Shown here: positions 1 to 64,000 of the stretch, piece after piece | How the letters are laid out: every line of letters starts with the position of its first letter | Numbering within the stretch: the stretch's first letter is position 1 | NCBI GenBank assembly: GCA_965178125.1 | Contig: OZ237736.1 | Location: forward strand, 1,488,001 to 1,552,000 | DNA from: Bilabrum cf. latius | Taxonomy: Eukaryota | DNA length: 64,000 bases | Direction: 5' to 3' | The notes under the pieces: generated by a model | Databases searched by the model: none | What the model was told of the DNA's origin: nothing | What the model saw: only the letters and a program-made list of their open reading frames with translations | Program-made: the position numbers and the translations under genes

Positions 1-929
1 TGCCCTCCGTGTCAGCTCCTGCTGCTTCTTGATGGCCTCTCGCTTACGGCGCCACTCCTCCTTCTTGGCCTCGGCCGCCGCGCGAGCAGCTGCCTTCGCC
101 TCGCGCTCCATCACCGCCTGCAGCTCCCTCTCCTTCTCCTCCTCGCGCCGGCGCCTCCGCTCCTCTGCGGCCTCCCGCTCCCTGATTGCCCGCGCGGCCC
201 TCTCTTTCCTCTGCCTCTCCAGGGCCTCCTGCCTCTGCCTCGTGCGCTGCGCCTGCTGCTCCATGCGGCCCCCGATGGCGGCCATCTGCACCTCGTGCTC
301 CAGCATCCGGGCGATCTCGTCACGCTGGTGCTGGCGCATCTTCTCGAGGGCGTCCTGTTCCTTGCGGAGGGTGCTGTCTGCGGCTCCCACTGAGCTCCTG
401 CGCCTGCCGCTGCCCCTGCCAGCTCCGATCTGCAGGACGACGAGGTCTTTCGCACCAGACGCGATTATCGCATCGCGCGCCTGGATCACGGCTTGCAGCC
501 TCTCTGCGAGCTTGTGGGGAACATTGGGGCAGTGCAACATGCATGGGGTGCTTCGAGCGGCAGGGCCGAGTCGGGTGCCGCTGCGGCTTGCAACATACCT
601 CTTCTCCTCGCTTCGAACCGCTCGAACCGCTCTCGCTGCACGTCAGAGTCCTAACCGACCTCTCTAAATGCATCATAGTCGCGGAACACTAGCTCGTCGG
701 GATCTACACCGTGTCGCAGGCAGGCTTCAAGAGAGCGTGGCGACGTGAGCGGGGGTCTAACCGACCCGCGCTCGTCGAAAGAGTCCAACGAAATGCCCCC
801 ATCGGCTTCACTCTTTGGAACAATCCGTAATACCGGCAAATCACTGCCAGCTCCGCCGGCGGCAGGTCCAGAGCCGCCAAGCCTCTTCCTAGACTTTTTT
901 GCCGACTTTGATTTCGGTGATCGAGGCAT
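1..929 (-). CDS. Coiled-coil protein, 3' end outside window; TSPRSLEAC..GVDP N-terminal motif followed by E/R/K-rich coiled coil
   Basis: ATG at 929; in-frame TAG at 653-651 read as Gln. A 95-nt GT-AG intron (598-504, AG|GTATGT...CTCGCAG) joins exon 1 to the ERLQAVIQARD..EEEKERELQ frame, which is open to the window edge. Confidence 0.65.
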
Positions 930-1260
930 ACTAGCGCAATTTTTCCGACTCAATACCTTCAAACCTAATTATGAGAGGGAAGGGTTATCGCGAAGAGCCC
1001 CGCTACGGTGTTTGGCTTGCAGTATACGGGGTGGAAGAAGCCCGAGCCGTTCAGTGCAATGTTGCGAGTACTTTTGGTCCGGATCCGGAAATAGAATTCA
1101 AACCGCCCGGTGGGCTTTATGCGGTAATTTGTCTGTACTATAGAAGAGTAGGGCAAGTCTGCAATACATTTTCGCAATATCGTGACTGTGCCGAGTTGTA
1201 GCACGCTCAATTAACGATCTGCATCAACTCTGTGACCTGCGGCGGCCCCACCATCGAGCG

Positions 1261-3441
1261 ATGCCGGTCCTCAGTCGTCCGATGCAGCTGCTGACATTCG
1301 TGGGAGGCCTCTCGCTCACGGCCGTTGCGATCCGGTAGTTTGGCCGTGGAGTTGCTAGGCATGCGCGGACGGTTGGCTTGCATGGCAGGGATGCGCGAGA
1401 CGCTGAAGACGACGAATCTTCGTCGGCCCAGCAAGGCGCCGGATCGTAGGCCCCGGGCAGCCGACGAACGCGGCGTAGGGGCCTGGCAGGTATTGCTAGG
1501 ATTGTTAAGATTTGTTGTCCCAACGGGATCGCATCGATAGAAGGTTTCTGGGCAGTGCTGTCGGCCGTGCTGATGCTCGTTCGAACGCAGGCAGACCTGC
1601 TCTCGATCAACAAGCAGACCGAGATTGAGCTTGCCATCATCCAGAAACGTGTCCGGTCCTTCGAGTCCCTCCTCGTGGAGGTCGCGCTGATCGCCATCCC
1701 GGTGAGCGCGGCAAACGCCATGATGCGGTACGCCCTGAAGCAGCTCGAGCACCGCCTGCAGCTCAACCTCACGGCCCACCTCGTCAGGAGGTGCACGGAG
1801 GAGAAGGTCCTGTACCGCCTCACACGGGTGGACGACCGCCTGCGGGAGGGCCCCCAGCACACCATCTCCGAGGACGCGGCCGAGTTCGCGCGCGTGCTCG
1901 TGGAGCTCTACCGCCGCGTGGTGTCCTCCCTCACCAACATCGCCATCTACTGCTACCGTCTCGGGCAGTCGATCGGCGTGGGCGCTCCCGCGGCGCTCAG
2001 CGGGTTCTTGCTTGCCTGCGGCGCCGCGCTCAACTGGCTGCGTCGGCCGGGCAGCGACGTGATGGCGGAGCGCAAGCGGCTGCAAGGGGAGCTCCAGCAC
2101 GTGGTGAGCAGGCTCTCGAGCGCGGCGGAGGAAGTGAGCTTCTACAGGGGGGAGGGGGCGGAGAGGGGGACGCTGCTGGGCGCGCTGAGCAGGCTGGTGG
2201 GGCTGCAGCAGCTGGGCAGCGGGTTCGAGCAGCTGGTGCACTTCTTGGAGACGATGCTCACGAAGCGAGTGGCGGCCATGGTCGGCTTCGTGGCGATGGC
2301 GAGGGCTTTCTTCCACTACTGGCCGGGCATGACGCAGGGAGAGGCCAGCGCGGGGGGCCCGGGGGCTGCACGCAGGGGCGGCGGCACGGCAGAGGGCAAG
2401 GCCGTGCAGGAGTACTACCGCTCGGGCCGGCTGATGGTGAACACCGCAGAGAGCGTGGGTCGGCTGGTGCTGGCCACGCGGGAGCTGTCCAAGCTGGGGG
2501 CCATGGAGGGGCGCATCGCCAGGCTGCTGGACGTGGTGGCTGACCTGCAGCAGGGGCACTACGAGCGGCCCATGGTGGGGGAGGCCAGGGACCAGGGGGG
2601 CAAGGGGGAGGGCAAGGGAAGCGGGGCGGCGGCAGCGCAGGCCGGCGCCGGGGGCGAGACCGTGCAACGCATCCCTTTCGTGCGTGGCACGGTGCAGGAG
2701 GCAGACGGCATCATCAAGTTCGACAAGGTGCCGGTGGTGACCCCGAACGGAGACGTGCTGGTGCGGTCACTGAGCTTCGAGGTGAGGCAGGGCCAGAACA
2801 CCATGCTCGTGGGGCCCAACGGGTGCGGCAAATCCAGCCTGTTCAGGATCCTCGCGGGCCTCTGGCCCCTGGCGGGTGGCTCCGTGACCCGCCCTCGGGC
2901 GAGCAAGCTCTTCTACATCCCGCAGAAGCCCTACCTCAGCATCGGCACACTCAGGGAACAGGTCGTGTACCCCGACAAGGCGGACGCAGGCGGCTCGCAG
3001 GACGCCGCCATCATGGCCCTCCTGGAGCAGGTGCAGCTGGGAGCCATGGTGCAGCAGAAGGGGGGACTCGGAGCCGTAAGGAACTGGGACTCGGAGTGCA
3101 GCGGGGGGCAGAAGCAGAGGCTGGCCATCGCGCGGCTGCTCCACCACCGGCCCGCTTTTGCGGTGCTGGACGAGTGCACGGCCTCTGTCTCGCAGGACGT
3201 GGAGGACGCGCTGTACCAGACGGCCGCATCCATGGGCATGAGCCTGTTCACGATCTCGCACAGCAAGGAGGTGTGGAAGCACCACTCGCACGTGCTGCGG
3301 TTCGACGGCAGAGGGGGGTACCAGTTCCGGGAGCTGTCGGACAGGGAGAGGGCGGGAGGCGGGGGCGCCTTTGGAGACGAGGACGGGGAGGCCGCGAGCG
3401 TGGGTGCTAGCGATGGGGAGCAAGAGGAGGGTGTGGAGTAA
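1261..3441 (+). CDS. ABC transporter subfamily D (peroxisomal-type half transporter)
   Basis: TM domain with EAA-like motif (AEEVSFYRG), Walker A GPNGCGKS, YIPQKPY, signature SGGQKQR, Walker B AVLDECT. Reading TAG at 1336 and 1447 as Gln extends the ORF to ATG 1261; ends TAA. Confidence 0.92.
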
Positions 3442-3577
3442 TGTGTGTTGCCCTGTGGAACGATGAGAGCGCACGTGGCGAAATGTGATCTGCCAACTTG
3501 AAGATGAAGACACATGGCACCCTGGATGCGACGGGCGTTCACGCAAACGACCCCAACTGCGGAGGCGAGTGCGACAA

Positions 3578-5692
3578 ATGTCGTTCCATGGAAAGGATCC
3601 CACCGTGACAGATAGGATATCGTGCGCCTCCGTTCGCTTGTGGCGTGGCGTACTTCCTGCGATGGCCATCGCTAGCTTCTACGCCGTCGCGCTTGGCATT
3701 CGGTCGACGCTGTCGTTCCCGTACTTGCAGACTCTTGTTGATTGCGATGCCCCTACTGAGGTTCCACGATCTTCGCCCGATTGGCCCGGGTCGGCTAATT
3801 GCAACGACACAGACACGGTGGTGGGAGAGGCGCAGGTTCTGCGAGGGTTCTGCTCCGCCTCTGACCTGACAATCTAGTTCGTGGCCACTCCGATTGTCGG
3901 AAGAATAGCAGATTCATTTGGGCGCCGTCCAGTGGCGCTGTATTCCGCCATTGCGTTTGCGATCGCCGGCTTCGCTTTCATTGTCTCGGCGCTGTATGGA
4001 TCATTCGAGTGGTACTACCTGTCTTTCATAACTTCGTCCTTCGGGGGATCGATGGGAATCATGATGTCGACGCAGCTCGTCGACTTTACGCACGACTTGG
4101 ATCAGCGAGCCGGAATGGTCGGGGGCTACACAAGCCTGAGCCTGGCGCTTGGCCTTGCGAGCACAGCTGCAATCGCAGCATTCTTTGTCGAGGGGAACCC
4201 GACAGACTACACTTTGATGACATTTGTTCTATTCGTAGCATCGCTGTCGATCATGGTGCTCACTTATTTTACCTGGCCCGAGTCGCTCGTGGTTCGAAGC
4301 GAGCGTTGCTGCTGCTGCTGCTGCCTCCCGTGCGGCATGTGCGGGCCCCAGGGCTGCCTCGCCAACTGCCGCACGCACTGGCAACCGAAAGATTTCGGGC
4401 ACCTCACCGATGCGTCCGCTCGCGCGGCGCACGGAAGCTCGGAGAAGCTGGACGTGGGGGGCGCAGGGGACGCGGATAGGGAAGCCACGCGCGCTTTGGC
4501 AGCGGCCATGGACACGGGAGGCATGGGGGGAGGGCCCAGGGCACACAGTAGGAGCCTCATCGACGTGGGCGTTGCGGATGCTCCGGGGCTCGCGGGGGAT
4601 GAGGGTGGTGTGGCGGGTGGGGGCGAGCAGGGGGGCGGAGCACCTGCTCGAGAGCTGAGCATGGCCGACTTGTCAGCTGCAGCGGGTGTGGACGGCGGCA
4701 CGGCGGGGCCAGCAGCAGCAGCAGCAGCAGCAGAGACTGCGAAAGGCGGCGCAAAGGAGGGAACAGAGCTGCGGGCGAGCACACCTTCTCCTGTTCCCCA
4801 GGGTGGGGGGCTCTCCTACGGGACCCAGGTGCAGGAGGAGGACACCCCCCCAGGGACTTACCTGCCCCCCAGCCGGCCGTGGAAGTGGTCCTTTCTGTGC
4901 CCGTGCAGCGGGTGCTCTTAGCTGAAGGATGACCCTTTCCTGCGGGCCATCTCGGTGGTGGTGTTCATGGTCATTTTCGCCTTCAGCTCGCTCATCACAC
5001 TGCAGGCACTCGTCATCGCAGAGTACCGCTGGTCGAACGCCCAGGCCATCTACTTTGGGCTGGCCGCTGGCGTCCTCCTGGCGGTGAGCCTCGTCAGCTC
5101 CTCCTGTCTGCTGCCTCGGCTGGGGGCCGTGAACGCGCTCAGGATTGGCTTCTCCCTGCTGCTGGCCGGGATCGCCCTCATCAGCGCGGCGCCGGTGGGA
5201 GCCGTGATGACCGTGGTGGGCGCGGTGGCCATGTGCGCCGCTGCCTTTGCGCTCCCCGCCTTCGCCGCGGTGGTGACCCACTCGGCCTCGGCGCAGAGAC
5301 AGGCGCAGACGCAGGCTCTGCTTGCCACGGTGGCTCTGCTCCCCGCGGCCGTGGGCGCCATCCTGTTCAGCCTCATGTTCGACGCGGTGGACCATATCGG
5401 GGGGATCCTCTCGGTGCCCTTCCTGACCGGGACTGGGATCATGGTCCTGGCCCTCGTGCTCGCGGAGCTGTGGGTGGTCAGGGGGTTTCCCGAGAAACTG
5501 GCCGCCGCGGAGAGGGCAGTGGCCAGGGCCGCCAAGGCGCAGTCGGGCGGGCCGGCCGGTGGCGGCGAGACAGGCGCCGGGTCCTACGACCCCAAGGAGG
5601 CCCAGCGAGGGGGGCACTGGGATGCCGGCCAGGATGCGTCGGGCAGCGAACAGCCTTTCGAGGAAGACGACGAGCCGTACGCAGATGTGTGA
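3578..5692 (+). CDS. MFS transporter (TetA/SLC46-like) with long low-complexity central loop
   Basis: MFS motif A (GRIADSFGRRP) and two hydrophobic helix bundles. Track ORFs 3485-3877, 3881-4921 and 4955-5692 share one frame and are separated only by TAG (3875, 4919); ends TGA. Start ATG 3578 inferred. Confidence 0.85.
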
Positions 5693-6009
5693 GTCGGTAT
5701 TACTTTCACACTGGGTGCTGACCCCGTTGCACTCTTATCATCTATCTCTTGATATTCAATGGTGCCGCAACATACACCGCTGAGTGGTCCTCGGCAAGTA
5801 GAGGATCGAGTAGAGTCAGTTGTAAACGAGCAAAATACGCTGCGGCTGGCGCTTTTGCCCGGCGAGCGGGCAATTTGGTCGGCCCCGAGCACTTATTCGG
5901 AGCGCGCGATTTGGAGCGTTCTCTTCACAATTGCTAGTGTCAACTACTTCTTTATGCTCTTTACGTGGATTTCGCCCGTCTCGACGCGACAGCCAGCGCA
6001 CGCAGGGGC

Positions 6010-6120
6010 GAGAAAGCCGGAAGGATCGGATCCGATTTGTTGGTTCCGCTTCGCGGCGCGGCGTGCCAGTGGCGAGTGTGCAGTAGATGACCGGGTCCTG
6101 GCCAGCCTTCCGGCTTTCTC
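6010..6120. repeat. 15-bp perfect inverted repeat (GAGAAAGCCGGAAGG / CCTTCCGGCTTTCTC) with an adjacent 12-bp palindrome
   Basis: Arms at 6010-6024 and 6106-6120; palindrome ATCGGATCCGAT at 6025-6036. Confidence 0.8.
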
Positions 6121-6350
6121 ACTCCTCTTTAACTCGATTTCAACTTATTCCGTCTTTGAAGTCTCTACCTTGGCGTTGGCATTTGACTTGTTCGAGAGAA
6201 GTTCTAAAACCAGGTTGGGCGAAATAGACTAGGTCGTTTCCCCCCAGCTCGTTCTGTTTGTCAGTCGCTGGTTTTCATTCTGCAGCCGCCAACCAGTTGG
6301 CCTGATACATAAACAAGTCACAAACGTGGAGCATCGACTGCCTAGTAGCC

Positions 6351-7946
6351 ATGGCTAAAGCCGGTCCAAGCTCCGAGGAGGTGATCGACCTTGTTCACAG
6401 CGACTTCAGCGAGAGCGACGCGTGCGAAAGTGATGTCGAAGCCCCCGACAGATGCTTCGGCAGAAGTGCAGGAACAAGACAAAGAACTCGCAGTAGCAGG
6501 CATGGAAACCGTAGTGTGTATTCGAACGGCAGGGCACGGTATACAAGTCGCGACCGGTCTGGTAGGTCTAGTCCCGTGTCCACTGTGGCGTCAGGTTCAT
6601 CCAGCAGCAGCACAGTATCGTAGCAGGTGGTGCAGCCATCGATCGAGGCAAGCTCAGGCGCAGCTGCAGGCGGCAGCAGCAGCGCCTCTCTGGGGCAGAA
6701 ACGCGGCAGGCAGACAGTTTCGTGTGTGGAGGCATCTGACGTCTCCTCGGATGGGAGGGCGAAGAGGCGGCGGTAGGAAGCAGCTGGAGGTGTCTCAGCT
6801 GACAGATATGAGTGCGAGGACTGCGGGAAAGTGCTGAGCAGCATGGCCAGCTTGAGGAAGCACATGTCCACTGTGCATCTGGGCGAGCGCAAGCACGAGT
6901 GCAGTGTGTGCGGCAAGGCATTCGGGCAGGCAGGCTCACTCAGGACGCACATGTCCACTGTGCATCTGGGCGAGCGCAAGCACGAGTGCAGTGTGTGCGG
7001 CAAGGCATTCGGGCAGGCAGGCTCACTCAGGACGCACATGTCCACTGTGCATCTGGGCGAGCGCAAGCACGAGTGCAGTGTGTGCGGCAAGGCATTCGGT
7101 GTGGCAGGCTCACTCAGGAGACACATGTCCACTGTGCATCTGGGCGAGCGCAAGCACGAGTGCAGTGTGTGCGGCAAGGCATTCGGGGAGGCAGGCTCAC
7201 TCAGGACGCACATGTCCACTGTGCATCTGGGCGAGCGCAAGCACGAGTGCAGTGTGTGCGGGAAGGCATTCGGGGAGGCAGGCTCACTCAGGACGCACAT
7301 GTCCACTGTGCATCTGGGCGAGCGCAAGCACGAGTGCAGTGTGTGCGGCAAGGCATTCGGGCAGGCAGGCTCACTCAGGACGCACATGTCCACTGTGCAT
7401 CTGGGCGAGCGCAAGCACGAGTGCAGTGTGTGCGGCAAGGCATTCGGGCAGGCAGGCTCACTCAGGACGCACATGTCCACCGTGCATCTCGGGGAGCGCA
7501 AGCACGAGTGCAGTGTGTGCGGCAAGGCATTCGGTGTGGCAGGCTCACTCAGGACGCACATGTCCACTGTGCATCTGGGCGAGCGCAAGCACGAGTGCAG
7601 TGTGTGCGGGAAGGCATTCGGGGAGGCAGGCTCACTCAGGACGCACATGTCCACTGTGCATCTGGGCGAGCGCAAGCACGAGTGCAGTGTGTGCGGCAAG
7701 GCATTCGGGCAGGCAGGCCATCTCAGGACGCACATGTCCACCGTGCATCTGGGCGAGCGCAAGCACGAGTGCAGTGTGTGCGGCAAGGCATTCGGGGAGG
7801 CAGGCTCACTCAGGAGACACATGTCCACTGTGCATCTGGGCGAGCGCAAGCACGAGTGCAGTGTGTGCGGGAAGGCATTCGGGGAGGCAGGCTCACTCAG
7901 GACGCACATGTCCACTGTGCATCTGGGCTAGCGTAAGCACGAATGA
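6351..7946 (+). CDS. Tandem C2H2 zinc-finger protein A (13 fingers) with N-terminal SIM-like motif and basic NLS-like patch
   Basis: Single frame from ATG 6351 to TGA 7944-7946 with three TAGs (6621, ~6774, 7929). One divergent finger (YECEDCGKVLSSMASLRKHMSTVH) plus 12 near-identical 29-aa C-x2-C-x12-H-x4-H units. Confidence 0.93.
6860..7943 (+). repeat. 87-bp coding minisatellite, ~12.5 copies (ZF array A)
   Basis: Unit CACATGTCCACTGTGCATCTGGGCGAGCGCAAGCACGAGTGCAGTGTGTGCGGCAAGGCATTCGGG(C/G)AGGCAGGCTCACTCAGGACG repeated almost identically. Confidence 0.97.
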
Positions 7947-8082
7947 AATATCCGGGGTCGCTTCCGCGCATGTGATGATGCACCTTTCCAGCATCAGCTC
8001 CTTTTAAAGTCTATCTTGAAATCCAGGATGGGCTCCTGGCCGCTGTGCATCCGGATTCCGGAATCCGTAAATCCGCTCCGAG

Positions 8083-8578
8083 CCAGATGTCCCGCACATA
8101 CCCCCCCTGCTCCATCATGCTCCACAAAGCGCGCTGAGACCCACCCATGCCCGGTAGAGCCTTCACGATCGCCTGCAGCACGTCGGAGGCCCGGCCCCCG
8201 CTGTCATCTGCCCGCACCGCCGCCTCCACCATGGCCTCCCCGCCCGCCAGCACCGCTATCAGGCCCTGCTACACATCCCGCGCCGTCGCCGCACACGTAC
8301 ACGCCCTCCTTCACGATGAGCTGCCTGAGCCTGTCAGCCACCTGAGGCTCCAGCATGCGATTCCACACGTACGTCCTGGCTCCCTCCACCACGTGCTGAA
8401 CGTTATCGTCATCATCGTGCCTCCGGTCCTGCGCCGGCTCGCCACCGCGGCCATCCTGACAAAAGGGCACGCCGCGGGTCGCAGCCCACGGCCGCAGCAG
8501 CCCACGATCCGCCCGGACCGGCACACACACGAAACGAAGCAATAACTCACGAAAATCCCGTGCACGCCTATACCACAC
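8083..8578 (-). pseudogene. Degenerate C-terminal fragment of a diflavin reductase (cytochrome P450 reductase/methionine synthase reductase family NADP-binding domain)
   Basis: Motifs RRARDFRELL, TYVWNRM..LRQLIVKEGVYVCGDGAG (frame of ORF 8204-8578) and MMEQGGYVRDIW (frame of ORF 8011-8253) lie in different frames. No FMN/FAD domains and no ATG; abuts the stop of the upstream gene. Confidence 0.6.
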
Positions 8579-8584
8579 AACCCC

Positions 8585-11500
8585 TCATTTTCGCCTCGAG
8601 CGCCGCTGCTTGCGCGAAGACCTCCCCTTGGACCCCGCGCCATCCGAACTGGCTGCAGGCTGGCTGCCAGCAGCCTCAGGCTGCTGCTCCATCGCCGCCC
8701 CTCTCGTGCTTGCCGGGGACAGCAGCATGCCCCCGCTGGATGAGCTCCTCGGAGGAGGAGGCCCCAGGCTAGACGCCGCGTCGCCGTCCTCCATCGACAG
8801 CGAAGCGGCGCTACTGCCCCGCGGGACGCGGTCCGAGACGCCGCTGCCCCCTCCCCTAGACCCAGGCCCTCTGGCCCCGCCCTGGCCCTGGCCCTCGCCC
8901 TCGCCGCCCCCCACGGGGAGCGCCAAGGTGCTGGACCCCTACCCGAGGCCCGCCCCGATGCTGCTTCCCTCCCTACCCAGCTCCATCGAGCTCGTGGACC
9001 GGGAGCCCGCGTGCCGCAAGCCCCCCGCGCCGGCCCCCCTCCGTGCCCCAGGCCTCTCGGCGGGCATGCGGGCCCCTCCCTGGGAGCCCACCTCGAAGGC
9101 CACCTCGCTCTCGTAGCTCTCCAGCACCGGAGCCAGAGGCTCGGCGGCACCTATCCCGGCACCACCACCGCCACCGTGATTGCTGTTGGCACTCGCGTCG
9201 CTGCTCGCTGCCTGGCTTCCCTGGGGGAGACCCCCTGCCCTGTGCATGGGCCCGGGCTCGGTGGGCCGGTTGTCCACCTGCTGCGTGTTCCCTGAAGAAG
9301 GAGAGGCCAAGGCCGAGAAAGACCCACCGGCACTACCCGCGGTCTAGCTCCCCACCCCCTGCCCTCCGTCCCTGCCACCCTGTGCCATCGCCATGGCACC
9401 CGCACCAGCACCCGCACCCGTAAGGCCCATGCCGGACTCGGCCCCAGGAGCCCTCCGCACGGGCCCCAGGATACCCCCCTGGCCCTGGCCCAGGCTCGAC
9501 CGCCCAGGCCCGGTCCCAGGCCCCGACATGGACAGCGACAGGCTGCCAAGGCTGCGAGAACCCTCGCTACCGGACTGGGACTGCGACCGCCCCCCCGCTT
9601 CCACGCCTCGCTGCCGGGACCCGGAACTGGCCCTGGCAGCCGCACGGGCGATGGCACTCGCCCTGTCGGAGCCCTCAGAATCGCTCTCCAGGAGGTCCTG
9701 ACCCGAGTCTGACTCAGATGGGGTGCCCTCGTTCCCGTTCCCCTCCTCCTCCTCCTCACCCTCCAGCAGCGCGCCCTGCCTGGCCACCCCACCCCTCCTC
9801 CCGGTGAAGTCACTCCTACCCTACCCCCGCCCCGGGCTGCCGCTTGACAGGTCAAGCGCGGGCAGCTGCTGCTGCTGCTGCTGCTCGCCATCCGTGCCCT
9901 GCCGGACTGCGCTCCCAGGCAGCCGGCCCGCCCCTGCCGCCCTCGATTCCCATAGCGCCGGCTGTCGCAGCGGAGATGACTCGCTGCTGCGTCTCCTGGA
10001 AGAAGAAGAAGAAGAAGCAGAGCCAAAGGGCGCCTTTCGCAGGGAGCCCGTGCCACTTCCTTCCCCCCCCGCCGTCGTCGTCGTGCTCCCGATCCAGGAC
10101 CGGCCTGCAGCCCCACTCGTGCCCAGGCCCTGGCCCAGGCCCATCCCGACCGAGACCCCCGTGGACGAGCGTCTCCTGTTCGAGTTCCCCAGCAGGCGCT
10201 CCTTGGCCGGCTCCTTGGCCGGGGAGGCCCGCAGGAAGTACAGGACACCCGACGTGACGATGATCTCGTTGGTGAGGTAGATGATGAAGATCAGCAGCCA
10301 CCACCAGTCCCTCGGCACGGAGCGGTCGGTCGTCTGTGCGAACACCCAGGTCTGGTACATGAGAGTCACGCTGTGGGTGACCTGCCCGAAAATAATCACG
10401 ATGGCGACGCCCCAGATGCGGCAATACTTGTCAGCGCGCGCGTTCGTCTGCCGGAGCTCCTCCTCCAGCTCCTCCTGCTGCTGCTCGTAGGAGATCGCCG
10501 CGCCCGCGTCCCTCGCGCCCGCACCGCTCCCGCCGATGCTGCCGTACCTGACGCGCTGCAGCTTGGGGCCGGGTGACGCATTCGAGGAGCGTGACCGGCC
10601 CCTCGCACCATGCACCTGGTATCCGCTGCCGCGCCGACCGCCCTACCCCGCCCCTAGGGGCAGGTGCGTGGGTGCCGAGGCCGGCGCCACGCCCCCCTCG
10701 TCTTCGGCCAGCAGCTGCTGGGGATCGAAGGGTTCCGCAGGTGCCGGAGGCGCGGGGAGCAGCCTTTCTCCAGGTCCCCTGGGGCCCGCGGTCCACGTGT
10801 GGGGGACGGGGGGTGCCGCTGCCCCCCACCCTCCCAGGGGAGAACCCCCCCCATACGGGGCCACACCGAGCAACCGCCGCTCTCCCACCCTGCCCCCTCC
10901 CCCGCCGATGTCCTTTCTAGGGCTAAACCGCGCCCCCCCTGCTCCCGCTCCGGTCCTGGGGGAGGTCATGCGGCCGCCCGCGCCCATGCCCCTGCCGCCG
11001 GCCGAAGAGGCGCTCGCGAGGCGCCGCCGCTAACCCCCGTAGAATCCGCTCGTACCGCCACCGCCCCCGCCTGTAGTACTGCTACGTCTAACAGAGGCAG
11101 CAGCGGCCCCCGCCGAGGCCGACGTGGAAAACGGTCCCCGGACGACGGGGTCCAGTGCTTCACGTAGTCTCGTGAACACAACAACGAATAAGACGGCGGT
11201 GATGAGCGCCATGACGCAATCCACGATAGAATGTAGCATGATGACGAAGTAGAACGATGACCCGATGGCGACCAAGATTGTTATGACCATGGCAAGCAGG
11301 TAGATGCCAAGCCATCCGAATATGAGCCGCTGGGCTGTCGAGAGCTAGAACCACGGGTCCTGCGCCACGCTTCTCCAGGCCGCTACCCAGTAGTACATGA
11401 TTAGACCTAACATGCCGTAGAAAAGCATCTGCGCGCGCGAGCAGTGCACGGCATGGTACTGGTGCGAAGAAGGAAATAGTGGACAAATCACAGAATCGAT

Positions 11501-12101
11501 CAAGACAGAAGCTATCACAAACACCCTCACATTCGCAGTATTGTGCATAAGTAACTATGCCAGGCTCTTTCGCCACGCTGGTGTTCCCGGGCTGCGGTCT
11601 GCCGGCACGACTCCCGAGCCGAAATCCTATTGCGGCACCCCGAACTCTATGGCACGAATCAGGCACATCATGAGCGCAAACCAGCGAAAGCATCGAATCA
11701 TAAACGTATTTGCTGCGAATGCAGAGGCAGAGCAGTCGGAACACGTGGGTTGTGCGTGCGCATGCACATCAGGCCTGCACAGAAGCGCACTTGGGCACGT
11801 GCAGATCATGCCAGTCCAGGTCGATCTCCTCACGGTGCAGCTTGAACCACATTGCAGCCAATATTCCAAAGAAAACTATAGAGTACATGACAACTAGCGC
11901 GTAAGTTGTCAGCTGGTTGCCCCATGTTGCTACGGACGGCATGCTGCCTGGCGAAGTCAACACGGATGAGTCGCCGCGTCTGGACCAGTGCGTGAGATAT
12001 CCAGCCAACTGGTCGATCGAATCCAAGACAAGGCAATGCACTCCAGACGCAACCAGAATGCCAGCTTGCCAAATGCAAAAATGCCGGAGTTCAATGTCCA
12101 T
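8585..12101 (-). CDS. Multi-pass (about 7-TM, GPCR/TOM1-like) membrane protein with long Gly/Ser-rich loop and tail
   Basis: Track ORFs from 11869 down to 8585 are one frame joined by at least 8 TAGs; ends TGA 8587-8585. Probable 102-nt intron 11530-11429. The first TM exon (12101-~11791) is in another frame and its splice junction is unresolved. Confidence 0.6.
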
Positions 12102-12332
12102 GGGGCACTCATTGCAACCAGCGGTGTGACGAGCAGCTGAAGCGAGACACGTCTTTGCACCTCCGCAGGCCTTTGCTGGATTATTCGCCGAGTAAATCGA
12201 TCTTTAGGGCATGCTATCTCGAGCCGCTCGCTGGTCCGCCACTTTGCGTTGGCCGTGGCACCATTCACGGGCGGCACCAGCCAACACCTTCGAACCCGCC
12301 CTCGCCGCCCCTCTCTCCGCCAGTAGCCGCAA

Positions 12333-13916
12333 TCAGCCCAGCTCCCTGCCAACCACGCTAATGTGCTCTGCCCTAGACCCCTTCGCCTTGGACGCGCCCT
12401 TCATCTCGCGCATCTTTCGTCGAAGCATCTGCTGTCTGCCCGCCGAAGCAGCCGCCGCACCCGGGCCGCCACTACTGGCCGGGCCCATCCCAGGCCCAGG
12501 CCCAGGCCTCGCGCCGATCTTCCCCGGCTAAAACCCAGAATCTACGTTCTGCAGGAAGGTGAGCGGCATCGCTTGCGGCAGGCGGGCACGGAACCCAGAT
12601 GAACTTTCTCCGGCGGCCGCCGCAGCCGCCGCTCCCGGCGCACCTGCCCCTGCCCCTGCCCCTGCCCCAGCCCCCCCGAGCGCACCAAGCGCGCCATCCG
12701 TCGCCCTGCCCGCCCGACGACCGGCCCCCACGCCAGCCCCCGTGGCGGCCGGGCTGGCAGCCGCGGTCGGCCCCGCCCCCGCCCCCGCCCCCGTGGCCTC
12801 GTAAGCCTCCGCCTCGGCCTGCAGCCTCTCTGCAGTGGCGCCAGCGAACGCCACCGATTTACCAAAGATGGAGCGGGCTACCCTGTCCACGATGGCCTTA
12901 AGGCGCCTGCGGTTCTGCAGAGACTCGTCCGGGTGCGTCAGGTAGGCCGCCAGCACCTCCCCCATTCTGGACTCCCGCAGGCGCGAGCCGTCCAAGGGGA
13001 GTGCCTCGAGGAACCCGTACACAGCGGTGCGGAGCTGCAGGGGGGGCATCGTCAGCTTCCTGTCCACGATGCGGGGCTTCAGCCACCTCCTGATCAGGTG
13101 CAGCACGCCCACCCTCTGCATCCTCCCCTCCTGCGGGCCGTCAAGGAGGGCGCCGTGGCACGAGGGGTTCAGGATCAGGGCGCGGGCACGGGGGAGCAGC
13201 GCCATGCGGCTGAGGGCAGGGCGACGCTCCCTGGCCGCCTTGTCGTCGTGATCGGCGGCCATCTGCATCTCGAGGAGCAGCTGCGTGGCCTGCTCCTCCC
13301 TCTCCCGGCGCTCCTGCTCCTGCTTCTGCTGGCGCGTGCTCTGCCCGGGCTTGGCCTCGATGGCCTCGTCGATCGGGAACCCGTCGGGCCCGATCATGCC
13401 TCCCTTCTTCTTCTTCTTCTTGCTGTCCGGCCTCTCGTCCTTAAACCGCTGGTTGTCTTGGTCGTACTCCTTGAGCAGCTCCTGGTCATCGTCCGCGCGG
13501 TCGATGAACGCGCGGTCCTCCTCCGTCTCCTTCACGTCCTCCTCGCTGTCGTACTCGTCGCCTTCGTCCACGCGCTCCGGGGGCTTCGGCTAGGACGCGG
13601 GCTCGGCAGGGGCCGCGCCTCGCCTTCTCTGGCTGCGCTCTCGCGGCACGACCGGCCCGCCGCCTCCGTCGCTGTCCTCGCCGTCGTCGCCACCTTGTGC
13701 GGCGCTGCTGCCGGAGGCCGCCGTCTCTGCCCGTCGTTTCTTCTTCAAGCGCCCGCCTTTCGAGCCTTTCTTGCTGCCTCCTTTGGAAAGCCTCTTGCGC
13801 TTTCGCTTTCCGCCAGCCTGGACCTGCCCGCCATCACTATCGCTGGACGAAGCATCGCCGGCGCCGGCAATTTCTGTTGTTATGTTGGCCTCCACCTAAC
13901 CAAGCTCTGCCATCAT
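12333..13916 (-). CDS. IWS1: IWS1/Spn1-like transcription elongation factor (TFIIS N-terminal-like domain)
   Basis: EMQMAADHDDKAARERRPALSRMALLP, LIRRWLKP..MPPLQLR, LRESRMGEVL..THPDES, C-terminal RAEHISVVGR. TAGs at 13898, 13592 and 12530 read through; ends TGA. Confidence 0.8.
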
Positions 13917-14387
13917 GTCCCCATCTGCGTGTGCGGATACATGCAATCTTCCTTCACGAATGTCATTACCGATCAAGAAACACGGCTTCCTAGCATTGCA
14001 ATGGAACGAATACGCAACAAACCAGCTCTGTAGAACTCAAGGTATTGATTTTTCTCACCTACTTGGTCTGATGCCATTGTTGGGGCCAGCAATCGTGTGA
14101 TTCTGGACTTGTACAGTCTCGTGCTGGAACAGCACGCAACCCCCTTCGTCCAGAAATCCGGTGCGACCGACGGTGGCGACCACCTGCAGCTGGCTCTATA
14201 CAGCCTCATACCGGCGTGGTTTCAGGAGACACACCCTGCAGGGACCTAAGCAGTAGTTATGAGCTTGAATTAGGCCCGCTCAAGGCGTGAAAGGGCGGAG
14301 GAGCGAGCACGGAACGCTCAGGTTGGGCCGAAACCAGACGGACTATCTGCCATTCGCTCCAGTGGAAAGCGAGGCACCGCACGGTCC

Positions 14388-16763
14388 ATGGACGACGGGA
14401 AGACTTCTACATCAATTGATCCATCCGGAGAGTAGCGAATACCGGGTGAACACGCCGTCGGACTCGGCCCAGAGGCCCAACACAGACGTCATGTTGTGCC
14501 GAACGCACGTCGCAACCGGTAGCCACTATCGCTGAAGGAGCTTGATACGGCACCGGCATACAGAGCTATATCGAGCAAAACGGGAGAATTTACAAAACAT
14601 GTCGTGGAGATCCAGCAAGAGGCCTTGGACGACGCCAAGCGACGAGAGCCGAAAAAAGTCGACGGGTTGCAAACTGGCAAGAGCGATTTCCTTGCGGCAG
14701 TCATGCAAGAAGACCAGGAAGCGCAGCGTGCCAAATCTGGAGGGATTGCCGGAGCGCGGCGCGGCAAGGGTGACTCCGTAGGACGTTCTCACACGCAGCA
14801 GTACATCAACGCGACGCGTCACGCCGGTCCGCGCTCTGTGCGACACGCGAAAAGCTCGTCTCTTGCAGGCACGGCCACGTCCCGCAGACGACCACCTCTG
14901 TCTACTAGCAATGCGGGGCCCAACAGCCGCGCGGGCGGTCAGACTTTCCGCGGGGGTGCCTGGGCTGACCCCACCATGCAGCAGGGGGCAGGCCCCCAGG
15001 TGGGGGTCGGCGGGGAGGCAGGGCACCCGCCCCAGACCCCCGGCAGCACCCGGTCGGGGGGTCGCCCCCGCCGGGGGTCCATTTAGGTCGCCCGGTCGCT
15101 GGCTCGGAGGCGGCAGGCGAGGATGGAGCTGCAGGGGCTCCGCTCCAGCAACCAGTTCGTGAACGCATTCTGGTACGGGAACGGGTCCAACACGGGGGCG
15201 CTCGCGCAGGTGACCGAGAGGGAACACAAAGAGGCCCCCGGTGGGGCCAGTGGACCGCAGCAATGGTCCGCTGCCGGGCCGGATGGTGTGGTGCGGCAGC
15301 AGCAGGGTCAAGGTCAGGGTCAGGGTCAGGGTCAGGGTCAGGGGACTGGCGGGGCCGGGTATGAGGGAGGGGAGCTGGGGACTGGGATGTTCAAGCGAGG
15401 CTCTTTGACGGAGCTGCAGCTGCAGGAGATCATTAAGGAACACGACCAGGCGGCCCCTGGCAGGAGGGCCCGAGCGGCGGCCAGGCGAAAGGTGGAGGCT
15501 GCGGCGGGGCAGAGCCGGCGGGCGGGGGCGGGGGCGGGGGCGGGGGCGGGGGCAAGGTAGCAGAGCTCCCGGCTGGGCTTCGAGCGAGAAGCAGACGAGG
15601 GCAGTGCGGCGAGCGGGTCCCAGGGGGGCCTCGGGAACCCCGCGGAGGTGAGCCTGCGGGCGCAACAGGCTCTGCAGCGGGACCGGGAGCCGGACGAGGG
15701 TCTTGCGGGGTGCTGGGCCAGATGCACCCGGGGGTGCAGGGAGTGGTACGCGGCGTACCAGCGCAGGAGGGGCGTGGCCGCGGGGGATGTGGTGCTGACG
15801 GGGCGGGCCAGAGAGGCCGCTGAGGCGCTGCAGCTGACCCGGGCTCAGCTGCGGCAGCTGCATGAGATTTTTATTGAGCTCGACTCTGGGTTTGACGGGC
15901 GGATCCACGTGGGCACGTTCCTCGAGGACTGGCTTGACATGGATCGCACCCCCGTGACGGACGCGGTGTACACTGCCCTGGTGGAGAACACGAGCGGGCG
16001 CACGATGGGGTTCAACGACTTTGTGCTGCTCGTGTGCGTGGTGAGTCTCATGACAGAACAGGACCTTCTCCGGCTCATTTTCGGGTGCTTCGACAGCGAC
16101 AGCAGCGGGGGGCTGGACGAGGAAGAGACGGTGCGAATGCTCATCATGGTGCAGCCCAACCAGAAGCCCCTGTTCGGCGGCAACTTCAAGGTGGCGCTGA
16201 AGGAGTTCGACGCCAACCAGGACGGGAAGATCTCATTCGACGAGTTCGTTACCATGCACCGAAGGTTCCCTTAGCTGCTGTACCCCGCGTTCCAGTTTCA
16301 GGCCAGGGTGCAGGAGCGCTCCTTCGGTGTTTCAGTCTGGAAGGAGATGGCTCGGAGGACCGTGGCGCTGCAGCAGGCGGCCAAGAGGGACGGGGGCGTG
16401 GTGGCCAGTGGGGCGGGGCGAGGGGGGGTGGCGCCGCCCTCGGGTGGTGTGGGCAGCGGCGGGAGTGCCGCGGCCGGGGTGGTGGCAGGCGCGCTGCAGG
16501 CGAGCAAGGGCAAGAGCCGCCGGAGCGGCGTGGGATCCAGGCGGTCTATCCGTAGCAGCACCAGCGGCAGGAGCAGGAGGGGCGCTCTTGGGCACACGCA
16601 GGACGGGACGGGTGCGGCGGGGCGTTATGGCAGGCTGCGAGAGGACAAGGACGACATCTTGCTCGCGGCGGCAGATGCGCAGGCCCTGCCGACCACAGCC
16701 GCAGCCGCGGCGGGGCGCACGCGAAGGGGAAGCCGGGGTCGGCAGGCCAGCCGACGTTCCTGA
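14388..16763 (+). CDS. EF-hand calcium-binding protein (calcineurin-B-like core, long disordered flanks)
   Basis: EF loops DSGFDGRIHVGTF, DSDSSGGLDEEE and DANQDGKISFDEF, then RRFP[TAG]LLYPAFQFQ. One frame with five TAGs; ends TGA. Start inferred. Confidence 0.8.
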
Positions 16764-17150
16764 CTCAGGAGTCCCGAGGGCTGCTCCATTCAATCGCGGC
16801 CTAGTCAAAACCATGGCGGTACACAAGAGTTGGATGCTGCAGCGGCCCGCTGGACCACAGAGCACGGCATGCCCGTTCACGAGGTTCCGGAAGACCACGC
16901 GACAAGCGTCACAGCATCAACTCTGCTATAGTCTAGACCCGAGCTGAATCAGATTCTAGAGTAGCATTACAATCCGAATTCATTGTAAACTACCAGTGTG
17001 AGCTTATCGTGGTAGAACCGTCTCTAACGTTTCCGTTCAAGGAGAAGGCTACGACGATTTTAAGCGAGACTCGCTAGCTTGCGGCAGCGAATCGGACCAG
17101 GCAGCATTCCTCAGCGATAGTTTTGTGAACAACTGCCAGTGACTGTGGAC

Positions 17151-18737
17151 ATGGCGCGAACCGCTGCGGCAACACCGGATTCTGATGTGGTTGATCTAGT
17201 CAGCGACAGCAGTGAGGGAGAATGGCACGACGTCGACAATGGCACCGCTGGCGTTCCTTTATTTTTTCCTTCGCGTCGTACTGCAAAACCCAGGGTTTCA
17301 CGAAGTAGGCGCAGCGCTCAGCGGGATGGAGCCCGAGTTCGAGAACCAAAGCAGCCATTACCGCATGCTCGCCAGGCTTTTGTAGAGGCATCAAGCAACC
17401 AGCAATCACCATCCGTAGCACGCATGTCTAGCACATGGAGTCCTGGAGCCAACAGCGCGAATGATCGCGTTCATGTGCCAGCTGGTCAGAAGCGCGGCTG
17501 GAGCCGAGGCGTTGCTATCGGCCGTGCCGGTTTTTAGGTCGAAGAAAGCATCAGCAAGAAACGGCGAGCGGAGATTTCAGCCGGCGAAAGCAACCTTTTG
17601 CATACATGCGAGGTGTGCGGGAAGATGCTTTGCTCGATGTAGAGCTTGATGCGCCATGTTACTGTCGTCCATCTCGGGGAGCGCAAGCACGAGTGCAGCG
17701 TGTGCGGGAAGCGCTTCGGGGAGGCAGGCTCACTTAAGACGCATATGACCGTGGTGCATCTCGGGGAGCGCAAGCACGAGTGCAGCGTGTGCGGGAAGCG
17801 CTTCGGGCAGGCAGGCTCACTTAAGACGCATATGACCGTGGTGCATCTCGGGGAGCGCAAGCACGAGTGCAGCGTGTGCGGGAAGCGCTTCGGGGAGGCA
17901 GGCCATCTCAGGACGCACATGTCCACTGTGCATCTGGGTTTGCGCAAGCACGAGTGCAGCGTGTGCGGGAAGCGCTTCGGGCAGGCAGGCTCACTTAAGA
18001 CGCATATGACTGTGGTGCATCTCGGGGAGCGCAAGCACGAGTGCAGCGTGTGCGGGAAGCGCTTCGGGGAGGCAGGCCATCTCAGGGCGCACATGTCCAC
18101 TGTGCATCTGGGTTTGCGCAAGCACGAGTGCAGCGTGTGCGGGAAGCGCTTCGGGGAGGCAGGCTCACTTAAGACGCACATGACCGTGGTGCATCTCGGG
18201 GAGCGCAAGCACGAGTGCAGCGTGTGCGGGAAGCGCTTCGGGCAGGCAGGCGATCTCAAGAAGCAAATGACTGTGGTGCATCTGGGTTTGCGCAAGCACG
18301 AGTGCAGCGTGTGCGGGAAGCGCTTCGGGGAGGCAGGCTCACTTAAGACGCATATGACTGTGGTGCATCTCGGGGAGCGCAAGCACGAGTGCAGCGTGTG
18401 CGGGAAGCGCTTCGGGCAGGCAGGCTCACTTAAGACGCACATGTCCACTGTGCATCTGGGTTTACGCAAGCACGAGTGCAGTGTGTGCGGGAAGCGCTTC
18501 GGGGAGGCAGGCCATCTCAAGAAGCACATGACCGTGGTGCATCTCGGGGAGCGCAAGCACGAGTGCAGCGTGTGCGGGAAGCGCTTCGGGCAGGCAGGCA
18601 ATCTCAAGAAGCACATGACCGTGGTGCATCTCGGGGAGCGCAAGCACGAGTGCAGTGTGTGCGGGAAGCGCTTCGGGGAGGCAGGCAATCTCAAGAAGCA
18701 CATGACCGTGGTGCATCTCGGGGAGCGCATGCGCTGA
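17151..18737 (+). CDS. Tandem C2H2 zinc-finger protein B (13 fingers), paralog of 6351-7946
   Basis: ATG 17151; TAGs at 17535 and 17640, the latter inside the first finger HTCEVCGKMLCSM[Q]SLMRHVTVVH. Twelve 29-aa repeats follow; ends TGA. Confidence 0.93.
17669..18728 (+). repeat. 87-bp coding minisatellite, ~12 copies (ZF array B)
   Basis: Unit CATCTCGGGGAGCGCAAGCACGAGTGCAGCGTGTGCGGGAAGCGCTTCGGG(C/G)AGGCAGGC...ATGACCGTGGTG repeated. Confidence 0.97.
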
Positions 18738-18962
18738 GGGGAACCAAGTCAATTGTAAGCTCTTACATGACTTTTTACTTGTTCTTTGCGCGATCGACTG
18801 GATTCAGCATGGTCTAGACTAGTCTCGAGTCTAGCCTTGATGCAGCCTATTGCAGTGCAAAAGCATGGAGGAGCGTATAGATTGATGCGCCGCTCGTTTT
18901 ACCTCCCCATGTAATCCAGTCCACCCATTCAGGATAGCTGGCCCCTCATTACAACTAGCCCC

Positions 18963-21578
18963 TCAGGATTGCTGACCCGTCGCCGGGGCACCAGCCGGCG
19001 GTGGCGGGGATGCCATGCGGGCCGCCTCAGGGTGGTGCTGCTTTGCGCAGAGGTCGACCGTCACCACAGTCACGTCTGGCCCCAACCTGCGCGCGCCCAC
19101 CCTTCTCCAAGTGCCTTCCAGGCTGGAGAGCCCGTCCCGCGTCCAGTTCCCATCCCTGCTCGTCCACTCCCGCTGCTCCCGCTTGAGCATGTTCCGGAAT
19201 CGCTCCTACCCCCCGTCCTTGAGACTTGTCCCCGCCCGCACCCCGCCCCTCTGTTTCAGCAGCTCTGCCTCCACGTCGAGCACCGTGCCCCTCAGCTGGG
19301 GAGGCGCCTTCACCCGCCTGCCCAGCCCGAACCCAGTCCTTTCCAGCCGGCTGTGCATGTCATCATCCTCCCCGCCCCAGCCCCAGAACGAGTTCGGGTA
19401 CCCGTTGCACCGCTCCATGATCAAGGAGGACAGGCTGAGGGCGCCCCCGATGTACTTGGGATACGGGTAGGCCCCCCACGCTGAGGCGATGTGCACGGGC
19501 TGGGCCGGCACCTGGGCGTACATGGCTGCCAGCCCAGGGTGCTGGGGCAGCAGATCCACGTCGTGGAGACAGAACGAATTGAACTTGGGCAAGGGCAGGC
19601 TGGCCCCGGTGCCTGCACCACTGCTAGCGCCCGCCCCGGGCCCGGCGCTAGCACCTGCACCTGCACCTGCACCGCGAGGCAGCGGCGGAGGTGCCCCGAA
19701 CTGGGTCCCGTTCCCGTCTGCATCGTCTGCCCGCGCCAGGGCATACCCAATGTTGAGCAGCTTACCCCTGTTGAACTTGTACCCGTCCTGTGTGGCCTCC
19801 ACCACGATCACATGCAGCCGGGGGAGAGCAACGTGCTTGCGTAGGAACGCGGGCAGCCGCGCGGCGAAGATCCTAAGCTACTCCCCCCTATTCTGCTCCG
19901 GCTAGTCCCGGAACGGCACGATTACCGCAAGGGATGCAGTTCTCCTGGAAAACGCACCCGCGCACCTCTTGGCATGTGCAAGGGCCTGGCGCCGGAAGTG
20001 AGCCAGCAGGGGGGCATCGTCGGGGTCGGCGGCACGACCCAGCGTAAGCCCAGCCCAGGGACTCGGCGGGGCGAACCTTCCCTGCAGGTTCGCTCCGCGA
20101 AGCCCCGGCCAGGGGTCCGTGTGGGCATATGCTCTGGCTGCTGACAGCAGGTCCGGGGTCGTCGGCATCGATGCCACCCGTGGTGGCTTCTCAGCTGCCC
20201 TGGCTCGTTTCGCGGGAGGAGGTGGAGGGTCGGATCCAACAGAAGCCGCCCGGCCGTTCGGCGCCCCCGCCCGGCCGTTCGGCGCCCCTTTCGGTTGCAT
20301 TGTTCCCTGCACCTCGGGCCGCTGCCTCTTGTGGCCTGGCCCCCGTGCGGCAGCCGCGTCAGCCCGGGGGGCTGCTGCTGTTGGTGCTGCTGCTGCTGTA
20401 GTTGCTGTTGCTGCAGATGCGGATGATGGTGGTGCGGGGGCACCGTGACGAGTGGAAGCTATCCTGGCCTGCTCGTGTGCCTATCGGCGCATGCGCTGCC
20501 ACAGGGAAACAGGCAGCAGCGTCCTGATTAACGGCCCGGGTCCTGCAGGCTGAGGAGGCTGGCTCCCTGCCCCTGCCCCTGCACCTGCACCTGCACCTGC
20601 CCCTGCATCTGCACCTGCACCTGCCCCTGCACCTGCTCCGGCGGAAACGGCCAGGACTGGGTGCGAGCTGATCACGTCCAGGAACCACGAACTGCTAGGT
20701 GTGCCGGTGGAGGACGCAGCGGATGACGAAGAAGAAGAAGAGAAAGAGGAAGAGGAAGAGGAATATTCGATGGCTGAAGAGTCCTAGCCAACGCCTGCTT
20801 TGGCGGTTGCTGCTGCACCATCGAGATCCTACATCCGCGGCTGCAGTGCTCCACGGCTGGGTTCTTCCACAGCGTGGGTAACCCTGAAACGATACTGGGA
20901 CGCCTACTACTGCGATGGGGCCCCCGAGCTAGCCTGCGTTGAAGACCTCGCCGGTGCGAGGCGGCGCACCGCGGAAGCGAGGGAGTCGATCAGCAGCATC
21001 CCAGCGCGGATCGAGGCGCTCGATGCGTCCCGCAGACCCGAGTCGCACGCAACAAAGGATTCTGGCGGTGATCGGGCACTAGAAGTGCGCAATCGAACTT
21101 TCGAGAGGCCCAAGAGGTTGCCAAAAACAAGAGCCTAGCTACGGTTGTCCGACGCGATCTAGGCAAGGCCGTCGTCGCCAATCCCAACACTTTCTGCGAT
21201 CAAAAGAAGTCTGGATCGGCCAACCTATCGTTTTAAGATAAATGTCGCGTGTCGCACGGCTGCAGGCCCGCACAGCGCATGCTGCTTTGCGGCATCGAAG
21301 CACAGCAGGCCCTCCGGCGACCTGTCACACACGAAGTCTGCGCTGCCTGTCCCGAATCCCGCACCCAACTCTACCAATTGCTGTGCGCACTAGATTGTGC
21401 ATACGACCGTGTCGGGCGAAGCAATGTATGCTGTGGTAACAACGTCGGCGCTAGGATCCAGCACGTGGTGAGAGGGCCGAGCCGCCTTGCCTGACAGCTG
21501 CTCTAGTCGCGCAATCAGCTTGGCAGGCTGCACTCTAAACTATGGACGCACGTCAAGTGAAAAGCTGGTGCGCTGCAT
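18963..21578 (-). CDS. GT7 family beta-1,4-galactosyltransferase-like protein with long unrecognised N-terminal extension
   Basis: VIVPFRD, FNRGKLLNIG, HDVDLLP, YIGGALS, NGYPNSFWGWGGEDDDM motifs. The frame is open from ATG 21578 to TGA 18965-18963, interrupted only by about 13 TAGs. The N-terminal extent is less certain than the GT7 core (18963-~19950). Confidence 0.8.
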
Positions 21579-21646
21579 GGTAGCAGTGCCTCTGGAGTGT
21601 CTGTGCGGAAGCGGTTTGATGGTCGCGTTCGCAACTTCCGGGTTCT

Positions 21647-23743
21647 TCAACTCAATCCCCCACCCCCGCCCAGCGATCCCAGCAACTACTCCGAAGCCTC
21701 GCCGCCGAGCGCAACATCACCGGCGGCTTCGCTGCCGGTCGCCCCTCCTTGCCCTCGTCGGCGCCCGAAGGCCGGCCCCTACCCCTGTCCCTGTCCCTGC
21801 CGGGAGCCACCGCCCGGTGCCGCCAGCGGCAGCGTCTTGCCCTGAATTGAAGCAGTCCCGCCGAGCAGGTCCAGCTCGCTCGCAGGCATGGCCCCCGGCA
21901 CCCACCCGGCCTCGTCCTCGCCCCCACCGACCGAAGAAGGACCCGACTACCTGCCGCCACCCACGAATGGGTCCCCGGCTCGTCCGCTGCCAGTGCCCCC
22001 ATCACCCCCAAGGGAAATCCCCGCCCGTGCCGCCAGCGCCCTCGTCAGTTCCCCAGGCCCGTCCTCCCCATCCACCTCACCAGCAGTCCCAGTTCCGCTG
22101 CCGGCGCCGCGCTGCATGGGCTCCAGTACACCGGAGGGCACGTCGGCCGCGAGCCCGAACGGCGCCCCGATCATGCCCCCGCCCTGCCCCTGCCTCTGCC
22201 CCTGCCCCTGCCCCTGCATGCCAGAGCCCCGGCCCCCCACCATCCCGGACATGCTCGTCGACCTGCCCCCCACCGTGCTGGCACCCCCGCCCGCCCCCCC
22301 TCCAGAGGGACCCTGGTTCATCCTAGCAAAGAGCATCCGAAGCACCGTCTCCTTCTCCTCGGGAGTCAGGTCGCCCAGGCTCACGGGAGCCTGCCCCGCC
22401 CTCCTGCGTGCCACTTCAGCAACCCTGTCCTCCTCGAGCCTCGCAGCACCTCCCATCGTCGCTGCACCCGCGCCCGCAAGCCCGCCCCCCAGCTTTCCGC
22501 CCGCCCCCCGCATGGGGGACCCGGTGGCAGCGGCCCCCGCCCCCCTGCGCCCCGCGAGCAGCTCGTCCACCCCCGTGGCCGCTCTCCTCGCCCTCCACCG
22601 CTGCCTCGCCCTCCCAGCGGCCGCCTCGCCCTTCCTCATGGCTGCCTCTTTCTTCACCTCCTCCAGCGCCTCAAGGAAGAACTGCTCGACCTCGGACCTC
22701 TGCCCCAGGATCACCTCGGCAAGCCGACGCACCGTGCGCAGCTCCCTGTTGCGCGCCCGCAGCAGGCCCCTCAGCCCCTCCGCCTCGAGGCGGGCCTCGT
22801 CCAGCTGCCCCGCGCCCCTCTCCGAATCCTGCTTGCGCCTCTGCTCGTGCTCCCTGGCCAGGTCACCCAGGGAGCGCTCCAGGGCCTCCACTTTCCGCTG
22901 CAAACCCTGGTTCTGACGGGCGCGGCGGGACCCTCGGGCGGCGTACTCCCGCTCCTTGTCCGCCGCCAGCTCGATCTCCCTTGCCAGCGCCCTGCTCTGC
23001 GTGCGCGAGGCCGAGGCCTCCTTGGAGAGGGCCACGTTCTGGGCCCGCTGGAAGCGGAGCTCTTCCGCCATGCGCTTGTTCTCTATGACGATGCGCTTGA
23101 GGTCATCGTCCAGCCTGCGCTGCGCCTCTGCCCTGGCCTGCGTCTTGAGCTCGTCGTAGCGCGCCTTCTGCTCGTCAATCATCTTGGCCTTGTCCTCCAT
23201 CCAGCGGCGCTCCACCGCGCGTACTTCTTCCACCCTGCGGTTCTGCTCCGACTCTAGTTGTGTCGCCAGCCGATCCAGGTTCTGCTCCAGCTTTGCCTTG
23301 TTCTTCTTGAACTCCCGGAGGGTTTCCAGCTCGGCCTGCGCCTCCTGCAACTATCGGAGCGCCTCACGGCGGTCCCGGGTGGCTTTTTCTTCCAATTCTT
23401 TTCGCTGCGATGCCAACCTTGCCTCCAAAGTCTTCTGTTGCTGGCTACTATCGAACTCGAGCTTCCGGAGATGCTCCTCGAGCGACTGGATACGAGCGTT
23501 CCTTTCCTCCACCTGATCCTGGAAGTACGACGCTAGGTCCTGTGTGTCGCGGCCCATTTTGGTCCGTGTACGTCTAAGCATATCGTTGTCACTGGTAAGC
23601 TGCTGCAGCCGCTCCTTGAGAGATCCCACGGTCGAGGCCATGCTTTGCTGCTCGTACAGCGACCGGGCCATCTGCCCCGCATCCACAGACACAGATGCCG
23701 CCGGAGGCACTGCGTCCTTCTTTGTGGCTTTGTTTTTTGGCAT
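21647..23743 (-). CDS. BBOF1: Basal body orientation factor 1-like (CCDC176) coiled-coil protein
   Basis: ERRWMEDK..EAQRRLD..IVIENKRM, QRSEVEQFFLEALEEVK, LGDLTPEEKETVLRMLFARMN. TAGs at 23353, 21949, 21781 and 21688; ends TGA. Confidence 0.75.
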
Positions 23744-23913
23744 CCTGTAAATTCAACAGACTTACTCGCCCAAGTATGGTACCGTAAACCAGGATTTATT
23801 GCAGAAGTCCGTTTGGCTTCAAGCCCTCGTCACACTGCCAGCAGTGCACGGCGAAAACGGCCTGCCAAAAGAACTCAAAAACTCACAAAAGCTGTTGAGA
23901 ATCTCGCATTCAT

Positions 23914-26173
23914 TCAAAGATCGTCATCTCCATCCATTCCAACCTAACCCCCACTGGCTGTCCCTGAGCTAGAAGACGGGCCGGATTGCGAGTGCGGCAC
24001 CGCGCTCTGCGACATGCCCGGCGCTCGCCCGTCAAATCCAACGCCAGGCACCGCAGGACCGCCCCCGGCCCTGGACCCCGCCCCCGGAGGCCCCACCTCG
24101 GACCTAGCACGCCCGCCCGCAGGGGCCACTGATACAGACGAGTCTCCAGCTCCTGCGACGCGCGGACCGGCCCCAGCCCCAGCCCCAGCCCCAGCCCCAG
24201 GCCCAGGCCCAGCCCCGGCCCCACTTGGCGCACCAGACCCCGCCCCAGGCCCACCCCCACGGGGCCTGTGCTTCGACCTAGCGACGGGCATCCCCGGGGC
24301 GGGAGGTGCCATGGCCGCCAGGGTTCGCACCTCGGACGGCGGAGGCCTCTTGGCTGCCTCGAAGCACGCCAGCAGTCCCTTGGCGATCAGGTAAGCAGAG
24401 GGGGGCAAAGGCAGCTGCTGGAGGGGGATCTTTGAGATGGCCTCGCGCGCGGCGGCCTCAGGGGACCCCGCGGGGGGCGGGGGGGACCCCGGGGTCACCG
24501 GGGGAATTCCCCTGTCGATGGCCACTGCCCTGCGGGCCCGGGCCACGATCTGGTCCAGCGAGGTCCTGAGAGCCCCGGCGGCGGCGGGCAGCGCGGGCTG
24601 GCACCACCTGTGTCTGAGGATGGAATCCATGTCAGGGGGCCTCCTGTCGGGGTCCGTGCGGAGGAGCCCCGCGAGGAGGTTGGCGGCCTCGTTGGAGAGT
24701 GGTGGTCGCTGTTCCTTCTGCCTCCTCAGCTGGCACGACTGCAGGATGACCCCGATGCGGTTCGAGGCGATCTGCCTGTACTTGGGATCCGTCCTGGCGG
24801 GCACCTCCACCAGGTACTCACCCTCCAGCATGATGTACAGGATGATTCCCATGGCCCACACGTCCACACGACGACCAAAGTACCCCGCAGGGTGCCTGGA
24901 GTAGTACTCCGGAGCCATGTACGCGGGCTTGCCGAAGGGCACCTCTGGGGGCGGCAGCCGGGCCTCTTCCCACACCTCGATGGAAACTGGCGTGGCAGGG
25001 CCAGCAGGCGTGCCGCTGCTCGCCCCCACTGCCCCGGGGAGACCCCCCTCCTTCCCCGCCGCTGTTCCCTGGGGCGGCACTACCTCCCTCACCACCTTGT
25101 GCTTCCGCAGGGCGCACGCCGCACCGAAATCGATTACCTTGGCCCTGCGAAGCAGCGCGGGGGGCGGTGCCTGCGCGCCCGTCCCCGCCCCAGTCCCCCC
25201 GGCGGAGGGTCCCGCCCCCACCGGGGGGGCTTTTCCCGCGCCGTCCATCCCTCCCGCACCAGGGGCGCCCCCCTCGGGACTGGCACCAGCTGCCACAGCG
25301 GCCGCCGAGGCGTCGCTGACGGGCGGCCTGTGCACTAGCACGTTCTCGCAGGACACGTCCTTGTGGCAGTAGCCCAAGTCGTGGAGGGCCTTGAGGCCGA
25401 GGATGGCCTGCACGAACAGCCATCGCGCGGTGTCCTCGTCCAGCGCGCTCTGGGGATGCTTGGAGACGAGGCTGATGAGCTCGCCTTCGTTCAAGAACTC
25501 GAGCACTGCGCGATGGGAGTCGGGGAGTGGGTAGATGGGTAGATGGAGAAAGGGGGGTGCAGAGCATGCATGCTAGTGGTCACATCGAGGCGCGTTGCAT
25601 CCTTTATTTCGCTGGCCTCTCTTCTTGTCTTTGATCCTCCTCCTCACCAGTGTACACGTTGTCTGGGTCGTGCCACTGCTCCAGCAGCTCGCACGCGAAG
25701 GGGTGCCCCTTCAGGGCGAGCATGATACCTTTCTCCAGCACGATATCGTCCCCGCCCCCGCCCGCGGCCAATCGGGCCCTGGTGGCCTCCCACTCTCTCC
25801 TGCTCTGCACCTTGAGCGCGGCGAACTGATAGGGCTTCACGTACCTGGTGCGGCTCTCGCGGATGCGGCAGCGGGCCACCACCTGCACCTGGCCCATCTG
25901 GCACGGCTGCTGGCTGCGGACGAAGGAATACAGGCTGTTGGTTCCGGGGCAGAACCATCGGAGCCGGGGCTGGTCGCCGATCAGCACCGAGTCGACACGC
26001 ACGGGGTAAAACACGATGCGGCCCAGGCTCGGGCCCGGGGCCTCCAGCATGATCGGCGCGAAGTCAACTTGGCGAGGTGCGGTCGTCACGCCAGTCACGA
26101 CGCCAGCCGCAGCCCGGGGATCGCCGCTGGTATCGCTGCTATCGCGTTCCATGCGACTCTGCCCTGCCGACAT
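23914..26173 (-). CDS. Ser/Thr protein kinase (CAMK-group-like), 2 exons
   Basis: AALK, LEKGIM, YTVLEF across the 142-nt intron 25647-25506, HKDVSCEN, DFG, GKPAYMAPE, DVWAMG. TAG at 23946 read through to TGA 23916-23914. Confidence 0.88.
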
Positions 26174-26792
26174 CCTAGCCCTGTTCGGCTGATCGCTGAT
26201 TCAAAGCAACGGAACCCACGCCGCGACTCGAACAGCAGCGACTTCTTGCTGAATCACACAAAAACTGCCTAATTTGTACCAAACTGGAACACCTGTCACT
26301 TGTACCTGCAGCAGAAGAGATGATACTGCAGCAATGCAACATGTCCGAGCGACCGGGTCCAATGCTGGCCAATACGGCAGGGGTCAAGCAGAACATGCAC
26401 CGATCAAATGAGTGTTGACCTATCCCTACTAGTCCAGCGGCGCGAGGAGGTGAACTGTGCGCGAAGCGCGCAGCAAGCAGAGCAACCGATTCCTAGCAAG
26501 CCAACAAAGCGCTACAGTCGCAACGTGCTCGTGAGATCGTACGAAACAGCAACCATATTCTTCATTTTACCTTACATTTCAACCAACTTATGAGCACCAA
26601 GACCCGATCAATCACCACAGCAAGATTGATTGTGTTGCTGCACCTTTCCTCATTAATATCGCCGCCGCGCATTGTTGCGGAACCTTTGGTGGAATCGGGT
26701 GCGACCTCAAATTTTACCCGCTTTTGGGCTCCAAGACAGCAGTTTCTGTTTGGTAACACTACCTTTATTTCGAGTGTTCTATAAAATCTGAA

Positions 26793-28156
26793 ATGGCTGC
26801 AGCGGCAGCACGAAGTACGGTGCGTGAACGCAAAAATTGGCAGATTCACTTGCTATACGTTAGGCAAGACTATGAACAGTGCCTGGATTTAATCGAGGAT
26901 TAGCTCAGCGAATGCAACCACTTGGCGGAGTATGCATTGTATGTCAAGGGTGAGCTGAGCTCGTTTTGTAACTCTGCTGTCCATCCTACCGGGATGCCAG
27001 GAGCAATCAATCCCAACTGCTACCTTCCAAGCTTAGTCTTAACTGCGTTTCTGCAGGCCTCATCCGTCGATAGCAAGGTAGGATCAAGGACAGTTTGACG
27101 CTCTTCCAGGCTGCGACCCAGCTGTCACCGCGCAGCGTGGATAACCTGAAGCAGGTTGCGCGCTCGCTGTACCTGCTCGGCCGTCACCGCATGGCGCTGC
27201 AGGTCCTCGAGGAGGCCATCAACGTCCTGGATGACCACGACGAAGAAGACTGGGAGGTGTATCACGCCCAGGGCATGTGCTTCATCTACCTAAAGCGCTA
27301 CCACGAAGCGATCGAGAAATTTGAGAGCGCCAACAGCATCCAGAGGCACGATGCCACCTACATGCAGCTGGGCCGCGTGCAGCAGATCATGGGCGACAAC
27401 ACCGCCGCCATCGCAACGTACATGCAAGCCCTCGAGTTCTCCCCCGACAACCCAGAGCTGCTCACGACTCTGGGTCTGGCGTACGTGCACGCGGACGAGC
27501 AGTTCAAAGCCTTCAAGTGCCTAGGCAACTCGCTCTCTCACGACCCGCGGGACCCCCGGACCATCCTGGCGGCCTGCGCCATCATCCAGGAGAACGGAGA
27601 CCACAAGGTGGCACTCTCAAAGTACAGGGTGGCCGCCACTCGGATCCCCAACAGCCCGCAGCTCTGGAATAACGTGGGCATGTGCTTCTTCGGGCAGCGA
27701 AAGTTTGTCGCGGCCGTGTCCTCGCTCAAGAGGGCCATCTACCTGGACCCTTTCCAGTCCATCACCACCTACAACCTGGGCATCGTGCACCTCTCCCTGG
27801 GCTAGCTCGCCTCTGCCTTCCACTTTTTGTCGGCCACGATCAACCTGGACCCTCAGTTCGCGCCTGCCTACCACTACCTGGGGGTCACGCTTGCCAGGCT
27901 CGGCGACATGCCGCACGCTAAGAAGGCGTACAACCGCTCCCTGTCCCTGCAGGACGATTACATGACGCACCTCAACTACGCCGCATCCCTGAGCAAGGCC
28001 GGAGAGGTGGCCGGCGCCAAGAGCGAGTTCGTGGAGTTCGAGCGGCAGTACCGCAAGCTATCCGAGGAGCAGCGGGAGGCGGACCAGGACGTACTCACGC
28101 AGAGGCAGTCGCTGCTAGTGCGACTCAACCTGGTGGGGACGGCCATCTCTGGGTAA
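26793..28156 (+). CDS. BBS4: Bardet-Biedl syndrome 4 protein (BBSome TPR subunit), 2 exons
   Basis: NWQIHLLYVRQDY, DNLKQVARSLYLLGRH, ELLTTLGL, VALSKYRVAA, LWNNVGMCFFG, ASAFHFLSATIN. Intron 26950-27056 (107 nt); TAGs at 26901, 27071 and 27803; ends TAA. Confidence 0.96.
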
Positions 28157-28838
28157 TCGGACGTGGGTCCCGCCTGGTTGCGAGAGCTCGACTGCAACGC
28201 CTGCGCATCGTCGTGCTTCTATGTGTAGAGAGAACCCCCCGACGCATCAGTCCTGATCGATAGTGGCGGTACGGGCAATCGTTGTGACCCAATGGGCTGA
28301 GCGTCCGCTGATTTTTGTGTCTCTGCAGCCATGATTCGGGAGGCTGAGGACCGAAACTAGGGCAGCACATCGCACTGATGCCTGCAAGCGACAATGGACA
28401 CCACAGCACCGCAGCCCGTCGCTTGAGCTAGAGGTGGGCACCCGGGCAACACGTACAATGATAAGTTGCTGTTGGGCGTCTACTAGCCGGACAGTGCGAG
28501 TTGCCTCTGGCGGCAGACAGCCACCAGCGCCCGCGCGGGTCCCGAGTTGGCAGGGCAGCAGGAACGGCATGGAGCAAAATAGGCTTGTGTCCCGGCACGC
28601 AGCGCTCGTATCCGGATTCCGGGTCGGGTGAACGGCTAGAGACGCAACTGCTGCGTATCAACTACGCAGAAAAAGGTCGGTGTTCAGCACATCGAGCATT
28701 GCCCGCAAGGAGTTGGCTGCCAGGGAGCACACAGCTGGAGCGTGATGCGATTGATTGCCTGACACGTGCACCTGAAGATGCCAAGCAGATACATCAATCT
28801 GGGATCGCAGTCAATGTCCAATGTAGTAAGTAGGAGCC

Positions 28839-31793
28839 TCAGTGCGCCTCGGCAAGCACTTGGCTGCTCACCACACCGTACAGCCGGCTGCTGGGGTCAC
28901 TGAGCCTCTTTCTGAAGTCGACGTACCAAGCCTGCAGCTCTGACTGCAGCAGCACCTTCTTCCGCATCATCCTGAGGTCGAGCGGGTCGAGGGCAGCCAG
29001 CAGCGCCGGACCCAGGCCCTTGACTGCCTCATCCCATGGCCTCTCGCACGCCGCAGATGCGCCGCCCCGAATCCCAAGTGCCTTGCTGCCGTTGCTGCCA
29101 GACGCCGCCCCGGTGGTTCGCATCCTCTTCCTCGCTGGAGCCTCGCACTACTCCTCCTCCTCCTCTTCCTCAACGTTGTCCACCGACAGCGACTCGCTGG
29201 CCTCCGCGCTGTCGACACTCGGGGTGTCCGTGCCCGTTTCGCCGCTGTCCATGCCCAGCGGCTATCTCTCACCTCCAGCGATGCCGATGGCACCCTCATC
29301 ATCAACCGCCCCCGGCGTCCGCCCCATGCTCATAGGTGAGAAGCGCCCAGCGTCCATCTGGATCCCAGCGAGCGAGTCCAACTCGCAGGAAGAGTACCTT
29401 CGGCCGAACAGCGAACCCGAGGGGGAGGCTGGCACGTTACCCTGACCCATGGATGCCTCCTGTGCTCCACCGGCAACACTTCCCGACCCACCCATGCCAT
29501 GCAACTACTCCTGCTGGCCAATGCTGTCCATCGAAAGCGGCTCCGACACGCCTGGGGAACGGAGATACCTGGATATGGGAGTGGACACGGCTCTGTGCCC
29601 CAGTGCAGCACCATCCGTTCGATGACTATGCCCATCTAGTCGCTGGATGGCATCGGCCGGCACCATTGGGCTTGCCTAAGGCAGAGTGTCCAGCCTGTCA
29701 TGGTGCGTATCACCTCCTTGCACACTCGTGAGCGCGTTGGTACGCATGTCGCTTGATTCAGCCAAACCCTCTGCCAGCCGCAGAGGAAGGAGCGGAGAGC
29801 TCTGCCTGGCATGCCCCACCACTGGTACATCTAGCTGGCTCCTGCTGCTCAAGGAGCCGCACAAAGACATCTTATCTACGTCGGGCTCGAGATCACTGTG
29901 CAAAGAAGGCTGCGATTTCAGGCTTGGCCCCGCTGGCCCGCCGCCCACTTCCGAATCGTGACCCGAGGTCGATGGCAGGGTGCTGCTGGCAGGCAGCGAC
30001 TTGCCGCGAATCTGCGCCGCTGCCCGTCCCTGCACACCCGCCCCATATGACAGCTAGTGGTCACCTCCAGCAGCCGCGAGATACTCCATGCACTCCTGCT
30101 TGGTGGGCGGTGGGCCGCAGCGGTCTATGGTGCAGCTCATCACACGCGGGGCTGTGCCGACCCATTCGGCCCTAATGCTCAGCTCCATGGCGAATGGCAC
30201 CGACGCGACCCTCTGGGCAATGAAGGCGGGCATCTTGGCGACGCCTTGGACACACATCTCTTCGTTACGCTCCTGGTCCTGCCATGCCTTCGGGGGCATG
30301 TCAGATGCCACGATCACTCCGCCAGCCCCGCTGCCAGGTGTACCGACTGCAATCGGCGAGGAGGACAAGGAGGACTAGGAGGAGGGTACTGCAAGGCCGC
30401 TGCTGGCGCTCGACGAAGAGGACGCGGCTTGCGATAAAGGATTGCCCCCCGGGTGCGTGGTTGCTGAGCCAGCACCCATCGCAGGCCAGGTCCCGCTCCC
30501 AGACGACGACGTGTTGCTGCTGCTGTCGCCGCTGCCGCCCTACATAATCCCGGCGTGCACCAGCCTCTCCGCCTCTCCTGCCGACCGACCCGCTGACAGC
30601 AGCCGCACAAACTGCATCACCTCATCCCGCGCCTGGGTGGATGCGAAAAAGTGACGGTACCCGGTGACCCTGCTCCGGGGCTCGAACCCGCGCGGCCCGC
30701 AGATGGTGGCCATCTTGCAGATGAGCATCTGCAGCGACCCGACCGGGCCAACCTCCATCATCAGAGCGGGGAGGCCGATGAACGCCGCATCCACCCCGGG
30801 CTCGCCCCGCATCAGCTGCAGCGCGGCGCCGTTCACGAACTGCTGCGAGGGCTGCAGGGTGAGGATGTTCCGCGTGAAGCGGGCGCTGGGCACAGGCGAC
30901 CTGGACAGCTCCTCCGCGGCCTACGCGTCGGCCGTGTGCATCTCGTAGGCGTACTGCAGCTGCTGGGCATAGGGTGGCAAGGAAGGGTTCCTGCCATCGG
31001 GCAGGAGCCTCCGGTTGGCCCTGGCCTCGAGCTCTGGTGAGACGAAGAGCGTGCAGTTGAACTTGGGGCCGAGCAGGGTCGCCAGCCCAGGAGTGGCCGG
31101 GTCCTGGCGGACTGTGAGGAGCACGCTTCCGCGACAGTCTTGCTATACGGTAAGCTAAGGTGCTGATACTGGGCGGGGCACGTGCTGCGGTGTCTTTGAG
31201 AACGCAGAAACCCGAGCAGAAACAGCTCGCAGCGCTCCACGCGCCGCGTGCGAGCCTACGAGCTCCAGTCCCACTGCAGACCTGCCGTTTTGGTGACGAA
31301 GCACTCCAGCTATTTCACGTTGCTTTTCGTTCGATGCACTAGGATGGTCGCGGGGAGCGCCACTTGTCGGCATCTTGGTGCCATCGTTCCTGCCACTCCT
31401 CGATAGAGTCGTTGTATCTGCTGAAGCTCTGGCTGCATTGATAGACTCAAGAGCTCCTATAGATCTATACTACCGACCAGGTCCACCCTCCTCCGAGCCA
31501 ATTTCAGTGTTTGACTACTCATAGCTCGATACCGCAACGACGTGCTCTTCAATCGCGCTCTTGCTGTTCTTCTTTATCTCGCGGAACGCTTTGCTCCGTC
31601 GGTCTAAGACTGCTACGCATGGGATATTCAATTTTTGGCAGCGAGCGCACGGGTGGCCGCCCGTGCACTGTCGCTTGGCCTTTTTGCAAGATAAGCAGGC
31701 TGATCCCGACTTGTCGCGACTGCCGCAGCCCGGCTGGGCCTACTTCGAGCCACTAGCAGAGTATTTCGTTATTTCAGATCGCCCCCGCTTCAT
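28839..31793 (-). CDS. Zn(II)2Cys6 (GAL4-type binuclear cluster) transcription factor, ~984 aa
   Basis: CLSCKKAKRQCTGGHPCARCQKLNIPC at 31697-31617 matches C-x2-C-x6-C-x5-C-x2-C-x6-C. It is in the same frame as seven track ORFs down to TGA 28841-28839, broken only by TAGs. ATG 31793 inferred. Confidence 0.85.
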
Positions 31794-32072
31794 TTCTGTC
31801 TGCAGTTCTGCAAAATAGAAGATCTTCTCAACCAGTGATGGCCCGCGCTGAATTATTCCGCTGCCGGTGCCGCCGCCGGCGCCGCGCACTGCAGACTCAC
31901 CGCTCAGCAGCTGGTAGCTCTGGCTGCATCTACCACCGCTTCCCGCTAGCGAGCATATGCGCTTCGTGTACATTGTGACACTAGTACACGCAGTTATTGT
32001 GGAAACGTGCGCGCATCGTTCGTTTCGATGCAGCAATAACACAAGTGCGGATAATCTGAATCGCATGGGCCC

Positions 32073-34276
32073 TCATCTCTTTCCTGCCTTCTTTCCGCCC
32101 CGCTTCAGCTGAGTGCCGTTTCCTCCTCCACCGTTCAGGTTCGTGAGCAGCATCGCCCCCTCCTCGGCCTCCTGCGCCGCCGCCTTCCCGCTCGGGGACC
32201 TCCTCCTGCGCTTCCTGTCGGGCCCGGCCTCGGTGTCGCCGCCTGTGCCTCCGCCGGCCTCCCCCGCGCCACTGCCACTGGCAGCCTGCCCCGAGGGACC
32301 CCCCGGCCCAGTCTTCTTCCCTAGCCCGCTCCCCACTGCACCCAGCCCTCCTCCGTTGAACACGCCGCTGCCACCCGTCGTCCCCATCAGCTCCGTCGAG
32401 ATGCCCCTGGGGAACTGCTCCTAGGAAATCATGCCCTCGAGATAACCGCTCCCGCCCCTTCTCAGCGCCGCCGAGGGAACACCACCAATCCCGGACAGTC
32501 CCCCAGACCCCATGAACTCGGGCCCGCTCGGGTTGGTCGCCATCGCCACGTCATCCACGTCATCCGTGTCGTCCTCGTCCTCGTCCCCGACCCTGCCGCC
32601 GAACTCCACCACGCCAGAGGGAACACCCATGTTGAAGGAGACCTCGGTGCTGGTGATGCGCCGGATCGGCCCGTGTCCGTCGAGCGGCCGCTCGAAGGAA
32701 TCCGTCGTTGTCCGCATGGCAGGCTGCCCGTTGTACAGGATGCGCTCGCTCGTGCGGCGTCCGATCACGCGCTCCACGCGGCCGCTCGCTGCGGCGCCCC
32801 CGGCCGACGAGGACGAGGACGTATTCGTGGCTGCTGCGGACGACGAAGCGGAGGAAGATGACGCGGAGGCGGAGGAGGAGTCCCCCGCCCCAGATGGGGG
32901 CGCAGGGGTGCCTCCACTGGGGGAAGGCTCGTCCGAGCCGTCCGACCCGTGGCCATCCCCGGGGGCAGGCGTGCTCCCGTCCCCCTGGCCCATGGAAACG
33001 GCACGCGGGGCGGGTCGCCGGCCGGCGCCACTCCCGCTGTCCGGCAGAGGGGCCGCAGAGACCACCCCTGGAGTGGCTGCCCCCGCCTCCCCCACGGTGG
33101 GGGCGAACCCCTCGCTGTGCCCCGAGGCTTTCACCGAGAGCCCCCCTGATCTCCCGGGCACGCCGGCAGTCGCGCTGGCAGTGGCATTGGCAGTCCCCGG
33201 AGCCTCACTGGAGAACACACGATACAGCTCCTGTCCACGGGTCTGCGGCCCATGGTCCAGCCAGCCAAAGGCGGTCGGGATGCCCGTGCCCATGCCCATG
33301 CCCATGCCTTGCCCGTGCATTTGGCCCCCCACCCCCCCCTGCGCATGCGAGTGGTACAGCGCCGCCCCCTGCATGGGGAACCCACCTCCCCCGGGGCCCG
33401 CACCCAGCATCCGCTGCTGGGACTGGCTTCGCTCCAGGGACTGCACGCGCTACAGCAACCGCTGCAGGAGCTGCGTGTTCGAGTGCTGGTTCCGCTCGAT
33501 CCGCTGCAGCGCCGCCAGCACGGCCGTCCCGCCGCTGCCCCCGCCCGCCTGGCCCGCGGCGAGGGCGGCGAGGGCGGCGGCGCTGCCCCCCGCGTCTCCT
33601 CCCACGTGCATCACGGCCTGGCTCGGCCCCGAGATCCTGGACCTGGACACGTTGCGCTCCCCCGTCCGCCTCTTGCTGAGCACCAGAACGGGGTCGCTGG
33701 CTGCGGGGCGGGCCGATTGCGCCGCGCCCTGGGCTCGCTGGGGGTCGGGCTCCACCTGCACGCAGAACCTGCGGTTGTCCTTCCGCCGACTCACCTTCTC
33801 GAGCCGGAATCGAACCTCGGCTTCGCGGTAGCCTTGCTTGATGGTGAAAGGGTTGTACGGCTGGCACATGGGTTTCAGGATGGACTGGTCCGAGTCCTCC
33901 ACGCAGACGCCGCCCTCGTACAGAAGTGTGCACTTCATCGGGATGTCTACCGGTGCTGCCAGGCCACCTTCAAGGCCAACGACCTGCAAAAGAGCTTGCA
34001 TGGCGAGGGAGCGGGGATTTCCGACGTGCAAGCTGCTGGCAGCTTTCCCGCGACGCATCAATCCGCACGCATGCATGGAGTGGAGCCCAATCAGCGCATT
34101 CGGCTGCTACACTTGAGCCGCAGAGTGTGCAACTGAGTCGATAGGTTTTACTGACGTACACAATGCGCATCCAACCGGAGAGTCTCGGTCGAGGAAAGTG
34201 CTCGGACAGTTCGGGGCGCGGCGCATTCACTTCAATCTCCTTGGCTGAAGTCGAGTGGCAAAAATACACTCACCAT
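32073..34276 (-). CDS. Putative transcription factor with CudA-like/p53-like Ig-fold DNA-binding domain and long disordered C-terminus
   Basis: CTLLYEGG..DQSIL..VRFRLEKVSRRKDNRRFCVQVEP..PVLVLSKRR resembles the CudA-type domain (recalled from memory). Acceptor TTTTGCAG at 33984; TAGs at 33452 and 32423; ends TGA. 5' exon structure unresolved. Confidence 0.5.
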
Positions 34277-34918
34277 GGTCAAGCAAGCCTACTTTCCACC
34301 TTCATCTTTGTAAAATTTGTCATCTGGCTGCTCAGAAATGCCTGCGATATGCAGAAAGCTGCAGCTGTGCGGTACCCACTGCTTGCACGAAGGTTAGCAG
34401 TTCCAGGCCTCCGGTAGTATTTCGGACTCGTCAGAAGATTAAAGAAAGTTAGCAATACATGACTCACACAGCTATAGCACAGAGCTTGCGCCACCACCTC
34501 GTCGACCCTGCGAAGCGTTCCACAACCATTTCCAGGAAAGGAGAAATTTTTTCTTCAGCAAGGTCCTGGGATCAGAGGATGGTTTCAAGTCTCACTGATT
34601 TGCCGCTCATGATATCTTCCTGTGCAACTGCCTTCCTACGCACTTTATCTTAGCGAAAGAAACTTGGCAGTCTTTCTTGTTGGTGGTGAACCGTTTCTTG
34701 GTCAGTTGGCCCACCATGATTGCCCTGCTTGTCCCCCAGGTGGAGTCGGGGGTCGAAGGGGATAATACGCACTTTTATTGTAATGTGTAATTACGAGTCG
34801 TGGATTATTTTTCTAGGTTTTCGTGCCTTCCCGGCACAGTCGAAGTGTTTCGGCACTCCCGGTACTCTCCGGTACTTACCCTAGTAATAACACGCACGCG
34901 GCTCTCACGTTTACGACA

Positions 34919-37900
34919 ATGTCGGCTCGAGGTATGCGCCGCAGCACAGCGCAAGCTGTGGTAGATCGGGCTATCCAGCGAATCGAGGATCGGTCGGCCA
35001 GGATGCAGAAAGCTATGGTAAGCTCGATTTTCATGATTAAAAATTAACGCCCTCTCGACGGCTTCGTAACGTTAATAGGCTGCAACTAGCAAGTCCCTAG
35101 ACACCAAAGGTACGATCGGAGTATATGATCATGGCTCCAGCTTTGTTTCTGCGCTAAGGTTCGTGCCGCAGGACAAGGATGACCTCAAGAAGTCTCTCGA
35201 CCATGCTGCTGGAATCCTGTACGAATTGCGCACCTCAGAGCTTGGTCCAAGGGACTACTACTAGGTGTACATGGCTGCGTTTGGGCACATGCTGCAGCTG
35301 CAGATATTTTTTTAGCGTCAAGTATCCAAAGGATAGAGCGCCGCCGGGCTCTACACATCTGTGCAACACGCCGGTAACGTGCTGACAAGGCTGTGAGTTA
35401 CCCTACACCCGTGGTGCCCAACAAGCGCACCGGCTTGCGAGTTGGTAGTGCCTTGAGATATCGCCAGAGTGTCCTCCGTGGTGCTTGTCTGTTTCATCTT
35501 TCGAACTACAGGTACTTGATGGTTACAGCTGGTAGCGTGCTGATCCGCTCCGGCGAGGTCCCCGCCCACGAGGTGCTGCTGGATCTGCTGGAGCTTTGCA
35601 AGGGGGTGCAGCACCCCACCAGGGGACTCTTCCTCAGGTACTTTCTCGTGCAATCGCTCAAAGTGAGTGCATGGCTACTCGTTTTCCCCCAGTACTTGCT
35701 CCTGGCAGTGGCGCCCGAAACTTGCTGCCCGACGCACATGCCCGCCACCTGGCGCTATACTTGTTGCGGCGAACTTGATTCCACTCGTAACCCCCCTGCC
35801 GTACACCTTGCGCCCCGTGCCCCTGCAGGACAAGCTGCCCGAAAAGGACCGCCCTGACGACGCGCTGGCCTTCCTGGTGAAAGCGCTGCAGGAGACCAAC
35901 CACCTGTGGGTGCGCCTGCAGACCCAGAGCCCCGTCAAGTCGGTGCGGCAGCGCGAGAGCGACCGAAGGGACCTCCGCGTGCTCGTGGGGCAGGTCATCG
36001 ACTACATCGCCGCGCTCGAGGGCGTGGACCAGCGCTCGTACCGCAGTGCAGTGCTCCCAGCGGTGCTCAAGGAAGTGGTCGAGTGCAACGACAGGATCGC
36101 TCAGCTCTTCCTCATGGACGCGATCTTCAACGCGTTCCCCTTGCGCTGGCACGCCCAGACGCTCCCGCAGCTGCTGGAGACGATGGTGGGCCTTGTTCCC
36201 CGGGCGGACTGCAGGCTGCTCGTCAAGTCGCTGTGCTCGAGGCTGGCCGACGACTGCGACCTTCTCCGGGAGCCTGCCTCTGCCGGCCGCGTGGGCGGGC
36301 CCCGGGTCGATGTAGGGGGCGCCGCGTCGGGGGCGGGCTCTAGCAAGGGCGCGGGCGGCCTGGCGATGGTGGTGGCCGAGGATCAGGCGCCCGCGGAGCT
36401 GTGCGAAGACGTGTTCGGGCTGCTGTGCAGGGAGGTGGGCCGCATGATCGACGCGCGCGGGGAACACATGGGCGCGAGGGCAGTGGCGGAGTGCTACGAC
36501 TTCTTGGTGGGCCTGGCCCGGCGGGTGTACTGCAAGGAGGGAGACACGATCAGGGAGGAGGACGAGGGAGAAGAGGAGGAGGACAGGGATCTTGTTGGCG
36601 CTGCTGCTGCTGCTGCTGCTGCGGGGAGCGGTGGGGGTGGAGAGTCGAGGTACCGCAAGTGGCTGGGGCGCGCGGGGGCGCTGCTGCACGTGTGCGTGCC
36701 TCGCCTCGCTGCGGTGGGGCGCGAGATGGACTTCGCGGCGGTGGCAGCCACCCGCCAGCTGCTGAGCGCGATGGTCGCGCAGGCCCGCGGCCTGGGGGCG
36801 GGTGCCCTCGTGGCTGTCCTGAGGCTGAGGGGCCTGCGTGACATCCACCGCGCCCTCCCCCATAACGCCCGGCGCACGGTGTCACAGGACATTCTCATGG
36901 CACTGTTGCGCACCCGCGCGCCCATCAAGGGGGTGGCCACCGCCAGGGACGTGCTGAACGCGCTGGCTCCGTGCCTGAGAGACGAGCCCGATGGGCCGCT
37001 GGGTGTGTCCAGGGGCGGCCGCAGGGCCGGTGGCATGCGGCTGGACGAGGACAGCGGGGACGATCTCGGCTTCGAGCAGCGCCGCGTGGCTGCCCTGCTG
37101 CATCAGCTGGGCAAGGGTCAGGACGAGAGCAGCCCCAGGGAGGTGTACGACGTGCTGCGGGTGGCGAGGGAGGCCCTGGGTCAGGGGGGGCAGAAGAGGC
37201 TGAGCTACACGCTCCCCGCGCTGGTCGTCAGGGCGCTCCGGCTAGCGCAGAGCCTGGGGGCTGTCAAGAAAGGGGGCGAGGCGGATGATGGCGGTGAAGA
37301 CGGGGGTGAGGGTGCGAATGATGGGCTGAGCGGAGGCTAGGGCGGCATCACGCGGGCGGAGGTGTTCAAGTTCTGCTTTTAGACGTGCACCACGCTGGCG
37401 TCTGCAGGGGCCGCACCGGAGCGCGCGCTGCGGCTGCTGCTGGAGAGCGCGCTGGTGGCGCAGGGGGACTCGTTCGCGCACGAGTGCGTGCGGCGCGCTC
37501 TGCTCGTGTTCGAGGACGTGGCCTCGAGCAGGGCCGAGCCCAGGTGCCTGACCGCCGTCATCGCCACGCTTGGCCGGCTGGGTCCCAGCGGCGTGGGCGG
37601 GAGCAAGGCGTACCTTGACCTGGCCACTCGCTGCACCAAGACCACCACCAAGCTGCTGACCGAGGTGGACCGGGCCCGCTGTTCCCTGGCCGCTGCCAAG
37701 CTGTTCTGGGTGGGTCCCGACGGCTCCCGCACGATCACCGCGCCTGCGGGCGAGGGCAAGTCTGCTCCGGAGAAGGAGGAGGAGGAGGAGGGCGGCGTCA
37801 GGAACGGAGCGCTGCTGCTCCGCTGCCTGCAGCACGCCCTGGGTCAGGCCGAGGCGCAGGAGGAGGAGCCCTCGGCCGCCCTCTTCGTGGAAATCGCGGA

Positions 37901-38627
37901 TGCGTACGGCCACCACCTGGCCGCGGGCGTGCCCGAGGTGGTGCCCGACCACGTGACCATGCTGCTCAAGCACTGCGCGATGCTGTGCGCCTCGCAGCAG
38001 CTCAGCAGTGCGGATGGGTACATGGACCAGGGCCAGGAGGCTGCCGTGGACGGGGCGGCGGGACGGGCGCACCTGGACAGGCTGCAAGAGCACCTGACCG
38101 TGTGCCTGACGGGCGGCGGGGAGCGGGCGGCGCGGTGTGCGGGCGTGGACGTGTCGGCGGCGGACGAGCCCTCGAGGGAGGAGCTGGCCGAGACTCTGGG
38201 CCTGGACGCGGCGGTGGCCGCGCTTGAAGACGCGGGGCCGGGGCCGGGGCCGGAGAGCGAGGATGAGGATGAGAGACGGGATGCGCCTGCTGGTGGGGGG
38301 CAGGAGGCGAGAGGAGGCGCGAGCAGCAGCTCCCCGGCGGTGCCTTCGGATGCCGTGGAGGATCAGCCTCCGCCGCCGCCGAGCGGCCCGCGGCCTGCTG
38401 CAGCCGGGCGTGCCGGCGACAGCGCCAAAGAGACGCCGCAGGACGATGCCTCTGCTAGCCCAGTATCAGCCGCGGAAGAATCCAGTAAGGCAAGCGACGC
38501 TGCAGACTCGAGCGGCGAAGTAGGTGACGGCGCTGCTGGAGGCGACGCTGGTGCCGGTGGTGGTGACGACTGGGGGGACCTGGGCGGAGATGAGGGAAAC
38601 CCGTTCGGCGACGAAGATGGGCTGTGA
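34919..38627 (+). CDS. VPS35: Vacuolar protein sorting 35 (retromer subunit), divergent, 4 exons
   Basis: ELRTSELGPRDYY, LYTSVQHAGNVLTRLYLMVTAG, CKGVQHPTRGLFLRYFL, RRDLRVLVG, LSYTLPAL. Introns 35018-35171, 35393-35511 and 35663-35828; TAGs at 35262, 35313, 35334, 37338 and 37380; ends TGA. Confidence 0.92.
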
Positions 38628-38836
38628 TGAAGCAATCCAATGGTTATGTTCTCGGCGGCTTTTACTTTTACGCATGCGCCACAAAATGTACACAAAGCTT
38701 TCGCAGCAACCTGCCCGTTCGGAGCGTAGCGAAAATAGAAAGCAATCATTTGAGATAGAACGATAGGCACTTCTCAAGCGTGCGGAGCGCAAGCAGTTAC
38801 CGCAGGCAATGGGAGCTCGGCGGTTTGTGAGCCCAA

Positions 38837-41800
38837 TCAAGACTGGAGCTCAGCCGCCAGCTTCCTCCGAGCCCTCAAGTTGAGTCCGATCGCCCCACGC
38901 CACTGGACGAGATACTGCACTCTTCGGTCCCGCAGGTAGTGCCTCTTCGCGCACCAGAACTGCATGGTACGCACGCAGCGAAGATACCGTTCCTTGTCGC
39001 ACTCGCGCGCCGAGCGGAGAATGGCCTCCACCTGCCGCCGCTCCCCGCGCTCCCCGACCCCTGCCCAGATCCAAGCGGGCTGCACCTCCGCACTGGGCGC
39101 CGCTTCCGTGCCTGCCGATCCCACGGGGGCCTTGGGCCTGCCAGGATCCTCGCCCTGCTTGTCAGCTCCGTAGAATGCCTGCAGTGCCAGCGCCAGCCAG
39201 CTCTGGCACACCGGGTGCTCCTCCTCGACGGGCCCTCCGCACCGAGGCACGCCAGCCAGCACGAAGCTGTGCTGGTCCATGCCCATGGCCTGCAGAGTCA
39301 CCCCGCCGGCCGTGGCGAGGCCCGTGCCCCCGAGGTCCTCCAGGGTCATGCTCCCCTCGGGGGCATTCTCCTCGGGGTCCGATCCCTCCACAGCGGGGGC
39401 GGGTGCCTTCTCCTCTAGCAGCTGCAGCGACTTTTGCAGCCGGCGGAACACGAGCCCCGCGGGTGTCGAATCGAAGGTCATGCCATCCGCAGCGCACAGG
39501 GAGCGGAACCCTTCTCCTTCTCCTTCTTCTTCCTCCTGCTCTCCGCCGGTACTAGCCACTGCTATCGGCTGCGCGCCCCAACCGGGCGCACTCCCAGCCT
39601 GCGCCTGCCCTTCTTCCTCTCCGTCCTCGCCCGCCTTGCGGTCTTTCGCGTCGGCCAGTCGCCCGAACGCAGCCCTGGGGCTGGCTCCGCGCATGAGCAG
39701 CAGCAGCACCATGTCCAGCGCAGTGTTCGGGTCGTTGTCAAACTTTTCGGCTGCCTGCAGCAGCGCAACTTTCGGGGGCATGGATCGCCCATAGCCCCCC
39801 GGCATGCAGGTGGCCTAGTTGGGCCGAGCACCCGCTGAGAGGAGCGCAGCCACAAAGTTCAGGTCGCTGGCGTGCTCAGCGGCGGCTGGGAGCGCGTGCG
39901 TTGCGGCGCTGGCCAGACCCGGCCCGTTGGGAATCTCAGTGAGCATGGTGAAGAACGGGTTCATCTGCGCATCCTTGGCGTCGCGCGCCTCCCCTGCCGC
40001 ATCCCCCGTCACGTCAACGCCAGCATAAAAGTCCTCCTCCTCCTCGTCGCCCTCGCCCCCTTCATGTACCGCCACGCGCTCCTCGGGCCGCACCCTGTGC
40101 TCCACGCCGCGGTCCCGCGAGGGAACACAGTCCAAGGGCACCGGATCGCCGCCGTACTGCTGCACCGCGTAGGTCAGTGGGTAGCGCGTGTCTCTCCACG
40201 CTGCGGCGAGCATGGCGGTTGCGGGGCACGACACGCTGTCAGCCAGCATGTACTGCCCGCCAGCCGAGTCGCCCTCGCCCACCTCGCCAGTGAAATCGAA
40301 CCGAATCGAATACCCAGGTGCTGCGTCTCCCCCGGAACCGTCCTCCCCGGCTGCCGTCGTTGCGGTCGTGGTCTCGCCTTTCTCCTCCTTGCCCTCTCCG
40401 GCGGCCTCCCCGGGCTGGGCACTGTCCGCTTCCTCCTCGGCGCCCTCGATCTCGAACAGCCCATCGTCTTCCTCTTCCTCTTCCTCTTCCTCTTCCTCTT
40501 CCTCTTCCCCTGCGGGGTCACCAGACGAAGCTCCGCCAGCCCCGCTCGAGGGACCGACCGTGGCATCTCCCTTGGCGCCTGCTGCTTCCTTACCCTGCTG
40601 CTGGCCCTCCCTCTGCTCCTGCCCCTGCTCGACCCCCGCGCGCCGTGACTTCACCTCCTTGCCCATGGCAGACAGCAGGGCAGCGGCGATCCGCAGCCGA
40701 GCCGAGTCGGCCACGTCCACCGATGCCAGCGCGGCCTCCCTGGCCTGCAGCACGACCGGATCACTCTCGTCAAGCCCGCCCAGCACGTCCACCACGCCCG
40801 CCGTGGCAGCCATCGCATCGCCCACATTCACGCCTTGCTCGTCCCAGCCCAGCAGCGCGCCCAGTTCCTGCCTCCACTGCTGCAGGTCCCGCCTCTGCTG
40901 CTCGTGCAGGTCCCCGCCTCCGTGCTGCAGCGAGTCGAGCGCCTGCTACAGCACCAGGTCCAGCTGCGCGTCCATGCCCACCTCGATGCGGCCCTCCGCG
41001 CCCTCGGCCAGGTCTGCGTCAGCTTCAACGTCCGCATCACCAGCAGGCTTGGCGGGGTCTGCTGAAGCCCCTTCGGTACCGCCCTCTCCCTCCGGCGCCC
41101 TGCCGGATAGTATAGACCTGGCGTCCTCCACGAGCGCCTTCTCCCGCTGGCTGCGCTGCACCAGCTCCCTGAGGTGCATCGCCATGTTCTCCAGATGACT
41201 GGAATTCAGGGCGGCAGAGCCACGCCCTTTGCTCTGAGGTAGGCCCATCATGCCCCAGCTCGGCAGCTGCGACTGTGACTACCGCCCGCGACGAGCCCCT
41301 ACTCTGCGACTCACGCCGACCTTTGCCACGGGCCGCAGCTGGCCGTCCACCACCTGCAGTGAATCGACCTGGTAGTCCAGCTCGATACAGTTCTCCTCCA
41401 GAGCAATGTCCTGCTCCTGCTTGCACTTGTCCAGGGCCGCGCGGTTTGGCGCCATTACGACCAGCTGCGTCCCGTTCTGCCGCAGCAGGGTGGCCATCAG
41501 GGAGGGCCCCGTGGCCGCGGCATCTCCTCCTCCCGCCCCTGCCTCCTCCTCCTCCTTGGCCTCCTCCCCTTGTCCGGCCTGCTCCTCATCGCCCGTCTCC
41601 ACCTTGGGAGCGCCCTCCAGCCTGCGCCGCAGCAGTGCAGCGCGCACCCGACCGGCAAGCTCCAGCACCTCTCTGGCCGCCTCCTCCGCCTGGCCCTGCA
41701 GCTGCAGGGCCTGCGCCTTGGAGGGCACATTGCGGTAACCCCACATGCGGTACCCGCCCCCATCGTTTGCCATGGTGCCTGTGGACAGCTGCAGGGGCCG

Positions 41801-43150
41801 CTCGGAGGGGATGGGCGCGGCCCGTGCAGGGTTGAGCCACTGGATGCCTCTCGCGTGCGCCTCCCTGCGGACGAGTGCGAGGTGCTCCGCGTCCGAGCGG
41901 CGCTGTTCCCTGGCCGCGTGTCGGATGAGCGCGTTTGCAACCACGTTGTGCTTGGACTCGATGGCGTAGTGCAAGGGGTGCGCCCCCACGGAGTTCCTCG
42001 ATGCCGCCATGGAGCCGCTGGCCTGCGCGATGAGAGAGAGGCACTGCTCCGTCATGCCCTCGTCTGGTCTGCCGCCCCAGCCTGCCCGCTTGCTCAGGGC
42101 AGAATACTTGTGCAGGACTGTGCCCTTGTGGGAGCTGGGCGCCACGCCCACCATCTCGGCCAGCGTGACCAGCTGCTCCTGCCGCTTGCGCACGACCGTC
42201 CGAAGCATGCCGGCCATGCGGTAGTCTCCCGGGGCATACCTCCGAAGCACGATGTCGTCCAGCTGGCACATGGCCGCCTCCTTGTGTAGGCTCTTGGCCA
42301 GCCGCAGCTGCTTCTTCCGCATGCCCAGCCTGCTCCTGGAGCTGGCCTCGAAGGCTGCCTTGATGGCGGAGGTGCCCCTGAGCGTGACCTGGTGCACGAG
42401 GGGCTGCCCGCGGGCGTCCTTCACGGTCACGTCCGCGCCCAGCTGCAGCAGAGTCTGCACGCAGGCGACCCGGTCCTGCTGCACGGCCAGGGCAAGCGCC
42501 GTTTCCGCGGTCCTCGGCATGACGCAGTCCACGTCGTACTTGAGGTGCAACACACAGTAGCGAGCGGCTGCCGAGCGGCCAAACGCGGCGCACACGTGCA
42601 GGAGGTTCGCCCGAGACTCGTGGGACTCGCCTTCATCGCGCTGCGCGTAGCCTCCGCGGTGGTAACGGCGGCGTGCGTACTGCTGGCGCACATGAAAGTC
42701 GGCGCTCTGCGACGGCACCTTGAAATCCTGGCACTCCTCCTCGAGCAGACGCCGGAGCTGCTGGTGGTCCCGCCCCACCGCGCACTGCAAATAAGGCTTC
42801 AATTTGCGAAGTGCTACAAGAAACCCTTCGTCCGAGAGCGTGGCGTCTTCAGCGAGTCGCCGGATCTCGGTCGGGCCGTGGATCGCGATGCCGGACGAAA
42901 ATATTTCCTTTAGTGCTGCCGGCGCCGTCGGATCAGCGATGATGTTCACTGCGCAGCGCGCAGCCATTGGCGTATCTATTTCATCGCGCATCGTGGCATC
43001 CTCCTATTCAGGCGGCCGCATGGGATGCTGCGACGGATCTACTTTGGGAAGGCCGTGTGGGGCGGCCGCCTCCACAGCCACGCCACCCAGGACTTTCCGC
43101 GGGGCCTTTCCCCCTGTGGCTTTTCGCGCAGTCTATTTTGTACGGGCCAT
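38837..43150 (-). CDS. Ankyrin-repeat protein (~1437 aa) with N-terminal histone H3 tail mimic
   Basis: ATG 43150 encodes MARTK[TAG][15 protein letters not shown]. The frame runs via TAGs at 43135, 43006, 41281, 40948 and 39817 to TGA 38839-38837. Ankyrin repeats NLLHVCAAFGR, ETALALAVQQDRVACVQTLLQLGADV, HPLHYAIESKHNVVANALI, VAALLSAGARPN; no histone fold. Confidence 0.85.
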
Positions 43151-43490
43151 ACCGCTGCAGAGATTGGCAAACGCGGAGATGGTAATCTGAGGGATGGCAG
43201 CATTCTCGAAAGGGCACGACAATAGCGAGCATACGGAGATCTATACATCGAGTTTGCCAATCAGCATGCTTGAACATGTGTTGTTCTGATATACACAGAC
43301 TCACATGCTCAATCCTTGCCGCGTCGTATGTAGCACTTGTGTTCTTGCACCCAAATCGAGTCCACTGCCGGTGGCAGTCTCAAACGTGCACGCTACTGAG
43401 GCCCGATTTGGGCCCGCGGCAGGGGACACGGCGTGGATACCACTCGCTCTAAAAGTGATTTGGAACTCTGGCGACGTGCGCGAGTCAGGA

Positions 43491-46400
43491 TCACGACCCC
43501 GTCCGGTGCTTGTCTCGCAAAGCCCTGCGCAGGCGCAGCACCTCCTGTTCCAACTCTTCTCTGCTCATCGCGCTGACGGGGACCTCCTACGAGTCCGGCA
43601 ATGTCACCGCCAACCCATTCGTCGAAGCCGAGCCAGGAGCACAACTCCCAGCACCAGTGCCCTTTGCATCATGGGCATCCTCGCTGACCTAGTACTACCC
43701 TCTGGTGCTGGCGGGTGCAGACGCCCGAGACGCGCGCCCCACGGGTGCCACAAGACGCCTCTGCTCCCTGCCCGCCCAGGCGATCCCCATCGGCTCGACA
43801 GACGGGAGAGACGGGGGCGCGACAGCCGCGTGCCCTGCTGCTGGCTGGCCACTGGCAGGACGCCAGTCTCCCCCTCCCTAGTCTCCTGCCGCTGCAACGT
43901 AATCATCGTCCTGTTCCTCTTCTCCTTCCTTTTCTTCCTCCTCTTCTTCTTCCTCTTCGTCCCGCTCATCGATGGAGTCGTACGTCGAGCTGATCCCCAC
44001 TTGTGCCGATGGCCCTCCAGATGCTGTGCTCCCCGACGAGCCGTTCGCCGCCCCTGCCTGCATCCCTGGCCCAGATCCACCGCCCCCTACCCTGCCCCCG
44101 ACTTCGTCGATGCTGCCATACCCCATCGCAGGCGCCACCACCGTCCCAGGGGCAGCCGATACCACACGGTCAGCGCACCCAGCACCAGTGGCCGCACCAT
44201 CCACGGCGGCTCGCTCACGCTCCCGCTGCAGATCGTAGGGGGCGGCACCGGTCTCACCGCGAAGATCCGCCGGGCTGCTCCGATCCCAGATGGCCCCATC
44301 ATCCCCGAGGAACTCGTTGCCGCTGCCACTGGCAAGGTGCGGGCCAGCGGCGCGTGCGGTGCCCCACTCCATGGATGGCACGCGGGACCCAGCACCGCCC
44401 CCCCATCCACCGCCCGAGCTGCCGGAGCCTCCCGACCCTCCCTGGTCTGTGCTGACGCTCCCTTGCCGAGCCTCTGGCGTGTCCAGCCGGAAGATGCTAG
44501 GCGGAAGCACGCCTGCTAATTCGCTGCCACCGCTGCCTGCACCTGCCGCGCCACTGGAAGAGACAGACGTGCCAACCGACGCGGCCGATTGCCCTCCAGA
44601 GGAACCCTCGCTGGGCCGCGCTACATCGCCACCCCCAGCAAGGACCTGCTACTAGTTCGACACGCGCACGTCTGGCTGCATCGTGTGCATGCGGGGAATC
44701 GATCCAAGAGCATGCGGGTTGCCAGCGCGAAGACCAGCTCTCCCGGCAGTCTCTCGCATGATGATGGCACCGCCCTGCACTGAGCCGGGTTGGTGCCGAC
44801 GAGGAGGGGTCTGACTCTCGCCAGGGGCGCTCTGTGCCCTCTGAGTGGAGCCAGGGGAGAGGCCGCCGGACGAGGCTCGCACGTGCTGTGCCTCTTCTCC
44901 CTCCCCTGCGGGTGCTCGGACCCGAGTGGGCTGCAACACCGCGGCGTGCACCTAGCTCCCTCCATCCTGTGCAGCAGCCGAGTCCGCTGTTCCGCTCGAC
45001 CCTCCGCCGCCAGGAGCCACGGGGGCTTGCCACGATGTTGAGCTGCTGTCCATCCGCTCCACTCGATCACGAGTTCCGGTGACATCAGCCCGCAGCTCGA
45101 GCGTCTCTTGGATGTGCACTAGCTGCCGCTCCAGCTCCCTCGCAGTTGGACGAACGAACGGATCCACGCTCAGGCACTGCCGCACGATGCGGATCAGGCT
45201 GGGTGGGACTCCTTCAGGCCAACCCGCTGCCGTCACCGCGTTCCGCATCCGCTCATTCAGCTCCTCCCGAACCTGGCCAGCCTTGCTGGGCGGACTTTGC
45301 TCCACCGCACCCGCACCCGCACCCGCACCCGCACCCGCACCCGCACCTGCACCCACATCCGCACCGGATGCCGCCCCTCCGCCAGCCGCCTCTTCGCCCC
45401 CCTGGCCCTCCGCTGCCGCTCCGGCCTCGTCCAGGTCGTGTCCCATCTCAAGGTAGACCCTCTCCCTGACTCGGTGCCTCTCGCTGCTGGCCCGCTTCAC
45501 GCTCCAAGCCACACGATGGCGCTGCTTCTGCTTGCCAGCAGCGATGCGCTGCCTGAAGTGCCAGTCGAACAGTGGCCGGCCACTCACCAATTCATACAGA
45601 GTCGCGCCCAGCGCAAACACGTCGCCCGGACGCCCGTAGTCCCCAGCCTCAAACTCAGGGGGAGCGTACAGAAGGTCGGTTAGCATCCCAGCAGTCACCG
45701 CCGTCTCCATGCCCACGCGCCCCACCCCAAAGTCCGTCAGCTTGGCCACGGGTCCGTGCCCGACGAGGATGTTCTCCAGCTTAAGGTCGCGGTGCAGCAC
45801 CCCCAGCCTGTCGTGCAGGTGGGCCAGCCCGCCGGCGGACTGTGCCGCGAGCATGACCCGCGTGGGAATGTCAGGGTCCTCCTTCTTGAGCCAGCTGGTC
45901 ATGGACCCGAGATCCACGAACTCCATGGCGATCTGTAATGGGTACCCCGGCTGCATGACCACTCCGTACACGTCCACGATGCTAGGGTGCCTCGCCTCCG
46001 CGATTTTTTCAAGGATCTTGAGCTCGTTCTCTAGCGCCAGCGCTTCACGCTGCATGTCCCCGCGAGCGGTCTTGACCGCCAGCCGGATCCCGGGCAGCTG
46101 CATGGTCCGCGACAGCCACACATCGCCAAATGCGCCCCCGCCCAGCCGCTTCACCTTGCGAATCAGAGTCGGGTCCAGACGCATGAACCGTGGCAGGGCA
46201 GCGGACGCTCCCCCCCCGGCGCCCTCCTGCGCCACGTCTTCTTCGCGGAAAATCTCCTCCGCCAGCTGCCCGAAGTTCTGACGAAACTCATCGCTGTCCA
46301 TTCGCTGCCTCAGCTGCCGCTGCACCTTCGCGGATGCCTTGGGAGAGGCCTCGGCCGCCTCGATCAGGTACTCGACTGCGCCACCACGGGCCGCCGCCGC

Positions 46401-49400
46401 GGTGGCATCCAGCGTTCGGGTGCACTGCATTGCGAGCAGCTCCGGCCAGCAGGGCACTGCGGCTCGCAGCTCCTCCCGCAGCAGGGCAGATGTGGCCGCC
46501 CGAGCCTCTCTGTGGTCTACGACCTCCACGACCTCCCTGCGCGCCTCCTCCGCCCGATCCCTGGGCTCGTCCCTGCCCTCGGCTAGCAGCACGAGGCTCT
46601 CACCGCACGCGCGGGCTGCCTCCTCGAACCACTGGAACTGCTGCACACGCTCGCACAGCTTGGCGTGCTTCCTGTGGGCGAGGCGGCCCCCCTCCGCGGG
46701 AGCAGGGCCTGCCGCCAGCTCCCTGTCCTCGTCCGACGGGAGGTCGGGAGGCGGGGCCGTGACCACGAGCCAGAGCAGCCGCAAGATGTTGGGCCTGCGC
46801 AGCATCTGGGCCGCCTTGCGCCCAACGGGCATGGCCATCGGTCGCAGGGGGGCATCCCACCCCGCCCTCTCCGCATCCCGAAGCGCTCGCCGCCTGGAGC
46901 TGCGGATGTGCTGCGCGATGTGGAGGAAGGCCCACACCGACACGCAGGCCGAACACAGCCCCGGAGTCCACGGCGAGCGCTCTTCCTCGTATGAAGCTGC
47001 GCTGCCCGCGCTCGCACCCGTCCCCTCGGCGCCCGGCAGCCGCAGTCCCCTCCTCCCGGACTCTGCCAGGCGGCGGTGGCACGCCGGCGACACGGCCAGC
47101 CACCCGAGCGCCTGCGCTGCAGCGAACTGCCCGATCCTCGCGTCGTCCAGCTTGTTGTTCCTCTGCACCACGGCGCCGTCGTAGCCCGGGCCCCGCTCCA
47201 CGCTATGCTCGACGGCATCCGCCATGCTGCGCGGCAGGTGCGGCAGTAGCTCCTCCAGCTGGTCGTCCAGTGCCGCTGCCGCAATCCAGCGGACCGCGTC
47301 GGGGCGGACCAGCCGCGCGGACACGCTGCCGCCGGCCGCTGCCAGCGCTCGCAGCGCCACGAGCACAGTCTCTCGCGTCTTGTCGTCCTGGGGCCGGCGA
47401 GGGCCCCACAGCAGCAGCCCGAGCAACTGCCCGGCAATGTCGGCCTCGGCAATACGGTCCTGCAGCGCGCGCTCCAGCGGGGGATGTGCCGGGTCTGCTC
47501 GCCGCCAGCCTCCAGCTAGCTCGCCCACCACGGCGCACGCCAGCCGCGCGCTCTCAGGCAGCCCCGCCTTGCGCACCTCTGGGTCGGCTTGGCTCGCTGA
47601 ACCAAGCGCCGCCTTCACCAGAGGCAGTATGCCGGCAGACACGAGAAGCATAGCTGCTCCAGCGGATGCGTTCGTGTCTCCCACTGGAGTGTCGACGACA
47701 TTTGCCACTGGCTACGCGAATTGCAGGCAAATTTTCCAGGCGACGGGGCTGTGCGGATCAGCGGCCAGCCCGCCCACGAGGTCGCGCAGGCCCTCCGCCT
47801 CGGCGAGGACCTGGCAGGCGCGCTGCGAGTTGTTGCTGCGGAGTACCAGCTCCAGGATGTCCAGGGGCCCGCCTCCAGGGCTAGACGCGGGCCGCGCGTG
47901 AGGTGACCCGGCGTGGCTGTCGTCCGCCCGGCCCATTGCGAGGGCTTGCGTCTCGGCCGCCGCGTCAAGTGCAGCTCGTGCGAATCGGGCGGCACTAGCA
48001 GCGGCGGAGCCGGCAAGCAAAGGCAGGGCCCCGCTGGCCAAGCTCTGGAGCACCTCGTTGTCGTGGTGCAGCAGAGCAACCAGCGAGCGGGCGGCAGAGG
48101 CTGAGTGCAGAGGGGGGTGTGCATCATCGCCCGCTTGCGATAAACTGGCCACCGCGGCGGCAGCAGCCTCCAGCACGATAGAGAGTGTCGCTGAGGAAGC
48201 ACCCCCGGAAGAATCGGCCCTACCCAGAGCTTGCTCTAGGCACTTCACCGCTGCTGGCCCAGCCACCAGCGCCACGGCACTGCCGTACTTTTGCTTCCCG
48301 GCCACTGCCAGGCTGAGAGCCCGCAGTGCGCCTGCAAGGACCACATCCTCATGGTGGATTCCTGCATCAGCGGAGGCCGGTCCGTCTTGAGCCGCTGCCT
48401 GCAGGTACCTGCCGATGCATAGGGCCAGCGATCCCTCGCTTCTGCCCAGCCCGTCGTTTCCCTCATCGTGAGCGGCCCACGCGCGAACGACATCCATTGC
48501 CCACTCCTCGGCTGCCCTGCCCCCGCCTGCTTCACCACCAGCGCCGGCACCACTCTCCGCAGACCTAGACTACCCCTCCGCCAAGCTGGCTCCGAAGGCG
48601 CGAAATAGGGACACGTGCAGGCCGGCGTGTGCCCACATGCCGTAGCTCACCCCGCCAGTTCGAGCCGACTCCAGCACAAGTTCACGAGCAGGTCTATCTA
48701 GGGGGGCACTTGCCGCGCAATAGCTAGGCAACGGCACAGCTTCGAATATCCTGCGCCACGTGCTTGCATCCCCGATACAACTGTTCCTACCCGTTGGCTC
48801 GCTGCGCACCGCTGCCTCACACGCCCCCACACAAGCTGCTGCAAGCTCTTCCTGATGTCCCCCCAGAGACACGGCAGTGTCCCGCAAGTGGCCAGGCAGC
48901 TAGTACGCCAGCCGCAATAGCCGCACCGCACACGAAGCAGCGCTGACCGCCCCGATTCTGCACATGCCATCCTCAAAAACAGGCAGTGGCGCAATGCCAG
49001 GGCTATCTCGTGGAACGTTGAAGCCGCAACAGGTCTGCCGCAAGCAACCAGCCAGCTTAAGAAGCGACGGCACGACGCGGGCGCGGCACAGCGTGGCCAC
49101 CACCGCGACGCTGCCTTCGCTGGTTCTGCCGCCGCTGGCCTTGCTCCCGCCTCCTGTGCCTTTCGTAGGCTCTAGCTTTACTAAAGACCCTGCCCCCGTC
49201 TCGGTGAGCCTGTGCAACAGAATGGCTGCAAGCACACCCCCCGCCACCGTCGGATCCCTCCAATACAGGGATGCCACTGTAGGTGGTGCGACCTGGCCTG
49301 AAGCGGCCTGTCCGATACCTTCATCGTGTCTTGTAGTGCCCTAGACATCTGTTTTCTTCTCTTTCTGTCTGTCTCTTGGTGCTCCTTCTGCCTCGACCCT

Positions 49401-50246
49401 ACCGGTTTCCTGCCTTGGGTCCGGGCCGCAACCGGCGCCCGTGCACGCCGTTGCGATTGACTCCAGCCGCGCACAAGCAGCCTGAATCAGAGCAGCAAGC
49501 TATCGCGGGAGTATGAGCGATGACCCGCCTAGTAATGACGGCGCCGCCGGGCTTCTCGCGAGAGAGAGGAGCAAAACGAGGCTCGGCACGAGCACGGGCA
49601 CTGGTGCGGGCCGCTCTGACTCCGACTCGCGGGCGAGCACGGAGGGCCCCCCGGCGTCCTCTGGCAGAGCAGCGCTGCCACCAGCACCGGCCCCGATACA
49701 CACGAATAGATGGTTCTGTATAATCCGGGCAACGGCGTCGCCTGTACCTCTAGACAAAGCGACCGGTCGCACTGCCGGCATGCGCGCAAGCCGTATCGCT
49801 GATTCAATCGTTGTGGCTGCCCGGTCTGCCTCAACGTCGTCCTTGTAGCCGCTTCCGTCTGGAAGCGGTGACATGCACGAAACAAGGGCATCCCACTTCA
49901 CCGGCGAACCAGCCAGCGAACGGCCGCTTTTTCCTGCGAATGAAGCTGCCAGCAGCAGCCCGGCACTCCAGCTAAAGAACGGGTCCCGGCCAGCAGGTGG
50001 TGCGGCCTCTTTTCCACCTGTCTTGATCGCGACGCAATCTGGAAGCTTCTTGCCAATCTTTCTCATGGATTTCACTGCTGCAGCCTTCTTCCCTTCGCTG
50101 ATGATGTCGCACAACTTGAGTGCTGCCGTCCAGCTTGCCCGGGGATCGCTCCCAACGGCCACTTGAGCTGTCTCATCGATGTCCTACTCCAATGGCGGAG
50201 ATGGTCCACTCAGTAAACTCAATATATTTTGCAGCTCATGCTACAT
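43491..50246 (-). CDS. Large (~2250 aa) protein kinase with ARM/HEAT-like helical N-terminal region
   Basis: Kinase at ~46160-45100: LGGGAFGDVW, LAVK, ENEL, HRDLKLEN, DFG, YAPPE, DVFALG. Seven track ORFs share one frame joined by TAGs; ends TGA. Start 50246 inferred; ARM call rests on Ala/Leu-rich helical pattern only. Confidence 0.78.
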
Positions 50247-51307
50247 TTGGTATTATGAGAAGCATTTCTGGGGAGAAACCTCAATGGATTCGGAGTGCGG
50301 ATAGAAACAGGCAAGCAGGATGAATGATCAGTCCTTGGAATTCATATTCGTCTTCCAAGTGTTATGTTGGCCATATTGTTTATGGGCTTGGTTGCTGTAT
50401 GCGCCGCACAAGGAGCTAGCAATGATACAGTGCGTGGTTGCACCTGCGTATCCGACTGCGAGACTACATTTGGATTTCTTGCTGCGTGGTGCTACACTAG
50501 CCCGCCAGGGGGTCCCGCTCCAATAGACCCATGTGGATAGAGGCTGCAAGCGCAAAACGCGTATTGGGACTACTGCTTGGAGGGTGCTGAGCAGACACAA
50601 GTGTTTCGGACTTTCAGATGTGAGGTATCGATGATATGTCTGGCATTGATGGAAACGAACAGAAATTAGAATGACGCCATTAAGAAGTTTCTCAATTACT
50701 CTCTTCCGCAGCGATGTACTGGGAACTAGTGCGTTGGACTGTGATGATCTGCTCCACTGCCTTCGGTGCTTTTGCAATTTACGCTTCTTCCGCTTGCGCT
50801 ACGCGCGGAATGCTAGTTCTTCCACTCGCTGTAGTGGCTTCAATCAGTGCGTATGGAGCCTTGATGAGTTTTATAGCTGGGCTAGTGGTATTCTTACCGG
50901 TGACATAGATATTCTTGGCGATGCCGTACGCATTGGGCCGGTTGGAAGTAGCTTTTCTAGCCGCAGCGCTTTCTCTAGTGCTGTTATACCTTCATTCCGG
51001 TCGAGGGGCGCTGCCTATGCGTAGAGAAGTGGGGGCAGGCAAGATGCCGCCGTCATCTGTGGCGAGTGGCTCCGCCACCGGGACATGATCTCGGCGATCC
51101 GAACTGCTACCAGTTGTAGTACTGGCTCGACCACTAGTGCATGGAGCGCTCGCACTGGCCACAAGCTAAAGGGAAGTGGGTCACTATACTAGTAGACAAC
51201 AGGCAATATTGTTTCAACACGTGCCAAAGTACGCGGGAAGCAGGCAGGCACTATAGCCCACGATGGAGGTGGACGACACCCCCAAGTGCATAGAGCCCAC
51301 GATGAGC

Positions 51308-54300
51308 TCAGCCGCGCCAGTAGTAGAGGGACCCATCGTCGGCTCGGGCGAGCCAGCCGTGCTGGTTGTAGGCATGTCCTTCCTCGGTGTAGCACACGCA
51401 CAGCGCCGGGTCGTCCTGCACGTCTTCCTCCCAGAAAGCTAGCGGGGGCGGGTCTGCGGACGTGCTCTGTAGGGCGGCGCCGGCAGAGAGTGGAGTCATG
51501 GTAGCTGTTGGGTCCACGTGAATGCTTGGGGCGAACGAGCCTGCAGCATGGCTGCTCTTCGGTGCCACGACATCTTCTTCAAGTTGAAGCTTATCCACCG
51601 AGACCTCGCTGCCAGTGGTGTCTGCAGGCTGTGTCGAGACGAGTGGAGACTGCGACTGGTGTGACTAGTGTAACCCTGGAGACTTGTTCCCTGAGCCGCC
51701 GCCGAGGGCTATCCTCTCTACAAGGGCCGCTGCCCGCACCTAGGCATCAGTCTGACGGACGGCCTCTTCCGCCCGCAACCGCTCTGCCTCTGCCTCTGCC
51801 CTGGCGGCTGCTTGTGCCTCGAGACGAGCCAGGTCCTCGGGGGTATCCTGGGGCCACCCGCAGGCCACGTGGGCGAATGCGGGCATGGTGGAACCGCCCA
51901 CGTGCAGCATGGCGGCAGATGACTTGGACTTGCCTGCCTCCACCTGCACCACGTGCGCCCACAGAGTCTCGCGGGCGTGCTTGCCGCCAGGCGTGGTCAG
52001 GCCGGGCAGAGGAGGGCCCTCGCCCAGCCCGAGGTCGAGGACGGTCTTAGGTCGCCGGGGGTGACTGGCCGCCCGGGTTGCGCCGGCACCAGTACTACCA
52101 GCGGTGCCTCCTAGGGGTCCTTCAGGCGCGGGCGGTGCCCCCCCTTGCAGCCCCTCGTGCCGGGGCTCTGGACTTGAATGGACATGCGACGCAGATGCGG
52201 CCTGCTTTGTCTCTTCTATCTCATCCTTTGCGAATTCATCGGCCGAAGCGCCAATCCACACCGCCTCCTGCTCCAGCCGCGCTGCCAGCCTGGGCGCTAC
52301 TTCGCTCTGCCAAGTGACAGCTTCGGCGGCCTGAGCCACTTCATCTGCGACTCGCTCCGACGGCACGCCTCGCACCAGTCCGCGCGCATCCACGTGCCAG
52401 TAGACGGGGGCGCGCTCCCAACTGGCACCGTCCGATGGAACGCCGCGGGACATGGGTATCACGCGCACCTCGAGGCCGCCGCTCGACCCAGCCCCGCTGG
52501 CTTCTCCTCTGACGGCAGTCGCCGCAGGCGAAGGCCCCTCTGGCCACCGCCCATCCCCAGGCCTTGCCCCGCCGCTGTGGCCCTCGTCCGCGCCTCTCCC
52601 CTGCAGCTCCCCGTCCCCCGCATCGCCCGGATTCTCCCACCGCAATGCGTGCGTGGCCGGGTCGAACCACCAGGGCACGCCCCAGCGCGTGACTCTCCTC
52701 TCCCAGCGCCCCGGCTCGATCGGCAGGTCTGTGTTCCCCAAGAGCCAGTCGGGCCTCCTGCGAGTCATCACGTCCGACACCACCGCCTTGTAGTAGTACG
52801 ACCCAGCCTCCAGGTCGTAGCCCTTGATCCACGCTCGGCGCAGCAGCGAGAGAGCAATAGACCTGCCCCGCTCCTTCCTTACCCACCGCTGGATCTTGGT
52901 GGCCACGGCCCCGCGCATCTGCTCCTCCTCCCGGCGGTGCATTTCATCGAGCTTCCTCAGCCGCTCTTGCAGCTGCCTCGTGAGCGCCCTCCGCGCGCCC
53001 TCCCGCCGTCCCGCCAGCCTCCTGCCTGCCTCTGCCACGGCCTCCTCCGCCATCGCCAGCTTGCACTCGAACATGCAGTCCACTGGGCGCGAACCCCTCG
53101 ACCGGGCCAGCTCGGCCGCGCGGGAGGTCAGCTCCTCCTGGAGCTTGTCGTACTTGGCGCGAGCTTCGGGCTTCTCCGGGCCGGGCCTGTCGCCCTCCAT
53201 GGCGGACAAGATGGCCTTCCGCGACTCCAGGGCCTCTTGCTCCGCCTTTTCGTCCCACTCGCGGTGCATGGCCACGAGGGATTCGACGGAGCGGGCGTGC
53301 TCCTCCTGGCGCTCGCGGGCCAGCCGCCGTCGGAAGAACTCCTGCTGCGCGCGGAAACGCACCCGGCGGTTCCGCAGCACGCCGGTCCACTCCAGCGCCA
53401 GCCGCTTGTCCTCCTCTACCCTCTGCTGCCGCCGCTGCTCCACGAACGTGGCCACCTCCATCACGTCGAATCTGGCAGCCCGCCTCACGCCCCTGAGCTC
53501 CTAGTCCGCTGCCGCCCTGACCCTCCGGGCGGCGACGTCCCAGGCTCGCTTGCGGTGCACCATCTTCTGCACGACCCTCCTCCTGTACATGGACTGCACC
53601 AGCGTCGCCGCGCGCTCCATGGCCCCCCTCTCGGCCTCTGCAAGCCTCTGCATGGCCTGCCACGCCCGCGCCCGGAATATAATCTCCACGAAGCGCCGGT
53701 TGGCGACCTTGTGCCTGAAATAGCGCTGCAGGACTGCCACTGCCCAGCGCATGCGACGCACCACCTCCCGGGCGGCTCGAACAGCCTTGGCCCGGCGCCA
53801 AGCGCGCTGCAGCCCGAGCACCGCGGTTCGGTGCATGCGGCGGTCCTTGAGCTCCTGCGGTGCGGACAGCAAGTTGGCGAGGCAAGCTCACGAAGAATTG
53901 TGCCGACAAAGCTGCTGCGCATCATGCAGGAATTTTCGCGGGATGTATGTCTCGCGCCCCCGACGGGCGGGCGCGCGCGGGCTGGAGAAAGGACCCGCGC
54001 GCGACCAGGTGATCGATGCCGGGAGACAGCGGTGAAGTGGTTTGGTATCGCACCGAAGCGAAGCCGACACTTGGCTGGGAAAGTTGGCCGTGTGCGGTAT
54101 TAGGCGGTGCATGCAATGGGAAGCCGGCAGAAATACAATCGAAACCATCATGCTCACCTGTCTCGCACGCGCCCCTCTCCAGGCGCACTGTATCATCTCG
54201 GCGCTCTGCCTGCGCGTTGCATTGGATCCGAACGCTCGCATGCCCGCCAGCTGCCAGTGCCGCTTCACCTTGATGTGCCACATGAGCAGGATGTACCTCG

Positions 54301-56373
54301 CCCTGCGCCTGCTCCTGGCCCGTCGCTTCATCCAGCGGAAGGACAGCCGAAGCACCTTGAGCTTGCGCGCCTCGAGCGCCCGGTGGGTCTTCAGGTCGGT
54401 CAGCTTGTCCGATAGCCTCTGCGCCCGGAGCGCCTCGACGTGCATCGCCTCGTACGGCGAGAGCACCTAGTGTGCCTGCAGCTGCTCCTCTGTGTAGAGA
54501 GCCCGGGACAGCCGCCTGCTCTTGAGCTCCAGGAAGGTATCCTCGAAGAGCAGGCACAAGGACGGGTGCCGGAACAGACGCTCCACGCCGCGGGAGGTCA
54601 GATGCACCAGCCGCAGCCGCTGCGTGCGGCTCACTGCAGCCGCCTCGCCCACTGGCCCCAGCTCTGCACCTTCCGCCAGGACGGCTGGGTGCTCCTTCCT
54701 GCTGGCTGGGTGGGTGCTGGCCAACGGGGGAAGAAGCCGTCCAGCAGCAGCAGTCGGGGCGGCAGCTCCTTGTTCGGCGCCTCCTGATACCGCCATGGAC
54801 AGGCTTCCATCAGTGGCGCTCTGCTCGGCACCGATCGCGGTCACCTCGGAGCTCGGTTTGTCCTCTCGAGAGGAGCTTGATCGCGCAGCTTCAGATCGTT
54901 TGGTCCTTGGCCTCGCGGCCCTGAGGCTGTCCTGCCAGAGGCGCACACCGCCGCCGCGCCTGCCTGTTTCAACAAGGATGGACCCGGCAGTGGCGGGAGC
55001 AAGCTGCTCACCGACTGCGACGTCATCTCCGTGCGCACCCCTCAGCATGCCGGGGACTGCTGTGCGCCCCACAGGAGGGATCGCCCCCTGACCCTGACCC
55101 TGCCCCTGCCCACCACCACCCGCACCCGAATCCGCATACGGACGGCGCGGGAGAAACGCACCCGGGACTGACGGGGGCGATACGTGCGGCGGCAGTGGTC
55201 CGCCCTGACCGCTGGCAGCCTGCTGCGCCTGCCCACGGGCAGCAGCACGAGAGACCCGCCTCCGAGTCGTGGCTTCATTCCAAACATGCACCTAGACCGG
55301 GGCTTCAGTCGTTGCGACATGGAGGCGGGTCTGCCCGTCGGATGCAGTCGTACCCGAAGCTTGCGCGCCAAGGCTCTTCTGCAGCATCTCTCGCCTCGCT
55401 TGCTGCGCCTGCTGGATCTCTGCCCGCCTTGAATCCGCGCGCGCGGCCTCCCGCTGCCTGCCCCTGGCCCTTGCTGCCTCCGCCTCGGCATACACGTCAG
55501 GGATCCCGTCCGATTCGGCAAACCAAAGCAGCGCCCGCTGAAGCCGCATCGATAATTTGGCGCGCTGCTCGCTATCACCGATGGGGAGGCAGAGCAATCG
55601 CTCGATATCGGCGGGCCGCGCACGACCACTGCTGGATGCATCGACAAGAACCTTGCATCCGTCCAATGCCCACCGTCTCCAGTCTACGACGCCAAAGTCT
55701 GTCGCCTAAAAGGCACAATATATCATACGCATATCAACGACACGATCTGGATCATCAGTCACCCTCACGAGGCTGCGAGAAGGGCCCATCGCGAACGCAC
55801 CAGACGACAACTCTGCCGCTGCCCACATCGACAGCAAGTTTTTCGTATCCTTTCGCACCTATCCGACAACAATCCTGGTAGCATCAACCAAACCACCTTG
55901 CCTAGAGTTGAAAAAGGCGTGCAGGACGGCCTTAAATCGGACCGCGGTAATCGTACCAGACGGATTGCTGTCCGTAAGCTTTTCCAGAAATCTCTCCAGA
56001 CCAAGCCGAACAGGTAACATGTCGAATTTATGGCGCTGCGTGGTCGGTTGAGTCCAAACAATATCATCGACATTCCCTGTGTGAATACTAATTCGAATTC
56101 TGCGGACGCGCTAGCTACAGTATTCCCCTGACTTACCAATTCCCCAAGAAAATACCACGTACTGTCTCGCTAGGACCTTAACATTGTTGGATCCGCACTC
56201 CTTGAGCTCCTCCCAATATCCGAAGTGGCCAATACAAAATCTCGGTCCTCCTGGCTCGGCACGAGCAGCCCGTCTTGACCTTCTTCATCCTGCAGCCGAG
56301 GCTACCAAGGTCCGCTTCCTGCCTCAGCCCGGGCCGCTCTTAGAACCTACTATAGCTGCGCAATAGCACTCAT
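51308..56373 (-). CDS. IQ-motif, coiled-coil and WW-domain protein
   Basis: IQ-like motifs IQCAWRG, LQRAWRR, LQRYFR, VQSMYR, IQRWVR; WW-like WIKGYDLEAGSYYY, WERRVTRWGVPWWFDP..W and terminal GWLARADDGSLYYW. Intron ~54157-53855. The frame is open apart from TAGs up to ~56110; a first exon from ATG 56373 is tentative. Confidence 0.6.
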
Positions 56374-56646
56374 ATCTACGCCGTCATTACCGTCACATTT
56401 GTGCAGGACGAGCCCAGGGGCCACAGAATACCAAAATTTGCGGCTTCTGAAAGTAGCGTGTATGTTTGTGACGTAGCCGGCTTCGACTTTACCGCTTTAG
56501 GACTTGTCCAACTAGCTGCACTTGACTATTGAGCTGAGACAGTCAGGGTAGTTTGCCTTTCATCGAGGAGATTGGTTTGGATCTTGGGTATAGTGCGCCA
56601 GCCCTGACCTGCATCGAGCGTATTGATCGGACGGCATCTATTTCCG

Positions 56647-59600
56647 ATGCTTCGGCGAGCGGCTTCCCTAAATGCTGTGGCCTCCTCAGGCACGAAATTG
56701 GAATGCCATCACCGTAGATCTGAGAATAGTGTTGATCTTTCGAGGCTCCCTCGGGAGCTCTTGCTGAGCATGATCGTGCAGCCTGGCGAGCCGACATTCG
56801 CCAGGACTGACAACGACAGAATTTAGAATGGTGGCTTCTGTGTGGTCGTGAAGGGGTGGGACACAGCAAGACGGAAATCAGTGGCCATCAAAATATTGAA
56901 CAGCTTGATATGCACTGCTGATAGTTGGCACTGCTACCTTGCGGCGGCGGTGAACGAGGTCAACCTTACTCGCATGGTACGCGCCTGCGCACCACCCAGC
57001 ATGAAAAAGCACTTCTTGAGGATATATGGCGTCCACAAGGATCAAGGTGATCACATCAAAATCGCAATGGAGCTGTGCAATATTCATGACATGCAGGAGC
57101 GCATGCGGAAGATGCAGATTGTGCGGGACATGCTCAAGTCTCAGGTGCTCGGATACCCCATCGAAGCCGTTCAGGGCATAATGTGGCAGCTTCTCCGAAT
57201 TTTAATTGTTTTAAGGCACTGCGGGGTTGCGCACCGCGACATCAAGCTGGAAAACCTGCTGGTGGCACGACGAATCCCAATGGAGGCACCTCCGCGAGGC
57301 TTCGAGTCGAGCAAGCAGGAGCGCACGGGCCTCTCGGGCCAGCTAGATCATCTCGACCAGAAAAGCGCTTCGGATTCAGCCTACGCGTCACGTCGTACAG
57401 CCAGCGAATCCCGCTTTGTCGAGGGAATCGAGAGCGAGTCCTTCCAGAGCGCCGAGGAGCTCGGCGGGGTCACTTTTGGTGGAGCGCCGGACAGCCGCGC
57501 GCAGTACCGGGAGCTGTCGCACCACAGGGCTCCAATACAGCAAGTTGTAGATACTTCTGCTGCAGTTTCCGGTTCCGGTCCGGCTTTTGATGCTAAAGGG
57601 GAGGTCCGCAGCCCTATCGCCGCAGTTCCGTCCGTGGCGTCATTGGGTTAGATCTGGTCCAGCGGGAGGAGCCTGCTGGGGTAGGCCGGCGCGCAAGGGG
57701 AGAGCCTGCCGGCGGGTTAGCAGGCACACCCAGAAGCATCGCAAGTGGCTGACCACCACAAAGGCTCGAACTCAAAGGCATCGAAACCGGCAGCCAGCGC
57801 TCCCCAGGGCAAGCGGGCAGGTGGGGGGCACGTGGCAGGCGACGAGGACTGGGACGATTCGCTGGTGGCAGACCCCGACCTGGCAGCGATGATCGAGCGA
57901 GACCTCGCCCTCATCGGGCCGCACCCTGGCTCCGCCTTCAGCATGGAGTCAGACCCAGCAGAGGTGTTCAGGAGCGAAGACCCACAGCACGCGAGGTTCA
58001 TCTGGACCACGACTGACGCCAAGTTCTGGGCGGTGCCCCCGGAGAAGGGGGGCCACGACATGGTCCTGGGGGACTTCGGGCTGGCCACCAAGGTGGTCGG
58101 GCCGGATGTCATGTATGGGAAGCACCCCGGGACGGGGCAGTACCGTGCCCCGGAGCTGTTCTACGTCGGCACTCGGTACGAGGGCGCGAATCCCCCGGGG
58201 AAGGAGGACGTGTTCTCTGCGGGGGTTCTGATGCACATCCTGCTGACGGGCTACAAGCCCTTCAGAGAGGGCAGAAGCGGCGGAAAGCGGGCGCGCGACG
58301 GCTCCCGCACAGGGACGAGTAGTGGTAGACGGTCAGTATCCTCCTTGTCCCACGTATCATCCAAGCCCCCCCCTGCCGCTTCGACGGGGAAGGGGCCGCA
58401 GGCGTCTGCCGCGTCATCGCAATTCACGGCTCGCCTCACCAGCAGTGGCAGCTCCGCAGCGGGACGGGGGGACTAGGCGGGCGGGCGCGGGTTGCTGCCC
58501 CGGGGTGCCTCGTTCGTTCTGCCGGTGCAAGGCGTCACAAAGTCGCTGGACGACGGGTTCAGGCACAGGATGGAGCCGCAGAGCCAAAAACAGGGGCCTG
58601 ACGTGCCCCAGCTCGTGCAGGCGAGCATCCCGCAGCTCAGGTCCCCGAGCATCCAGCGGCCTTGGTTCGCTGCGATGCCGCAGCGGGCGCAGGGCTTCAT
58701 GCTGCGGCTGCTGGCCAAGCACCCCGTGCTCCGCCCCGAGGCCATGGAGGCGCTCAGCAGCCCCTTCTTTCACGGGACCGGGACGGATGGGTGGAAGGCG
58801 CAGCTGCAGGCCCGCAAGGCCAGCAAGCAAACGACCCAGGCGTTCGGCTGGATGATAAAGCCGCCCACAGCAGCAGCAGCGACAGACTGGCAGGACAGTC
58901 CGCTCGGCCCTGGATCTGTGTCCAAGTCAAAAGGGGTGCTGGGGCGGGCGATGTCCTCGCAGGCTGCTTCGATGTCGAGGCACCGGCCTTCGCACCGGCT
59001 CGCTGCTCGAGAGCTGTCGGCGGCTGCCGTGCGGAGGCCCACTCCTGCAGCAGCAGCTGCCACTGCCACTGGTGGCAGCTCCAGGGCCGTCACGGGCAGC
59101 TCAATCAGGCTGGGCTCCGTGCCGATCGCGAGCGGCGTGCGGATGCCCTCTGTCTCGACCGTGAGCTCCCACCGGACACCGCGCAGGACACGGCGCATGG
59201 CCAGGGCCCAGGCGGCGACGCATCGAGAGCAGTTCAACCCGGCCGAGGGCGTGCGGGTGCTGCTGGGCGACGCCGAGAAAGAGAGAAGGAGGGACGAGGG
59301 CGGGGAAGCAGATAACCGGTCGAGCCCCGTGGCCGCCAGAGCAACTTCTGCAAGCTCAATGCCTGGCGAACGGGAAGCAAGCGCGTCACCGGCGAGTGCA
59401 AGATCGGGTGATGCCGATGGCACGGCTGACAGGTTGGGCGCTGCATCGCAGCCTGTCTAGGGCAGCGGTGGGGCATCCCGCGGGGACGAAGCCGGCCCCC
59501 TTGGCGACGGAGCGGTGGGCGTGGGCCCGTAGCTGGCTGCGGAGCTGCAGCCGCCCCCCATCACGCGGCGCGAGACCACGAGGGAGGGCGAGGTCGTGAC

Positions 59601-61236
59601 ACAGCAGCTGGTGCAAGACACGACCGGGGGATCCGTGCTGTCCCACGCCAGGGATTACGCGAAGGTGCGAGGTCTAGTGGAGCTCTATCTGGAGGACGTT
59701 CGAAGCTCGCAGTCCTCGTCCTCGTCCTCCTCGTCCTCCTCTTCTTCGTCCTCTTCCTCGTCGGCCGTGGCTGCGATCATGGGCGACGGGGAGGTGGACA
59801 TCGACTCGCTGGCCCACTTGAACTACGAGAAGTTCCGAGACCTCATGTTTCGCGCCGGGTTTGACCACAAGTATTTCCCCATGGAGCGCCTCTTCAAGAT
59901 GCTGGACCAGGACGGGAGCGAGTCCATCGACATCCGGGAGCTGGTGCTGGGCCTGCTTCCGCTGCTGTCCTCGGACTCGGAGGAGGGCGTGGCGGACCTC
60001 ATGTTCAAGGTGCTGGACATTGACGGGGACGGGTCCGTCTCTCTGGATGAGCTCCGTCGGTTCGTGCCCATCCTGCGCTCGGTGATCGAGGACGACGAGG
60101 ATGCAGTGCTCGAGGCCATGGGCTCGCTCGGCGCGGACCGGCCGGCCGACCCGTCGGGGGACCAGGACGATACCTACGGCATGGGGGAGGCCGTGCCCAT
60201 CGCGCCCGGCTCTGCCAAGAGACGGCGGCTGCTGAGCAACGCGGACGACTCTGCCGCTCGCCAGATCCTCCAGCTGATCGACCCCGAGGGGACGGGCAGC
60301 ATCACCCGGGAGCGCTTTCGGGACGCGGTGCGGAGGCACCCCAACCTGAGCAGGCACTTTCGCATGCGCCTCGAGTCCGGCGCGGGGGCCGGTGCGGGCG
60401 CGCACGTCCCGATGGACGAGGAGATGGCGGGTGGCGCACTGCCTCTGAGCGGGGGACAGCGCGAGCACTCCATGGCTGCCTCTGCCACCGGCTTGGACGA
60501 GGGTCGGCTGGCCTCGATCGACATGCGCGCGGAGGTCACTCGCGCGAACTCGATGGCCACGTCCATCGCGCAGTCCGTGAACAATTTCATGGCCTTGCGA
60601 GAGCTGTCTGCGATCCGAGACCCCTCTGCCATGCCGGGCATGGACGTGGACACCCGCGACCACCTGCAGATGGCCATACAGGCCGCCCAGGGACACGACG
60701 CGGCTGTGGACTACAGCGAGGAGACGGAGGAGGACACCATGGCCAGCCTGCAGAGCGGCCGCTCCAACAGCAGCCGCATCGGGTCGGGGGCATCCATCCC
60801 GGTGGAGTGGCTGGCGAGCATCCGCACCCAGCAGAGCAGGGAGACTTCCATGGACATCGGCACGAGCAGACAGCCGACTGCGTCCTTCGGGGCTAGCAGA
60901 GAGCCTTCCATGGCGGGTGGGTGGAGGGAGCGTTCGACAGCCGCTGTGCTGTCGGGCGGGGCTCTGACCACTGGTGCGGGGTCCAGCCCCCCTGCGCTGG
61001 GGCACAAGAGAGGGCGGTCTGCCATGCAGGAAGGCGATGGGAGTGCCGCGGGGAATGCTACCGGGCCGAGCGATGCAGCTGTCCAGGGCGGGGGGGCTGA
61101 GGCCGCCGCTGCAGGAGAGAACGGGGGGGCACATCAAGCCGAGGGCTAGAGCGATCTGCATGAGCAGGCCACGGAGGAAGAAGTGAAAGCGGAAGAGGAA
61201 GAAGAAGAACCGGCGCGTCAAAAGCGGCGCGCCTGA
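56647..61236 (+). CDS. Protein kinase with C-terminal EF-hand (NCS/visinin-like) domain, CCaMK/CDPK-like architecture
   Basis: [Q]NGGFCVV, VAIK, NEV, HRDIKLEN, DFGLA, GTGQYRAPE, DVFSAG; EF loops DQDGSESIDIRE, DIDGDGSVSLDE, DPEGTGSITRER. One frame with eight TAGs; ends TGA 61234-61236. Confidence 0.82.
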
Positions 61237-61434
61237 TGTGGCAAGTTAGAATGGAATTAGGGGCGAGGAGAACGCAGGACCTCGATTTGAACGCAGGTGC
61301 GGTCACGTGACTGAATTAATTACAGTTCGGACCGATCCGCTGCATAAATGAAATCTCTGCGTTACAATTCTGCTCGTGCGAGCCCCTGTACTACTTTCCC
61401 CCCTCCCAACACGTGCACATCCGCACACCCGTTC

Positions 61435-64000
<2,566 letters not shown>

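Follow-up and report, generated by a model that had tools for sequence, protein, structure and literature searches.

Fast reshuffling of the DNA-reading positions of zinc fingers is known mainly from animals. In PRDM9, the fingers within an array are nearly identical and their diversity falls at the DNA-contact residues; the share of array diversity at these sites is 0.33-1.0 in complete genes, with 0.687 in human, 0.910 in mouse and many others at 0.41-0.70 (PMC5519329, Table 1). The KRAB-ZFP and cyprinid FiNZ-ZNF families are large, lineage-specific and clustered, show selection on contact residues, and place a short conserved acidic N-terminal element before a tandem C2H2 array (PMC10547256). 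Wells et al. (2023) describe expanded zinc-finger (ZF) families as rare outside animals, where Argonaute does the work, and regard ZF-based targeting of mobile elements as a likely animal innovation (PMC10547256). The nearest unicellular precedent that we found is the C2H2 expansion of Bathycoccus prasinos, with 48 copies whose short N-termini bear a strongly acidic stretch (PMC3491373); the portions of that paper available to us contain no analysis of homogenisation or contact sites.

The family described here is not a member of PRDM9; it evolves in a PRDM9-like manner and is organised like the KRAB- or FiNZ-type families. It shares with the latter the large lineage-specific membership, the clusters, the contact-site pattern and the short acidic N-terminal element ahead of a tandem array, but differs in its non-animal host, in the short SIM-like form of that element, in far stronger homogenisation of its fingers and in the lack of a KRAB domain by Pfam; the comparison with FiNZ is indirect, and silencing is a proposal in the present case. 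Like PRDM9, it combines near-identical fingers in each array with diversity at DNA-contact residues, and its contact-site shares lie in the PRDM9 range. Unlike PRDM9, it has no KRAB, SSXRD or SET domain, its unit is 87 bp with H-x4-H spacing rather than 84 bp with H-x3-H, and the signature is family-wide, whereas PRDM9 usually comes first or close to first when hundreds of ZF genes are ranked (PMC5519329). The arrays mostly have 8-16 fingers, against 2-6 in Bathycoccus (PMC3491373). Bathycoccus apart, a literature search whose coverage excludes most subscription journals returned no protist with a PRDM9-type minisatellite repertoire that spans a whole gene family.

The window, a 64,000-nucleotide stretch of DNA, corresponds to positions 1488001-1552000 of the contig labelled C2 in a 48.6-Mb, 111-contig eukaryotic assembly. 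Gene A (6351..7946, plus strand) begins with an ATG at 6351 and continues as a single 531-aa open frame to a TGA at 7946, with three in-frame TAGs read as Gln. Its 3' portion, from 6807 to 7937, encodes 13 C2H2 fingers. The first (6807..6893, plus strand) is divergent and lies outside the homogenised array; many members of the family, but not every one, carry a finger of this kind. The other 12 form a minisatellite (6894..7937, plus strand) of 87-bp units with the pattern C-x2-C-x12-H-x4-H and the linker LGERK in place of the canonical TGEKP. TRF reports 12.5 copies with 95% matches, and nine of the 12 units are distinct at the DNA level. The first-pass annotation had described 12 near-identical 87-bp units with H-x4-H spacing and an LGERK-H linker, whose residues at -1, +3 and +6 read in order QST, QST, VSR, EST, EST, QST, QST, VST, EST, QHT, ESR, EST, and every element of this description agrees with our analysis.

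Within array A, position -1 is Gln in five fingers, Glu in five and Val in two, +3 is Ser in 11 and His in one, and +6 is Thr in ten and Arg in two. The sole additional amino-acid difference is in the last linker, where a TAG at 7929 changes E to Q under the code of this genome; synonymous variation occurs at six other codons. The earlier statement that variation is confined to -1, +3 and +6 thus holds for array A, this linker codon excepted, but does not extend to the family, where about half of the within-array diversity lies elsewhere. By simple arithmetic, with 23 non-structural columns of which four are canonical positions, the chance that all three variable columns are canonical is 4/1771, but array A is the most extreme of 58 arrays, so the valid test is the family-wide one. 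Some alleles of array A are two or three bases apart (TCA/CAT, ACG/AGA), and CAT is found repeatedly in other family members; both facts point to acquisition from paralogues more readily than to new point mutations. The Ser and Thr that predominate at +3 and +6 are small residues that make loose contacts in the C2H2 code (PMC12264921).

The reading frame of gene A depends on the meaning of TAG, which is almost certainly a sense codon in the host genome and very probably encodes Gln, to judge from alignments. The nuclear stops are TAA and TGA. Seventeen dynein heavy-chain stretches of ~10 kb each contain 212 TAGs within long frames, and in columns conserved among dynein paralogues TAG stands opposite Gln in 18 of 37 cases and opposite Glu in 6, a pattern similar to that of CAG. 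Pooled likelihoods for TAG were -2.68 for Gln, -2.86 for Lys, -2.87 for Glu and -3.75 for Leu; assignments to Leu, Tyr or Glu fit worse than Gln and were rejected. Against Gln stand single TAG sites opposite Leu in BiP and opposite Pro and His in PRP8, while of two TAGs in BBS4 one is opposite Gln and the other opposite Leu. A nuclear tRNA with a CTA anticodon is encoded at C23:907607-907679 (locus L085); its identity is highest to tRNA-Tyr and lower to tRNA-Gln, which likewise counts against Gln. The eRF1 gene (C35:455983, locus L130) has TAVNIKS in place of TASNIKS, and a TAG in it falls at what we take to be the equivalent of human Leu69. The Leu69 site of eRF1 is discussed in PMC5304391. 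A code with UAG as Gln and with UAA and UGA as stops is described for Iotanema spirale and some ciliates (PMC5304391, PMC11687900), and the CUA-anticodon tRNA found here agrees with the prediction made for codes of this type; the difference is one of lineage, the present host being probably on the stramenopile side, a weak placement. Oomycetes are among the best named matches of PRP8, but the branch is long and the placement can therefore be no firmer than this. The accessible parts of the literature on UAG as Gln gave no stramenopile case. Contig C111, which carries clustered AT-rich tRNAs including one with a TCA anticodon, is probably the mitochondrial genome, with TGA as Trp.

Two of the in-frame TAGs mask a 152-aa N-terminal part of gene A at 6351-6806, which is absent from the first-pass annotation. 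That at 6621..6623 (plus strand, read as Gln) is matched with zero differences by read contigs of runs X1 and X7, and that at 6774..6776 (plus strand, likewise read as Gln) by contigs of runs X1 and X5. Runs X6 and X7, which are RNA by guess only, partly cover the N-terminal region without joints, a coverage that speaks neither for nor against expression. Small introns that would excise the TAGs were rejected on the absence of joints in the read contigs and the single frame kept across the family. The 152-aa N-terminus matched no Pfam family at E 0.01, and the whole protein matched only zinc-finger families.

Gene A shares short flanks with its paralogues. The stretch from ~6133 to 6800 has 74-83% identity to six paralogous genes, and its upstream part (6133..6350, plus strand), co-duplicated with the closest paralogues, is likely a promoter or 5' UTR. 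Downstream, 8029..8466 (no strand assigned) is co-duplicated with 83-86% identity to paralogue loci L041, L044, L046 and L048. It contains a 50-aa minus-strand frame without a Pfam match, which ends at a splice-acceptor-like site and is presumably similar to the end of a diflavin reductase. We considered gene A as part of a transposon and rejected this, as the flanks common to paralogues are short (~220-480 bp upstream, ~440 bp downstream) and subfamily-specific; no terminal repeats were noticed in the flank alignments.

The window holds a second family member, gene B (17151..18737, plus strand), which encodes 528 aa on the same plan with two in-frame TAGs. Pfam finds only zinc fingers in it, as in gene A, and the earlier remark that no SET or KRAB domain is visible is therefore upheld for both. 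In its eighth finger (18216-18302) Gln replaces the first zinc-binding His, and this finger may act as a spacer. Elsewhere in the window, the minus strand at 38840-43300 encodes an ankyrin-repeat protein that may mimic a histone, as a stretch close to its start (MARTK-TAG-TARKATGGKAPRK) resembles the H3 tail.

A search of the assembly with a four-finger query gave 443 candidates, of which 150 were scored, so that all counts are lower bounds. The 44 stretches fetched, together with the window, yielded 64 reading frames with at least two fingers, and removal of one duplicate left 63 frames with 690 fingers; these loci were picked by similarity to gene A, and divergent members are accordingly under-sampled. 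The family comprises at least ~60 arrays, both dispersed and clustered, on a shared plan of an acidic SIM-like motif, a basic NLS-like pair, one divergent finger and a homogenised 87-bp array. The C-x2-C-x12-H core, five-residue linker and code-type residues at -1, +3 and +6 are those of classical tandem C2H2 proteins. In gene A the acidic motif (6375..6434, plus strand) has a V-I-D-L-V core followed by an Asp/Glu/Ser-rich tract, which we take to resemble a SUMO-interacting motif (SIM), a consensus for which our literature search found no paper. The paired basic clusters (KRGR ... KRRR; 6699..6773, plus strand) are presumably akin to a bipartite NLS. Among the 59 family genes with an N-terminus longer than 70 aa, 58 have the [VILY][IV]DL-hydrophobic core with a D/E/S-rich tract after it and 56 the basic pair; no match to a stricter form of the acidic motif occurred across 55,288 aa of dynein and PRP8 sequence. 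Between the members of 18 disjoint paralogue pairs, pN/pS was 0.17 for the SIM-like motif, 0.30 for the basic pair and 0.89 for the linker between them, and 22 of 24 N-terminal indels were in-frame. The resemblance to PRDM9 drawn in the first-pass annotation stands for the mode of evolution, homogenisation with contact-site diversity, but not for the organisation, a family of ~60 or more with a SIM-like N-terminus.

Database matches listed for the family were generic C2H2 proteins at no more than 50% identity, and among the 150 listed the best-matching stretches lay in the finger region or adjoining it. Metagenomes gave 19 matching loci, mostly at 27-50% identity with one short segment at 65%; a phage search gave no relatives, and atlas matches were generic. 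Four tandem ZF genes at C3:1159074-1174317, spaced by ~4.5 kb, have N-termini at least 99.4% identical, 11-14 fingers and changed -1 residues, and represent either very recent array remodelling or partly an assembly effect. A 516-bp repeat with a T-rich 3' end occurs in near-complete form 17 times in the 357 kb of ZF loci and once in 406 kb of other DNA. It inserts inside or directly after arrays, some of which are truncated or split, at loci L041, L044-L048, L055-L057, L067, L074, L080 and L113, and is not present in the window.

We quantified diversity within the 58 arrays that retain four or more fingers (556 in all) once the first and last are set aside. Within-array pN/pS was 3.25 at -1, 2.93 at +3, 1.69 at +6 and 0.82 at +2, and the pooled value for -1, +3 and +6 was 2.64 (2.35-2.98 by bootstrap over arrays), ratios that are neither formal tests of selection nor tree-based, since arrays and fingers are not independent (a caveat likewise made in PMC5519329). 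At non-contact sites pN was 0.049 and pS 0.136 (pN/pS ~0.36), with structural columns near 0 and columns 4, 21, 22 and 25 at 0.9-1.4. An excess of amino-acid change at base-contacting residues is thus present, as counted without a tree, and the uniform spread over the repeat that would have spoken against the first-pass annotation was not seen. The contact-site share of diversity, a statistic from PMC5519329 computed with -1, +2, +3 and +6 as the positions chosen in the present analysis, is 1.0 for array A, the highest value among the 58; the medians are 0.49 for the family and 0.27 for 190 control arrays from 270 retrieved proteins run through the same script. Nine family arrays surpass every control, and 48 of the 58 lie above the 95th percentile of the controls. 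When end fingers are included, the share is 0.54 for array A and the medians are 0.37 for the family and 0.25 for 241 controls. Median amino-acid identity among fingers is 0.86 in the family versus 0.60 in control arrays.

The alleles are of the code type: Q, E, V, R and L at -1, S, H, N and D at +3, and T, R and K at +6. They are preferred to equally close mutational neighbours. Across 627 fingers, the +6 neighbours of ACG are Arg 150, Lys 101, Met 6, Ala 5, Pro 0 and Ser 0, and the +3 neighbours of AAT are Ser 140, His 138, Asp 80, Thr 10, Tyr 2, Ile 1 and Lys 0; the favoured residues at both positions are base-reading residues of the C2H2 code (PMC12264921). Asp at +2 accompanies Arg at -1 in 16 of 22 fingers, compared with 78 of 605 otherwise, although 7 of 13 records with Asp share one 9-nt haplotype; an Arg-Asp pair at -1/+2 is described for the C2H2 code (PMC12264921). 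Alleles combine almost freely, with 110 triplets, 55 of 60 main combinations and mutual information of 0.07-0.15 bits.

Array order decays quickly. In nine paralogue pairs with N-termini at least 98% identical some triplet order is kept (0.54 versus 0.37 after shuffling), but in 16 pairs at 95-98% identity it is as after shuffling (0.16 versus 0.16), and one pair at 99.7% has 18 and 9 fingers with 3 of 16 triplets in common. Between distant paralogues, finger consensuses differ at 0.09-0.26 of four-fold sites and N-termini at 0.50-0.67, a contrast that misalignment of the N-termini may inflate; the far closer synonymous sites of the fingers point to conversion between loci. Conversion does not move whole recent units between distant genes, as none of 1079 distant pairs has a common finger at 98% identity. 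The per-site ratios and the scrambling between paralogues support the earlier proposal of a rapidly reprogrammed DNA-recognition module in a protist.

We conclude, from sequence comparisons, that these genes very likely form a functional, diversifying family of DNA-binding proteins, with gene A as one member of a lineage-specific, sequence-specific repertoire. The proteins would bind DNA in the manner of Zif268, and unequal crossover and gene conversion, acting both inside single loci and from one locus to another, would reassort a common pool of -1/+3/+6 alleles into new specificities. Selection may keep this pool diverse because the targets change, the targets being putatively mobile DNA in the form of virophage-type insertions, transposons and repeats. 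The SIM-like motif could recruit SUMOylated co-repressors, with E(z)/PRC2-type silencing as a possible outcome, and silencing by the family would replace that guided by Argonaute. For the model in full, a protein-guided, SUMO-linked silencing repertoire against mobile DNA, we consider the case evenly balanced. Its strongest version, an independently evolved, protein-based adaptive genome defence in which a unicellular host without RNAi aims SUMO-linked silencing at endogenous virophages and transposons through converted finger alleles, is tentative and in our judgement somewhat doubtful.

The proteins might instead be ordinary lineage-specific transcription factors of host genes, with arrays scrambled by minisatellite turnover and contact sites varying as the least constrained positions. 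Several non-contact columns do evolve near the neutral rate, as does the N-terminal linker at 0.89, most contact alleles can be reached from a hub codon in one step, and Bathycoccus offers a precedent for a C2H2 expansion with an acidic N-terminal stretch (PMC3491373). However, pN exceeds pS 2.6-fold at contact sites, Arg and Lys at +6, which require transversions, total 251 against 6 for Met, a transition, and stable targets fit badly with complete scrambling at 2-5% divergence. We therefore regard this explanation as unlikely. An identical diversifying signal is expected if the proteins track fast-evolving host repeats, such as centromeric or subtelomeric satellites, or take part in drive-suppressor conflict, with a stabilising rather than defensive role. 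In the proposal of Wells et al. (PMC10547256), animal ZNFs serve mainly to stabilise repeats, and the 516-bp repeat is dense near the ZF loci. No satellite target was identified, however, and ~60 dispersed and clustered paralogues with differing codes suggest many unrelated targets, which makes this a still less probable account.

Silencing of mobile DNA by the ZF family can be considered alongside the rest of the genome. A Piwi-domain search, whose control matched in two prokaryotic genomes, gave no Argonaute match in the assembly, although absence is not proven by one assembly, and RNase III gave one match, a lone domain without the other Dicer families; RNA interference may have been lost. 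A SUMO-like gene and an E(z)-like gene (CXC+SET) are present. Transposons carry PRC2 marks in a number of unicellular eukaryotes, a diatom among them (PMC11982613). The Pre-SET family of SUV39/SETDB1-type proteins was not found in the scan of 10 of the 13 non-viral SET loci, which covered three of these ten in part. At C7 ~1144000-1171000 (L155-L157) lies a low-GC island (30-46%) of ~27 kb with a virophage-type major capsid, an rve integrase and a cytosine methylase, together with frames that resemble lipases and helicases, and a tRNA-Met. The frames of the island contain TAG at many in-frame positions, as though they had adapted to the code of the host. Four other places, on C3, C5, C9 and C25, have a tRNA gene next to a small SET match of similar type and are probably further copies. 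A target scan with a coarse recognition code, a weak test, gave the silencing model no support: on the C7 viral island, the only one scanned, no array out of 54 outscored its finger-shuffled controls, and in two host sets two of 54 and none of 54 did so.

The virophage-type insertion implies virus pressure on the host, as would be expected if the proteins served in antiviral sensing or restriction, binding the DNA (or RNA or protein) of incoming giant viruses or virophages and working via SUMO away from host chromatin. The SIM-like motif is conserved in keeping with such a role, but so is the NLS-like pair, which argues against it, and we think it improbable. More improbable yet is a role as PRDM9-like specifiers of meiotic hotspots that recruit a histone methyltransferase in trans: the array statistics resemble those of complete PRDM9 genes and two Spo11/TopoVI-A genes are present, but genes A and B lack SET, KRAB and SSXRD, none of the 18 SET matches in the genome coincides with a ZF locus of our collection, the species tabulated for PRDM9 carry 1-8 copies of it against at least ~60 genes here, and, in the accessible parts of the same survey, vertebrate orthologues without KRAB and SSXRD show no fast ZF evolution (PMC5519329). 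Pseudogenes or assembly artefacts, to which the three TAGs of gene A under the standard code and a few family loci broken by frameshift or insertion might point, are very improbable given that TAG is a sense codon, that read contigs reproduce two of the three gene A TAGs (at 6621 and 6774), and that conserved motifs, in-frame indels and locus-specific unit variants argue for function; the artefact concern of the first-pass annotation is thereby answered for the N-terminal region that the reads were compared with, rather than for the array.

These findings have implications at several levels. The genome is apparently a further case of UAG as Gln, and annotation under the standard code would thus break many of its genes, the ZF family included. 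The family constitutes a natural combinatorial library on one finger scaffold for study of the recognition code. A protist with at least ~60 fast-reshuffling arrays and no detectable Argonaute makes the claim of an animal innovation directly testable. If true, the defence reading would unite PRDM9-style array turnover with a KRAB-style role outside animals.

Follow-up and report, generated by a model that had tools for sequence, protein, structure and literature searches.

A histone H3-like tail at the predicted N-terminus of an ankyrin-repeat protein in Bilabrum cf. latius

How does histone H3's N-terminal tail come to stand, in frame, at the head of a large ankyrin-repeat protein, and is it used there as a peptide or carried along without consequence? 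The question is raised by the minus strand of a 64,000-nucleotide stretch of genomic DNA (hereafter the window), in which an almost literal copy of the tail precedes a long open reading frame (ORF). The answer is sought in the reading frame and its genetic code, in the message and its start codon, in the related genes of other lineages, and in a comparison with known histone mimics.

The tail, its reading frame and the genetic code

From 43150 to 43088 the minus strand reads ATG GCC CGT ACA AAA TAG ACT GCG CGA AAA GCC ACA GGG GGA AAG GCC CCG CGG AAA GTC CTG. With TAG as glutamine, the N-terminus begins MARTK(Q) and consists of a start methionine and a 20-residue copy of the H3 tail (ORF residues are counted from the methionine, H3 residues from the alanine behind it). 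A sequence-only reading of this DNA had reported such a tail in frame at 43150 on the minus strand with 17 of 18 residues matching H3, and direct reading together with a residue count confirms it. Compared with H3(1-18), the reference peptide as printed in PMC8166343, 17/18 residues are identical and S10A is the sole difference. The end of the tail had been placed at 43094, after 19 codons; the H3-like stretch actually reaches 43088 (L21). Compared with canonical H3 (P0014, a database H3), the residues after the methionine are identical at 18 of 20 positions, the differences being S10A and Q19V. A tblastn search of the window with the first 136 residues of P0014 as the query shows 22/31 identical residues at the tail (E 1e-7). 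As a chance control, H3(1-18) was compared with every position of the window in all six frames, and the runner-up match was 8/18. Since the tail stands at 17/18 against this runner-up, its likeness to H3 is judged not to be a matter of chance. The tail is basic, lies at the extreme N-terminus, and has a GC3 of 0.55 versus 0.80 for the whole gene.

The frame from 43150 contains no earlier TGA than the stop codon at 38837-38839, which bears out the statement that the tail is continuous in frame with an ankyrin ORF of about 1437 codons ending at 38837. The features of this frame are as follows.

38837-43150, minus strand: whole ORF, 1437 codons and TGA stop (translation, acidic runs, 88%-identical ortholog P0001)
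43088-43150, minus strand: start codon and 20-residue H3-tail copy (sequence and H3 comparison; MARTKQT..KATG kept in the metagenome locus L001, described below)
42992-43087, minus strand: linker, codons 22-53, variable (32 codons here versus 16 in L001)
42611-42991, minus strand: conserved N-terminal region, codons 54-180, no Pfam family (matches P0002 and P0005; pN 0.219)
42416-42616, minus strand: ankyrin repeats, residues 179-245 (Pfam Ank_2 and Ank)

Acidic runs are present in the translated ORF, and the linker holds a TAG codon for Q49 at 43004-43006 on the minus strand. Residues 179-245 are recognised by Pfam as Ank_2 (E 1.1e-9, 39.2 bits, cut-off 27.3) and as Ank (E 2e-6, 28.2 bits, cut-off 21.1). 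The curated cut-offs of PF12796/PF00023 are passed by this protein and also by the orthologs P0001 and L001. About two repeats are visible to Pfam at 179-245, plus a weak one near residue 390. An AlphaFold2 model of the first 507 residues of the ortholog, built on a three-row alignment (A3), averages a pLDDT of 42.5, every residue staying below 70, and is too poor to interpret.

Beyond the ankyrin families, Pfam finds nothing on the protein and no histone fold (PF00125). Motifs of the H3 fold occur in none of the six frames across the 64-kb window, and tblastn with H3 gives no second match in it better than E 0.1. The absence of a histone fold after the tail, as first reported, is thus upheld within the window. 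The same motif and tblastn searches bear on the possibility that the tail is spliced to a histone-fold exon, and the window contains no such exon. An origin of the tail as the first exon of a genuine H3 gene was rejected, as there is no fold exon in the 64 kb and the tail leads on into an ORF that is conserved over its full length.

The glutamine at position 5 of the tail (Q6 of the ORF) is encoded by a TAG at 43133-43135 on the minus strand. Six long ORFs of the window, which has about 65% G+C, were counted: two kinases, an EF-hand protein, a GT7 galactosyltransferase, a Zn2Cys6 protein, and the ankyrin gene. They contain 59 in-frame TAG and 2 in-frame TAA codons (5 and 0, respectively, in the ankyrin ORF), and 6/6 end in TGA. 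By this count, TAG is clearly a sense codon. Glutamine is its best reading, for which the comparative support is moderate. Facing L001, four of the five TAG codons of the ankyrin gene meet glutamine (CAG, CAA, CAG, and TAG) and one meets serine; the TAG of Q6 aligns with CAG. Facing P0001, glutamine is met by three of the four that are aligned. In the reverse direction, only 3/10 TAGs of L001 face glutamine in the window. The earlier assignment of a TAG to Q5 therefore stands as a sense codon best read as glutamine, given the 59 in-frame TAGs and the CAG in L001. A tRNA search of the window found no tRNA gene and hence no suppressor tRNA there. The TAG at codon 6 hides the tail from standard ORF calling, and searches for histone tails need the correct genetic code.

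Message structure and start codon

Four public sequencing runs were compared with the window over 42300-43700. None of them is on record as RNA, and the run kinds are guesses of a tool (X5 is labelled 'RNA? (probably DNA)'); their contigs cannot give transcript ends or levels. In each of X5 and X6, which come from two studies and show 0 differences to the window, a single contig passes straight from 43305 to 43154. X1 is also identical to the window, keeps the 150 nt unspliced, and may be the source of the window itself. The features upstream of the start codon are as follows.

43305-43330, minus strand: putative 5' untranslated exon 1, minimum extent (X5 record 2, 43330-43305; X6 record 7, 43326-43305; both joined to 43154)
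43155-43304, minus strand: putative 5' UTR intron, 150 nt, GT..AG (skipped in the X5 and X6 contigs)
43491-50327, minus strand: upstream neighbour, a protein-kinase gene with its TGA at 43491-43493 (Pkinase, E 6.8e-33)

On the minus strand the borders of the skipped stretch are cat/GTGAGT ... ctgcAG/cggtATG, with slashes at the joints; on the plus strand its ends are CT..AC. The end of the intron sits 4 nt before ATG 43150. Record 2 of X5 (1620 nt) leads from 43330 over the joint, covers the tail and extends past 42300, and judged by its length it reaches the ankyrin-coding part. A single transcript from the tail towards the ankyrin region had been predicted, and this contig, by its length, crosses both. 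These runs leave the intergenic stretch 43331-43473 essentially without coverage and have the upstream gene on a contig of its own, at another depth. Because of the GT..AG skip, the uncovered intergenic stretch, and the separate contig of the upstream gene at other depth, the X5 and X6 contigs are best read as spliced mRNA, which is the best reading and not proof. They begin upstream of 43094, contrary to the possibility that transcripts start downstream of that position.

Six minus-strand ATGs separate the upstream stop (43491-43493) from ATG 43150. Five of them are intronic, and the sixth straddles the donor, with its G inside the intron; from the upstream stop to the donor there is no ATG except this junction-spanning one. 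All six are lost on splicing, which leaves ATG 43150 as the first AUG in the spliced message. A start at the downstream ATG 43021 or 42991, which had been named as a possible refutation of the tail, is not what this message suggests. A purine at -3 together with G at +4 makes a good start context. In the window both positions are G; in L001 they are A and G, respectively.

Relatives and conservation of the tail

P0001: This is the one long relative among 5.8 billion proteins (1408 aa, 88% identical). The 'M' of its called start aligns with V26, and residues 27-53 of the window's protein are identical in it.

P0002 and P0005: These were found by HMMER with residues 1-180. P0002 has 105 aa, is 72% identical and starts at the equivalent of M54, and P0005 has 79 aa and is 45% identical; both match only in the region of codons 54-180. 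Truncated starts of orthologs would be expected if a gene caller stops at TAG, and they are neutral with respect to the tail.

Other searches: A first metagenome scan (alignment A1) found no relative. Among long proteins (790-2515 aa) sharing the tail region 1-40, there were 26 candidates and 0 at E ≤ 1, a result of low sensitivity that is not evidence for uniqueness. A repeat resembling residues 101-147 occurs in P0004, a Metallophos-NACHT protein, and may be a mere likeness of helical repeats.

L001: This metagenome locus on contig Ga0136560_1007336, a distant ortholog, was reached through P0002. Its start in the same frame is MARTKQTQQKATG, and the frame reads ATG GCA CGT ACG AAG CAG ACC TAG CAA AAA GCT ACC GGT GCG..., which translates as MARTKQTQQKATGAGSAEGGVPAQQEPAV. 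The equivalent of M54 comes next, and the ankyrin ORF, which is open-ended, spans 1154 codons and contains 10 in-frame TAGs. The ORF upstream of it has a C-terminus that is recognisably like the kinase of the window; since this neighbour is conserved, gene order is kept and orthology is supported. The arrangement 'tgcag + 4 nt + ATG' is present in L001 too and suggests an intron before its ATG.

Over the whole gene (1126 aligned codons), the window and L001 have 60% amino acid identity, a pS of 0.74 (saturated), and a pN of 0.28. Within tail codons 2-7, 5.0/5.0 synonymous sites are changed (GCC/GCA, ACA/ACG, AAA/AAG, TAG/CAG, and ACT/ACC) and 0/13.0 non-synonymous sites. K10-A11-T12-G13 have three further differences, which are synonymous only. 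For codons 2-13 together, Sd is 8.0, Nd is 3.0, and pN is 0.116, and 11/13 of the first residues are identical. The conservation acts on the peptide and not on the DNA, because the changes in codons 2-7 are all synonymous. Constraint at the nucleotide level (splice site, Kozak) was rejected, as 8/12 of codons 2-13 differ only synonymously; of the remaining four, R3 and K10 are the same in both and the amino acid changes fall in codons 8 and 9, A7-R8 of H3 being Q-Q in L001.

From codon 14 onwards (H3 residues 13-20), L001 is unlike H3, and K14 and K18 are lost. The linker cannot be aligned between the two loci and is half as long in L001. The core that is constant in both comprises A1-R2-T3-K4-Q5-T6 and K9-A10-T11-G12, with the alanine at position 10 common to both lineages (GCC versus GCT). 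Convergence on at least eight additional residues of H3 is not believable, so the full copy, with Ala10, was most likely already present in the common ancestor, and the distal part would have decayed in the lineage of L001. These comparisons treat the claims of the sequence-only reading unevenly. The expectation that orthologs keep the tail holds for ARTKQT and KATG and fails for A7-R8 and residues 13-20. The weight that had been laid on K9, K14, and K18 is weakened by the Q-Q at A7-R8 and by residues 13-20 of L001 not being H3-like. The remark that the change S10->A is meaningful fits with its being shared by both lineages. Since only the K4 part and K-A-T-G are common to both, a function of the complete tail cannot be general.

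A close relative is represented by run X8, which aligns without gaps from 42300 to 43209; further upstream the alignment breaks up. Among the substitutions listed for it, 43058 and 43061 are synonymous and 43080 is V24E; there are 10 further substitutions, some of which may lie in the tail. The identity of residues 27-53 in P0001 and the synonymous changes of X8 argue that translation begins upstream of M54. On these comparisons the H3-like N-terminus appears to be old, translated, and under purifying selection that is strongest on A1-T6; both its translation and its selection as a peptide are highly probable. The gene itself is real and codes for a lineage-specific ankyrin-repeat scaffold, with the H3(1-20) copy as its probable mature N-terminus.

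Known histone mimics and the possible role of the tail

H3TMs: The H3TM proteins VRK1, BCL11B, TSHZ1, PCLAF, HIVEP1, MEF2C, and MAPK8 are described by Chen et al. 2021 (PMC8166343). They are defined by the start iMet-Z1-R2-X3-K4, where Z is a small residue permitting Met removal. Removal of the methionine exposes an H3-like end for PHD/Tudor readers, and in vitro, proteins with iM-Z-R-X-K at the N-terminus bind NuRD and readers of H3K4me3 (PMC8166343). The ankyrin protein has M-A-R-T-K at 43150-43136 and the same start in L001, and within the window it shows Ank domains only in Pfam and no histone-fold match. The first AUG and the selection on codons 2-7 would place this motif at the translational N-terminus. 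By sequence definition the protein thus fits the H3TM class, being a non-histone protein with initiator methionine, small residue, and R-X-K at the very N-terminus. Histone mimicry at an N-terminus is therefore less unprecedented than had been thought, as the class is already set out in PMC8166343. In contrast, H3TMs share only a four-residue motif, whereas the ankyrin protein has 18/20 H3 residues. Moreover, H3TMs are human transcription factors or kinases with binding shown in vitro, whereas the present carrier, an ankyrin scaffold known from sequence alone, belongs to a protist in which TAG is reassigned.

SNAG proteins: According to PMC5066116, the SNAG N-termini of SNAI1, GFI1, and INSM1 dock in the H3 cleft of LSD1 as H3 does, and the residues for LSD1 binding are P2-R3-S4-F5 ... 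R8-K9. What both cases share is an H3-tail mimic at the N-terminus, which in SNAG proteins hooks a chromatin enzyme. SNAG is a structural mimic and no literal copy, whereas the tail of the ankyrin protein is near-identical to H3. With A-R-T-K-Q-T as its N-terminus, the protein is not a SNAG member; a SNAG-like way of working is possible.

Short mimics: The mimics ARKT of G9a, ARTK of PRMT6, and ARSK of influenza NS1 lie on non-histone proteins and, according to PMC8166343, are modified and recognised in the manner of H3K9 or H3K4. Unlike the tail described here, their motifs have four residues, are internal or C-terminal, and have no free Ala1 amino group.

Histone H3: Residues 1-20 are the same as in H3 save S10A and Q19V, and the fold of H3 (PF00125) is absent from the ankyrin protein. 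The protein is not a histone H3, as what follows its tail directly is a non-histone ORF, conserved in both P0001 and L001.

A full-text search of the literature, covering the main text of articles, returned no account of an H3 tail of about 20 residues on a cellular non-histone protein. The mimics printed in the two papers are four-residue motifs (PMC8166343) or structural look-alikes (SNAG, PMC5066116); the ankyrin protein has 18/20 H3 residues and is cellular and non-viral.

By analogy with these systems, it is moderately probable that the tail acts through readers or writers of histone tails, as a handle or a decoy. The 5' end of an H3 gene would have supplied the piece in the common ancestor; S10A would have arisen early, and the distal tail would have decayed later in one lineage. 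Because alanine follows, methionine aminopeptidase would remove Met1 and leave a free Ala1-Arg2-Thr3-Lys4. Alanine after the initiator methionine permits this removal, and PHD fingers need a free Ala1 with R2 and K4, according to PMC8166343. The exposed end could be recognised by PHD fingers, WDR5/RbAp48-type WD40 proteins, and H3K4 methyltransferases and demethylases. In the species of the window, in which residues 7-20 are intact, the enzymes of K9/K14/K18 may act on it too. The ankyrin scaffold would be coupled in this way to the chromatin-modifying machinery, or would be a rival of nucleosomal H3 for it, in the mode of an H3TM- or SNAG-type N-terminal histone mimic that is about five times longer. 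It can be suggested only tentatively that a full literal H3 tail on a soluble ankyrin scaffold serves the histone code of some protists as a substrate away from chromatin. If this were true, the enzymes that mark nucleosomes would write the tail and the same readers would read it, and the scaffold would report or buffer the activity of chromatin modifiers or bring reader complexes to non-chromatin sites.

The N-terminal tail of H3 serves as a nuclear import signal. The copy could thus borrow the importin or histone-chaperone binding of H3 for nuclear import or for delivery of the scaffold, in line with its basic character and its place at the extreme N-terminus. This explanation is unlikely. 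The part kept in both lineages (residues 1-7 and 10-13) has only R2, K4, and K9 as basic residues, and L001 retains neither K14 nor K18 nor the remainder of the basic stretch, contrary to what an import signal based on the lysine-rich part would lead one to expect; moreover, a generic basic signal needs no exact identity with H3.

Still less likely is a relic, that is, a 5'-end fragment of an H3 gene that became fused in frame without consequence, with a protein that starts at M54 or ignores its first 21 residues. The unconserved linker between tail and M54 (32 versus 16 codons), the decayed distal tail of L001, the database gene calls at V26 (P0001) and M54 (P0002), and the rarer codons of the tail (GC3 0.55 versus 0.80) are all consistent with it. 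At a gene-wide pS of 0.74, however, a neutral relic would be unrecognisable, and yet codons 2-7 show 5/5 synonymous and 0 non-synonymous changes, to which K10-A11-T12-G13 add three that are synonymous only. It is further opposed by ATG 43150 being the first AUG after splicing, preceded by a purine at -3 and followed by G at +4, and by residues 27-53, which are identical in P0001 and carry the synonymous changes of X8 at 43058 and 43061.

Ankyrin repeats of G9a/GLP read H3K9me1/2, with an aromatic cage in the repeat groove as the binding site. A binding of the tail by the protein's own repeats, as an autoinhibited scaffold opened by tail modification, would draw its sole support from this precedent and from the presence of both parts in one chain, and is the least likely of the explanations, as the K9 context A7-R8 is not kept in L001 and Pfam detects only some two repeats (179-245) besides the weak one near 390.

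The comparison of two lineages shows what selection demands: ARTKQT and K-A-T-G, with S10 replaced by alanine in both. It amounts to a natural experiment on which residues of the tail count away from the nucleosome, and the tail could serve as bait for the proteins that read and write H3 tails in a eukaryote that has been little studied.

Multi-copy H3-tail proteins: The HMMER search also brought up hypothetical or unnamed proteins with several copies of the H3 tail, namely P0006, P0009 (Allacma fusca), P0012, P0015, P0019 (Daedalea quercina), and P0020 (Peniophora sp.). They resemble the ankyrin protein in being non-histone proteins with long literal stretches of the H3 tail. In contrast to it, they are short and disordered, have 3-4 internal copies with S10 kept, and are without ankyrin repeats; they are unrelated to the ankyrin gene. 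These proteins come from two basidiomycetes and a springtail.

Codon usage and extent of the histone H3 tail

The H3-tail copy at the N-terminus of the ankyrin-repeat protein differs in codon usage from the gene that carries it.
43088-43150, minus strand: start codon and 20-residue H3-tail copy
43058-43087, minus strand: residues 22-31, to which the H3 match extends by tblastn
Codons that are rare in the gene are found in the tail, including 3 of the gene's 9 AAA and 2 of its 5 ACA codons, together with CGT, CGA, and TAG. The GC3 of the tail is 0.55, compared to 0.80 across the whole gene, and only 6% of 20-codon windows have a GC3 as low. Either a 5'-end effect or a remnant of the tail's origin could account for the low GC3. 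The tblastn match ends in AAP in the ankyrin-repeat protein and in SAP in H3. Its extension to residue 31 faintly suggests that the segment captured from H3 originally exceeded 20 residues.

Related sequences among database proteins

Part of the conserved N-terminal region, which follows the tail and linker, resembles the repeat unit, about 57 residues long, of P0004, a 1540-aa Metallophos-NACHT protein.
42710-42850, minus strand: residues 101-147, resembling the repeated P0004 unit
The two share 41% identity (E 1.1e-10 over four stretches), which may reflect a common helical repeat or composition alone.

H3-tail copies were also found in six unrelated short proteins (P0006, P0009, P0012, P0015, P0019, and P0020), each of which has three to four internal copies (..APR..) separated by Ser/Pro/acidic spacers. 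No Pfam family or histone fold was found in these six. Sources are named for three of them, Allacma fusca, Daedalea quercina, and Peniophora sp., and all three are labeled 'hypothetical', 'unnamed' or 'uncharacterized'. The six may constitute a class of histone mimics with multiple tails that has not been described before.

Genetic code and other genes of the window

Six domain-bearing long ORFs of the window (1-64000) contain 59 TAG and two TAA codons in frame, and all six terminate with TGA, which is the sole stop of the nuclear code seen in them. The G+C content of the window is about 65%, which is unusual among lineages that read TAG and TAA as Gln.

Two further coding regions lie on the plus strand.
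35667-38624, plus strand: Vps35 match
6306-7943, plus strand: ORF whose product carries 13 C2H2 zinc fingers, built from 28-residue units of near-identical sequence
The Vps35 match begins at profile position 158 of 726, so its N-terminal part has to be encoded on at least one upstream exon, and at least some coding regions of the window are thus intron-interrupted. The C2H2 tandem array looks like a very recent expansion; its unit reads HLGERKHECSVCGKAFG.AGSLRTHMSTV.
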